Of a stretch of 64,000 nt of DNA, positions 1-64,000 are shown piece after piece. The translations under genes were made by a program, and so were the position numbers. Position 1 is the first letter of the stretch. The number at the start of each line of letters is the position of its first letter. Source of the DNA: Bispira polyomma (lineage: Eukaryota); the NCBI GenBank assembly GCA_965649765.1, contig OZ287754.1:35836001-35900000 (forward strand), in the 5' to 3' direction. The notes under the pieces were generated by a model. The model was not told the DNA's origin and did not search any database. It saw nothing but the letters and a program-made list of their open reading frames with translations.

Positions 1-1680
1 AATATTTCTATGCAAGTAGACGCGTGTCTAGAAGGCATTTGGGGAGTGTTAGGTAGTGACGTATTTACAGCCATGTTGCCTTTATGTATCAAACAATTAC
101 TTTCTATAGTCCACTTTGAGATGATAAGCCTCCTGGTAGCTATTCGACTGTGGAGACATAAGTTAAAGGATAAAACAGTATAAATTCAATCAGACAATGC
201 TGCAGTTGTTTCTGTGGTGCAGTCTTCTAAGACTAGGGACCTATACTTAAGTACATGTTTAAGGAACTTGTGGTTAGTATGTGCTAAACACAACATAACT
301 TTAACCATAAAACACATAAAAAGAACATAATAGCAGACGTGCTTTCTAGGTGGCATAAATTAGGGTCACATAGCTATGAAATGAAAAGTGAAATTGAGAA
401 TAACTTTATCATGAATGAGGTGGACGTTTTTAAATGAACAATGAAATCTAATTACAGGTAACTCAACAGCAGTCACAACCCTGATTTCTGAAGCTATGAT
501 GAAGATTCGTGACAGTCAACAACCAAGGACACGTTGACAATTCGAAAGACAATTCAGACTCTACATGGCCTTCATGGTCTACCATAACTTGGAGGATCAC
601 TTCTCTTCTACTTTCACTACTTGCTTTCATGAAATACTTGCACCTGGTGAATATTTCCAGTGAAGTGATTAATAATTACATAGCTGCAATCAGACATTCA
701 TGCAAATTATTACACATACAAAATAATTATTGCAGAATTGGGATGTATCAGAAATCCTTGGCAATTAATTCGAGATTCTCACCTAAACCAAAAGGCAGCT
801 TAGATATTTACCAATCAGAGCAAGTATCAAAACTATGTGAAACTTTGGCTTTCCCAGAGTCATACAGAACTGAGATATTGTTCGCTTTCTTTGGTTTCTT
901 AAGAATCTGAAACTTAACGCCTTCAAGCTTAAATACTTTTGACCCTACTAGGCACCTAAATAGGGCTGATGTATTATTTGCCGACCCAGGGATCCACCTA
1001 GTACTTAAGTGGTCGAAGACCAATCAAACCAGAGAGAATGCAAACATAATCCAGCTTCGGTATCTCAAAAACTCTTGGCTCTGCCCAGTGGCATCAGCTT
1101 AAGCTCTTTTTAGAAAGTACCCATTGCCTCCACTGTGCCCTTCACTGGCAAACCCGGGGTACAAGAGTAAATGCAGTTCAGATTCAAAATTAAGAGAGGC
1201 ATTAAGGTCTCTACTAATAAAAGTGGGTATCCCCCTTTAAGGTCACAGCTGGGGGCCGCGGTGGCCTAGTGGTTAGCAAGCATTGCGCTTCACAATCACT
1301 GGTCTCTCACCTTGAGGAGGCGTGAGTTTGACTCCTGTCGATGCCTATGTGGGAAAGGTGGTAGTTCCTCACTGTGGGCCGCTGGTTTCAGTGCATAACC
1401 TTGATCAACTGTATGCAGTGTTTCCTCCAGCGTTTCCAACTGCCCATCCCAATATAACCTAAACAGGTACTAGAGTGGACGTTAAATATGACAATTCAAA
1501 TTCAAGGTCACAATAATCACTGTCTGCGAAGATCAAGGGCTTCATTGGCTTTTAATACAAATGACAAATTACAATATATTGGGTGCTGGAAATCGGACAC
1601 CATATGGAATTACCTCTAATCGACTTCTCGTGCTGCTTCCATAATACCCCAAACATTTGCGGCTATAATCCCTCCTACTT
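1..1680 (+). mobile_element. Decayed DIRS/Ngaro-type tyrosine-recombinase retrotransposon (RNase H end + YR gene), truncated by window edge
   Basis: Frame 1 from base 1 reads QVDACLEG...VHFEMISLLVAIRLW...*IQSDNAAVV...CLRNLWLVCAKHNITL, then IADVLSRW (DIRS-like RNase HI motifs). From ~870: FAFFGFLRI*NLTP...FDPTRHLNRADV...LKWSKTNQ...LCPV. After the SINE: HCLRRSRASLAF...GCWKSDTIWNYL (YR catalytic R, K, HxxR, W, Y). Stops and frameshifts throughout. Confidence 0.88.
1251..1503 (+). mobile_element. tRNA-derived SINE family A, copy 1 (inserted in YR gene)
   Basis: GGGGGCCGCGGTGGCCTAGTGGTTAGC head (A box), B-box-like GAGTTTGACTCC, TTCAAA tail; AAGGTCACA on both sides (1239-1247, 1504-1512); six further copies in window. 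Confidence 0.92.
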
Positions 1681-3349
1681 AAATTCTTTTTTGACTTTGG
1701 CATTCATAAAAATTTACTTCATTTTAAATTTGTATGTACAGTTAAAGATTTAAACCATGTAAATAAAATTCTCCAAACATGTTTTAAATCATAGTTATCA
1801 CTGGCGTTGCTTTACACCAGTCCTTGCAACTTTAAAACGTCTGACAGCTACTGGTTAGTTGTATTTGTGGAATTATTAATAGATAAAGTAGCACTGATAT
1901 ACTGCATTGAGTACATCTACCACATTTAGCGGTGGTACGGGATTACTTAGCTGGACCGTTAATGAAGGGTGAAGTAGCCTTAAAGTTGTTAGAAACACTA
2001 ATGTGGTATCGGTATTTTAGGGTTATTTCTTTAATATACTTCATCTATTTAATATGTTTTGATGATCTTAATAGGTTTTCAAATCTGCCTTGATGGCAGC
2101 CATGCTTTTAAGGTTCGGTTCACAAGCAGAACTTGAGGGAAGTTACAGGATTATTTGGTAGCCAATAGAATACTTTAGATTATTTACTGCTGAACATTAG
2201 GTCACAGGTGTTGTCTGGGGGTTCCTCTGACTAATTTAGAATTAGTTAGTGTTCTAATCAGTATCTTGGCTGGTATAATCTGATGTTGTGTTTCAACTGA
2301 ACAGCTACACAGAACTGTTTCATGGCTGAGATTTGGTAAATAAACATTTCTGTTCTCGTCCAATTTTAGCAGAATTTGCGGTTTTTAATTTTGATGTTTT
2401 AAATCCAATATTTGGAATAGCAAAAGAATAGTCCGATAGGGAAAAAGGTTTGTGATTAGAGTTCAGTTGTGACCAGGAGACAAAAGTTAAGTTGATCCTA
2501 ATGTGTTTGTAGCTTTTTCTTTTCTGTAGGTACTGCAACTTTGTGTGATCTTGAACCAAGCTAATTTTTTGGTAAGAAACCAGGTTTCAAGACGATTCCC
2601 TCCGGTAAAATTGCTCAGAGACAACATAGATGATAAGAAGGCTGGCTGCTGCACTGTCTTAAAAATGAAGACATTTACCTTACATTTGATACAGAACTCA
2701 ATAGGTGCATTTTTTAAGGCAGAGGTGTTGCCTGTGAGCGTGCCTTATTTGACATGATTGGGGTAAGGAAGCTCCAGGTATATTGTATTGCCCATCTTCC
2801 TTTATCACTATGAATGAATTGTGCTTTATCAAGCAATACGTTTGAAGTTCAGTATTAAGAATTATAAATGAACTGAACCAGAATAACACAACAATATAAA
2901 ATGTGGCCGGTATGAGAGTGAAAAATATACAAAAGAGAAGCCAAGGTTTAGGTACAAATTGTGAACTTTTGATTAGAGCTTATTTGTTCACATTGAGGCC
3001 TAGAGTAAAATAGCAGGCTTGATGAATTAGCTTCTTTAAGACACGTCTGCTGAAACATCTCGCCTCCATTAAGACATGTGACACCAATTTGGCAGATTAC
3101 TAATGGTCCGTTGACGATATTTAGTATGTGTGCTGCATTTCTCAGACACGACTAGTTTTTTTCCTGTAAAAGTTACAGAAAACCTCTGTATTTAATAAGC
3201 CCATGTACTTTTGCTATTGTGAAAAAACACAACAATCTGGCTCCCAGCGTAATAAGGTGATAACCTTTTTAACCCTTTAAGTAGTAAAATCCTCTTCATG
3301 AAACAGTTATATGGACTCACGTAGTACTGTGAGTGATTTAATGTTTACA

Positions 3350-3351
<2 letters not shown>

Positions 3352-3413
<62 letters not shown>
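3352..3413. repeat. (TA)n microsatellite
   Basis: About 31 perfect TA units. Confidence 0.98.
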
Positions 3414-3416
<3 letters not shown>

Positions 3417-5747
3417 GTACAGGTGATGTTCAACTGGCAATTTAAATACCCTCTAGTGGGTGACAAAGTATGTTAGAAATACAGAAGACATGGCTTCGAT
3501 ACCAGTCTGAGTCTCAAAGCTATATAGTGGCTCGGGTGGCCACTTAAATTACTATTTTTTATAAATATGGATGAGGAAGATGATTTACACGCTCATGGGT
3601 TATTTTCATTTGAATCTTACTACCACAATTCACTGTATTCTTTATTAATTTAGTTTAGCTAGATAATTGCAAGTGTAAATATTACACAGCATGAATTTAA
3701 CAAAATAATGTTGTATTAATGCAAATAACTATATAAAGACAAGACTATATAAAGACAAAATCTGAACCGTCAAACAATCCCTTTGATCTCCGTACCAGGA
3801 ACTAGCTCATATATGCTTCTGAAGCCTTTTTTATTGCCCAATAAAAATGTAAAGGTTAAGCTACTATCAGTTTCGATTAATGTAACCAGATCTAAGATAA
3901 ATGGATGGGCTACATTTACTAGCTTTGACATGGAAACATTGATGTAAATACTACTCATTAACTGACAGTCAATTTTTCGTTGTTGTCCTAAAGTGTTTCT
4001 GGTTTTTAATTAGCGCGTACGTGCACGAATTACAGTAGAAGCTTTAATACCTGGCCGTGCAGCTAAATGGTGAGTCTGAAGTGAGGTGAGTTGTTCTCAG
4101 TTGAAAATGGCTGCCTATATACTACATATTTATGTGACATTAAAAAAACTCTTTTGGCATATATTAAGTACACCAGTTCCGTGCAGATTCGGAAGGAACA
4201 TCAGAAATCATGTTTAGTTGCTTGCTTTACATATAATGTGTTTTAGTCTCTTTTCAAATTGTGGCAAATAGTTCCTTTCATGTACATTTCATCTTGTAAG
4301 CATCCGACTCAACTCTGGACACATTTTGACCGGCACAAAGAATTGTGAAAACTTAGTCAGGGTTGTGTCAGGGTGACTGGACAATGAAGTGTTATTTGCA
4401 AACTCAGCATATAACTGTCTTGATTTGACGGTCATTTATCAATTGATTATGGCTGGGTTTCATTCAAAAGTATGATTGTCAGTTGCATCTAGCAAATCCT
4501 GGTTCGTGGGCTTTTATCTACGAATGGACGACCCGAAATGTATGCCCCCATCCCCGAGCTCCCCACTGCCACAAAGTTGTGGCATGTTTAAAACAATCTA
4601 TCACAAAACTGTCACGGTCCTGCCGCAAAAGTGACATACATTTCCATAACACCCACTAATGAGAAACAAATACATAACAATAACCAATACCCACTAATAC
4701 CTCACTGATACCAACGAATGGTCACTAACTGCTACCTGCCCCCCACATAACCTTTTCAAATGAGCTTTCTGCCAGGTATATTCTGAACATTTAAAAACTT
4801 TCGTGAAAGTGCTACTAATTTTCATGGATATCAATAGTTTTAAAGCACTCCAAATTTAGGCATACCACAAAGCTAGTTGAAACGTAAAAGCACTGTTCAA
4901 TACAAAGACATTTGTGGTGCATTCGTAACAGCCATCCATGTAAAAGATTAAAAAAAATGTAAAAAGAGTAATAAATTGTAAGGTAGAAGTATATGGGCTT
5001 CTAGTGGAATACTTATGGTATCCGGAGACTGCCCAAATCTACAGAGTAAACATTGCCATTAGCCCCAGAGTGTGCTTTATGGTGAGAAAACTGTGCAGTA
5101 AAATGTGACCAAGGCCGTCTGAATGGCCTAATGTTATGTATTGCTTCAAAATGATTCACAGGAATTCATGTGTTGAATACTATTAGTTGTTAAATAGTTG
5201 GTCAACTATGTCATTTGTAAGAGGGGTGGGAGTCAAAATAAAGAGTAGCATTATTGCTTTTGTTGTAGTTAACTCGTAGCCTTTCCAAGACACGTTTGGT
5301 TACATGATTTAAGTATTCAATTATTGGTGATACACTCACCTGTCAAAGTTTAATAATAGCATACCTTTCTGCCCTATGTGAGCACCAGATAAGGCTATTA
5401 GCCTCTCCACAGCCAACGACCAACATCAAAGATACTCCAAACAACAATCATTTTAGTGGGTATTATATAAGGCCTTCACTTTTTAGCTTTTTATGGATTT
5501 CATTGTTTAACCTCTAAGGTTATAGACGTATAGAATTTCACTTTGTGTTTTTACGTTTTGTTTGATCTTGTAGTTTACAGCAGCATCATTTATTTTTGGA
5601 ACCATTAAAAAGAATCTTTCCAAAAATATTTATACAAATGATTTTTAGGTGTAAAATGTAAATTAATAACAAATAGTCCGTTTTGTTCTCTTTTTATATT
5701 CCAATTCGTATATTCAATGATTCAGAGCAAATACATACATCATCAAG

Positions 5748-5838
5748 GGGGTGAGGGTCCAGGGGGTGATGGTGGGGTACATAGGGTGAGGGTCCAGGGG
5801 TGATGGCGGGGTACATAGGGTGAGGGTCCAGGGGTGAT
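5748..5838. repeat. G-rich ~37-bp tandem repeat, ~2.5 copies
   Basis: GGGTGAGGGTCCAGGGGTGATGG(T/C)GGGGTACATA repeated. Confidence 0.85.
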
Positions 5839-5888
5839 TTTCGCCCGGATGGTCGCACAGATGTCATTCCTTACCTAAAAAAAGTCAC

Positions 5889-6092
5889 TTAACAGCTCCC
5901 CCCCCCCCCCACACACACACTGCTTCACTTCTCTCTTTCAGTAACCGTAAGAGAGGCAACAGAATCTCTGTTTCTTTGGTCAGACCCATCAGGAAGGTGG
6001 GATCCAGAGCTTTCTCCATTGCAGCTCCCTTGTTATGAAACAGTTTTCCAGTTGACCTCAGATCAGTTGATACACTCATCGGTTTTAGAAAT
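5889..6092 (+). mobile_element. 3' fragment of L2/CR1-group LINE ORF2
   Basis: RPIRKVGSRAFSIAAPLL*NSFPVDLRS; closely similar to 46485-46670 and related to 28295-28480. Confidence 0.8.
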
Positions 6093-8419
6093 TCATAATA
6101 ATAATTAGTATTAAAAGCAAGTGAAGCACCTGAACACCAGAAGGGGAATGAAAACTGAAAGACCCTGTTACCATAACATGACAGAGTTAGTCAACAGGTT
6201 TTTAATAATCTTACTGTGTTTGAAGAATGAATGGTCTAAGACAAATTGGAGAAAATATGAATGCAGGGGGAAGTAAGAAAGATATCACCCTGGAGGTATT
6301 GGCACTTTGAAATTATATGAAATTGAAAAAAAGCTGCGATTCAAATGACTGTATATTAGACCCATATTTACAGAATGACATTTGACACTGCTGTAATTGC
6401 AGTATGTCGATAATGGTTTTGAATTTTAACTTTTTTTTGGTTATGGAGAGCGACTGAAAATACTTTAATAATCAGCCAATGCATATAGATTGACACCTAA
6501 TATGACCTAAGATTTTGCATTAATGCTGCCACGTGATTGAAACTGGCCTGCGAAATAAATATGGCCTTGCTGAACATAAGAATAACTTTTCCAAACAATT
6601 AACTAAAATCCGATTGTCCTTTGTACCACCATGCCCCATTGAAGGCATGTTGATGTTGTGTTTGACGAGATGTGTGGCTGTAATATCTGGTCAACTCCAC
6701 ACGTGACCTTAGACAGTCAATTTGTACATTAGTTGCCCATTATTTTAAAAATAACCTTTCCTGGATCTGTGAAAACTCAGAATTACATTGAATATGGTGA
6801 ACATAATTTAATGCAGCTAATGTACATTTGAGGTTGCCATTTAAGCGTCTCCTTAAATTATGCAGTTTTTATTTACCCATCGAGCACTAAGTCAGAGTTA
6901 ATATCATTTACACATTAATAACAGGTATTTTGATAAGTCTTCCCAGCAGCTTGCTTTGATGCGGAGTGTGTATGACTAACATGTAAAGACAAAACTACCA
7001 GGCAGTAGCCAAACAACTCTGTGGGTAAATGGAAACCACCGGTTACATTTTTGTTAGTTCAGTCCAAAGAAGGGCTGATTAATGTGGTTGTATGGCATCA
7101 TATGATGTGGATATAACTGAAGAAATTATGACCCTTTTAACAAACACCAAGATTTTAGATGTCTAACTCAGAGTTATTGATTCATCTTGTGTACCAAGAA
7201 GATAAATTATCATATATCTAAAACATACGTAAAACACAATGTACACATGTACATCTCCCAACAAATTTTATGAGAGATATTATGACAAATATGTATGGGT
7301 GCATTGGCCATATAAACACATGAATAAGAGTTAACCTTATTGATTTCTACAGACTGGTTTAACATAGAAAGTCAAATATAGTCTATATAGTCAAATGGGC
7401 ATCAAATTTTTTTCTGGCTTTTCATCATTGTTTTCATTAATTTATTGGTGAATATATGGTCTAACTAACAGCTGACGACAGGGTCTGACTTGTCGTTCAA
7501 TTTGGGGGGTTTTACGAACAAGGTTAACCAATAGTAAACTTACTAGGGCTTCCATTTACACAACACTTTGCAAACTAAGCCTTTACCAAGACCTAACAAA
7601 ATCGTTACTGTAACGAGGGCTTCGATTTACAGGCCCCTGGTTCTGTGGGCCTGTGGGTTTATGGTAAAACTGGTTCTTGCAGAAATGGGGTACAGGACCA
7701 ACAAGAAAGCAAGCTATTTTGGAGAAGACCTGGCTAGAAAGGCAAATCACGATTTGTTTTCACTTGTTGTCACTGTGTTGCCTTTGTATGCACTCTATTA
7801 AGTGTTCTTCTAGCCGTTTTGATTTATAATATAGCTTTAATACTCTGCAACGTATTTAAATAAAAGTTGATTTTGTTAAAAGACTTGTACTGTACCAACA
7901 CAGAAATAAGCGTAAAAAAGGTGCGCATAAGAAACTGAAATGTGATCTAGCATCTGCTTTCTTTCTCATTTTAAAGGTTATACTTCAGTGATCAGTTTGT
8001 TAAAAGTTCAATGATCACCTTATAATAGGTGTCATCTGATCAGTTACCAGGTATGTTGTGCTCTAATTGATGACATCTTACACGTGTTTTCTCATTAAAA
8101 ATATAACTCAGTCAATAGGCAGTGGCAACGTGATAATAACTATGTGTTTTGCAAATTTAGAACATTTCATATTATATTTTGTAGATGTGCAATTTTTTAG
8201 GAATTGTGTTTTGCAAATTATAATCAACAACGTTTCATCATAGGAAAAAAACACACACACAACATTACGAATGTCATTATCCTGTGGTAATTGATTAATA
8301 AAAAATAGAGCACAACCACGCGACAACTACTATTAAAAAACTCTTTTATAGGTAAAATAAATTAATTCCACACTTTAGGAGCGTCATAAGCAAAACTATG
8401 GTCAGATATGGTATATAAG

Positions 8420-9285
8420 ATAAGAGGTATGGAAGACTGACTTCACCTAGTATTGTGTAAACTTGTATAAGGAGAGAGGTGTGGAAGACTTATTTCACTT
8501 AGTATTGTGTAAACTTATATAATGAGTGAAGTGTGGAAGACTTACTTCACCTAGTATTGTGTAAACTTGTATAAAGAGAGAGGTATGGACACATAGTATT
8601 GTGTAAACTTATATAAGGAGAGAGGTATGAAAGACTCACTTCACCAAGGATTGTGTAAACTTGTATAAAGAGAGAGGTGTGGACACATAGTATTGTGTAA
8701 ACTTGTATAAAGAGAGAGGTATGGAAGACTTACTTCACCTTGTATTGTGTAAACTTATATAAGGAGAGAGGTATGGAAGACTTACTTCACCTAGTATTGT
8801 GTAAACTTGTATAAAGAGAGAGGTATGGAAGACTAACTTCACCTAGTATTGTGTAAACCTGTATAAAGAGAGAGGTATGGAAGACTTACTTTACTTAGTA
8901 TTGTGTAAACTTATATAAGGAGAGAGGTATGGAAGACTCACTTCACCTAGGATTGTGTAAACTTGTATAAAGAGAGAGGTGTGGACACATAGTATTGTGT
9001 AAACTTGTATAAAGAGAGAGGTATGGAAGACTAACTTCACCTAGTATTGTGTAAACTTGTATAAAGAGAGAGGTATGGAAGACTAACTTCACCTAGTATT
9101 GTGTAAACTTGTATAAAGAGAGAGGTATGGAAGACTTACTTTACTTAGTATTGTGTAAACTTATATAAGGAGAGAGGTATGGCAGACTTACTTTACTTAG
9201 TATTGTGTAAACCTATACAAGGAAATAGTGTGGAAGACTTGTTTCACCTAGTACTGTGTACACTTGTACCAGGAGAGGGGTATGA
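8420..9285. repeat. 52-bp minisatellite, ~17 copies with some shortened units
   Basis: Unit AGGTATGGAAGACTTACTTCACCTAGTATTGTGTAAACTTGTATAAAGAGAG; short variant ...GGACACATAGTATTG recurs. Confidence 0.95.
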
Positions 9286-9872
9286 TCGTAATACTGTGGA
9301 AGGCCTGATTTGGGAAAGTTGTAAACTAAAGTAACTGTTTTGATTGATATAAAATCGGTAGCCAGTGAAGACTAAATAGGAGTAATGTGAGTGCACTAGT
9401 GAAGACTTCTTAAACTAGGAGTAATGCGAGTGTACTCTAGCTAGGCCGTTTTGTAGGAAGTGCAACTTACTAAGATATAGCCTGGAACATTCTCCAGTAA
9501 CATGAATATTTAGTTTAATACAGCAAGATTTGTATAATACTTATACTTGGTTATGCTAGATTCGGAATAGTGCATTCTTTGGATGTTTTTGGTATTTTAC
9601 CATGATTACGTAAAATCGCTTACACTTTGCCTTTGTTGTTCTATGCGTCCCATTGTGGTCACATGGCTGATATATTTATGTTTTATCATCAGAGAATGTC
9701 TTAAGTAACAGTCGGTGGGGAGTATTAATCATTCAGGAGACATTTATTATTCTGAGAGCTCTGAAATAGATAACCGCTGAATACTTTAGTTGGACAATTG
9801 TAGATAACAATAGAGTGTTGCTGTATTTGTGATACAGCATGGTATCTATGATAGAACCAGAATCTATGTTAA

Positions 9873-10127
9873 TTTGAATTTGAATTTGGATATTTAACGT
9901 CCACTGTAGTACCTGTTTAGGTTATATTGGGACGGGTAGTTGGAAACACTGGAGGAAACACTGCATACAGTTGATCAAGGTTCTGCACTGAAACCAGCGG
10001 CCTACAGTAAGGAACTACCACCTTTCCCACATAGGCATCAACGGGATTCGAACTCATGCCGCCCAGAGGTGAGAGACCAGTGATTGTGAAGCGCAATGCT
10101 TGCTAACCACTAGGCCACCGCGGCCCC
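9873..10127 (-). mobile_element. SINE family A, copy 2
   Basis: Full reverse complement of copy 1 with (TTCAAA)n tail; perfect 14-bp TSD AGAATCTATGTTAA (9859-9872, 10128-10141). Confidence 0.95.
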
Positions 10128-10293
10128 AGAATCTATGTTAAACAAGAGAACAAATATATAGGCAAATATTTAAACAAAAGGTGCATCAATAAAATACTAT
10201 TTCTGAGTATCAGAATCTATGTTAAACAAGAGAACAAAAATCTAGGCAAAATATTTAGACAAAAAGGTGCATTAATAAAATACTATTTCTGAG
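10128..10293. repeat. ~84-bp tandem duplication
   Basis: AGAATCTATGTTAAACAAGAGAACAAA...GGTGCAT(C/T)AATAAAATACTATTTCTGAG twice; the SINE sits at the start of unit 1. Confidence 0.85.
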
Positions 10294-11977
10294 AACTCTT
10301 TGCTTCTCTTATAATATTATTATTTATTAACCTGACCCAAAATATATTGATCTCCAATGTCACATAAGTTGTCATCTATTCTGAGATAAATGTGCCATAG
10401 GGTCGACGATTGCACAGTTTCTGTACAGTTTACAACAAAAAGCAGCTATTGATTTGGTACTTAAAATTAACAACATAAGTAACATTTCTTGCATTAAATC
10501 TGCAATTGGTAAGAGATGTGTATTATAGATACATAATATACCATGTTGTCCTTGAAACAATTATAAAGTAACTGACATAGGTACTGATAATAGTAAATAT
10601 CAGAAATATAACATCGTAATTATACATAACTAGATCAAGAGAGACAAATCAATACTGCTGTTTACAATACTTAGTTATTTGATAACAAACCCTTCATACA
10701 TCTTATGTGTAATAAGATTCGATACACTTCATTGTTCTTGGTGTTCCGATTGGATAATTCCTGAAGTAAAATGAAAATGAGTTTACATAGATCTTTAATT
10801 CAATTTTATTTGGGACTCTAAGGGAATATTGCAAAAATAACCACCCAATGACTAGTGTATTTGTTGTGACAAGTTTTGGATCGTATTATTGTCAGTAAAT
10901 GCCAATACAAAGTATTCTAACTCCTCTATTATAGTCCCCTCCAGTTGCAGGATTTACAACACTGTGACATAAATTCGAATGATTCGTGACATTTTGCTGT
11001 TCCAAATGTGTTTATGTATTCGCTGCACGTGTACTTTTCACTTTCCTTTTTAATGACGGTGTCACGGTCTCCGAATGGACAGGCTAGAAATAGAAGGATC
11101 ACATAAAAGTGAAATAAAACACATCAAATTGTAGCATTGACATAAAAGTAAATGAACATTAAGTATTACTATTACCAGGAATGATCATTTAAAATGAGAG
11201 TAATTAGTAGTGCAGAACTGTGAACAAAATCTAGAGGAGATTATAAGGAACACTGTTCAGACATATACATAAAAGTCTAAATCAAGGCTTTAGGTCAAAT
11301 TGACGCAGTACAAGATGAGTATGTAATGCATGAACACAAAAACCAGGACATAAAATGGTATAGACATATACTTGAGACAAGATATGGGTAGATAGGGTTA
11401 AAAGAAATAAAGATATTGGTGGAATCACCCATGGCAACTATAGAAACCACCCATCTTTGGAGGTATAAAATGTGTATATTGTGATGATTGCTCCTTTACC
11501 TTCATTGTTTTGGTCCCGTCTCAGCTCACAGCTATGACAACAGATTGCTCTGTTGTGAGAACTGTAGCAGTGGAAGGCTTGCAGCTTACTACTACATAAC
11601 TTCTCAGACGCATCTTCACACTTTCGTCTATGCAGCTCTACAAAACAGCAAACAGTTATGGTCACGTTCTTCAAAATAACTAGTTCTTACTTAAGCTAAT
11701 ATCTAAGGTCTATTTACAGGGGGGCGTATACAACACGGAAAGCTCCGTTACAATGACTGGAAACAAGTACAGGTGATTTCCTTGTACATGACACCCCACA
11801 TAGAGTGTGCTGGTCTTAGTTTGATTCTCTAACATCAGCCAAACCCTGCAGTTTTTACCCTTAACATGTTGTTTTATTTATCTATTGTCCTGCACAAATA
11901 GTACAAGTTTCAATATTCAAACACAAAATTATGATATATGATTTTTAGTTCTTATCTTTAACATATGATCAAATAAT

Positions 11978-12026
11978 ATCTAGCATCAATAAAGCGCGTT
12001 AAAAAATCATAAAATTAATAATAATG
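11978..12026 (+). mobile_element. Extreme 3' tail of L2-like LINE
   Basis: CTAGCATCAATAAAGCGCGTTAAAAA matches the LINE end at 28627-28652 (CTAGCATCAATAAGGCGCATTAAAAA), followed by (AAT)n. Confidence 0.55.
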
Positions 12027-13099
12027 ATCATGTGCTTTAGATATTGCTGAAGATCATGATTACGGTAGGTCTATAAATGCCATGGTGTCTAATATAACAA
12101 CGTAGTCATGTATGTTTATTTGGTATATATGATCACGTTATTATAATGATGTTAAGGGTACTCTATTACTGTTTATTTTCTCTAACATGACAAGAATTTG
12201 TCCTTTCGGGATTTCTAAAATGGTTACAAAACAGAGCCAGGTTACAAAGTATAAGGTTAGGTATTTTTTTAGAAAAGCTACTTGAATAAATAATCATTGT
12301 AATAGCAAACTGTTACTGCTGCTCATGTATCTCACGTTTATAGAATGGTGCAGTTATCTTTCTAAATGTGATTAAATTCATGCTTATAGAGGAACGCATA
12401 CATTGGATGCTCAATATCACTCGTGTGAAATTAATGTATAGCAAATTGTAGCCTACAACCCACTAGTATAGACATCTGACATGATTTACAAACTAAACCT
12501 AGTTAAAAAGGCTTGTGGACACAAGGTAATTACAGTACATAACCATTTTTACTTCTTAGACACTATTAACTGAGAACTAGTAATGTTAGAGTTTGGGGAG
12601 GATTATATGTACATAGGTCTTAACCTTCAAGCTATTGATGTATAAATATCTTTTCAAGTTAATATCAATCAGTGCCTGGTAGGTTCAGGTGCCATTTACA
12701 ACTCCCCAGGGGGTAACGTCCCATGGGAAGACCGGACGATTCCAGGTATGTTGCACTTGCTATTTAGACAACTCAAAATAAGATATTCATTCTTTGTAAT
12801 TATTTGTGTAAGCCAATAATGTAAAGATATCGGCCATCCATATGAGATTATATTTTATATTAAAAACTCAAAAGTTCTAAAAATTCCATTTATTAATAAA
12901 TATCAAGTATACAATTTACAATTTAAAAAATAAAAATATATAACTTAACTAATCTTCTGATATTACAGAAAACAGATTATGTACAAATGTTACAATGTCA
13001 ATGTTTTAACTTCTATAGCACCACAATCGATGACCAGGCATCCTCTGTGAATAAATTAAAGTTTAAAAAGCAAAAGAATAGTCTAACAGGAGAAATAAA

Positions 13100-15780
13100 A
13101 ATCAGGTTTAGCCCAAACAGGTCATTCCTATGGCCTGGCTCTGGATGTCAGTAGGGTAAGGCGCCTGGTTGGATGGGCCGGGCACCTGTTATTGTTGATA
13201 ATAAAAAAATTTGGGGCATGAAATGACTGGGTCTGGACATTGGACAGGGGTTAGGGAGTGGGGTCATAAGGCTTCCTGTGATGGTGGATCAGTGTTTGAA
13301 ACTGGTGCTGCTTCTGCTGGTGGAGGGCCTGCTCATGCGGGATGAGGTGGGTGTGGTGGGTGAAGCTGGATAAGGACTGGGGTGTGTTGTTGGGTGTGCA
13401 TCTCTCTGACACTCTCCACCAGCACCTAGGACTGTAGCAATTGAAACTAAAACATAAAATAAAAAGTACATGTTTAAGAAAGCCCCAATTTACTTAAATT
13501 AAAAAAAAATGATAATTTGTAAACAATATACATCAGATAAAAGAAGAAATGCAATGCAAATGCAACACAAACTTTATACATCAGATATAAGAAGAAATGC
13601 AACGCTTGACCCTGTACTGTGTTCTGTAAATATGTGTGTACTAGACTGCCCCCTGTCTGTGTACTAGACTGCCCCCTGTCTGTGTACTAGACTGCCCTCT
13701 GTCTGTCTACTGGACTGCCCCCTGTCTGTGTACTAAACTACCCCCTGTTAGTGTACTAGACTGCCCCCTGTCTGTGTACTGGACTGCCCCCTGTCTGTGT
13801 ACTAGACTGCCCCCTGTCTGTGTACTAGACTGCCCCCTGTCTGTCTACTGGACTGCCCCCTGTCTGTGTACTAAACTACCCCCGTCAGTGTACTAGACTG
13901 CTCCCTGTCTGTGTACTGGACTGCCCCCTGTAAGTGTACTAGACTTCCCCCTGTCTGTCTACTGGACTGCCCCATGTCTGTCTACTGGACTGCCCCCTGT
14001 AAGTGTACTGGACTGCCCCCTGTCAGTGTACTAGACTGCCCCCTGTCTGTGTACTGGACTGCCCCCTGTCAGTGTACTAGACTGCCCCCTGTCTGTGTAC
14101 TAGGCTGCCCCCTGTCAGTGTACTGGACTGCCCCCTGTCTGTCTACTGAACTGTCCCCTGTCAGTGTACTAGACTGCCTCCTGTCTGTGTACTAGATTGC
14201 CCCTTGTATGTCTACTGGACTGCCCCCTGTCTGTGTACTAGGCTGCCCACTGTCTGTCTACTAGACTGCCCCCTGTCTGTGTACTAGACTGCCCCCTGTC
14301 TCTGTACTAGACTGCCCTCTGTCTGTCTACTGGACTGCCCCCTGTCTGTGTACTAAACTACCCCCTGTCAGTGTACTAGACTGCCCCCTGTCTGTCTACT
14401 GGACTGCCCCCTGTCTGTGTACTAGACTGCCCCCTGTCTGTGTACTAGACTGCCCCCTGTCTGTCTACTGGACTGCCCCCTGTCTGTGTACTAAACTACC
14501 CCCTGTCAGTGTACTAGACTGCCCCCTGTCTGTGTACTGGACTGCCCCCTGTAAGTGTACTAGACTTCCCCCTGTCTGTCTACTGGACTGCCCCATGTCT
14601 GTCTACTGGACTGCCCCCTGTAAGTGTACTGGACTGCCCCCTGTCAGTGTACTAGACTGCCCCCTGTCTGTGTACTGGACTGCCCCCTGTCAGTGTACTA
14701 GACTGCCCCCTGTCTGTGTACTAGGCTGCCCCCTGTCAGTGTACTGGACTGCCCCCTGTCTGTCTACTGAACTGTCCCCTGTCAGTGTACTAGACTGCCT
14801 CCTGTCTGTGTACTAGATTGCCCCTTGTATGTCTACTGGACTGCCCCCTGTCTGTGTACTAGGCTGCCCACTGTCTGTCTACTAGACTGCCCCCTGTCTG
14901 TGTACTAGACTGCCCCCTGTCTGTGTACTAGACTGCCCTCTGTCTGTCTACTGGACTGCCCCCTGTCTGTGTACTAAACTACCCCCTGTCAGTGTACTAG
15001 ACTGCCCCCTGTCTGTGTACTGGACTGCCCCCTGTCTGTGTACTAGACTGCCCCCTGTCTGTGTACTAGACTGCCCCCTGTCTGTCTACTGGACTGCCCC
15101 CTGTCTGTGTACTAAACTACCCCCGTCAGTGTACTAGACTGCCCCCTGTCTGTGTACTGGACTGCCCCCTGTAAGTGTACTAGACTTCCCCCTGTCTGTC
15201 TACTGGACTGCCCCATGTCTGTCTACTGGACTGCCCCCTGTAAGTGTACTGGACTGCCCCCTGTCAGTGTACTAGACTGCCCCCTGTCTGTGTACTGGAC
15301 TGCCCCCTGTCAGTGTACTAGACTGCCCCCTGTCTGTGTACTAGGCTGCCCCCTGTCAGTGTACTGGACTGCCCCCTGTCTGTCTACTGAACTGTCCCCT
15401 GTCAGTGTACTAGACTGCCTCCTGTCTGTGTACTAGATTGCCCCTTGTATGTCTACTGGACTGCCCCCTGTCTGTGTACTAGACTGCCCCCTGTCAGTGT
15501 ACTAGACTGCCCCCCTGTCAGTGTACTGGACTGCATTTTGGATAACAGAGTTTATATTGTATTTTTACAAATAAAATCGAATATAATTAATTTATACCCA
15601 AATTTATTATTGAAGTAATTAATTGGTTTTATAATGTATTTCAATCTTACCGAAGCAGGATGGTCCTTGTATGTGGCACCACTCTCCTAGGTGGCTGCTG
15701 GCTCCGGGGCGGCGGGTGGCTCCTGCTTAATCCTGGGTCCGTGCTGATATCATGTTTGGCTTCTTCCTGGGTCCCTTTTT
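13100..15780 (-). pseudogene. Possible decayed spliced gene remnant (two GC-rich, Pro-rich exon-like blocks flanking the satellite)
   Basis: Block 15651-15780 ends in CG|GTAAG. Block ~13100-13431 begins after TTTCAATTGCTACAG|. Frames such as IKQEPPAAPEPAAT* and HPPHPPHPA*AGPPPAEAAPVS contain stops. No family recognised. Confidence 0.3.
13635..15533. repeat. 23-bp satellite (~82 units) organised as three ~621-bp (27-mer) higher-order repeats
   Basis: Unit GTGTACTAGACTGCCCCCTGTCT. Identical spurious ORFs at 13911, 14532 and 15152. Diagnostic variants (CCCATGTC, GATTGCCCCTTGTATG, ACTGAACTGTCCCC) recur at a 620-621 bp period. Confidence 0.97.
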
Positions 15781-17034
15781 AATATATCCCATAATAAAAA
15801 AAATCCAATTGCACTAAAGTTAGAGGTTGGTTATACCTCCTCAAAAATAATAATAACAAACATTAAGGTGAGTTTCTCCTCGTGTTGCCCTAAGCTTTGT
15901 CGTGGCTGTTGATTTTCATGTTACCACTTGTCGACAAGCCAATTTGCCTATTAAGGAGAAGGGGTCTTTATCTGTCAAAGCAATGTTCTTGGGCAAACAA
16001 CTTTGACCGTTGACATCAAAATCATCACTGCTAATTCTACTTGAATCTACCTTTTCTTTGTAACATACCACTGATAGCCGACAGAAGATGACTGATAGTC
16101 GAGAACCTTGTAAAGTTTTTTCAATGGTGTGATTGTTTATCTGGTATGCTGTATGTTCTTATACGTTCATCCTGGGTACATGGGAACACAAAATCAAATA
16201 TTTAAAGTGATACAGTCGGCCGTCGATGGTCATCTGCTTGGAAATGAGTGCTAACCCACATGATCAAGTGAACATTGCAAAATCAATAAAACAGTAGGTT
16301 AGAACCTTAGCAAGGCTATTATCTCTGTGATTAGCTGGTTTTAATGTGTGTTTGTGTTTTCTATTACCTATTCTATTATCTGAAGGTCACTTCTGGCGTT
16401 TGTCATTTTCTGCTTCATGGAGAACCTGGATAAAGGAGGTTGTATATTCTGGATAGGTAGAAGTACTCTCTCCCTCAATCTCCACGTTAATCAAGTGGGC
16501 ATACAAGTTGTGGTTAGGAACAGTAAGCTCTTTGATTTTGGACATGTACAGAAATTACCAATTTGTTTTTGATATCTTGCAATTTTAACATCGCTTTCAA
16601 TGCCTTTGCATTTTGTTATGATAGTTTTGCAGCAAATCAGTAATACGCTAATCTTTAGCAAGCCTTTATCAACTTTCCCACGTGTATGTCTAAAACCAGG
16701 ACTGTGGTAATGAGAGTGTTATATCACCTAGAACCCCTTCAGTCAGTTAAAAAAAATCTCCGGAGCCGGAAACTACACAAATCTTGGCTTTACGTCCACC
16801 TTTAATTGATGATTTCTAATAAGTAGTACTACATAACAAATCAGTAAGTAATTAGTAATTACTGAATAAGTAATTGTTAAGTAATTAGTATTACTATTCA
16901 GTAGTACTATTATTAGTATTACTATAAGTAATATAGTAAGTAATATGTATAAATATATACCTATATATAAGTATATATATAAGTATTAAGTACTAGTAAT
17001 AAGTAATTAGTAAGTAAGTAATTAGTATTTAATT

Positions 17035-18440
17035 TACCCTTCTTATCAAAAGTTCTTAAAAAAGCTTCTTAATCAACTTAATATTCATGTCGAAAACCAT
17101 AAAGTTTTTCCAACCTACCAATCTGCTGACAGAGAGAACCACTTGAGTGAAAGTGCTCCAGTTAAATTAACTAATGACATCCCGTTGTCTATGGAAAAAT
17201 AACAAGTAACAGCAATAATGGCAATTGACTTGTCTGCTGCCTTGACACAGTCGACAACAATATCTTACTTAAAGTCAAAAGCAGCTACTCTGACCAGATA
17301 CCTCATAACTTTTCAGTTCCTTAGGGAAGCTGTGTTGGCCTAGTTTGATACTCCCAATATGCCAGGATGATGAGACTCATTATCCCATCTGCAATGCAAT
17401 TCCATGGTTATGCAGACGACCATGCCATCAAACTTTCGTTTAGCAGTAGGGACAGTTTAGCAGAATATAATACCATATATAAAGCCCTAGGAGAGTGTGC
17501 AGAGGCTATAAATGATTGGATGAAACAGAACCAGTTAAAAATTAATAGTGCAAAAATAGAATACATCAGATTTTGTCATATCACACAACTTAAAAAGTGC
17601 ACAATAAATACGTTAAAGGTAAACAGCATTGATGTGACAGTCACTGACAATATTAAATACCTTGGTGTCCATCTAGATAACCACCTAGATTTTTAAAAAA
17701 ACATATTGCAAGCAAGTACATGGTTGCAAAGTTTAACATTCATAAAATCAGAAACATCAGGAATATTCTCACATATTCACATGCAATATTATTCGGCCCA
17801 CCAAAAAAGTCAATTAAGATGATGCAGCATGTGCAAAATGTAGCATCCAAGCTTGTATTAGGTTCAAACAAATATGCCAGTTTAACAGAAGGATGGAGAG
17901 TACTACACACTGGCTTCTAAATCAAAGCCTGTATAGAATTTAAAATCATCTTACTTGTTTACAAATACCTTATCGGTTATAGCCTGTGCACCAGACTACC
18001 TAATACAATTACTAACCTTCAAACTTGTTCATAGACCTTGTTTAAGGTCATTCAATGACGGCATTATGACTTTTACTCTATACCCCTCTGTGGATTGAAA
18101 CTTTACTTTTGGGATAAAATGAAGAAGCTGGTAGTTTTTAAAAAACTAGTGCTGACACCTTTTGAATGGAATATGAACTGTTTAAAATGCAGTCATACAG
18201 TGCTTCACCAACAGTAAAGACTTGTGAGCAAGTCTAACTTGTTCAGAGACAATGACTGAGAAAATCATCTGACCCTTACCGACTTCTGACACCAAGGACA
18301 ACAAGAAATATCTTTGGAGACAGATCCTTCAGTGTTTGTGGCCCCAAATTATGGAACAGCATTCTTTATTCTACCAAGGCATCAGAAAACTTAACAACTT
18401 TCAAAAAGAGGCTAAAAACCCATCTATTTTAAAAGTACCA
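17035..18440 (+). mobile_element. Decayed L2/CR1-group LINE reverse-transcriptase fragment
   Basis: AIDLSAA.DTVD (~17220), VP*GS, MQFHGYADDH (YADD ~17408), LKINSAKIE, IKYLGVHLD, then GDRSFSVCGPKLWNS...FKKRLKTHLF near 18320-18430; many indels and stops. Confidence 0.88.
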
Positions 18441-19185
18441 TGGCTGATGTTCAGAGAATGCAGTGCATTTCAAATGTTATTACTACATATAAATCGCACT
18501 ATATCAAATGTTTTTGTTATGTTACATTATCTATTCTGATGTAGTCTCATTAACTGTAGAGATAAAAGTTTTAGTTCGAGATCATGTTCTGACATTGCAA
18601 GAGCATTTCATTATTCAGTTCATAATTGAAGAGTATATTAAGACAACACTCAGAAGTTTAACAGTTTAAGGTGTAAGTAATTAACAGCCGATTTCTAAAA
18701 ACAGCTTTGTTTTAACCAACATATTTGTTCTTAAGTAAATGTTTAAAGGTATTGTAAAAATCTTTTGTGGTTTTCAGATGAAAACATTACCTCCAGCCAG
18801 ACTAGTAATACGTAATTTATTCCTTGTTTTATCAGATGGCTTTCTCCCTTTTAATTTACTCAGCTCACGAAGTCCTAAGGGGATTTAGCCTTGCAAAAAA
18901 AATCAACTCAACCAAAAGATTGAATTGAAAGATTAAAAAATATCTAATAATGTGCAAAGACACAGACTCTGGAGTCAAAGACTGCTGGAGTGAAAGTTAT
19001 AAAATATATGATCATTGAATAAAGATGACTAATTTTTATAAATGACACCTTGTCTTGTAGAAATGTGCCTGTTCAGAACACCTTAAATGTATAATACCCT
19101 CCTTAAAGGTTTAAGTATATGTATAGCCGGCACATTACACCAACTTTCTCATCATATGAAACTATTGAGTGATTTAATCCTTTTA

Positions 19186-19440
19186 GGGGTCACCATTGTG
19201 GGCGAATGGCTAAAACAGTGGCTTTACTTCCAGTTGCCTCTCATCTCTGATTATGGTGGATCGAATCCCATTGATTTATATGTGAAGTATGTAAGGTGCA
19301 TGCCACAGCTCAGCCGTTTGGGCTGTACATATTAGGTAGATATGTACATCTTTAGCAGAACAGTTGTCTCCACCAATAAAACTGGTTATCATAATCTAAC
19401 CACAATGGTTGAAATGATGTAACCCCCAATTCAGTCAAAC
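19186..19440 (+). mobile_element. Old, diverged tRNA-derived SINE
   Basis: A-box-like TGGGCGAATGG, B-box GGATCGAATCCC, 3' part CTCCACCAATAAAACTGG...AATCTAACC...GTTGAAA laid out like family A. Confidence 0.55.
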
Positions 19441-19811
19441 TCACACCAATGTAATCCTGAGCAAGGTTACTAGTGTTCTTACACTGGTACTAATTGACTG
19501 TTTGTATAATTATTCAGTCTGTGGCCCCAAGACAGTAACATCAGCTGTCTATGTTTATGCACATGTACTAAGTATTTATTTGAGTTGTTTTTATAGACAG
19601 GTACAGATCTAGCCTTATTCAGGCTGAGACATCACCTTGTTTGTGTTGATCTTGTGCTTATTTTAGTATTTTCCAATTACATCATTGGTTAAGGTTATAA
19701 CACAAACAAAGCTACACCTTAAAGTTAGCAAAAGGTGTTGTTCCATAAATACCTAATGTAGATGTACCTGCTCGAATCTAGCACTATACTTCCCAGTAGG
19801 AATACAATAAA

Positions 19812-20106
19812 TATGATAATAATTATTCATTTGATATAGCGCTGTTATGAACATCACTGTTATCTGATGCACTTTGACATTAGTACCTCAGCTTGAGTCC
19901 TTCCACTTGTCAACCAATTATTCAGTTTCAGCTCCCTCAGGAAGCATACTAGCTGTGCTGCCAGATATAGCGCACAAAGACACCTGATAGAGAGGGACAA
20001 CTTTGTGTAAAGTACCTTGTCCAAGGGTACAATCACTAGGTCAGCAGCGAGGATCAAACCGGGACCCTCAGATCCATCAAACCAAAGTCTGAACTCTAAG
20101 CCTAGG
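19812..20106 (-). mobile_element. SINE family B, copy 1 (CORE-like central domain, L2-like tail)
   Basis: Sense strand: GGTTTGATCC B box, GTACCCTTGGACAAGGTACTTTAC, AGTATGCTTCCTGAGGGAGCTGAA, tail AGCGCTATATCAAATGAATAATTATTAT; homologous to 25698-25920 and 59150-59400. Confidence 0.75.
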
Positions 20107-20377
20107 TTTAATGTCTGTGTCCATTATTTGTAAACAACCCAAGGGCCAAAAGTTTATCTACAACTTAAATTGTCTGTTATCTTGGGAGAAATACAGAATA
20201 TGTTTTACTGAGCCTTGACCCTGTATAACAACCTATAAAAGCTGATGTATACAAAGCGGACAGATAACAATCAAGAAATAACAATAAATCTCTACTTCTG
20301 TAAGCATGTTTTATGACTTTCCTAAAGTGATAATCCCATGCAACTCGTCACAAAATTGCTTTTTGTTCTACTATAAG

Positions 20378-20558
20378 TTTTTTTTTTCAATTGAATTGGG
20401 ATATTTAACGTCCACTCTAGTACCTGTTTAGGTTATATTGGGACGGGTAGTTGGAAACGCTGGAGGAAACACTGCATACAGTTGATCAAGGTTCTGCACT
20501 GAAACCAGTGGCCCACAGTAAGGAACTACCACCTTTACCACATAGGCATCAACGGGAT
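20378..20558 (-). mobile_element. SINE family A, copy 3, 5'-truncated inside the B box
   Basis: 3' 180 bp of family A with A-rich tail; imperfect TSD TTCTACTATAAG / TTCTACTTGAAG. Confidence 0.9.
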
Positions 20559-21753
20559 TTCTACTTGAAGTATGGTCTAGTGTATTAGTAGTGCGCAAGA
20601 CTATATTAAGTGGTGCACATTAGGTGGACGCAAATTTTATAATGATGGTCATCATTTCTAAACAAATGTGTACTAAAATGTATAGTTTCACGAATTTGAT
20701 TTTTTTTTTCTCTTAAAAAATAGATGCAACTTTGATGAAAAATCTCTATGCAGATTTTGTTATTATTTCAAGCATTGCCAGATTACTTTGACATATCACC
20801 TTCATAGTTAATATGATGTGATGTATTAAATCCCAGGGATGCATGCACAGATAGTTTGTAGGGTTATAAACCTGACAACATACTAACAGTTCATTCGCTC
20901 ATAAAATGTGCAAGCTAAAAACTGTAATTAGTTACAAGCAGCTGTACTGTAATATACCATTGCAGTTTTCTGCACTTTAGGACCCATAATGACTAAAAGT
21001 AGGACTGAAAGTTAAAAAAAAGTATTTTTAAGAACAGAAAGATATTAAAGCAGCTGAAATAAATTTGAATGTGACAGTAATATTTTATTTTGTTCACAGT
21101 GCTGTCTAGAATGAGAAACCAATTTCACCTCGATGTTATTTGATAATATGATTTTTGTTTACATTCTTAATCTGATACACAATGTTTTACCTCCGTGTGA
21201 TGTGTTTTGTAATGCTGACAGTGACATACAACAATTGTTTGATTATATTAATAAATATAGATTAAACGTCGTTGTCTTATCCCCTTACTGTCGAGTCAAC
21301 AACCCCATCGATGGTAAACATAAGGCACACATTTCATAGAGTTGATGTAACTCTTGAGTTGACTTGAGTGATGGTCAATCTAGTGGTAACATTTTGACAA
21401 ACAAAGTGGAGCCTCATGAAAGGCTATGTGAATTGATGCTTAGAACTTGACTGTGTATAACCTTAATGGTCCAAGATTTCATATCCAGAAAAGACAATAA
21501 ATACAATTTTTGAAAAAAAAATACTTGATCTGCTGCAATTAATTGTCTACCTTGCAACAGCTTGTTTACCAAAAACACATACTTGCTTCACATGAAGTTT
21601 TAATGGCAAATATGAAACTTAAACTGGCTTCCGAATGCTATACTCATAACAATACCATTATTTTAATATCAAGCTCATGAAATGTATGTTTCTGTCTAGA
21701 CATTTGTAAATGAGAAGCAGAAGAGGGATTCTGTTACCATTAAATTCATTTGT

Positions 21754-21877
21754 TGGCCCTTTTCAAAGAATAGCCTCATTATTTTTGTTGTATGTCAGTG
21801 ATGTCTGACTTAAACTGGCCCTTTTCAAAGAATAGCCTCATTATTTTTGTTGTATGTCAGTGATGTCTGACTTAAAC
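21754..21877. repeat. Perfect 62-bp tandem duplication
   Basis: TGGCCCTTTTCAAAGAATAGCC...GTCTGACTTAAAC twice. Confidence 0.95.
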
Positions 21878-22211
21878 TTATGGTGACCCCAAGTAAGTGC
21901 ACACCTTTGTTTTTTCTTATGACACCCCGGGCAGATCCAGGGTAGTAGATATTTACAGACAGAATTTATGTCAAACTGTAGATGTCTGGTGTTGCCGCAA
22001 TAGATGTTAGGCATGTGTAAGAGAGAATGGAAAAGTCTCTAAACATCTGAAATGACTGATCATTTATACCTACAAAAGTAAAAGAAACCTAGTTTAATGT
22101 ATTTCGGTGAATTACCTAGTTGTTTTAATAGTTATCTAGCATGCCATCAGAACATATGTTAAGTCTTAACTTTGACAATAGTTACCACTGAGAGTTTGAA
22201 GTAGAACTCGT

Positions 22212-22992
22212 ATGCCGTGCTCACACTGGCCTTAAATTTCGCAAAAAAATATCTAAAAATAGCACAAGTAAGTGAAATGTAAACATTTGCATAGTAAATG
22301 AAGTGAACTTCAGTAAACGTAAGCATGCACAGTTAAATGGTCCCTTAATGTAAAAATTTCGAGCTGCACAAAATTTAAGCCCGTTTGGGGCATTTTCGCT
22401 GATGGTTGGTGCATTCGCGGGTAATATATAGTATATAACTTACAATGCTGCAGTAAGACGTACTATACATCCAAATAATATTTAAAACGAGGAGAATGAG
22501 ATCGAAACGTGTTTAGAAACGTGGCTAACGTATTTTAAAATGTGGCTAACAAAACAAACATAATTGAAACGGCTATTAAAACGTGTTAAATGTCTGTACA
22601 AACGTGTACAAACGTGTACAAACGTGTACAAATGTGTACAAACGTGTACAAACGTGTACAAACGTGTACAAACGTGTACAAATGTGTACAAACGTGTACA
22701 AACGTGTACAAATGTGTACAAACGTGTACAAACGTGTACAAACGTGTACAAATGTGTACAAACGTGTACAAACGTGTACAAACGTGTACAAACGTGTACA
22801 AACGTGTACAAATGTGTACAAACGTGTACAAATGTGTACAAATGTGTACAAACGTGTACAAACGTGTACAAACCGGCCCATACATTGATTTTTTTTTACG
22901 TTTTCTTGAACTTTCACTTCATTTATTTCCGTTTGTTTAAGTTTAAAATGAAGCGAATGTAAACACAAACGTGCTCAGTGTGACCACAGCAT
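22212..22992. mobile_element. Non-autonomous TIR element (PIF/Harbinger-like MITE) carrying an internal 10-bp array
   Basis: Left ATGCCGTGCTCACACTG versus reverse complement of the right end ATGCTGTGGTCACACTG (15/17 identical); no ORF apart from repeat artefacts. Confidence 0.75.
22595..22873. repeat. 10-bp array (TGTACAAACG)n, ~28 copies
   Basis: The only variant is TGTACAAATG (CpG to TpG). Confidence 0.98.
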
Positions 22993-23904
22993 TGGGTGCA
23001 TCAATTTAGCAAATTAAAATGTTTATGCAAACGTCTATTAACCTTTCACATCAAGGGTATCAATCGTCTAACTGCTTAGAAGACAAAGTTTTTTTCGCAA
23101 AAAACTTGTAGCCACAGACTATAAGCTGACCTCTGATATTGCAGCATTTACTCACAACAATACAGACTGACATATTTATTATTATCAAGAGGCCCATTCG
23201 GTTCTGGCCAAACCTTGTTGTCTACATCACTTTGATAGTTGGTGTAGCAGATTTACATAACCCAGAAATGCTTGGAACCTACCATAATTGTACATATATA
23301 TTAATATATAGCAATGACAATATGGTTTGGTTTACTCTGTAATACTGCATGTCTGTAATCAAAATAACATCAAACAGTTAGTTTTTATCGTTTCTGAAAG
23401 ACCAACATCTTCCAATGTGGCTGCCCATATATTATCAATTTTATAAAATTGAGCTCTTAACCAAAATTAATCCATGTAATGAGGTATAACTGATGTGCTT
23501 GTTAACAAGCATAAAGCTGATATTTGTTCAACCCTATTGCTTTATCGATGATCCTAAAGACATATCCCGTAAGTAAATTCTATTGAGGATAATTCCATGT
23601 TTGTATGTGGTTTTAGATCATGGTTTGGACACACAACTATTGCCCTCTGATGACGACCAATGTTGGAATAAAGGACATTTTTCTGTTAGCAAGTGGATTA
23701 GAGGAGGCATTTGATGATTATTCAAATTAGACAGTGAATTAAATTAAGAGTAAAAGGTTAACAACTACACTATATCTGTGTATATAACAGATCATCACAA
23801 TGTGAACCTTTATTTTACTATGATTTCTTTTATTCTACAATGTTGGGATTATTTTATTTTAGTTATCAACCTTTAAATAATACTAAACAATAAATACCCA
23901 ATGT

Positions 23905-24580
23905 TAGAGATACACAAGCTAAGGGAACTACTTTTACAGGTTAACACTGCTGTAGAGAGTTACACAAGCTAAGTCAACTACCTCTAGAGGATAATACTGC
24001 TGTAGAGAGTTACACAAGCTAAGTTAACTACCTCTAGAGGATAACACTGCTGTAGAGATACATAAGATTAGTTAACTACCTCTATAGGATAACACTGCTG
24101 TAGAGAGTTACACAAGCTAAGTTAACTACCTCTAGAGGATAATACTGCTGTAGAGATACATAAGATAAGTTAACTACCTCTAGAGGATAATACTGCTGTA
24201 GAGATACATAAGATAAGTTAACTACCTCTAGAGGATAATACTGCTGTAGAGATACATAAGATAAGTTAACTACCTCTAGAGGATAATACTGATGTAGAGA
24301 TACATAAGATAAGTTAACTACCTCTAGAGGATAATACTGCTGTAGAGATACATAAGATAAGTTAACTACCTCTAGAGGATAATACTGCTGTAGAGATACA
24401 TAAGATAAGTTAACTACTTCTAGAGGATAACACTGCTGTAGAGATACATAAGATAAGTAACTACCTCTAGAGGATAATACTGCTGTAGAGATATATGAGA
24501 TAAGTTAACTACCTCTAGAGGATAACACTGCTGAAGGGAGATACACAAGCTAAGTGAACTACCTCTACAGGATAACACTT
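23905..24580. repeat. 48-bp minisatellite, ~14 copies
   Basis: Unit TAACTACCTCTAGAGGATAATACTGCTGTAGAGATACATAAGATAAGT, with internal palindrome CCTCTAGAGG. Confidence 0.95.
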
Positions 24581-24775
24581 CTAAAGAGATAGCACTGTTG
24601 CCTCCCACTTCTGCAATCATCGGTTTAAATCTCGTCCCTGACATGCATATGAAGAAAATTTGCTGAAGGCTGGTTGATAACAATGCCAAAACTTGATTAA
24701 CGGATCTGTATGAGTTTCTTTTTGCACTAAAACTACCTGTTGCGATTTAATATGAAGTTGTTGAAAGCGATTTGG
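24580..24775 (+). mobile_element. SINE-like body directly following the 48-bp array
   Basis: TAGCACTGTTGCCTCCCACTTCTGCA...GTCCCTGACATGCAT...CTGGTTGATAACA...AAACTACCTGT; homologue at 26300-26465; layout resembles family A. Confidence 0.55.
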
Positions 24776-24790
24776 TACCAAGTTAAATAT

Positions 24791-25262
24791 AAAGGGGTAG
24801 GGTCAGTGAAAAGTGGTACTGAATGAAATACAAAGGAGCAGGGTCAGTGGAAAGTGGTACTGAATGAAATACAAAGGAGCAGCGTCAGTCAAAAGTGTTA
24901 CTGAATGAAATACAAAGGAGCAGGGTCAGTCAAAAGTGGTACTGAATGAAATACAAAAGAGTAGGGTCAGTCAAAAGTGGTACTGAATGAAATAGAAAGG
25001 AGCAGGGTCAGTCAAAAGTGGTACTGAATGAAATACAAGGAGCAGGGTCAGTCAAAAGTGGTACTGAATGAAATAGAAAGCAGCAGGGTCAGTCAAAAGT
25101 GGTACTGAATGAAATAGAAAGGAGCAGGGTCAGTCAAAAGTGGTACTTAATGAAATTCAAAGGAGCAGGGTCAGTGAAAGGTGGTACTGAATGAAATACA
25201 AAGAAGCAGGGTCAGTGAAAAGTGGTACTGAATGAAATACAAAGGAGCAGGGTCAGTGAAAA
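24791..25262. repeat. 41-bp minisatellite, ~11.5 copies
   Basis: Unit AAAGGAGCAGGGTCAGTCAAAAGTGGTACTGAATGAAATAC. Confidence 0.96.
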
Positions 25263-25697
25263 CTACACACCAAGTAAAACACATTTGTCTCCCTTTTCTA
25301 ATTTAAACTCAAATGCCAGACGAAGTAAAAAAAAAGGTATACTGTTGTTTTCTCAGCCACTCATGCTAGTTAGTCTTGAAAAAGCTCGTCTTTTGGAAAG
25401 AAAAAATATATATGGGTGGTTGATTTGACACCCTGTAAAATATTGACCACATACCATGTGTCATTACATTTAGTGAACAAATAAATAACATTTGTAATAA
25501 ATCTACTGTTTCTTTAAACAGACATAACAGAAAATTAGCACATGTACCAAACCTAAAATTATATCAGAGCTTTTACAAGGCACACATCTGTGATGCGACT
25601 GCTATTATCCCATTCATTTATAACTAACTTCAGACTGACACAGGCTATTGACATTATGGGTTAACATGTGAATCAGATATTTGTCTTTTTATTATTA

Positions 25698-25920
25698 AGG
25701 GGATGGAGCGGTTATAATGTCAGACTTTGGTTCTGAGGGTCTCGGTTCCATCCTTGCTCCAGGTCTGGAGATTATATCTTTGGACAAGGTAGTTTACACA
25801 TGGCTAGTAGGCTTCCTGAGGAAGCTAAGACTGAACTATTGGTTGACAAGTTAAACAACCCAAGCTGAGGGTGTAAACTGTAAAGTTGGTGAGACTGAGA
25901 GGTAATGTCACACTTTAAAC
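25698..25920 (+). mobile_element. SINE family B, copy 2 (diverged)
   Basis: CAGACTTTGGTTCTGAGGGTC...CTTTGGACAAGGTA...CTTCCTGAGGAAGCT...ATTGGTTGACAAG matches the reverse complement of 19880-20095. Confidence 0.65.
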
Positions 25921-26174
25921 CCCCCCCCCCCCGCCCCCCCCCACACACACACACAGACAGGGTATGGGTCATTCAGAAAGCATTTTGTTATTTGTCCATT
26001 TACCAGCTTTGGAAGTGAAGTTTATATTTAACCACCATAAATATGTTTTAAGCAATCCTGAACTACAACCTAGCTACACACTAGTTACCTCTCTAAATTA
26101 TGGTCGATGGCCCCAGATACGTGAAAATATAGGCTAACTACATAGCCGTCTTTGAAATTTTATGTCAGAAATGA

Positions 26175-26465
26175 CTTAACTACATCTAGAGTGTAACACT
26201 GTTGCATAGGTATACAAGATAAGTTAACTACATCTAGAGTGTAACACTGCTGCATAGGTACACAAGATAAGTTACCTACCTCTAGATAACACATCTGGAG
26301 GTAGCAGTGTTGCCTCCCACTTTTGCAGTTGTGGGTTTGGGTCCCTGACATGCATGTGGGAAGACTGGTTGATAACAGTGCAGAAACCTAATCAACTGAC
26401 CTGTACTAATTTCCTATTTTAACTGAAACTGCCTGTCGTGATTTAGTATTAAGGTACTAAAAGTT
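26175..26465 (+). mobile_element. Second copy of the 48-mer + SINE-like body (only ~2.5 units)
   Basis: TAACTACATCTAGAGTGTAACACTG...CAAGATAAGT units followed by GTAGCAGTGTTGCCTCCCACTTTTGCA...GTCCCTGACATGCATG. Confidence 0.65.
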
Positions 26466-27364
26466 AGTATATGCAAGGAAATCAGGCTATTTCCCACAAT
26501 GTCAAATGAAATGTAAACATAGTGGCAAAGAACATATTGGAAAGGTAATATTTTCACCAATAAGTGGGCGGTTTACAAAGTATCTTACTTCTAGATACTA
26601 CATTGACAACAAGAGTTATTTCTGAGTGATACAAGATAAATTACAGTTCACTAGCAATTTTAGCATTTTTTTTATGCAAAAACAATTTAAAACTTTAATA
26701 CTTCATTGCAAAATGATTAAAACAGTAATATAACGAATCTTGTATTGTGACGTCACACAATATAATATATATGTAGAATGTCATATTTATAAACAATTCT
26801 CAAGGAGAAGCCTTTCTATTGCGACATAATACGAGTATTGATCCATCACATATGAAGACATTATATATGTTAAACAAATTTAGAAAAAGTGTATATTATT
26901 TTGAGTGATTTACTATTGATATTTTAAATATCCTTCCTGATTTTATAAAAACGAAGAAATTAAAAAAGCGTGTTTGCAAGAAAGCAAATTAAATGGCCTC
27001 TTAAATGATCTGTATTTGTGAGTTTAATTAAAAAACTAAATCATTCAAAATGACGATAAAATATTCCTTTTTCTAGCGATGTACAACATTTCAAGATTGT
27101 TTTCTTCTTGAGTGTAAATTGTGTCACGTTTGTGAAGCATGTTCTTTTAAAATATTAACCATTTTTGCCTTATTACATGTATTTTATGTCATAAAATATT
27201 TATTAAGATGCCACTTGAAATGTATTAATCAGAACATAATTAAAACAGATGACATTATTTATTATTTCTACTGATGAAAATGTAAATATGTTATGCATAA
27301 ATTGAGTTTAAGCGAAATCAATTATCGAGAGTTTTCTTGCATTTATAATATATGTAATAATCAT

Positions 27365-28670
27365 TTTTAGTTTCCTCCCTCTATCGTCCACCTAACCCTT
27401 CTATATCTGCCTTCAATCAAGCGTTTTCTCGTTTCCTTGAATCTTTTTCCTCCTCCCGCTGGAATCAATTGTACTTGGTGACTTCAACATCAAAGTTGAC
27501 ATCAATAACACGACAACCAAAGATTTCTACAGCCTCTTCAATATTTTTAAATTCGAACAGTTTATTTCCTGTCCCACTCATCTCCATAACCACATTCTTC
27601 ACCTGCTCATTGCTCGACCAGAGTCCAAGCTGATACATGATGTATGGGTTACTGACGGGGTGTCTGACCATCTTCCCACTTTTGCACATCTCGTGATTCC
27701 CAAACCACTGTCACACAAACCTTAGGTAATAAAATGACACTCAAATCTATCTCTCTCTTAACACTCAGAATGCCAGAAACAACCTGGATTTACTTGTCGA
27801 CTGTCTCTCCTCAGTTCACTGAAACTAAACCCTTACACAACTGAATTCATCCTAATTGGAAAGAAACAGAGTGAATACTTAAGATCACTTTTCCCAATTA
27901 CACTACTGGGCAATAAGATTCAACCTTCAGACCAGGTCAAAAACCTAGGTGTCACTATCGACCCTGCTTTTTCATTTCTTCCTCACAGTAACAAGATCCG
28001 CCGCTCCTGTTACTATCACATTCGGGACTTCAAAATAATCAGAAATTATCTGTCACTGGATACTGCTATCACTGTGGCCAACGCTTTTGTAAGTAGCCAT
28101 CTTGACTACTGTAATTCTCTTCTGTATGGAGCCAATAAGCCCCACATGAACAAGTTGCAGTCCATTCAAAACTATCTATGTAGAGTCAGCTTTCGTTTGG
28201 GAATCAGTACTAATGTCACTCCATACCTCAAAAAACTTCACTGGCTATCGAATCCTGTTAAAATGCACGTAACCATTTTTAAAGCTGTTGTCTCTCAACA
28301 GCCTTACTACCTCGCTACTAAACTCTCCTTCAGCAGCCAAAAAGGGGGAAAAGACTCTCTCTTTCCTCTATAAAACCCACCAAGAGGGTTGGATCTAGAA
28401 CCTTCATGGTCGCCGCCCCTATGTTATGGAACAGCCTTCCAGTTGAACTTAGACTGCTTAAAACACTCTCTGGTTTAGGAGAAAGCTTAAAACCTATCTC
28501 TTCAGGCTCGCCTATCCACCGTAGTCCTCTTCCTGGGCACTGACGCATCCATCCTTACAACCTGGGTATGGTTTTTTTTATTTTTCTATTGGCTGATTGA
28601 TTCTGATGTTACGCCTTACAAGATGCCTAGCATCAATAAGGCGCATTAAAAATGTACAATACAATACAAA
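27365..28670 (+). mobile_element. Internally deleted L2/CR1-group LINE (APE C-terminal half joined to RT C-terminus and 3' UTR)
   Basis: LYRPP, VLGDFNIKVD, PTH and GVSDH (endonuclease) at 27380-27690. Then KLNP..TEFILIG, VKNLGVTID, AFVSSHLDYCNSLLYG, KKLHWL, GSRTFMVAAPMLWNSLP, LKTYLF. Tail GCGCATTAAAAATG(TACAA)n. Confidence 0.9.
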
Positions 28671-31600
28671 AATAAATAGCACAATAGTATTAAAATGAGG
28701 CCTTCTTAACAAGAACTTTTGGAATTGCTTAATATGATGAAGTGACTTAACGTTTTAGGAAAAGCTACATATTTGTGTATATTTTATAAAGAATGGATGA
28801 AGTTAGATGTTGAGTGAACTCAGAACTGTTAACTCATTCGATGACAAGCTAGCACTGGTGCAAAACCTCTCGAGAAAGCTCTGCAGGGAAAACGAGCTGT
28901 AGCCTTTCCTGATGACCTATTTTTATTTCATATTTATTGAGCATTGCAATCGTGTGAATGTGCATATTTAGAGTAAAATGTGATTTTACAATTTGTCTAC
29001 ATTCCTATCCACGGATCTACATCTTACTAGCTGAGGAGCCTACTTATGGCTAGGATATGTGTATGAGTTTATAGTCGGTATCTATAAAGTCATTGTGTAT
29101 CAGATCAGGCTGTCTGACAAACATTAACCCTCTGCAAGGCTAGCCTTCCAGACAAAGCTGTGCAGGGGAGATGGGCTGTAATGTTTGATAGGTGGAGAAG
29201 GGCGTCTTTGTTTAGACTAGTCCAATTTGATTCTGGCAAGGGTTCTAGTTTTTTGACGTCATACGCGTGGCGTAAGAATTCAACTTGAATGATTTGTGTT
29301 CTACATACAGCTGTAATTATACAGTAACAGCCACACTTTTAGCCCAGATATGTTAAAGCATTAACAGCATTAGGTGTGTGCTAACTCATGTGAAAGTACA
29401 TCTTTAACATAAGTTATTAACTTAAACTTACAAAAGTTACTATATAAATTGTACAAAAACCATCATTGTAGAGAAATATTTATAATAAAACACTGTAAAC
29501 AGTTGATCTTAAGCTGACAAAAAAGTACAATGCTTGACCTTTCTAAAATACAAATACTTCCCACGCTCATTTAAAAATAAGCTAGTTTTCTATTTTTCTT
29601 TATTACCTAAGGACAATCGTCTTACGACATCTATTCAGCTTTCGCTGATTTATGAGGACAATAAATGAGATGTTGTGCAACAGATTGCATGTGTTTTATG
29701 ACTTTCAGTTCAAGTAGTTTTTTTGTACATCGAAGCCTCTGGGTGTTAGGTAATTTATACACAAAACAGGATTAGAAAACTACTACAAATGTCAGAAAAT
29801 GGAAAGTATTGGACAGTCATTTTCATACATTGCCAAATTCAGAAATGGTAACATAACTTACTTAAAGACTCAAACATACAGAGTGGTTCAAACAAAAAAA
29901 GAGTATAATACAGAGTAAATTCAATATATTAAAAGATCTGCCTCATTGTACTAATAAGTGTAAAAAAAACTGTTAAAGTCTATATATGATATCATTGTTT
30001 CATTTTACAAAACTTAATTCACGTTAGTTTTATTTAGGCCGTTATCATTCTCTGCAAATCTTCAATCATTTTGGGTTATTCTGTAAGAATTCCCTGAAGA
30101 CTTATTTTGGAAGGTTTCAAATTTCATTTTCAAATTAATCTTCCAATAAGTATGTATTATATAATGACAGACAGTTTATTGCTTAAAGAAAGCAGTTCCT
30201 AGTAGTTAAGACTAGGACGGTTTTCTGTACTGCGAAACCCCAGCCTTCAGCAAGTGTACTGCCAACTTTTCCACTTATATGTCTTAGTCGAGAATTGAAA
30301 CTCTACTGCAAATATTGATGGCAAGAGTAAGGTCTTAAATTTGTAAAGTTACTATCTGCAAATAGAAAAAAATGGAATTTCAAACAGGGTTTTTTGGCTT
30401 ATCACCTCTAGTTTACAATTGATACACATTAACTCTCCAGAATAAACAAGAAGCCTTCTGAAAAGGCTAGAGTATGCCTTGGCCAATTCTATAGACCTAA
30501 ACGATCATGCATGGAACCACTTAGCTGGTTGAATGGTTCATTTAACATTTATTTAGAATTGTTTTTATCTTATTTACACTTACTGGCGTTACTGCAACGA
30601 TAATAACCTTAGCTTCTTGCCAACCCAAACCTCCATGCATCCAAAGAGTGATGCTTTAAAGGCCTGTTGTAAATATTATTACAACTACAATTCTAGGTAA
30701 ATAAAACCCAAAGCTGTATGCAGTTGAGCCATCCCTATTCTAAACTGTAATCTTTTAAACAGCCATCCACCCTGGTATGTTCCCGACTTACGGAGATATT
30801 TTTTCCAAATAATATGCCCAAACTTTGCGCAATGTCACACTTTCTGCAATTGTGACCTATATTTGCAACACCAGCAACTAAGTTTTCTGTTTTTGCAAGG
30901 TAGCTTAGATTTAAGATCAGATTTAGGATTGGAAACACTGTCCTCAAAGGTTAGTGACACAGGATTGTGAAGCAGCTATAGGCACCACTGTAACTTGTAA
31001 CAGACAAAGGTAGGGAAATGTGCAGTATATATTTAAAAACAAAAATAATGTATAGTTTTCATTTTCCTTCTGCTTATATTTCACCGGACCTGGCTTGCCA
31101 AAACTTTAAACAAGTACGTCAAATACCATCTGCCCCATATTGCTGTTATGTCTTGAAAAACAGTAACAACAACATGTGCGATCATAACATTTAAGATTTC
31201 ACACAAGTTCTGAATTGTTTACACATATTTATAACACCTGCTTTGCTGTTACAAAAAAATATATATATTTCCATGTTGTACATTGTTTAGAGCAATGGCT
31301 GTGGTTTTTGTCAAATAGTTAGTTTTCACTTGTCATTTGGTTGGTAGGTTGATTGGTTTAGTGTCCAATAAACATACATAAATAATGGAGTGTACTGGAA
31401 GCACTAAAAACACACTCACCCATGCTGGAGGAAAGATGTATTCCTAGAATAACAAGAAGAACTGATAAAGTCATACAATCCGAATCCATGGTCAATTCAG
31501 TTTATCCTTCAGGGATTTTAAATTAGTCAAATGGTTGATTTAATTATTTTTGAAAATATCAACAAGTCAGTACCAAGTGACTATTAAAATCAAAAACATC

Positions 31601-34584
31601 TACTTCAACTTAAAGTTTGTGTACATAACTTTCGTCTTGATCAGTCTTCAGTTTTTACCCGGTAAAATAAATGGTGTGTATGTGTTATATGTGGTCTAAA
31701 TTGAAACCAGTCAGACCATTTCCAAGCATCCAAACCTTGAATACGGTTTTTTTCTCCTCCAAATTTCAAACCAAGAAAAACAATGAATCATTTAATATAA
31801 TTTTGTTTATCTTACACATTCGTGTATAACCAGCTAGAGTATATCTACACGTGCACCCTTTTTTCTTTGTATTATTTCGTTCACGGGACTGTTTTAAAAA
31901 CACTACCCAGTGTGGTGGTGAGCAGGACTTGTTAACATAGTTTCATAGCTTTTTTTTACAAAACAGAAATATTTAGACAAGTGTGTATCAAAGTAGCAAG
32001 GTGATCGAACCCAAGTCTATGCTTATTGCTCTCACTCAAACTAAGGATAGAGAAGCCTCTCTCTAAATCTAGATCCCTAGATACATAGTGCAACTTGATA
32101 AAGAGATTCAGTAGTGAACTGGTCAAAATGGCTAATGATAAAAGTCTAAACAAAGCCCCAAATGACAAAGAAGTCTCAGTAATCAGGGCCAGATTGAAGT
32201 TTAAGCTTGAATTCACGGCAATTACTACTGAAGCTACAGGTTAACAAGACAAACTCTACTGAGAAAAGATCACTGTACATAGTGGGTTTGGTAGTATTAC
32301 AGAAATGGTGCATCTTAAAGTAAACATTCGGTCAGCCCTAAATTGAGTTTGAATAAGTTAAAACATAAAAGAGAAGTTTTATGAGTCTGTTATCCATTAG
32401 AACTTGAGGGAACAAAAGTCAGTTGAGCCTGGTAGCTCTCAGTAAGTTTAGATTTCAAGCTCTGTGTGAAGGTTAACTTAGCCTTGTCAAAGACTCGTCT
32501 TACTGTAATGCAATTTTATAACAGTGATGACATCTTAAATGTTCTACTTATTTACAGTGCTGTTCTAGTTACTAGTTATAATGATGAAATAATGAAGTTT
32601 TAAGAATACTGAGAAACTCTAACTATCTAAGATATCTGAAATTCTGTATGAACAAGCTTTGTCTAAAAGCTTTAGTTTGCTCTGTTATCACAGAAACTTT
32701 CTAAACTCTCTTTATATCAATGCACTACTGAAGACCACAATGTGCTCTTATAAATGTAGCATTCTCACATACAGATCAACTAGCAGTGAATATCACAATG
32801 TACGGCATAAGGAAAGATGAAATTGCCGCCTTACTAATAAAGGATTTTGCTAAATACCGTTATGTATATATTTTTCAAATATATTTAATTTAGACAACTT
32901 TAGGGTGAAGAAAGGCTAGGAGTTCCTTGGAACAGGAAATTTCAACCCCTTATTTCTCAAGCCGGAGTTTCTGGGGTCAGATGCTACTCTAAATGTAGTC
33001 TTGATCAGGCAGAATTTTGACTTCCTTCTCTTAGTTTACATGAAAATCAAACTGTATCAATCGTTCTTCTATAAACAATGAATCAGAAACCAGTGGACTT
33101 AATCAGAGGACTTAAACAATCTCAACTTCTGATATTCCTTGTAAATACATATTCTCAAAAGTCATATAGATTACCAATCTCTTTTTTATTTAATGTAAGT
33201 ACACTAGGAAATAATGTTCTTGAAATGGTAATATATTAAATTATAACTGGCGTACATTTAAGAGAGTTGTTGGAGTATCGTTGGATTACTAAATCTATAT
33301 ATATTTCCTAGACTAGCTTGACCTCTTTTTCAAAAAGGTCCCAAATCCGAGAGTTTCTCTCCAACTTAAGCCTAACCAGGGCTAAGATCCACCAGACATT
33401 TGGTGTTTGGAAACTCAAAGCAGATTTCCAATGAAAAACATCCCCTGAACTTTTGAAGGCCAGTGTATTGTAGTTTCAAGAAGGGCCTATCTTTGATCTA
33501 GAAAATATATAGATTACTGTGTTATGTACACTTGTATAGGAACATCGACTATGCTTAGTTGAAGTGTGTAGCTCGTGAAATTGGCGGAGATAATTTGATA
33601 AATAACAAAGTTAATTTTGTTTCTCTTTCCTGGTAGATAATATGTCACAGGTTTTGGGTGGTACCAATATTCAGAAGGCAGCATTTATCTTCCATATCGA
33701 ACACGATATGTTTAACTCTTTCTAAACATTTAATGTTGCATCACCTAAAAGGGAGCCTTGCTTGAGGCCCAATATTGTCAGACAGTCGAACTTGACTTAC
33801 ACAAGATTATAATGTACTGATACAAGTTTTTTGAGAAAGTAATACTACCAATAATTACCTAATGGTCTGCCTATTGAAATTTGTTCTGTCGACTGACTCG
33901 TGCTCGGAAACAATCAATAAATTTAGGAAAGCCCATTAGATAACCATTAGATAACCATGTTGTTCATAACTGCTCTATGTCAAGTGATAATTATTATACC
34001 ATTATTATCCAAATTTTGCCTTTCCTTGATGGCACCTATTTACTCTGGTGTCTATTTGATGACAAACCTATGATTTATATTATGCCACACCTTAGCATTC
34101 ATTAGTATGATGATTAGGCACCTGGAGAGGTTTAAAAGAATATAAGGCAAAAGCCTGGACTTTACTTTAACATTTGCTTCCGACAACTGAGTATTGCATA
34201 CTGCGACTGTCGATAAACAACTGAAAAGAGTATGACAAATGTTGACAATAGATGATAAAGTATGATATTCTAGTTTTGAGCTTTAAGCAAGTCTAACAAC
34301 AACCGGCATTTATTCCTTCAAGCATGGTGAGAAGTTTACCTGGGTAACAACTGCAACTTTTCATGATAATCTATCTTCTTGTATTTGACAGAAACCGTGA
34401 TATTTTATTAATCAACCGGCAAATGAGGAGTTAAGATTGCTATTTTTACTATCAAGGATACACTATGTAGTTTGGAACTTCCTGTAATTTTATAGAATAC
34501 TGAGAAAAAGTTGAAATGTACTATACGAGACATCAGCCTTTTTGTGGCTCTATTTGGTAATGACCAGTTACTCAATCATCTGCC

Positions 34585-34905
34585 CACATATAATACAATA
34601 GTGTCAGAGTGAACATATGATGATCCTACAGCGTCTAAAGGATCTGTCCACAAATAAAACAATAGTGTCAGAGTGGACATATAATGACCCTACAGCGTCT
34701 AAAGGATCTGTCCACATATAATACAATAGTGTCAGAGTGGACCTATAATGATCCTACAGCGTCTAAAGGATCTGTCCACAAATAAAACAATAGTGTCAGA
34801 GTGGACATATGATGATCCTACACTGTGTAAAGGATATGTCCACAAATAAGACAATAGTGTAAGAGTGAACCTATGATGATCCTACACTGTGTAAATGATC
34901 TGTCT
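34585..34905. repeat. 64-bp minisatellite, ~5 copies
   Basis: AATAGTGTCAGAGTG recurs at 34597, 34661, 34725 and 34789. Confidence 0.93.
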
Positions 34906-35214
34906 ATTGGAGTTTTGTGCAGACTCTCATTAGTAAATAATTAAAAACATATTTATGAAATAGTTACTTTCCCAAGAATGTATACCACCTGACAATAGGA
35001 AAAATATTTCTTGTATATGCTGTGTGCGCAGGATGGAATGTTATAACCTTGAGTTTTATAATGTCACATTTCCACAGTCATTAGTCTAATAATTTGGTAC
35101 ATTTGGGAGTTTTTATAGAATATAAGATAAAATCATGGATTAAATTTTACTTTAACATTGCTTCCAATAACTGAGTATTAATTATACTACAATGGTCAAA
35201 CGACAAACCATCGG

Positions 35215-36180
35215 CTTATATACTACAGCACTGAGGTCACAGCAGAAGCCAGAAGTGTGGGTAGTTATTACATATTACAGCATTGATGTCACAGCATAGG
35301 CCATAAGTGTGGGTAGTTATTACTTACTACAGCATTGATGTCACAGCAGGGGTCAGAAGTGTAGGTAGTTATTACATACTGCAGCATTGAGTTCACAGCA
35401 GAGGTAAGAAGTGTGGGTAGTTATTACACACTGCAGCATTGATGTCACATCATAGGCCATAAGGGTCTGTAGTTATTACTTACTACAGCATTGAGTTCAT
35501 AGCAGAGGTAAATAGTGTGGGTAGTTATTACACACTGCAGCACTGAGGTCACAACAGAGGTCAGAAGTATGGGTGGTTATTATATACTACATCACTGAGG
35601 TCACAACAGAGGTCAGAAGTATGGGTGGTTATTATATACTACATCACTGAGGTCACAACAGAGGTCAGAAGTATGGGTGGTTATTATATACTACATCACT
35701 GAGGTCACAATAGAGGTCAGAAGTATGGGTGGTTATTATATACTACATCACTGAGGTCACAACAGAGGTCAGAAGTATGGGTGGTTATTATATACTACAT
35801 CACTGAGGTCACAACAGAGGTCAGAAGTATGGGTGGTTATTATATACTACATCACTGAGGTCACAACAGAGGTCAGAAGTATGGGTGGTTATTATATACT
35901 ACATCACTGAGGTCACAACAGAGGTCAGAAGTATGGGTGGTTATTACATACTACATCACTGAGGTCACAACAGAGGTCAGAAGTATGGGTGGTTATTATA
36001 TACTACATCACTGAGGTCACAATAGAGGTCAGAAGTATTGGTGGTTATTATATACTACATCACTGAGGTCACAACAGAGGTCAGAAGTATGGGTGGTTAT
36101 TATATATTACATCACTGAGGTCACAACAGAGGTCAGAAGTATGCATAGTTATTACATACTATAGCACAGAGGTCACAACA
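35215..36180. repeat. 52-bp minisatellite, ~18 copies (diverged 5' units, homogeneous 3' units)
   Basis: Unit TATATACTACATCACTGAGGTCACAACAGAGGTCAGAAGTATGGGTGGTTAT. Confidence 0.96.
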
Positions 36181-38259
36181 TAAGCCAGGCCTGAGTACTA
36201 CATAAAATTGTGTTTTTTGAAGGCCTTAATACAGTGGGAAAGGGAGGAATTTATGATATTTAGTAAAATGTTATACAAAAAGGCAAAATATTTCTTGTAT
36301 ATGCTATGTGCACAGGATGGAATGTTTGAAGGCTATTATAATGAAATGTTTAATAAAAGAAAGCTTTTGTTAGGGAGTGCCAGAGGTTAATTAATGCTTT
36401 AGATAGCAGATAACTGTAGGCACTATGCTGTATTTATTTGAATACGAATATAAATACGGTACTTCTAGATTGTTAGCTGTTCTGAAATGTTGTTTATATA
36501 AATGTTAAGACAGCCCCAGAAAGTCTAATAGCTCTCTGAGTAGTGGAACACTTCACTCTGATTAGATTGGAGACGACCGACCGACAAGCGTTGATGGGCC
36601 AGATAATTCTGACAATGAATTTGTTGATATAATCCTTCAGACTTATCAACATCCGGCAAATAAAAATCATGTAGAATTTGATGGAAAAATGCCTAGAATC
36701 CTATTGTGGATTTTCCGAGAGGTCTAAAATTAGCCCAAAATTTTGAAAACCTGAAAACTGAATAATCATATGACAAACATCTTTTAGACCATCTGAAGTA
36801 AACTATCAATTGGCATCAATTAAATTTATGTCTTACCCACGGCATTATTTTAAAAGTGTGAATTCTTACTATTTTCTATCCTCTAAACAACCATAAATCT
36901 GATCAAATTACAGACTTGTTGTCTTTGTGTACCAATGCCAGCCACACACAATAATCTTAAAGAGAGAAACTATTGTCTTAGGTCTATCCCTTTGAAATAC
37001 AAGGTAGCCTGAAACTCCAATTTCCTTTATAATAATGAGTCTTAGAATTGTAGTCACCCAAGTCTGAATAGCATAATATGCTCTACTAATCCTACTGCCT
37101 TTTACCGTTCCTGATAAGATCTTCAGATACTTCCAAATGTGTGATACACTAAATTCAATGTGTACATATTTAATATGTTTGTAGATCAAATGACGCTATC
37201 AGTGCCTCGGGTTTCAGAAGTCAAGCCAATAATTAAGTATCTTGTGATCAATGTTACAGTCTATTTTGGTAAACCCTTAATGATGTTTTGGACATTCTCA
37301 AGGCAGGAGTGACTGACCTGAATTAGGTCAAGATAAAGCTTTTTGACCTTGCTATAGTGAAGTTTTTTAATTAAGAATTTAGATGCAGGTTTGGGAATAT
37401 TTATTTATATATTCTTCTATTTACAGCTTTACAAAAATTTTATAAGACTTTTTATAACTTTAAAATATGCCAAACTGCATTATAACATGGCCACCATGGA
37501 CCGCTAAACGCTATGTTGAACATCTAATAATGACGTCTATGAGCAACGAGTGAAGTATAACATTCCATAATCACATTAAAAAGTTTTAAATAAAATAGTT
37601 ATGATATATATCATATAATAATGTATGTTTATGGAGAACCTAGTCGCACCTAGTCGCCTAGCAGAGGATCCTGTTTTCCAGAGCCTCTATTCTACCCGGG
37701 CTTCCCTAAAGAGAGGTTCCACATTCAAGTTCGATCGGCAAAAAGTCCCCGACTGTAATATCGGGGTGGTCGGGACCAAAAAATCAATAAAATCCACTTT
37801 TTTGGGCGGGAAAAAAAAATGTGCCCCAATCGAACTGATTGCGCGCCTTTTTGACGGGCCCACGACCACAATTATACGTACAAAAAGGCCATACGACTTT
37901 GAACTCCATTGACCCCGACCTTCCCGACCTTGATAGGATCGAACTTTTTGGCGATAGGATCGAACATATTGGCTTAGGATCAGACGTATTGACTACAGGA
38001 TCTGACGTATTGGTCATCCAGACCAATAGGATCGAACTTTCTGAAAGATGAAGTCAGGAGTGCTTTTAGACCCTGTAAGTACCCCTTTTTAAGCCCTAAA
38101 ACTCAGGAATTTTTGAGTAATCAGGTCATTAATAATTGAGTAATTGAGTAGAATGCCAGGAAGAAGTGATGAAGATTTTTCGAGGAGATTAGGGACATTT
38201 TTAGTTTTTTTTGAGATCGAAATATGTATCCTTATGCTTATATTACAATTTGAGAAAGA

Positions 38260-39455
38260 CAAGGCCCAGGCTCAGGAAGATTTGAACCCAACACCACCAC
38301 GTTCCCCTTGCACTCCCCCGGAGAAGATTAAACTTCCACATATGTCACCCATCTGCTGGGTCAAGCCTTGGATCAGTCAGAGAGATGCCCTAGGCTACTA
38401 CACAAACTTAGTGCCGGAGCTACAGGAAGGGAATGCAGCCTCATACAGGAATTTTTTCAGGCTACCACCTGATATATTTGAAGAAATCAAGGATAGGATA
38501 ACACCCCATGTGAAAAAAGAAACAACTTGGTACAGAAAGCCCTTGGATGTTGGACTGAAACTGGCTGTAACTTTGAGGCACCTGGCCACTGGGGAGAGCT
38601 ACAGGTACCTGTCCTACCAGTTCAGGGTGGGAAATCATCCATCACCAAGTTTATACCAGAAGTATACAAGGCCATCATTAGGGAATATGAGACAGAAAAT
38701 CTAGCCTGCCCAGCCACCCCCCGCAGACTGGCTGAAAATAGAAGAAGTCTACAGGAACAGGTGGAATATCCCTCATGCTGTTGGATCTATTGATGGGAAG
38801 CACGTGGCCATCAAGAAGCCTCCTAAGGCTGGGAGTGAATTTTACAACTACAAAGGCTTCCACTCCATTGTCCTGTTTGCCCTGGTTGATGCGGATTACA
38901 GATTTATTTGGGTGGACATTGGCTGTAGTGGTTCCTGTTCCGATGCCCAATTTTTTGCTCTGAGCTCAAGCAGAAAATAGAAGATGGATCCATTGGGCTG
39001 CCCAGACCTGCACCACTGTTTCAGGGGTCTCGACGTGACGTGGAATACTTCCTGCTAGGGGATGATGCCTTTAGATGATGAAACCCTACTCAAGGAAGGA
39101 ACTCACCCATGCACAGAGAATTTGTAACTACAGGATATCCAGGGGAAGGCGGGTAGTGGAGAACGCTTTTGGGATTTTGGCCAGCCGCTTCCGCTTATTA
39201 CTGACGACGATGCAACAGCACCTCCTAGTGGCCTCAAATCTGACATTGACATGTGTGATATTACAGCCGGTGTGGAAACCCACCACTATAGCACCCCAAC
39301 CCACAAGATGATCCACCTGAACCCGAGGTGCAGTTTGTAGGAGATCGACCGACCACCCACAGAAACCCATCCAGGTCGGCCAAAGAACAGAGGGATGTGT
39401 TAATGAACTTTTTTATGAATGAGTGGGCAGTCCTGTGGCAAGAGGAAAGAGTTTA
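38260..39455 (+). pseudogene. PIF/Harbinger DDE transposase (HARBI1-like), frameshifted
   Basis: [99 protein letters not shown]; at least 3 frameshifts. Confidence 0.93.
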
Positions 39456-40340
39456 ACCTGAGCCTGAGCCTAACCACCTGTGCCAGATGAGAAGCCAACC
39501 CAGAGGTCTTGCAGTAGCTGAAAATTTAAAAGGTCCTTTTCAGGACCACCCAAATATTTCAAGAACAATGTTTGAGCTGTTTGTTTCACCCCCACCCCCA
39601 ACCCATTACCAATAACAATCACTAAATGTAATACCCAGGACCACTACATACATACAACATAGCTTGTCCCCCCACAAAACATTGAAAATGTTAAAAGCCC
39701 TACCCTCACAGACAATAAAAAACCCTTGGTACCAGTTGTTTTGGGCAAAAAAAGGGTTAAATTCCAAAAAAGTTGTGCGACCACTCATTTGGAAGATTTT
39801 TATTTTAGAATGTTATTTATTTTGATTTTCTATCTCATATTTGGTATACCTTGTCATTTAACAAAAACATTCCAATGGGGATAGGGCTTTTCATTCTCAA
39901 TTGGATAATTACTTGGGCAATTTTGGGAGGTTTTGATTTTTTTTCCTATTCTCAAACAAAATTGTCTAAACAGGGACATCTTTTACTTTACAAGTTGGAC
40001 ATTCACAAACAAGTTATTGTCTGTATGAGTGTTATTTGTTTTGCGTGGCTAAATAATCTGTTTGTTTGGGCTAATGTTTGGGGCTTGTTTTTTGGGACAA
40101 TGATAATTATATATCTGTCTGTATGTGGGTATTTATTTTGAGGGGACAGTGTAATCTGTTTGTTTGGGATATTTTTTTTTTCATTAATTTTTATTCTGTT
40201 TTTTTTGGGCGGACAATGATAATTATATTTCTGTGTGTATGTGTGTATTTTTTTGAGGGGACAGTGTAATCTGTATGTTTGGGGCTTATTGTTTTTTCAA
40301 CAATAACTTAAGATATTGTTCTTGGAGGGATCAGGTGGCC

Positions 40341-41690
40341 CTAAAAAGGGCCGGAGGTGACGCTTTGGTGGCTCGAAACACACCATTCCTTTGGAGACTG
40401 CTGACTGGCTACTGAAGCGGGCTGCAGGTGTAGCTGATGCTGTGACACGGGCTCGGACTCTGGCTGAGGTGTGGGGGGCTGTGAGATGACCAGCTGCTGA
40501 GTGTTGTCGATCAGGACCTCTTGCAACTGCTGATTGTCCACTGGTAAAGGTATTACCAATATTCCTGGGGCGTTGGGACTAACTGTCTCATAGCCAAAGT
40601 TCTGATGTAGTTCGCTGTTGTATTTATTCAGAAAGTTTGAAAGGGTTGACGTGTTGTGCGCAGACTCCTCAAACAAAGACGCATTAGAAGGTGGGTTTGA
40701 GTACTGCTTACTAGGAGAAATGCTCAGTATTTTCAATTTAGTAGCAACCCCTGAATGTTCTTCCATGCTAAAGTAAGTCGGCGACTTCACACTGTGAGAC
40801 GACCCAGCAGCCGAAGACTCTGTAGCTGTACCCACCACAATGTACTGTGGTGGGTGCTAAGACTGCTAGGATGGAAAGTTCTGGTGTTGAAATGTGGTAG
40901 CAGGCTTCTGTCAAGACGACCCAGCAGCCGAAGATTCTGTAGCTGTTTCCACCATGACGTACTGGGAAAGCTGAGACTACTGGGATGGAAAGTTCTGTTG
41001 TTGAAACACGGGCTTCTGTGCAACAGCCGAAAACTCTGAAACTCTATCCATCACCACAAGCTGAGGATGATTAGTGCATAAAGTGCTGGGGGACCTAGCT
41101 CAATCCCGGCCCTTGTGACAGGGTAGACGTCGGAGCTGGTCTGGCGAAGGCACTTCTGACGGGTTGACTTCTGCCTTGCTATATCTGGCTGAGGCAGGAA
41201 AAGGCGCTGTCTTGGACTTTCTGAAACTCGCCCTTGTCCAATTTCTCTGCCTCGGCTGCTAGGTAGGCAAAAAAAGCGTTACAGTTGGTCACAGGCTTCT
41301 GTGACTTCTCTACTCTCCAACCAAGCTACTCATCAGTGTTCTGATCTGCGTGAAGTGCTCTCCTAGCATCTGGTTGGCGTCTGTGCTGAGTCGAGCCGGA
41401 GAACTTCTCTGGAGGCTCCTCATGCTGGTCTCAATGACGCTGTCGCCCTCTCCTCCGATGTTGGAGCATCTGGACACATCATGGCTTTCCTGACGGGGTG
41501 GTGACAATCCCTGAGAGGACGTCGCACTGGGCTTGAAGCCTGAAGACTTGACATGCCTGACGATCTGTGATCTCAGAAACGAGAAGCGTGTGATCAGCTA
41601 GTTCTCTCGCTCTGTAAAATCAGGTGGGGCTTGTCCAGACTTCTTAACCATCAACTTTCCGAAGTGTGTCCTCTGTGATTCAAACAGAGG
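40341..41690 (-). pseudogene. Harbinger accessory MADF/Myb-like gene, N-terminally truncated and decayed
   Basis: LFESQRTHFGKLMVKKSGQAPPDFTEREN*LITRFSFLRSQIVRH (C-terminal half of MADF), followed by low-complexity S/P/Q-rich frames; internal ~117-bp duplication at 40795-41030. Confidence 0.78.
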
Positions 41691-41691
41691 T

Positions 41692-42450
41692 ACTACCCCT
41701 ACAAATAACTTACCTCACATAAGGCATGGGGTGCCTAAAAGGGTTAATGGGTGCAGTAGTTGATGGACTGATATTCTCCTTCAGTTCTGACTTACTGATT
41801 ACCTGGGAATCTGAGCAAGACCCACTATATCCCAGATGGACCTTCAGGAACCTGTACTATGCGTCCACCAAGGCCAGCATCACAATGGAGTGGAAGCCCT
41901 TGTAGTTAATATAATTACTGCCCCCTCTTCTTAGACATTGAATGGCAATATTTTCCCATATATGCTTCCAGGGCATTTGGTATATTACATGTGTCTCTAA
42001 AGACAGACTCATCCTTCTTCCAGTCCTCTGGGCTGGTGGGCAGGACAGAAATTGTTTCTGCAGCTCATCTATGATGGCTTAGCAAACTTGTGGCACGAAC
42101 CTGGGGATGCTTGACCTGCTCACCACAAAAGATTACTGTCGTGACGTGTACAACTCTCCAGTTACCAAATGCCTCAAAGGGGACAGTGGTTTCGAGAACC
42201 AGGTGGTCTATTTTTGTATCCTCTACACCACCCTTCTCTCTATTTCCTCGAATAATTAAGGGGGCATCCTTAGAAAATTCCTGAAAAAAACTGGACATCT
42301 TGCATCTTAATGCATGGCAAAAGTTCTGTGTATTGACCATGATTTTTTCTTCCAGTAAGCCATGGCCTAACCCACAATCTACGTCTTGCTCTCCCTCTTT
42401 TGTCCACCATTCCTTGAACTTTTTATTTTTGCCTTTTCTTCCTTGAATAT
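41692..42450 (-). pseudogene. Second, more decayed Harbinger transposase fragment
   Basis: Reverse complement gives GSNYINYKGFHSIVMLALVDA*YRFLKVHLGYSGSCSDSQVISKSELK...PMPY...LFVG; paralogous to 38830-39060 but clearly diverged. Confidence 0.85.
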
Positions 42451-44226
42451 CTATAATAGCCATTACTTGAAGTTGCATGTAGGCTAGTAAACCTTGAATA
42501 CTCCTCACAATATCTATAAGCCTCTGTGGAACCATCTTTATCACTTGAATGAACAAAAAAAACTGACTAGATACGTGGCTTTAGGGTTCCCCTAAGTGTT
42601 AATGCCCAGGAGTTGGTCAGGGACACTCGGGAGGGTGGTCGAGTTATCTTTTGGTACAAAAAATAGGTTGTGGTTATTTTTTTGGTCAATACCGGCTGGA
42701 AGGAGACTTATCTTGGTCAGTCAGGGTTCATAGATATTTGGTTCTGGTGACTAATCTGGCCGATTTATCGCAATGTAAAAAATCAGTCAGGCCTTGTAAA
42801 TTACTTATCTTTTAAATCATTGACCAATACAAGTATACTCGGATGACACAAATTTTCCCACGATTGGCCCTGATCACATTATTGGGGCCTCTCACCACAC
42901 TATCGTTGTGATATAATACATAATTGGGCATCAACCTGAAAATAAATCTGGGGCTAAAATTCAGTATTATTTAAGTTTATTTACCACATATCCAGAGCCT
43001 CACCATGGCGTACATCATTTGCTTGTTAATAACAATGCCATTGTGACTTAGTTAATAACAAACTGCCATGAAACACAGAGAACATTGGTTCCGTTTCAGC
43101 TTTGGGCTGATACAGGTGGATACATAGTAGATCAGATGACAAATTAAAACTGTGATCATCTGTGACAGTGACTATCTCCAGGAGCAGGCTAAAAAATTGT
43201 TTCTGTTGGTAAATTGTCATTCTCATGCCTCTGTCTTAGACTCTGTCTTAGTCTACCAACTATTTCCTGCTCATGAGATGATCATAAAATATTAAGTATT
43301 CTTTCTTTTCATCAAGACCTTAAACAAGGCTATCAAGTGGCAAATATCACGTATGTTTTGGAGCCCCCTTTTCAGTTCTCATATTTGCAAAACTGTATGA
43401 TGCCAGCTTTTTTGTTGCCTTCCAGACTAGCGCTATATCCCGCCTTGTAGTTGATGGCCTCATATAATCCTGTAACTATCAGAGATGGGTGTGTGGAACA
43501 CAAATCTTTAACACACGGGCTTTTTATGATGATCTTGTAATATTTTAGTTAGGTGTTACTTATGCCTCATACTTGGCCATCCATCTTATATAATCTTCAA
43601 ACGTGTCATCATCTCACCAAGATGTCTACAAGCTTAATGTATATATATAGGTTGTATACAGTATGCTTGTATACTGTAAAGTTGTAGACATCCATGTCCA
43701 CACAAAAGAAACATGTACATTTAGGAGAGGGAATTGAGTTGATAAAATATAAGTCTGCATAATAGAGTAAACCCGTGTATACAACTAATCAATTTGATAT
43801 TTTATGCAGTTTATCTTGTAAAATTACAGATTCCCCATTTAACCTATAACAATGAGTATTTGAGGAACTGATTATCAGAAAAACCACAGGTATTTGATTT
43901 TACAAGTTTTTGATTAACTTTTCGGGGACTATATCGCCCAACCAAACGTTTAAGCACTGCAGTACTTCCCACAGAGACAACACTCAACCCGAATTGAGAG
44001 TGTTCACATTACACATAGGGTTTGTATAGCAAGAGCACTTCAGGGCCCGGCTTTGTCAGTTCCACATATCTACATTATTCATTCTTTCTGAAGCTATTCT
44101 TGTGCACACTTGTATACTTCACCATACCAATTAATAACCAATCAATCAACTGTGTCAGATTATTATTGTGTTGAGTATTATTGTCATTAAAGAGCCAACA
44201 TTTACAGTACACGTATATAACTGTAT

Positions 44227-44443
44227 TGGGCATAAAGTCACCTTACATCACACAGTACATAATGTACTCATTTATTTTAATTTTGACAAAATTTTGGAAA
44301 TCTTGAATCAAGTTAAGTCAACCTTAAATAAATCAATGAACCTTTCAATTGACTTACCTGACAATTTTTTGTCAACCTTAAATTTATTTGAGTCAACCTT
44401 AACTTAATTTAATCAAACTCAAGTTAGGGTGGCCTTATGCCCA
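44227..44443. mobile_element. Small TIR element (MITE, ~217 bp)
   Basis: TGGGCATAAAGTCACC left versus TGGGCATAAGGCCACC (reverse complement of right end); internal GTCAACCTTAAA x3. Confidence 0.65.
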
Positions 44444-44880
44444 TAATCTATATAACCGTATATACAACCTGGTAGTTTTAACATGTAGTACCTAATAAAC
44501 TTATTATACCGCAATCTTTTCACTGTGTCATATAATTGTAATTACTTCAAATATTTACTGCTACCCAGAGAAACTGGTAGCTCTACACAGGTGTCAATCA
44601 TCACCACTATATAGATGTATTCACTGGTGTACTTTGGTGTGTAGAAAGTTGAAGTTATAAAACTTTAATTGGGCTCGTGTTCATTCAGCCTCATGTAACT
44701 GTGTATAAGAAAAACAACCTTAATTTTAGGATGACAGTCCTCTTTTATTTAAAAAATTGTACAACTGTTCTATTAAATTGCTAGTTATACGTTTCATTAC
44801 TAGTATACTATAATGTGTAAAAATTGAGGGCTAGTCCTGTACCAGTTATTTCTTACTTGCTAGTCATTCTAATGTGTAAA

Positions 44881-45131
44881 CTTGAATTTGGATTTTTAAC
44901 GTCCACTCTAGTACCTTTAAGTAGGTTATATTGGGACGGGTAGTTGGAAACACTGGAGAAAACACTGCATACAGTCGGTCAAGGTTCTGCACTGAAACCA
45001 GCGGCCCACAGTAAGGAACTACCACCTTTCCCACATAGGCATCGACGGGATTCGAACTCACACTGCCCAGAGGTGAGAGACCAGTGATTGTGAAACGCAA
45101 TGCTTGCTAACCACTAGGCCACCGCAGCCCC
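44881..45131 (-). mobile_element. SINE family A, copy 4
   Basis: Full length; TSD TCTA(A/G)TGTGTAAA (44868-44880, 45132-45144). Confidence 0.95.
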
Positions 45132-46479
45132 TCTAGTGTGTAAATTTGTACTAGGCGTCCTTAAATTTTATTTTCTTAGTATTTTATGTCCGCATGAGTG
45201 GGCTTCATGAATGTTTTCTTGTAAGGGTGGGGTTATTTTAAAATTTTAACCCACTTTTGTTACTAAAGATTGTAATACTGTACATATTACGAATCTTGTA
45301 TAAAATAAATCTGTAAACTATATCTCTTTACTACCTTCAAGGTCACCCTATACCAAGACAAATATATACAAGGAACTGGGCTCAATTCTTGTCCTGCTTG
45401 AAACCCCCTCTGGAGCTAAGTTCGTTTTATCTGGATAAACCATTAAAAGGAGCATTCTGACTCTAACTACTTTGTTCCGGGTGTGTATTGGAAGTGTTAA
45501 AGTCTGTATGACCTTATCATTCACCACTGTGTTCTGGTGGCTATTACACCCACTTGTGAGTCATCTGTGATTGGGTCCAATACTCAAGTGTATGCTAAAG
45601 AACTCTGGGTACATTAATAAATGCTGATCCTGAAGCCCATGTCTTCAATTTAAGGAATGACAATTACTGGTGCTGACTGGTTGTATTTGTGCAGGTCAAT
45701 AAGAGGTAAGAGTCCCACAACACAGCCAGATACTGCTATCAGACGTTTAACAAATACAACACTAGCACTAGGATTCAATTCTAACTCTAATTCTGTTTAT
45801 CTCCATTATTAATCATATGACTAAAGATATGTGACCTTTAGGTAAGAACTTGCATCAAATGAGCAAGATACATTCCATCAGTCACTGCTATATCTCTGAT
45901 ATGTGTGACTGCAATTAGCAGTTGTCATACGTGTGAAACAATCGCCCCGAAATATATTTCATACATCATAATATACTGTCTTCCATACATCATAGATTAC
46001 TTAACAAAGTATCCAATATTCAAAAATATTAATTATTAAGCATTTAATAAAATGCACCCATATAAGTACATTTTGCATTTTACTGCTTTTCATGAGTTCA
46101 TTATGTTAGCAACCAGTGGTAATTATAGTGGATTTTAGTGATAGAGCCGACCCGACATGTATTGATAATATATTTCAATCTGTGGTTTCAGAAGTGATAA
46201 TAGTAATAATAATAGTAGTCAGTACATATGCCACAGGTTCTTGAAGAATACAGTTGCCATACAAATAATTTTTTTATTAAGTTTTAAGGCCAGTAGCCAT
46301 TCAAGATCACATAAACTTAATACTTGATGCGCTTTTTATTTTTCAGTATTACATTATCGCTCAAGTAGGATCAGTACTCACTCATTCAAGGTTGTATACA
46401 AGTTGAATTATTTTAATGTAATATCTAGTCTGAAAGTCCTGTTCTTATAAGTATATATAATACTCAATCCTGGTTGTAG

Positions 46480-46845
46480 TCAATCAACAGCCCTCCTACC
46501 TTGCTTCCCTTCTCTCTTTCAGTAACCTGAAGAGGCAACAGACTCTCTGTTTCTCCGGTTAGACCCACCAGAAAGGCGGGATCCAGAGCTTTCTCTGTTG
46601 CTGCTCCCTTGTTATGAAACAATCTACCAGTTGACCTCCGATCAGTAGATACTCTCATTAGTTTTAGAAAAAAGCTCAAAACCTATCTTTTTAACCTTGT
46701 CTACCAACCTTAGATTCTCTCCTGTAGGCCCCTTTTCCGTACAACCTGGCTATGCCCATGGACTTTACGATTGGATCACTGATTCTGCTGTTGCATGTTA
46801 GAAGATGCCTAGCGTAAATCAAATGCATAATTATGATAATAATAA
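46480..46845 (+). mobile_element. 3' end of L2/CR1-group LINE
   Basis: AGSRAFSVAAPLL*NNLPVDLRS...FRKKLKTYLF; 3' UTR similar to 28530-28650; (AAT)n tail. Confidence 0.85.
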
Positions 46846-48140
46846 TATAGATCATATGATACTAGTGTCATTTTACATGTTTCTCTTCAATTTATTTTGT
46901 ACTTGTATATATCAGAAAATACAATGTACATCTACATATATTAGGGTGTATGTTTGTGCATATATGTGCAAATATTCGCCTTAGTCTTGTCCAAGACTCT
47001 TACAGAAACAACACACGTACTTCTATGCATTCACGAAATGCATATGTAATAAAATAATATATCAACATTGTTTATGCAGTTATTGAGGACATCTTAGAAC
47101 TTGTGCTAGAAATCCTATAAAAGATACAGTATACAAGTGGAAATAGTACATTTAAACCTTCTATAACATAAAGGCCTGATACAAGCCTATGTTTTATAAC
47201 ACAAGTCACCCCATCTGTTACAAGACAAATTCTGGTGAAACATCTGGCCACAACTATATGTTCTCTGCAATGACTAATTACAGTTGTGCACTACTTAGAT
47301 TAATTAAGTCTCAAAACGAGTCAGAATGTTGCATACTTGGAATGCTTCTTACTTAAGACAATGATTTAGGACGTAAACAAAAAGTATAAAATTTGCCATT
47401 AAACTACTGTTATTGTATGTTTAACTATTGTTTTTATGTAATTTATATACATTTATAATAGTAAGTCTGTGTTTTTAATAAAGTTTGACTCTCTTTGTGT
47501 ACTTCAACTGGTAAAAGTATAGAGTACCTAAATATCACTAAATTCTGGCCATTGTTTATTTTGAATGGCTATAATAATGTGTCTGACTAAAGTGTTTTGA
47601 AGACAGATCTACAAAAACAAATTAATGGCCTCGTAATATCTTCGGCTGTGGCAAGAAAGATTACCATGATACCTTATGATACATTCTTTTGAAAAGAACT
47701 AGAGAATAGATTCAAATGATATTGGATTTGTATTAATTTGAGGACATCTTTTCAATCTCTGACATGTGACATTGAGATAATAACAGAAACATTTGTTTAA
47801 TACTATGACAAAGATTTGTTTCACATGGGAAGGGCTTGGTCACAGCTTTTTGTATATTTGTTTAATGTTGTGCTGAATATGTTGGAGTTATAATTTAAAA
47901 GAAGAAGCAGTGTTACTTCTGACCTTTCTATCAATGTACAAAGGAACATTTTTCTGAATTTAAGGGATTCTGTAGAAAAATAAAAGGTGATATTGACATT
48001 GCATTGCAGATGTATTTTAATGATAATACTAAAAGGAAATGATGTAAAATGCTTAAAGAGGAAAAGATGACAGTAGATCTGTAGTACCCTAGTATTATAG
48101 TTCTGAGATATTTGCTGTTCACTCTTTGACCTAATTAGGA

Positions 48141-49631
48141 ATGGAATATCAAAATTATCAAGGAAGTAGCTACAGATTCCCTCCACCAGAGGAATACACT
48201 TATTTTAGTAGAACAGAACATTCTAAAACAGATGTACATAACCCGTACAACCGGTTCTACCATGTATCTCCAGGTACACACCAACACACCAAAGAGGCAC
48301 AGCACACTCCTTATGACTATAACTACAGAGGATTCCCAGTGAAAGATGATACACAGTATCCATACGTTGCTGTTGATGATGGTTCAGCACATCAAACCAG
48401 GTTTGGCTCATCTAAAGATATTGCATTTGAATTCAATCATCCTACTCAGCCTCAACAAGTTCCACCTCGTATGTTCAATGGATATCCTACGTACGAAGTA
48501 GAAGTGTCTCCTCCATTTGAAAAAGCATATTTACCTCCATCAAAGGAAGACTTTGTGACATCAGCAACTGAAGTATTAACACAAAACCCCCTTATCAATA
48601 CCACAGATCTCTTGTTAGACAAAGATTTGAATGATACAAACTCCATAGAATCATTCTCGGGAAATCAGACTTTTACCCCAAATGACAACACCACATACTG
48701 TGGAACGGACATATCAGACCTTGGTAACAAAGTGTACCTGTTTGGTATAGGGTTTCTGATAGTTGTAGCAGTTTTACTAAATGGATTAGAGTTTGCCATC
48801 TTCAGAACCAAACCTCTTAGAAGTTACTCTTTCAGTGTATACCTCTCTGCTTTAGCTGTACTAGATTCTTTTTCATTATTTGGACACATTCCACGACGCT
48901 GGATGAATATCTTATATGAGACATTAGACTGGGGATTGGGAGTTACAGTATATGACACCAACTTAATAGCTTGCCGTGGACTGACCTACTTCAGCTACAT
49001 CTCAAGGTTTCTCTCGGCCTGGGTGGTTGTGGCTTTAGCAGCAGAAAGACTCATCGTTTCTAAAGATCCCTACAAGAAATCGAAAATACGGAAGCCCAAA
49101 ACTGCCTGTCATATCCTCGTTGGATTAATTATTGTGTCATTGGCTCTGAATTGCCATGTGATCTTCACCTGGGGTGTTGTGTCGAGGAATGACGTCACTA
49201 CCTGCTCGCCATTACAGGATACCCCTGAGCTGGCTTTGTTTTTGACCATATTAAGCCTGCTCAGTATTGTGGCATTGCCATTTGTCACTACCCTCATACT
49301 GACCGCCTTGATGCTTCAGCATCTACAGTCAAAAACATGGAAACTTCGACCAAGAAAAATGAGTATCAATGCTATAAATAAACTGCAATTTGAGAGGAAG
49401 GCGGTGCTCATGGTATCTATGATAACAGGGGTTTACGCTCTATTGAGTTTTCCTTTCACAGTATCTTGGCTGGTATTATTAGGCCAACACTTGGCACCAC
49501 CCCATAGTTCTTGTACCTTACTAAGAACGTACGTGGCAAAGGACATCACTGAAGTTATATATATGGCCAATTTTGCCGTAAAATTTGGCTTTTGTATATT
49601 TTGTGGGATGAATATCGTAAGCCATAAATGA
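48141..49631 (+). CDS. Class A (rhodopsin-like) GPCR, peptide-receptor-like orphan, intronless ORF, 496 aa
   Basis: Seven hydrophobic segments. TM2 YLSALAVLD; TM3 C...SAWVVVALAAERL (DRY variant); ECL2 Cys; TM5 LPF; TM6 LLSFP; TM7 YMANFAVKF. N-glycosylation sequons (NTT, NDT, NQT, NTT) before TM1. Confidence 0.92.
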   Translation: MEYQNYQGSSYRFPPPEEYTYFSRTEHSKTDVHNPYNRFYHVSPGTHQHTKEAQHTPYDYNYRGFPVKDDTQYPYVAVDDGSAHQTRFGSSKDIAFEFNHPTQPQQVPPRMFNGYPTYEVEVSPPFEKAYLPPSKEDFVTSATEVLTQNPLINTTDLLLDKDLNDTNSIESFSGNQTFTPNDNTTYCGTDISDLGNKVYLFGIGFLIVVAVLLNGLEFAIFRTKPLRSYSFSVYLSALAVLDSFSLFGHIPRRWMNILYETLDWGLGVTVYDTNLIACRGLTYFSYISRFLSAWVVVALAAERLIVSKDPYKKSKIRKPKTACHILVGLIIVSLALNCHVIFTWGVVSRNDVTTCSPLQDTPELALFLTILSLLSIVALPFVTTLILTALMLQHLQSKTWKLRPRKMSINAINKLQFERKAVLMVSMITGVYALLSFPFTVSWLVLLGQHLAPPHSSCTLLRTYVAKDITEVIYMANFAVKFGFCIFCGMNIVSHK

Positions 49632-50091
49632 AAAGAAAAACAGAAAAGCGAATTACTGAAACAGTAATACAGTGAAAAAGGCATTTACGTATAACAAATA
49701 GATTAAATGTTTGAGTGAGATTGAGTAAAGAAGGGGTGAGGGGTTACTAATGTACTGATGCAATTGGTGATGGTTAGTTATTCTATTCCACATGTTTTAT
49801 GTAATATGTTACAATAGCTAAAGCTTAAATTACCTAATGTAGTAATAATATATATATATTCAGTAAGGATCATATCATAAGATTAGAAAGCTAAGAAAAT
49901 TTCATTGAATTATGGCTGTACATGGACATTGATAATATGTGGTATGTATCAATGGATAAGTTGACAAAACCAGTCAGATGGCTGTGAAACTCATAGTTGA
50001 CATGTAAACATAGGTTATTGACATCAATTTTATTAAATAATGTACATCGATGGTTTATTTTTTGTGGTGAAATATTACTTGTTCATTACAA

Positions 50092-50106
50092 AATAAATAT
50101 TTTATT
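50092..50106. terminator. Back-to-back poly(A) signals for the two convergent genes
   Basis: AATAAA-TAT-TTTATT: the first canonical AATAAA downstream of each stop codon on its own strand. Confidence 0.45.
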
Positions 50107-50958
50107 AAGTAGTTAATTCAAATAGATGATAAATATGACGGCTTCTCCCTTTGCTTGAAGTTCATCACTTATTAGAATTGATAATATATGTATACAAATA
50201 ATATATGAAAAGGGTATTTGAAATACAAACTCTACAAACAGACCACATTTTGATGTTTAATATACATACAGCTTATAACATAACATTTTATGGGGTAAGA
50301 GGTTTAAGGTAGACTGTACCAATACCAATTCACACCCAGTTTGTTTATAATACAAAACAACAAAAACATTTGCATAACTACAACTAATAATAAGAATATA
50401 CTTTTGATACATCTAATACTGTAAACAAGCTACCCAAGAATCACAGAAACTTGTAATGAACCATTAACACATGTAGCATAAAATGGAGGAAAGTGAAAGC
50501 TTCAATAATGCTCATGTAAGGCACACCCATCCCTCAGTTAATTTACAAATATAATTTCTGAATCATCCAGACCATTTATACAACAGGGTTATGTCAGTTT
50601 ACTACTTGATCCAGTTTCCTCACTTTTCTAAATAAACCCCCGTTATGTTAAATACATGGATTGTCTAACACCCAACCTTTCTGTCATAAGTATAGTGTGT
50701 TGAACTCTCATCCACTACACATGTCCATTTCTTTATAGACTGGCACCACTATTATTGGGAAATCATACCCTAAACAGAAAGATTATCAGAAACAAATATA
50801 AAGCTCACCACATATCTGCTGTATGTCACAAACATAAAAACATAACTGATCACTTTGAATATACTTGTAGAGGTAAAATATAAAATTTTAGTACAAAAAT
50901 ACGATAAGAGAACTAAGGAAGAATGAAAGTGTTAAAGGATGTATATTGATGTAATATC

Positions 50959-51326
50959 CTAGGCATGAGACTCAATGGCAGGTGTTTCTACTACAGTAGG
51001 TCCTTCATATTTTGGGGGTGGGGAGAAGCCGCTTACTACAGGACCATCTATTGGTTTAGGTTGTTTGGGTTTTGCTGGTATAGCTGCTGCTGTTGTTGCT
51101 ACTCCCTCCGTACCACCATTATTTGCTGAGCCTTCCCCGCCATCAAATGTAGCTGTAGCAGTTTCATTGGATGGTTTGAATTCCACATCCCTGCCTTCCC
51201 ATGGATCCACAGATCCGCCATTTTGGAAAGGAGCAATTGGGCAATCCTCGTCCTTCTTGTCTTCGACCATGTGATTTTCACCATCGCTTGGGCTGATTTT
51301 GTTGTGGCGGTTTTTGTATTTGTACA
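50959..51326 (-). CDS. EGF-TM gene terminal exon (cytoplasmic tail)
   Basis: Acceptor GTTTTCAG|TG; (V)[15 protein letters not shown]...[21 protein letters not shown]. Confidence 0.88.
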
Positions 51327-54300
51327 CTGAAAACACCAAGGTAGATTCATTGATATAACACCTCAAAAATAGAAACATCAACCAGTTTAGAACCAGTACA
51401 TTTACTACAGAAATCACTGAAGTTATTTTTATTATATGAGGCTTTCACTTAAAGAGCACACTATTAAGTAGCTGGAGTAGTGTGTATTTTATTTCATTTA
51501 GCCTGTACAGAAAATGAGCTTCTTTGGTTATGATATTACTTTGACTTTTGATTACAATACTGACTTTTGCATACGATTATCAGTACTTTGAGTGTGTGGA
51601 AGATTTAGTTCGACCTATATGGAACAGATTAGAAAATCATCAACTACATGTATAATCCCCTTATCTTTGACACATCAGGCTTTTCATTGGATAAACAGGT
51701 TCATGGTTAGTTCTCGTTCTACATGGCCAGCAATGTTGGCAGTATACAACTTGAGAGTGAGACAGTAATATCACTAAGTAAGACTCAATACCTCCCTGTG
51801 TTTGCTAATTTCAATTGATACATGAATCTTTATACAAACTGCTTGAGCTTAAGTTAGCACTATTGTATGCTTCAGCACTTCAATACCTAGCGATGTGACA
51901 TCTGCACTTGCCAGAACTTTACTAAGTACCAACATGTGCACTTACCAGAACTTAAGTAACTACCGATATGATATCTACATTTACCAGTATTTGAGTAAAA
52001 CTACCAATAAAACTTTTTGGCGATTCAAGTGTGCACGTATAATCAGGAGAAATACACACATGTGTAACTGATAGTAGAATAAAGGTCACAAAAGTCAAGG
52101 CTTTCTACGTCCATTTCAAAATTCATATTAACATGGTATATAAAGCACCATTGTAGGCAATAGTGGTTTCTATTAAAAGGTCTTGGTTAATAATTTTTCA
52201 CTCTGACCATTTTTTGGGGGAATAAAAACACCTTACAACAGTTACTTTATGAAAATATGGTTATGCTACTTGTCTTTAGTTATATTTCACCCTATTTTGC
52301 GGCCTTGGTAAGTTGTGAATCCCGAACCAAAACCGTCATCTTTTATACATGCACAGTTGAATGCCTGGTTTATATACTTTCTCTGTACTTACCAATAACG
52401 GCACTGACTATCAGCACTGTGGCAATGACCAGAATGACTATATACTCTGTAGTTACCAACAACTGCACTCACTATCAGCACTGCGGCTATGACAAGGATG
52501 ACTATATACTCTGTACTTACCAACAACTGCACTGACTACCAACACTGCGGCTATGACCAGGATGACTATATACTCTGTACTTACCAACAACTGCACTGAC
52601 TACTAGCACTGATGCTATGACTGTGACCAGGATGACTATATACTCTCTGTACTTACCAACAACTGCAATGACTATCAGCACTGCGGCTATGACCAGGAAG
52701 ACTATATACTCTCTGTACTTACCAACAACTGCACTGACTATCAGCACTGCTGCTATGACTATGACCAGGATGACTATCAGACTTATTGAGGCACTCTGCC
52801 AAGAACTTGTTTCTTCCCCTGTCTGTGCCTCAGCTGTGGGGTCTGATAGAATACAAATTATTGTCAGTAAGAATTTGAATTGAATTTGGATATTTAACGT
52901 CCACTCTAGTACCTGTTTAGGTTATATTAGGACGGGTAGTTGGAAACGCTGGAGGAAACACTGCATACAGTCGGTCAAGGTTCTGCACTGAAACCAGCAG
53001 CCCACAGTAAGGAACTACCACCTTTTCCACATAGGCATCGACGGGATTCAAACTCACGCCGCCCAGAGGTGAGAGACCAGTGATTGTGAAGTCCTATGCT
53101 TGCTAACCACTAGGCCACCGCTGCCCCATTATCAGTAAGAAGGGCCCTCTAATAGATTATCATGCCAATACCATGTCTATACTTTTGCATATTAATCTAA
53201 CTAGCAGGCCAGGGGGGCGGCTATTGGTAGTATAAGTTTTTATTTCACTTCCAAACAATGATAAACAAAAATGTATGATGTTTTATTTTGATGTAATAAA
53301 TTACAAATTTCAGTTATTTTAAGCTAGGTTGAGGTTCATGTGTACCTTTGACCAAAGTCAGCAGGATCTACATGTTATCTGATAATAATAATAATAATAA
53401 TAATAACATGATTTGGTTAGGGGAAACTGCACTGTAAAAAGTAAAAAATGCAATGCAATAACAAACATCAATGACTTACCATCTAAATGACAAAGGACAC
53501 CTGTAAATCCATCAAGACAGGCACAAGTGAAGCTGTCTCCATCCAGTACACAGGTAGCGCCATTTTGACAAGGACCAGAACTGCAGGGGCTGACCTCACA
53601 GTGCTGTCCAGAGTACCCAGCATTACAGGAACAGTTGTAACTGCCAACGTCTGTGGTAGTAACAGTAATTTACTAATCTATTATAATATCACTTTCAACA
53701 ACTGCGTATAATATCAAAACAGAAAGTTTAGTTGTGGATGATAATTTATTTTTAACAGTAAGTTTATTGGTAAAGGGTAGATGGTCAAGATTTCTGAACT
53801 GCATACCGCCGGCTTTCAGCAAATCTACAGCTGACTTTTCCACAAACATGCCTTGGACAAAATTCAAACAAACAATGGCAGAAGTGGGAGACAAGACTGT
53901 TACCTCTACACCATGGATGCAGTACATTGAAACCTAAGTTAACTTTTTATTGATTAATACAATTGTAAGAAGTAGTCTGATTGGCTAAAAGTAAGGAAAC
54001 TCTGCAAGATTCATTTGGGAATATGGCCCCAGGACAATGTTGAGCAGGTAGTTTCTTGATGGTGGTAACCAGCAGAGGTTAGTTGAATCATTTGTTTTAA
54101 TATAAACCACTGGGTTTACTGTCAAATTTGCCATATTTTCTAGGGTTGCGATACAAACTGCAGAGGTAGTAGGTGAGAGTGTTTACCCGACACCAGCCAT
54201 GCGCTTCACTTTAGTAATAAATAATGCAAACATATTTCACTTGACACTTACTGTCTAAGATGTTGCATGTACCAGACTCCATTTCTAAGTAGGCACATGG

Positions 54301-57300
54301 GTTAGGTAGACAAGGATTATCCAGCTGACATGTATCGCCTGTGTTAGCCACTGGACACATACAGGTTCCCGTGACATCAACACATGTCCCATTGTTTCTA
54401 CATACTACATTCTGAAATGCATACATCTTTATTACAGTGTGGGATAATGCAACAGTTACAATTCAATTTCACACAATTGTAGGATACATTATTTTCCCAC
54501 TGCAACACATTGGATACTTTTATTGTAAAACATTTTAATTGGATAATTATTCAATCATAAACTTTGGTGGAGATATCAGTTGTAACATAATTGTTGCTCC
54601 AGCCATCTTGGTTTTGTCCCACTAGAATAAGATGTTGTCTCTATCCTTAGTTTGTTGTCTTATTTTTACCTGGGTCTGACACTTGTGTTCAAATGAGCAG
54701 TCTGTGAGAGAGAAGCCTGCAGTACAGTTACACAGGTACATGTTGACCTGGTCCTCACACACTCCACCATTCTGACACGGGTTGGAGGCACATTCATCAA
54801 TGTCATTTTCACAGTAAATCCCATCATATCTAGGAAGCACATGTAACAATAGTACAAAACATGGTTTTATAGAGTGATATGTTTTGAAACCCGACTTTTT
54901 TATTAGCATCCAAGATGTGTCGAGAAGGACCATCTTAAAAGCTTATGCCCAGAGGAATTTGGTCATGATTATTATTATTTTCCTGACTTTGAAGAACAAA
55001 TAAAAAGCAATTGTTTTTGATATAATTTTATATCATATGTTAATGACAGTTATTGGAGACCGATGATTATTGATTATTTAGAACATGCCCAAGGATGTTA
55101 TCCCCCAATGACTAATGTAACATTACCATGAGTCAAAGGGGGCCGCGGTGGCCTAGTGGTTAGCAAGCATTGCGCTTCACAATCACTGGTCTCTCACCTC
55201 TGGGCAGTGTGAGTTCAAATCCGTCGATGCCTATGTGGGAAAGGTGGTAGTTCCTTACTGTGGGCCACTGGTTTCAGTGCAGAACCTTGACTGACTGTAT
55301 GCAGTGTTTCCTCCAGCGTTTTCAACTACCCGTCCCAATATAACCTACTAAAAGGTACTAGAGTGGACGTTAAATATCAGAAATCAAAAACCATGAGTCA
55401 AAGTGGGGACCCTTGATCACCAGACCAACTACCTGACCATGCACTTGCTATGGGGTACCACAACAATTGTCTTGTTTTTAAATCAAGTAAATATATAGTA
55501 AATTTAAGACTCACCCATCTCCACAGTCACACTGAAATTCACCAGACTGTGTGGTGTTTCTACATGTCCCTGCATTCTGACAGATCACAGCTTCAGTTAC
55601 ACACCCATTATTATATTCACAGTTATCCTCCCAGTAACCTGAATAAGTAGCAAACTAGTATACATTAAATCTCCCTACTGGTTATCCAAAAAAACATGGA
55701 CTTGTATTCTCAAACACTACTACCAGACATTAAAACGTGTATTTTACAGCATAAACTACCAGACATTAAAACCCTCCTATGGTAATCCCAATGGATCAGG
55801 ATGTGTATTCTCTAGCATAAACCATCAGACATTAAAACCCTCTGATGGTAATCCCAATGTACCAGCATGTAAATTCTCTAGTATAAACTACCAGACATTA
55901 AAACCCCCTGATGGTAATCCCAATGGACCAAGACGTGTATTCTCTAGCATAAACCATCAGACATTAAAACCCTCTGATGGTAATCCCAATGGACCAGCAT
56001 GTATATTTTCTAGTATAAACTACCAGACATTAAAACCCCCTGATGGTAATCCCAATGGACCAGGACGTGTATTCTCTAGTATAAGCTACCAGACATTAAA
56101 ACCCTCCGATGGTAATCCCAATGGACCAGTATGTGTATTTTCTAGTATAAACCATCAGACATTAAAACCCTCTGATGGTAATGCACCAGGACGTGTATTC
56201 TCTAGTATAAGCTACCAGACATTAAAACCCTCTGATGGTAATCCCAATGTACCAGCATGTGTATTTTCTAGTATAAACTACCAGACATTAAAACCCCCGG
56301 ATGGTAACCCCAATGGACCAGGACGTGTATTCTCTAGCATAAACCATCAGACATTAAAACCCCCTGATGGTAACCCCAATGGACCAGGACGTGTATTCTC
56401 TAGCATAAACCATCAGACATTAAGACCATCTGATGGTAACCCCAATAGACCAGGACGTGTATTCTCCAACTAAGGCTCAGACTCAAAGAAAATGAAGGCT
56501 ATTTTTGTATATAAAATATCCTCTACTTATGACCATTTATTTTAGAGAAGTTTCCAGTGGTAAATTCAAAGATACTGTCAGCTTTTACCTAAAGCTCACT
56601 TTAGCTAGAGACATGAGGGTCTAAGATCTAAGTTTAAGTCTGAGTTTGGAAAGTTTTGAGAATACAGCCACTGAAGGAAGACATGCTTAGAATTGAGATT
56701 GTGATTTTACTGGGTAAATTTTATCAAATAAGGTTTTCTGATCATAAAGTTTATCCTACATGAAGCAATTTGATTCAGCAGAGTTCTGAATAAATGTCGA
56801 ACTAATCAGGCTTAAGGAGGAAACAGGGTGTGGGCAAGGAAGAAGTCCGTAATTTTGTTTATTTTTGGTACTGTGGCGGAGGAATGCACTCTACTGAGAA
56901 CCCTTCTGGTAGATTCTTTCTTACCTTCGACACAAGCACACACATGGTTTCCTGTGTTCTCCAGGTCAAGGTCACCACAAGTGCCCCCATGTTGACATGG
57001 CTCAGGAGAACAGTCATCATACAATTCACAGTGTGTACCTGAAAGTGGGTATAAAATAAACATAATAAACACAACTGTATCAAGGTTCTGTGCTAATTGT
57101 GTAACATACAATGCAAACAGTCCACAACATATTACTATAATAAATGCTCTCCTTGCTCCTAGCTAACATCCCATGTATAAAGGCTCTGTGATAATTGTGT
57201 AACATACAATACAAACAGTCCACAACATGTTACTATAATAAATGCTCTCCTTGCCCATTATACTCTCAAAAGTCTGTGTAAATAGAAAGCCAGGTAACAT

Positions 57301-60300
57301 CCCATGTTTGTCCCGACGGCTGTGATCAGGTGACAGCTTTAAGTTCTGCCATTAATGAGCTTAACCAAAATTCTGAGTTAAGGATTCTTTATAACGACCA
57401 TACCAGGTTATTTCTCGGGAAACAGCCTTGGGATAACTATTAATCTTGAGGACTTCCGAATCAATAGCAAGAGTTCGTTGAGTGCTAATATGAGATACTT
57501 GGTAACATAAACATTATCAGTGTAAAACTTCTGCTATATTAACAATTTAAAATATCTCAAGACAATCTAAAAAGCAGTGCGACAGTAATCTGAAACAAAA
57601 AAAAAGAGCAGACAAGGTTATATAAAAGGTTATATAAAAGTAAAACAGTTGGGATAATGTATTTGATTAATATTACTACTAAATTTGTCCTATATTGTAT
57701 AATGATTTAGTAGATTATATATTTTATAATAATATGAAATACTATAAAATATTGATATAAAATCATGTAGATTCTAATATACAGTCATATGGCTGTTTAC
57801 AATGTACCCATACAATCCTTGATATTACTATTAAAGTGCAATGCTAAACCAAGCTCTTACTATTCCAGATATTATGACATGTAATTGATTTATATAGTAC
57901 ACACCCTTTATATATTATGTACATCTGAAATTGGTACATCAATATCAGCAATAAACAGTGGTGGTGATAAAACTCATCCTGCTGATACTTAAACTATATG
58001 GAAATAACATTTCAGTGTATAATCATAGACGGTTTATTCTTACAATTATATGTCATAATGTGTTCATTAGTTTTTAAAACCAATCGAGTGATACGTATAT
58101 TAGTCATTAATGATGTGTAAGTAATTGTAGTAATTACTAATTCTCTTTTTCAAAAAGTTTTTTTTTAAAAAGATCTTTTAACCCATGCTTTTACTTAGAT
58201 ATCACATACACAACTAAAATATATACTGACCTCGAATCCTACTTATATACATCTCCTTCTTCCTGAGCCTAATCCACACACACTGCCTTACCTTTTAGTA
58301 GAGGGGGCCGCGGTGGCCTAGTGGTTAGCAAGCATTGCGCTTCACAATCACTGGTCTCTCACCTCTGGGCGGCGTGAGTTCGAATCCTGTCGATGCCTAT
58401 GTGGGAAAGGTGGTTGTTCCTTACTGTGGGCCGCTGGTTTCAGTGCAGAACCTTGATCAACTGTATGCAGTGTTTCCTTCTGCGTTTCCAACTACCTGTC
58501 CTAATATAACCTCAACAGGTACTAGAGTGGACGATAAATATCCAAATTAAAAAAAAAAAAAAAACCTTTTAGTAGAGCGTTCAGGAAAAACTCAAATATA
58601 GAGTTTAATTTTATGAATCTAAATTGTAGACAAGACACAACAGGACACATTTCGAGATAATCGTGAGTTTGAGACTATTGATAAATATAGCCCAGATTTT
58701 CCATGGATCCGGTTTTGTGTACTGGCTATATAACTAATTACATCTTGTCTTAGAAGCTGCTAGTATGGGGATGGAGCTTCAGATAATCTGTTATATTAGA
58801 TTATGACCATAGCCACAGTATTATGAGCTGGTACTTACCATTGTAGCCAAATGAACAGGTACAATTGTACTCATTCACAAAATCATTGCAGGTAGCATCA
58901 TTCTGACAAGGTCCAGAGGCACACTCATCAAAGTCAGTGGAGCAATTCTTGTCTGTAAGAAGACCCTTTGTACATTTCTTATTTGTACTTTTGTTCGTTA
59001 AATGATATCAAAAAGTAATGTTATAACTATAACGGAGAGACAAACTTATATCCTGGCACGGCATGTGGAGCTCCAGGTGATAAAAACCTAGGAAGTAACT
59101 GAAATAAATACTGGTACAGTGAGAAATGTCAATATGTGTAGGTTTATAGTCTGATTTCACCTCTATTGAGGTCACAGTCGACTTAACAGTTTACATCCTC
59201 AGCCTAGGTTCTTCCAATCATCAACCAATTGTTCAGTTTTAGCTCTCTCGTGAAGCATACTAGCCGCAGTAGAGAGGGACAACTTTGTCTAAAGCACCTT
59301 GTCCAAGGGTACAATCTCCAGGCCTTTAGCGAGGATTTAACCGGGGCTCTGAGATCACTTAGATCCAAAGTCATATACTCTAACCACTAGGCCACAGAGA
59401 CCATGAATATATACATATAACATGGGACGGATTGCAAATAGCAAGAAAGCCTTGCAAAACGTGAATAACATACTTGGCATCAAAGATATAAGACCGAAAT
59501 ACAAAATGGTTTTTCATTTGAATTCTCATTATCTCAATTTATGATGCACAGAGCAAATTTATTAGAATATCTGTTAGCGGAGAAAGATATACAGTACATC
59601 CAAAAACATTCCAGATGACCACTTTTTGTAGTTAATATCTTAGTTAATATCTAATACCTTTAGCATTGTAAGTGCAGAAACATAATGGAGTTTGTCTTAA
59701 TTATTAAACAGTTTGGACTTTTATCAATGGGAGTGAAGGACAAAGAAACCTTGCTCATATATGGTTGTGTGGTCATATGTACACTGGTTCAAACAAGTAC
59801 TCATTAATTACTGAACAGATTTTGTCAATAATTACTGAATATCAAATTATATATCTCTGCATTGCTCAGGTCATAAATTGTCATGCCAATGCTTTGTACA
59901 CAAATATGTACAACACATAAACAGTGACCAACATGTAGTAGACACAGACTTAGTAAAAATCTAACATGAGACCACCTGAATGAACAATTATACTACAAAT
60001 TCTATTATCCAGCCTTCTAATATAGGAATATTTGAATCTTATGGACTTAATTTTATTCCTCAAACTCATGTTTTTCTGTTTGATACTCAAATATGTCTTA
60101 TATTTCATGAACAGTTACTTATTTGAACCGATATTTAATAATAGTGGTTCTACCATGTCTTTATATAAATCCTACCTTAAGTACCCCCAAATTGTCTATA
60201 AGTGTCATTTTTTGACACCTGTCGAGACAATCTTGCTGATTGAGTTTTAAAACAATAGAACCTGTATTATCTAAACTTGTACAATCTGAATAGTAAATTT

Positions 60301-62474
60301 CATGGAATCAATATCACTCTGCCATATTTATAGTTTTTATTGTTTTATGCTAAAATGTTTACATGAAATCTTCAATTTGATGAACATTCCATTGTTCAAA
60401 CAACTGATCACTCTCCTGTTTGAATAATAGAGGTTGTAGTCTTACCGATAAAACCAGGAATACAGGTACAGTTGTAGTCATTGATGAGGTCAGTACAAGC
60501 AGCATTGTTGTCACACGGCTCAGGCTCACACTCGTCTATATCTGTCTCACAGTACTGGTCGGTAAATCTAAAACATAGGTTTACACTGGTCGGTAAATCT
60601 AAAACATAGGTTTACACTGGTCGGTAAATCAAAAACATAGGTTTACACTGGTCGGTAAATCTAAAACATAGGTTTACACTGGTCCGTGAATCTAAAACAT
60701 AGGTTTACACTGGTCAGTCAATCTAAAATACATGCTCACACTGGTCCGTGAATCTAAAACATAGGTTTACACTGGTCAGTCAATCTAAAATACATGCTCA
60801 CACTGGTTTGTAAATCTAAAACATAGGTTTACACTGGTCAGTCAATCTATAACACAGGCTCACACTGGTCAGTAAATCTAAAACACAGGTTCACACTGGT
60901 CAGTAAATCTAAAGTACAGACCACCTCTGAACAAAGACATGTCTATATTCAGTAGTACTTAAGCTGGTACACATTCAGTGTGATACATACCCTGCTACAC
61001 ATTCATACTGTAGTCCATACCCTGGTACACATTCAGTGTGATACATACCCTGGTACACATTCAGTGTGATACATACTCTGGTACACATTCAGTGTAGTAC
61101 ATACCATGGTACACATTCAGTGTAGTACATACGCTGGTACACATTCAGTGTAGTATATACCCTAGTACACATTCAGTGTAGTACATACCCTGGTACACAT
61201 TCAGTGTAGTACATACCATGGTACACATTTAGTTAGTACATAACATGGTACACATTTAGTGTAGTACATACCATGGTACACATTCAGTGTAGTACATACC
61301 ATGGTACACGTTTAGTTAGTACATACCATGGTACACATTCAGTGTGATACATACCCTGCTACACATTCAGTGTAGTACATACCCTGGTACACATTCAGTG
61401 TAGTACATACCCTGGTACACATTCAGTGTGATACATACCATGATACACATTTAGTTAGTACATACCATGGTACACATTTAGTGTAGTACATACCATGGTA
61501 CACATTCAGTGTAGTACATACCATGGTACACATTCAGTGTAGTACATACCCTGGTACACATTCAGTGTGATAATACCATGGTACACATTCAGTGTAGTAC
61601 ATACCCTGGTACACATTCAGTGTAGTACATACCATGGTACACATTTAGTTAGTACATACCATGGTACACATTTAGTGTAATACATACCATGGTACACATC
61701 TAGTGTAGTACATACCCTGGTACACATTCAGTGTAGTACATACCATGGTACACATTTAGTTAGTACATACCTTGGTACACATTCAGTGTGATAATACCAT
61801 GGTACACATTCAGTGTAGTACATACCCTGGTACACATTTAGTGTAATACATACTCTGGTACACATTCAGTGTAGTACATACCCTGGAACACATTCAGTGT
61901 AGTACATACCCTGGTACACATCTAGTGTAGTACATACCATGGTACACATTCAGTGTAGTACATACCCTGGTACACATTCAGTGTGATACATACCCTGGTA
62001 CACATTTAGTTAGTACATACCCTGGTACACATTCAGTGTAGTACATACCCTGGTACACATTTAGTGTAATACATACCCTGGTACACATTCAGTGTGATAC
62101 ATACCATGGTACACATACAGTGTATTACATACCCTGGTACACATTCAGTGTGATACATACCATGGTACACATACAGTGTAGTACATACCCTGGTACACAT
62201 ACAGTGTAATACATACCCTGGTACACATTCAGTGTGGTACATACCATGGTACACATACAGTGTAGTACATACCCTGGTACCCATTCAGTGTGATACATAC
62301 CATGGTACACATACAGTGTAGTACATACCCTGGTACACATACAGTGTAGTACATACCCTGGTACACATTCACATTCCCAGTCCCCCTCCAAATCCACACA
62401 GGTGCCGCCGTTCTGACACGTCACATTCTGTGTGATACATTCTTGCTCATTGGAACAGTTTTTCCCAATAAATC
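50959..62474 (-). CDS. Multi-EGF single-pass transmembrane protein (Notch/Crumbs/fibropellin-type EGF repeats); last 10 exons, ~523 aa, 5' end outside window
   Basis: Exons 62357-62474, 60446-60567, 58839-58952, 56925-57038, 55515-55638, 54670-54829, 54252-54411, 53480-53650, 52723-52842 and 50959-51326. All GT-AG and phase-consistent, giving 9 complete EGF domains, [24 protein letters not shown], basic stop-transfer YKYKNRHNK, and a tail ending AIESHA*. Confidence 0.92.
52375..52780 (-). repeat. 64-72-bp tandem array made of TM-exon 3' end + donor site, 6 copies
   Basis: ...GTT(G/A)TTG|GTAA(G/C)TACAGAG at 52723, 52657, 52585, 52521, 52457 and 52393. Confidence 0.93.
52723..52842 (-). CDS. 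EGF-TM gene transmembrane exon
   Basis: TATCAG|AC...[41 protein letters not shown]|GTAAGT, phase 1-1. Confidence 0.88.
52874..53127 (-). mobile_element. SINE family A, copy 5 (intronic, ~30 nt upstream of TM-exon acceptor)
   Basis: Full length; TSD ATT(G/A)TCAGTAAGAA. Confidence 0.95.
53480..53650 (-). CDS. EGF exon
   Basis: [57 protein letters not shown]; CAG| and |GTAAGT. Confidence 0.93.
54252..54411 (-). CDS. EGF exon
   Basis: [53 protein letters not shown]; TTTCAG| and |GTAAGT. Confidence 0.93.
54670..54829 (-). CDS. Calcium-binding EGF exon
   Basis: [53 protein letters not shown]; TAG| and |GTAAAA. Confidence 0.94.
55138..55389 (+). mobile_element. SINE family A, copy 6
   Basis: Full length; perfect TSD ACCATGAGTCAAA (55125-55137, 55390-55402). 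Confidence 0.95.
55515..55638 (-). CDS. EGF exon
   Basis: [42 protein letters not shown]; CAG| and |GTGAGT. Confidence 0.92.
55700..56468. repeat. 66-bp intronic minisatellite, ~11 copies
   Basis: Unit AAACTACCAGACATTAAAACCCCCTGATGGTAATCCCAATGGACCAGGACGTGTATTCTCTAGTAT. Confidence 0.95.
56453..56669. mobile_element. Small TIR element (MITE) abutting the 66-bp array
   Basis: Left TGTATTCTC..AACT...CTCAGACTCAAA versus reverse complement of right end TGTATTCTCAAAACT...CTCAGACTTAAA. Confidence 0.55.
56925..57038 (-). CDS. EGF exon
   Basis: [38 protein letters not shown]; TTTCAG| and |GTAAG; 114 nt, phase 1-1. Confidence 0.93.
57082..57255. repeat. ~98-bp tandem duplication just upstream of an acceptor
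   Basis: AAGG(T/C)TCTGTG..AATTGTGTAACATACAAT...AAATGCTCTCCTTGC twice. Confidence 0.85.
58303..58563 (+). mobile_element. SINE family A, copy 7 (poly-A tail)
   Basis: Full length with perfect B box GAGTTCGAATCC; ~A15 tail; TSD ACCTTTTAGTAGAG. Confidence 0.96.
58839..58952 (-). CDS. Calcium-binding EGF exon
   Basis: [38 protein letters not shown]; CAG| and |GTAAGT; 114 nt. Confidence 0.94.
59150..59400 (-). mobile_element. SINE family B, copy 3
   Basis: Shares CAACCAATT.TTCAGTTT.AGCT...GAGAGGGACAACTTTGT...CCTTGTCCAAGGGTACAATC with 19905-20040; head TGGCCTAGTGGTTAGAGT. Confidence 0.8.
60446..60567 (-). CDS. Calcium-binding EGF exon
   Basis: [40 protein letters not shown]; TTTTAG| and |GTAAG; phase 2-1. 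Confidence 0.94.
60555..60912 (-). repeat. 31-bp array of the splice-acceptor junction, ~11.5 copies
   Basis: Sense unit GTGTAAACCTATGTTTTAG|ATTTACCGACCA; the last copy is the real acceptor. Confidence 0.95.
60963..62370 (-). repeat. 28-bp array of the splice-donor junction, ~50 copies
   Basis: Sense unit GAATGTGTACCAGG|GTATGTACTACACT; the first copy is the real donor. Confidence 0.96.
62357..62474 (-). CDS. EGF exon (most 5' exon found in window)
   Basis: [40 protein letters not shown]; TTTTACAG| and GG|GTATGT; phase 1-2. Confidence 0.93.
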
Positions 62475-64000
62475 CTGTAAAATACAGAAAAAAGACTTTG
62501 TAACTGTTTGGTATAAAAGTGGATATTTTCACTTGAGTTTCAATGCTAATATTTTCACTAATAAGCATGGAAAGTGAAAATAAATTGCCAATGAAAGGCG
62601 AAAATTTATGGTTATACTTTGAGTATAACGAGTGGTCAATAGTAAAGATTAATTTCAGTGAATTCCTTAGATAGTTTGTTGTGCCTTAAATAACATCATG
62701 GATGTATGTCCACATTACTCCCAGGGTGCGGTTGATAGATGACAGAATAGTGCTAGACTAGACCGCATTAAGTCATTTACACTAGACCCGCTCCCCTCCC
62801 ACCCACCTCAACTGAACAACACAAACAACAGTAGTGATTTTTTTAATCATTCATAAAAACCAATCATTACCCAAAATAACTGATAAAATACTTCTGAATT
62901 TGTAGTTGTTTGTATAAACATTGTTATAAAATCTAAAAATTTAAAGATTTTACTGTTTAGTTAAATAATTTGCCAGTTATCGTAGCTTTAGTCTCTTGCT
63001 GTTGGATTAGTTGAGGCAGTGAATGATTTCCCCATTTTATTAGTTCAGGTAATATACTGATATATTCAATAAGCATCCCACACATATTCTGTATAGCAAC
63101 AAAGTGCTTGGTAATCATAGCAAACAAACAAACTTTGTGTTTTCCTTCACAACATTGCAGAATAACTAAGCTCTGTATAAGAGAATGGGGGATTGTTGGC
63201 TGTTTGTTTTAAAAACAGTTCTTGTTCCCAGAGAACACCAATAATTCATGAAGTTTAATGCATGACTTGGTATTTAAACATTAAGCATAATGGAATTAGT
63301 AGCTTTACATTTATAAATAGTCTTCCTAGTTTAATGAATATGTCAGAAAAGTACAGTTGCAACCAGAAACAGTTTCCTTTAAATTTATATTTCGAAAGCA
63401 GCACAAAATTCATATTACCCACACTTTTTGTCAACTTTCTATCTAAAGTAAAGTGAAATGACACTAAAACCGTGAAAATTCTGTTAGATAATACAGTACT
63501 ACATGCTTAATTAGGTGTACCGGTTTAGGTAACCTATTTTATATACAGTTCTGTATTGTACATCAAAACATTGAATGTCACAGCTGATGATGAAAAGTAT
63601 TATTTTAAATCCCTAGCAGAACAATAACCATAACAAGAATGAGTTTTATTTTTGGGGTATATTTTGCTGTCAAAAAGTGAATTTGATTCACACTAAAAGT
63701 TTAACCTTATATTTACCATATACATGTAAGTCAAAAAATGAATACTTATAAATGACAATAAATTCCTAAAATAATTGTAAATAAGTGAAATAATTCTAAT
63801 TTCATGTTGTATTGTTACGATGTTATGGTCACCAAAGAAAATCGAACCCTTAAAGGCCAGAAACAGGAATAAGTGTTGATTAGACACCGTCTTTGCTACA
63901 TTTTCTATGCATGTTTAAACTCATAATAAGCTTTTAAGTGGGATAGGTAATTACTATTTGATGAGAGCAATGACAGGCCATTCCTCTGTATAAAGATGTA

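What the first reader, a model, noticed from the sequence alone, without database searches (positions are those of the whole stretch)
60555..62370. An intron built almost entirely from tandem copies of its own donor and acceptor junctions
Seen: the 1789-bp phase-2 intron (60568-62356) has three parts. It holds ~50 copies of a 28-mer (14 nt of exon end + GTATGTACTACACT), ~50 bp of unique sequence (60913-60962), and ~11 copies of a 31-mer (19 nt of intron end + 12 nt of next-exon start). Both splice sites therefore exist as many near-identical decoys. The nearest upstream acceptor copy is identical over a full unit, while the next has TAG changed to TTG. Upstream acceptors shift the frame or hit TAA. 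Every third donor is in frame: the one at 62273 would add 28 aa ([28 protein letters not shown]) inside an EGF domain. Known: tandem duplication of splice-site-bearing segments is a proposed route to intron gain. Inference: a ~100-bp ancestral intron was inflated ~20-fold from both junctions. The spliceosome either picks the outermost sites by exon context alone, or the arrays act as a copy-number-tunable rheostat of productive versus NMD splicing.
Basis: partly seen in the sequence, partly recalled or inferred. Interest (0 to 1): 0.88.

Follow-up and report, generated by a model that had tools for sequence, protein, structure and literature searches.

The report
Twin splice-junction minisatellites fill an intron
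Both ends of this worm intron have been copied head-to-tail (51 and 12 copies) until little else is left; this is a known kind of repeat ("mirage" minisatellite), common in this genome, and nothing here shows that the extra splice sites regulate the gene.

Summary
Real. The 1,789-nt phase-2 intron (60568-62356, minus strand, EGF-repeat membrane-protein gene of a probable annelid) is about 98% repeat: 51 donor copies (28-mer) and 12 acceptor copies (31-mer). Read-derived contigs bridge both arrays and the spacer. This is the named "mirage" class (amphioxus Adh3 and globins; human F7 intron 7 VNTR, where only the most upstream donor is used). It is not peculiar to this intron. About 10% of sampled EGF/TSP1 exon junctions carry such arrays against about 1% expected, and three other introns have arrays at both ends. 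The orthologous intron in a relative has the same position, phase and splice-site letters, is 1,637 nt long and has no arrays. So the outermost sites are the ancestral ones, and the "~100-bp intron inflated 20-fold" is unsupported; the residual core is 54 nt. Only 6 of 539 donor-acceptor pairings keep an open frame. No RNA data exist here, so site use and the rheostat idea are untested. Best reading: tolerated slippage-born minisatellites, outermost sites chosen by position. The scan found this class repeatedly elsewhere in this genome. The unexplained part is the genome-wide excess at junctions.

The parts
62357..62474 (-). Upstream EGF exon (118 nt, phase 1 to phase 2); its last ~15 nt are the exon part of the donor unit
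   Evidence: 79% aa identical to the ortholog exon
60568..62356 (-). Intron, 1,789 nt, phase 2, about 98% repeat-derived
   Evidence: same position and phase as a 1,637-nt array-free intron in a relative
60952..62371 (-). Donor mirage: 28-mer x51, 49 copies with GT, 29 distinct unit types with repeated higher-order blocks; TGAAT microhomology at both array ends
60909..60962 (-). 54-nt residual core from the last (dead, TT) donor copy to the first acceptor copy; about 30-40 nt is non-repetitive
   Evidence: bridged by read-derived contigs in three runs
60554..60913 (-). Acceptor mirage: 31-mer x12, 11 with AG, one TTG at 60630; alternating 62-nt dimer in the middle
60446..60567 (-). Downstream EGF exon (122 nt, phase 2 to phase 1)
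   Evidence: 75% aa identical to the ortholog exon
52381..52759 (-). Another donor mirage in the same gene, on the transmembrane exon (64-72-nt unit, 5 decoys); absent in the relative

Best explanation
Two independent 'mirage' minisatellites in one old intron. Each began as a short tandem duplication straddling a splice junction. For the donor array this probably happened by slippage or template switching between two TGAAT motifs 28 nt apart (inferred from sequence). The arrays then grew by slippage or unequal exchange like any minisatellite. One exon keeps its full body on the outer side of each array, so the gene stays intact. The spliceosome mostly uses the outermost sites: the first donor met after the exon (shown for human F7, inferred here) and the acceptor defined across the real exon (inferred, less secure). 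Any leak is almost always out of frame or stopped and would go to NMD. The arrays are tolerated by-products of a genome-wide tendency in this lineage. Having both in one intron is about what the separate donor and acceptor rates predict.
For: Unit anatomy, microhomology and higher-order blocks. Ortholog has the same junction letters and no arrays, so the arrays are lineage-specific and the outer sites ancestral. Both exons are intact and conserved. Junction arrays with at least 2 copies: EGF 8/78 vs 1.15% null, P=4e-6; TSP1 4/45 vs 1.1%, P=0.002. Triple donor motif: 986 matches vs 222 for the reversed control. 17 of 20 chromosome-1 donor-motif arrays start at apparent exon ends of unrelated genes, 7 Pfam-confirmed. 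Two of those 17 introns also carry an acceptor array, about the background rate, and a fibulin-like intron has the same double layout. 533 of 539 site pairings are frameshifted or stopped. Literature: no aberrant mRNA from amphioxus mirages; only the most upstream F7 donor is used.
Against: No RNA reads exist for this organism, so site use is not shown. Decoy GT is not eroded and is slightly less variable than neighbouring columns (6 vs 11.7 expected variant alleles, P about 0.02, post hoc, 10 arrays). Units that are multiples of 3 are mildly depleted (7/38, P=0.03). Plain slippage does not explain a roughly 9-fold excess at junctions. A 5'-to-3' scanning rule protects the authentic donor but would favour an upstream decoy acceptor. 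The 54-nt residue is unexplained.
Confidence: 0.75

Rival explanations
1. Copy-number rheostat: decoy sites divert a share of transcripts to NMD, or to +28/+29-aa isoforms, in proportion to array length, and this is maintained by selection.
For: 22 decoy donors are identical to the authentic 9-mer and the nearest acceptor is identical. Decoy GT is marginally over-conserved. Tandem repeats associated with splicing variation are reported in humans (PMC10078293, abstract only).
Against: Absent from the ortholog. Similar arrays sit on housekeeping genes of every kind. Tested cases show silent decoys. No special RNA fold over the acceptor array (z=0.51).
Confidence: 0.08
2. On origin, compatible with the best explanation: the seeds come from a transcription- or splicing-coupled mutational hot spot at exon-intron boundaries (for example pausing or R-loop repair near U1 binding), not from position-blind slippage.
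For: About 9-fold excess at junctions. The intron-only part of donor units is short: median 13 nt, 16/29 at or under 14 nt vs 9.4 expected. Donor motif arrays are more enriched than acceptor ones (4.4x vs 2.1x).
Against: The breakpoint statistic is biased: 17 of 29 arrays were selected by a donor motif, microhomology is credited to the exon side, and two measurements failed on indels. A composition step at junctions, or survival bias (duplications inside exons are purged, those straddling a junction are harmless), could contribute. Neither was modelled.
Confidence: 0.35
3. Compensation: the intron interior was deleted down to about 54 nt and array growth was selected to restore a spliceable length.
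For: Cores of 54 and 66 nt in two double-array introns. No sampled intron is under 228 nt. The ortholog has a similar total length, 1,637 vs 1,789 nt.
Against: Two other double-array introns keep about 430-450 nt of unique sequence. Orthologous intron lengths in this gene vary several-fold between the two species. One outgroup only.
Confidence: 0.07
4. Assembly artefact.
For: The donor array's length was not checked with reads, and the runs may be the assembly's own source.
Against: Units are heterogeneous (29 types in 50). Read-derived contigs bridge both arrays and the spacer in two samples. Many other arrays have their own units.
Confidence: 0.02

Closest known systems
Mirage minisatellites of amphioxus (Adh3, Canestro et al. 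2002 as cited in PMC3087553; globins BflGb6/BflGb9, PMC3087553; PGBD5 and TnC, PMC3902484)
   Same: Tandem unit spans an exon-intron boundary and duplicates the splice signal. Both 5' and 3' boundaries can be affected. Units of 28 and 31 nt fall in the reported 10-72 bp Adh3 range. Some copies have lost the signal.
   Different: Another phylum (probable annelid). 51 copies against 3-6 in the globin case. Both ends of one intron with almost no interior. Measured here at about 10% of sampled junctions, whereas the papers describe single loci. Splicing outcome and length instability were not tested here.
Human F7 intron 7 37-bp VNTR (PMC1557585)
   Same: First unit spans the exon-intron boundary and is followed by identical pseudo-donors.
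   Different: 5-9 copies, donor side only, with experimental proof that only the most upstream site is used. There is no equivalent proof for acceptors or for this species.
Intron gain by tandem genomic duplication (Rogers model; PMC3087553, PMC4974935 abstract)
   Same: Tandem duplication of splice-signal-bearing DNA.
   Different: That route duplicates an exonic proto-splice site to make a new intron. Here the intron already exists at the same position in a relative without repeats.

Membership tests
Mirage minisatellite | Head-to-tail minisatellite array (unit of about 10-160 bp) | tested here: met
   28-mer x50.9 at 89% and 31-mer x11.6 at 86%
Mirage minisatellite | Repeat unit spans an authentic exon-intron boundary | tested here: met
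   Units are 15+13 and 14+17 nt exon/intron; the junction is orthologous to one in a relative
Mirage minisatellite | Copies duplicate GT/AG signals, many but not all intact | tested here: met
   49/51 GT, 11/12 AG
Mirage minisatellite | Normal splicing at the authentic sites (reported property) | not testable with these tools
   No RNA run; only indirect support from intact, conserved exons
Mirage minisatellite | Length instability between alleles or cells (reported property) | tested here: inconclusive
   Contigs break inside the arrays; depth differences in run X3 may be library bias; higher-order blocks show past turnover
Intron gain by tandem duplication | Intron absent in relatives, its ends matching the duplicated exonic segment | tested here: not met
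   Same intron, same phase, 1,637 nt, no repeats in the relative
Regulated unproductive splicing (AS-NMD) | Detectable NMD-sensitive isoform | not testable with these tools
   No RNA data
Regulated unproductive splicing (AS-NMD) | Alternative sites conserved across species | tested here: not met
   Decoys absent from the one ortholog available

The most novel reading that the evidence does not exclude
This lineage has a splicing- or transcription-coupled mutational process that seeds tandem duplications at exon-intron boundaries genome-wide. It leaves thousands of junctions with rows of identical decoy sites, some of which leak in proportion to copy number. This intron would be an extreme case.
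Probability: 0.25. Interest if true: 0.75.

Novelty: new member of a known kind. Interest (0 to 1): 0.4.

Why it matters
The locus itself is an extreme but ordinary mirage pair. Its value is as a natural experiment: 22 sequence-identical decoy donors and one identical decoy acceptor, in a genome where roughly one junction in ten has such decoys. One long-read transcriptome would test at scale whether position alone (first donor, exon-defined acceptor) sets splice-site choice, so far shown for donors at one human locus. The excess of repeats at junctions also raises an open question about whether splicing or transcription shapes where duplications arise. I found no paper describing this genome-wide or outside chordates, in a library that lacks most subscription journals.

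Tried and rejected
A 3n+1 bias of unit lengths seen in EGF/TSP1 arrays did not hold in the unbiased chromosome-1 set (5/7/10 for remainders 0/1/2). A rule that double-array introns always have a tiny core was rejected: 2 of 4 do not. RNA structure masking acceptor decoys: no signal. Other window arrays (e.g. 8423, 13635, 23905, 24785, 34578, 35216, 55735, 57076) showed no exon overlap on inspection. The kinase family search returned mostly intronless genes and was useless for junction counts; two of its loci served for taxonomy. No RNA runs were found. The original 2002 mirage paper is not held, so it is cited second-hand. The 1.4-kb donor array was left out of read laying because that tool turns away long repeats.

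Full report
Observation. The region lies in a minus-strand gene for a single-pass membrane protein with many EGF repeats. The genome is 1.035 Gb in 75 contigs. The best named DYRK2 hit is the annelid Ridgeia (79%), ahead of a chiton and a nemertean, so this is probably an annelid. Exons 62474-62357 and 60567-60446 flank a 1,789-nt phase-2 GT-AG intron. TRF finds a 28-mer x50.9 and a 31-mer x11.6, which together make up about 98% of the intron. There are 51 donor copies (49 GT, 23 with the exact authentic 9-mer) and 12 acceptor copies (11 AG; 60599 identical, 60630 TTG). Of 539 GT x AG pairings, six are in frame and stop-free: the authentic one, two decoy donors with the authentic acceptor (+28, +56 aa) and three decoy donors with acceptor 60599 (+29, +57, +85 aa). 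The every-third-donor rule breaks at the first 27-nt unit. The core between the last donor copy and the first acceptor copy is 54 nt.

Not an artefact. In three public runs (two samples, one study, probably the assembly's own project) a mismatch-free 174-nt contig spans three acceptor units, the spacer and the last donor unit. The units are heterogeneous, with 29 types among 50 and exact blocks of 55-78 nt recurring at longer offsets, as expected from stepwise slippage or unequal exchange. The donor array's total length remains unchecked. No RNA run exists.

Ortholog. The cytoplasmic-tail exon found a relative's 1.36-Mb contig with the same gene next to the same GPCR. Both flanking exons are there (79% and 75% aa identity). 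The intron has the same position and phase, begins GTATGTA, ends TGTTTTAG like ours, is 1,637 nt long and has no array. So the outermost sites are the ancestral ones, the arrays are lineage-specific, and no intron was gained. The proposed ~100-bp ancestor is unsupported: either the interior was lost here or it grew in the relative, and one outgroup cannot say which. The relative has its own decayed donor array at a different junction, so the process is not confined to this species.

Genome-wide context. The same gene has further donor arrays on the transmembrane exon (52381-52759) and on an upstream exon (46-mer x40, L036). Among exons picked by Pfam score alone, junction-spanning repeats with at least two intron-side copies occur at 8/78 EGF junctions (null 1.15%, P=4e-6) and 4/45 TSP1 junctions (null 1.1%, P=0.002). 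These junctions cluster in about twenty genes, so the P values are somewhat optimistic. A triple donor motif gives 986 matches against 222 for the reversed control; a triple acceptor motif gives 124 against 60. Of 20 chromosome-1 donor-motif arrays, 17 start at apparent exon ends. Seven are Pfam-confirmed (NopRA1, ankyrin, peptidase C78, bMERB, Sec63, malic enzyme, DUF7042), and several more I recognise from own knowledge with their next exon in view (CDK8, NagA, CYFIP). Double-ended introns recur. A fibulin-like intron of 476 nt has 12 donor and 3-4 acceptor copies with a 66-nt core. The CDK8-like and ASCC3-like introns have both arrays with about 430-450 nt of unique sequence. Two of 17 is about the background acceptor rate, so the double layout needs no special cause.

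Known class. Repeats whose unit spans an exon-intron boundary were named mirages in amphioxus Adh3 and found in globin, TnC and PGBD5 genes, at both 5' and 3' boundaries, without aberrant mRNA being detected (PMC3087553, PMC3902484). The human F7 intron 7 VNTR is the same arrangement on the donor side: its pseudo-sites are functional but unused, because the most upstream site wins (PMC1557585). The three structural criteria are met here; the splicing outcome could not be tested.

Mechanism. Shown: unit anatomy, lineage specificity, intact exons, frame consequences and genome-wide excess. Inferred: seeding by microhomology (TGAAT opens the donor unit in the exon and recurs where unique sequence resumes); growth by slippage; use of the first donor by position, as in F7; and use of the last acceptor by definition across the real exon, which differs from the nearest decoy only from base +15 onward. 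The acceptor step is the weak link. A 5'-to-3' scan would favour an upstream copy, several units carry a branch-point-like CTGAC, and no RNA structure masks them. This may be why acceptor arrays look rarer than donor arrays, which is inference only. Leak would mostly be removed by NMD, which could also have hidden it in the amphioxus RT-PCRs.

Signals that do not fit cleanly. Decoy GTs are not eroded and are slightly less variable than neighbouring columns (P about 0.02); multiples of three are mildly depleted (P=0.03); donor units tend to include only a short intronic piece. All three are post hoc, on small and partly selected samples. The roughly 9-fold excess at junctions is the robust unexplained fact; a junction-linked mutational process and survival bias were not separated.

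Earlier notes. The scan's other agents reported the same class many times in this genome. I reached the mirage reading from the literature first and measured the rates myself. Their 'annelid' label prompted my check, and their remark on units ending near the donor prompted.

Verdict. Observation confirmed; a new, extreme member of a known class; inflation of a tiny ancestral intron and the rheostat are unsupported. Interest 0.4, mostly for the genome-wide prevalence and the ready test of splice-site choice among identical sites.

Noticed in passing
window 52381-52759 (-): The first two decoy donors of the transmembrane-exon array are in frame and stop-free (66 and 72 nt). Each would add one more hydrophobic helix-like segment, which could flip the side of the membrane on which the tail ends up. 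The relative lacks the array.
   Followed up: partly
L036 1906-3738 (G000:C7, about 0.9-2.7 kb past the window end): 46-mer x40 donor mirage after another EGF exon of the same gene; a 31-mer array abuts an acceptor at L036 7549-7801 without clearly including exon sequence.
   Followed up: partly
L081 6290-6500 (relative, ENA ERZ22147071): Decayed ~30-nt donor mirage at a junction that has no array in the window's species.
   Followed up: partly
L035/L015, G000:C4 about 102485608-102486083: Fibulin-like intron with the same double-array layout and a 66-nt core; neighbouring junctions of that gene also carry arrays.
   Followed up: partly
G000:C10:29164085-29192757: About 25 TSP1 exons at a regular ~1,140-nt spacing with near-equal scores, i.e. 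a recent whole exon-plus-intron tandem expansion.
   Followed up: no
window 50965-51324 (-): The cytoplasmic tail ends with a PPxY motif conserved in the relative, a possible WW-domain ligase site (own knowledge); no Pfam match.
   Followed up: no
window 48135-49628 (+): Single-exon rhodopsin-type GPCR (7tm_1/Srw), convergent with the EGF gene and syntenic in the relative.
   Followed up: partly
L042-L048: Many dispersed, near-identical intronless kinase ORFs of about 411-418 aa on different chromosomes, sharing flanks; possibly carried by a mobile element.
   Followed up: no
window 38144-38701 (+), 17349-17693 and 27762-28370 (+): Fragments resembling a Harbinger-type transposon protein and LINE reverse transcriptases, by eye only; the two scanned (38144, 27762) had no Pfam hit.
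   Followed up: no
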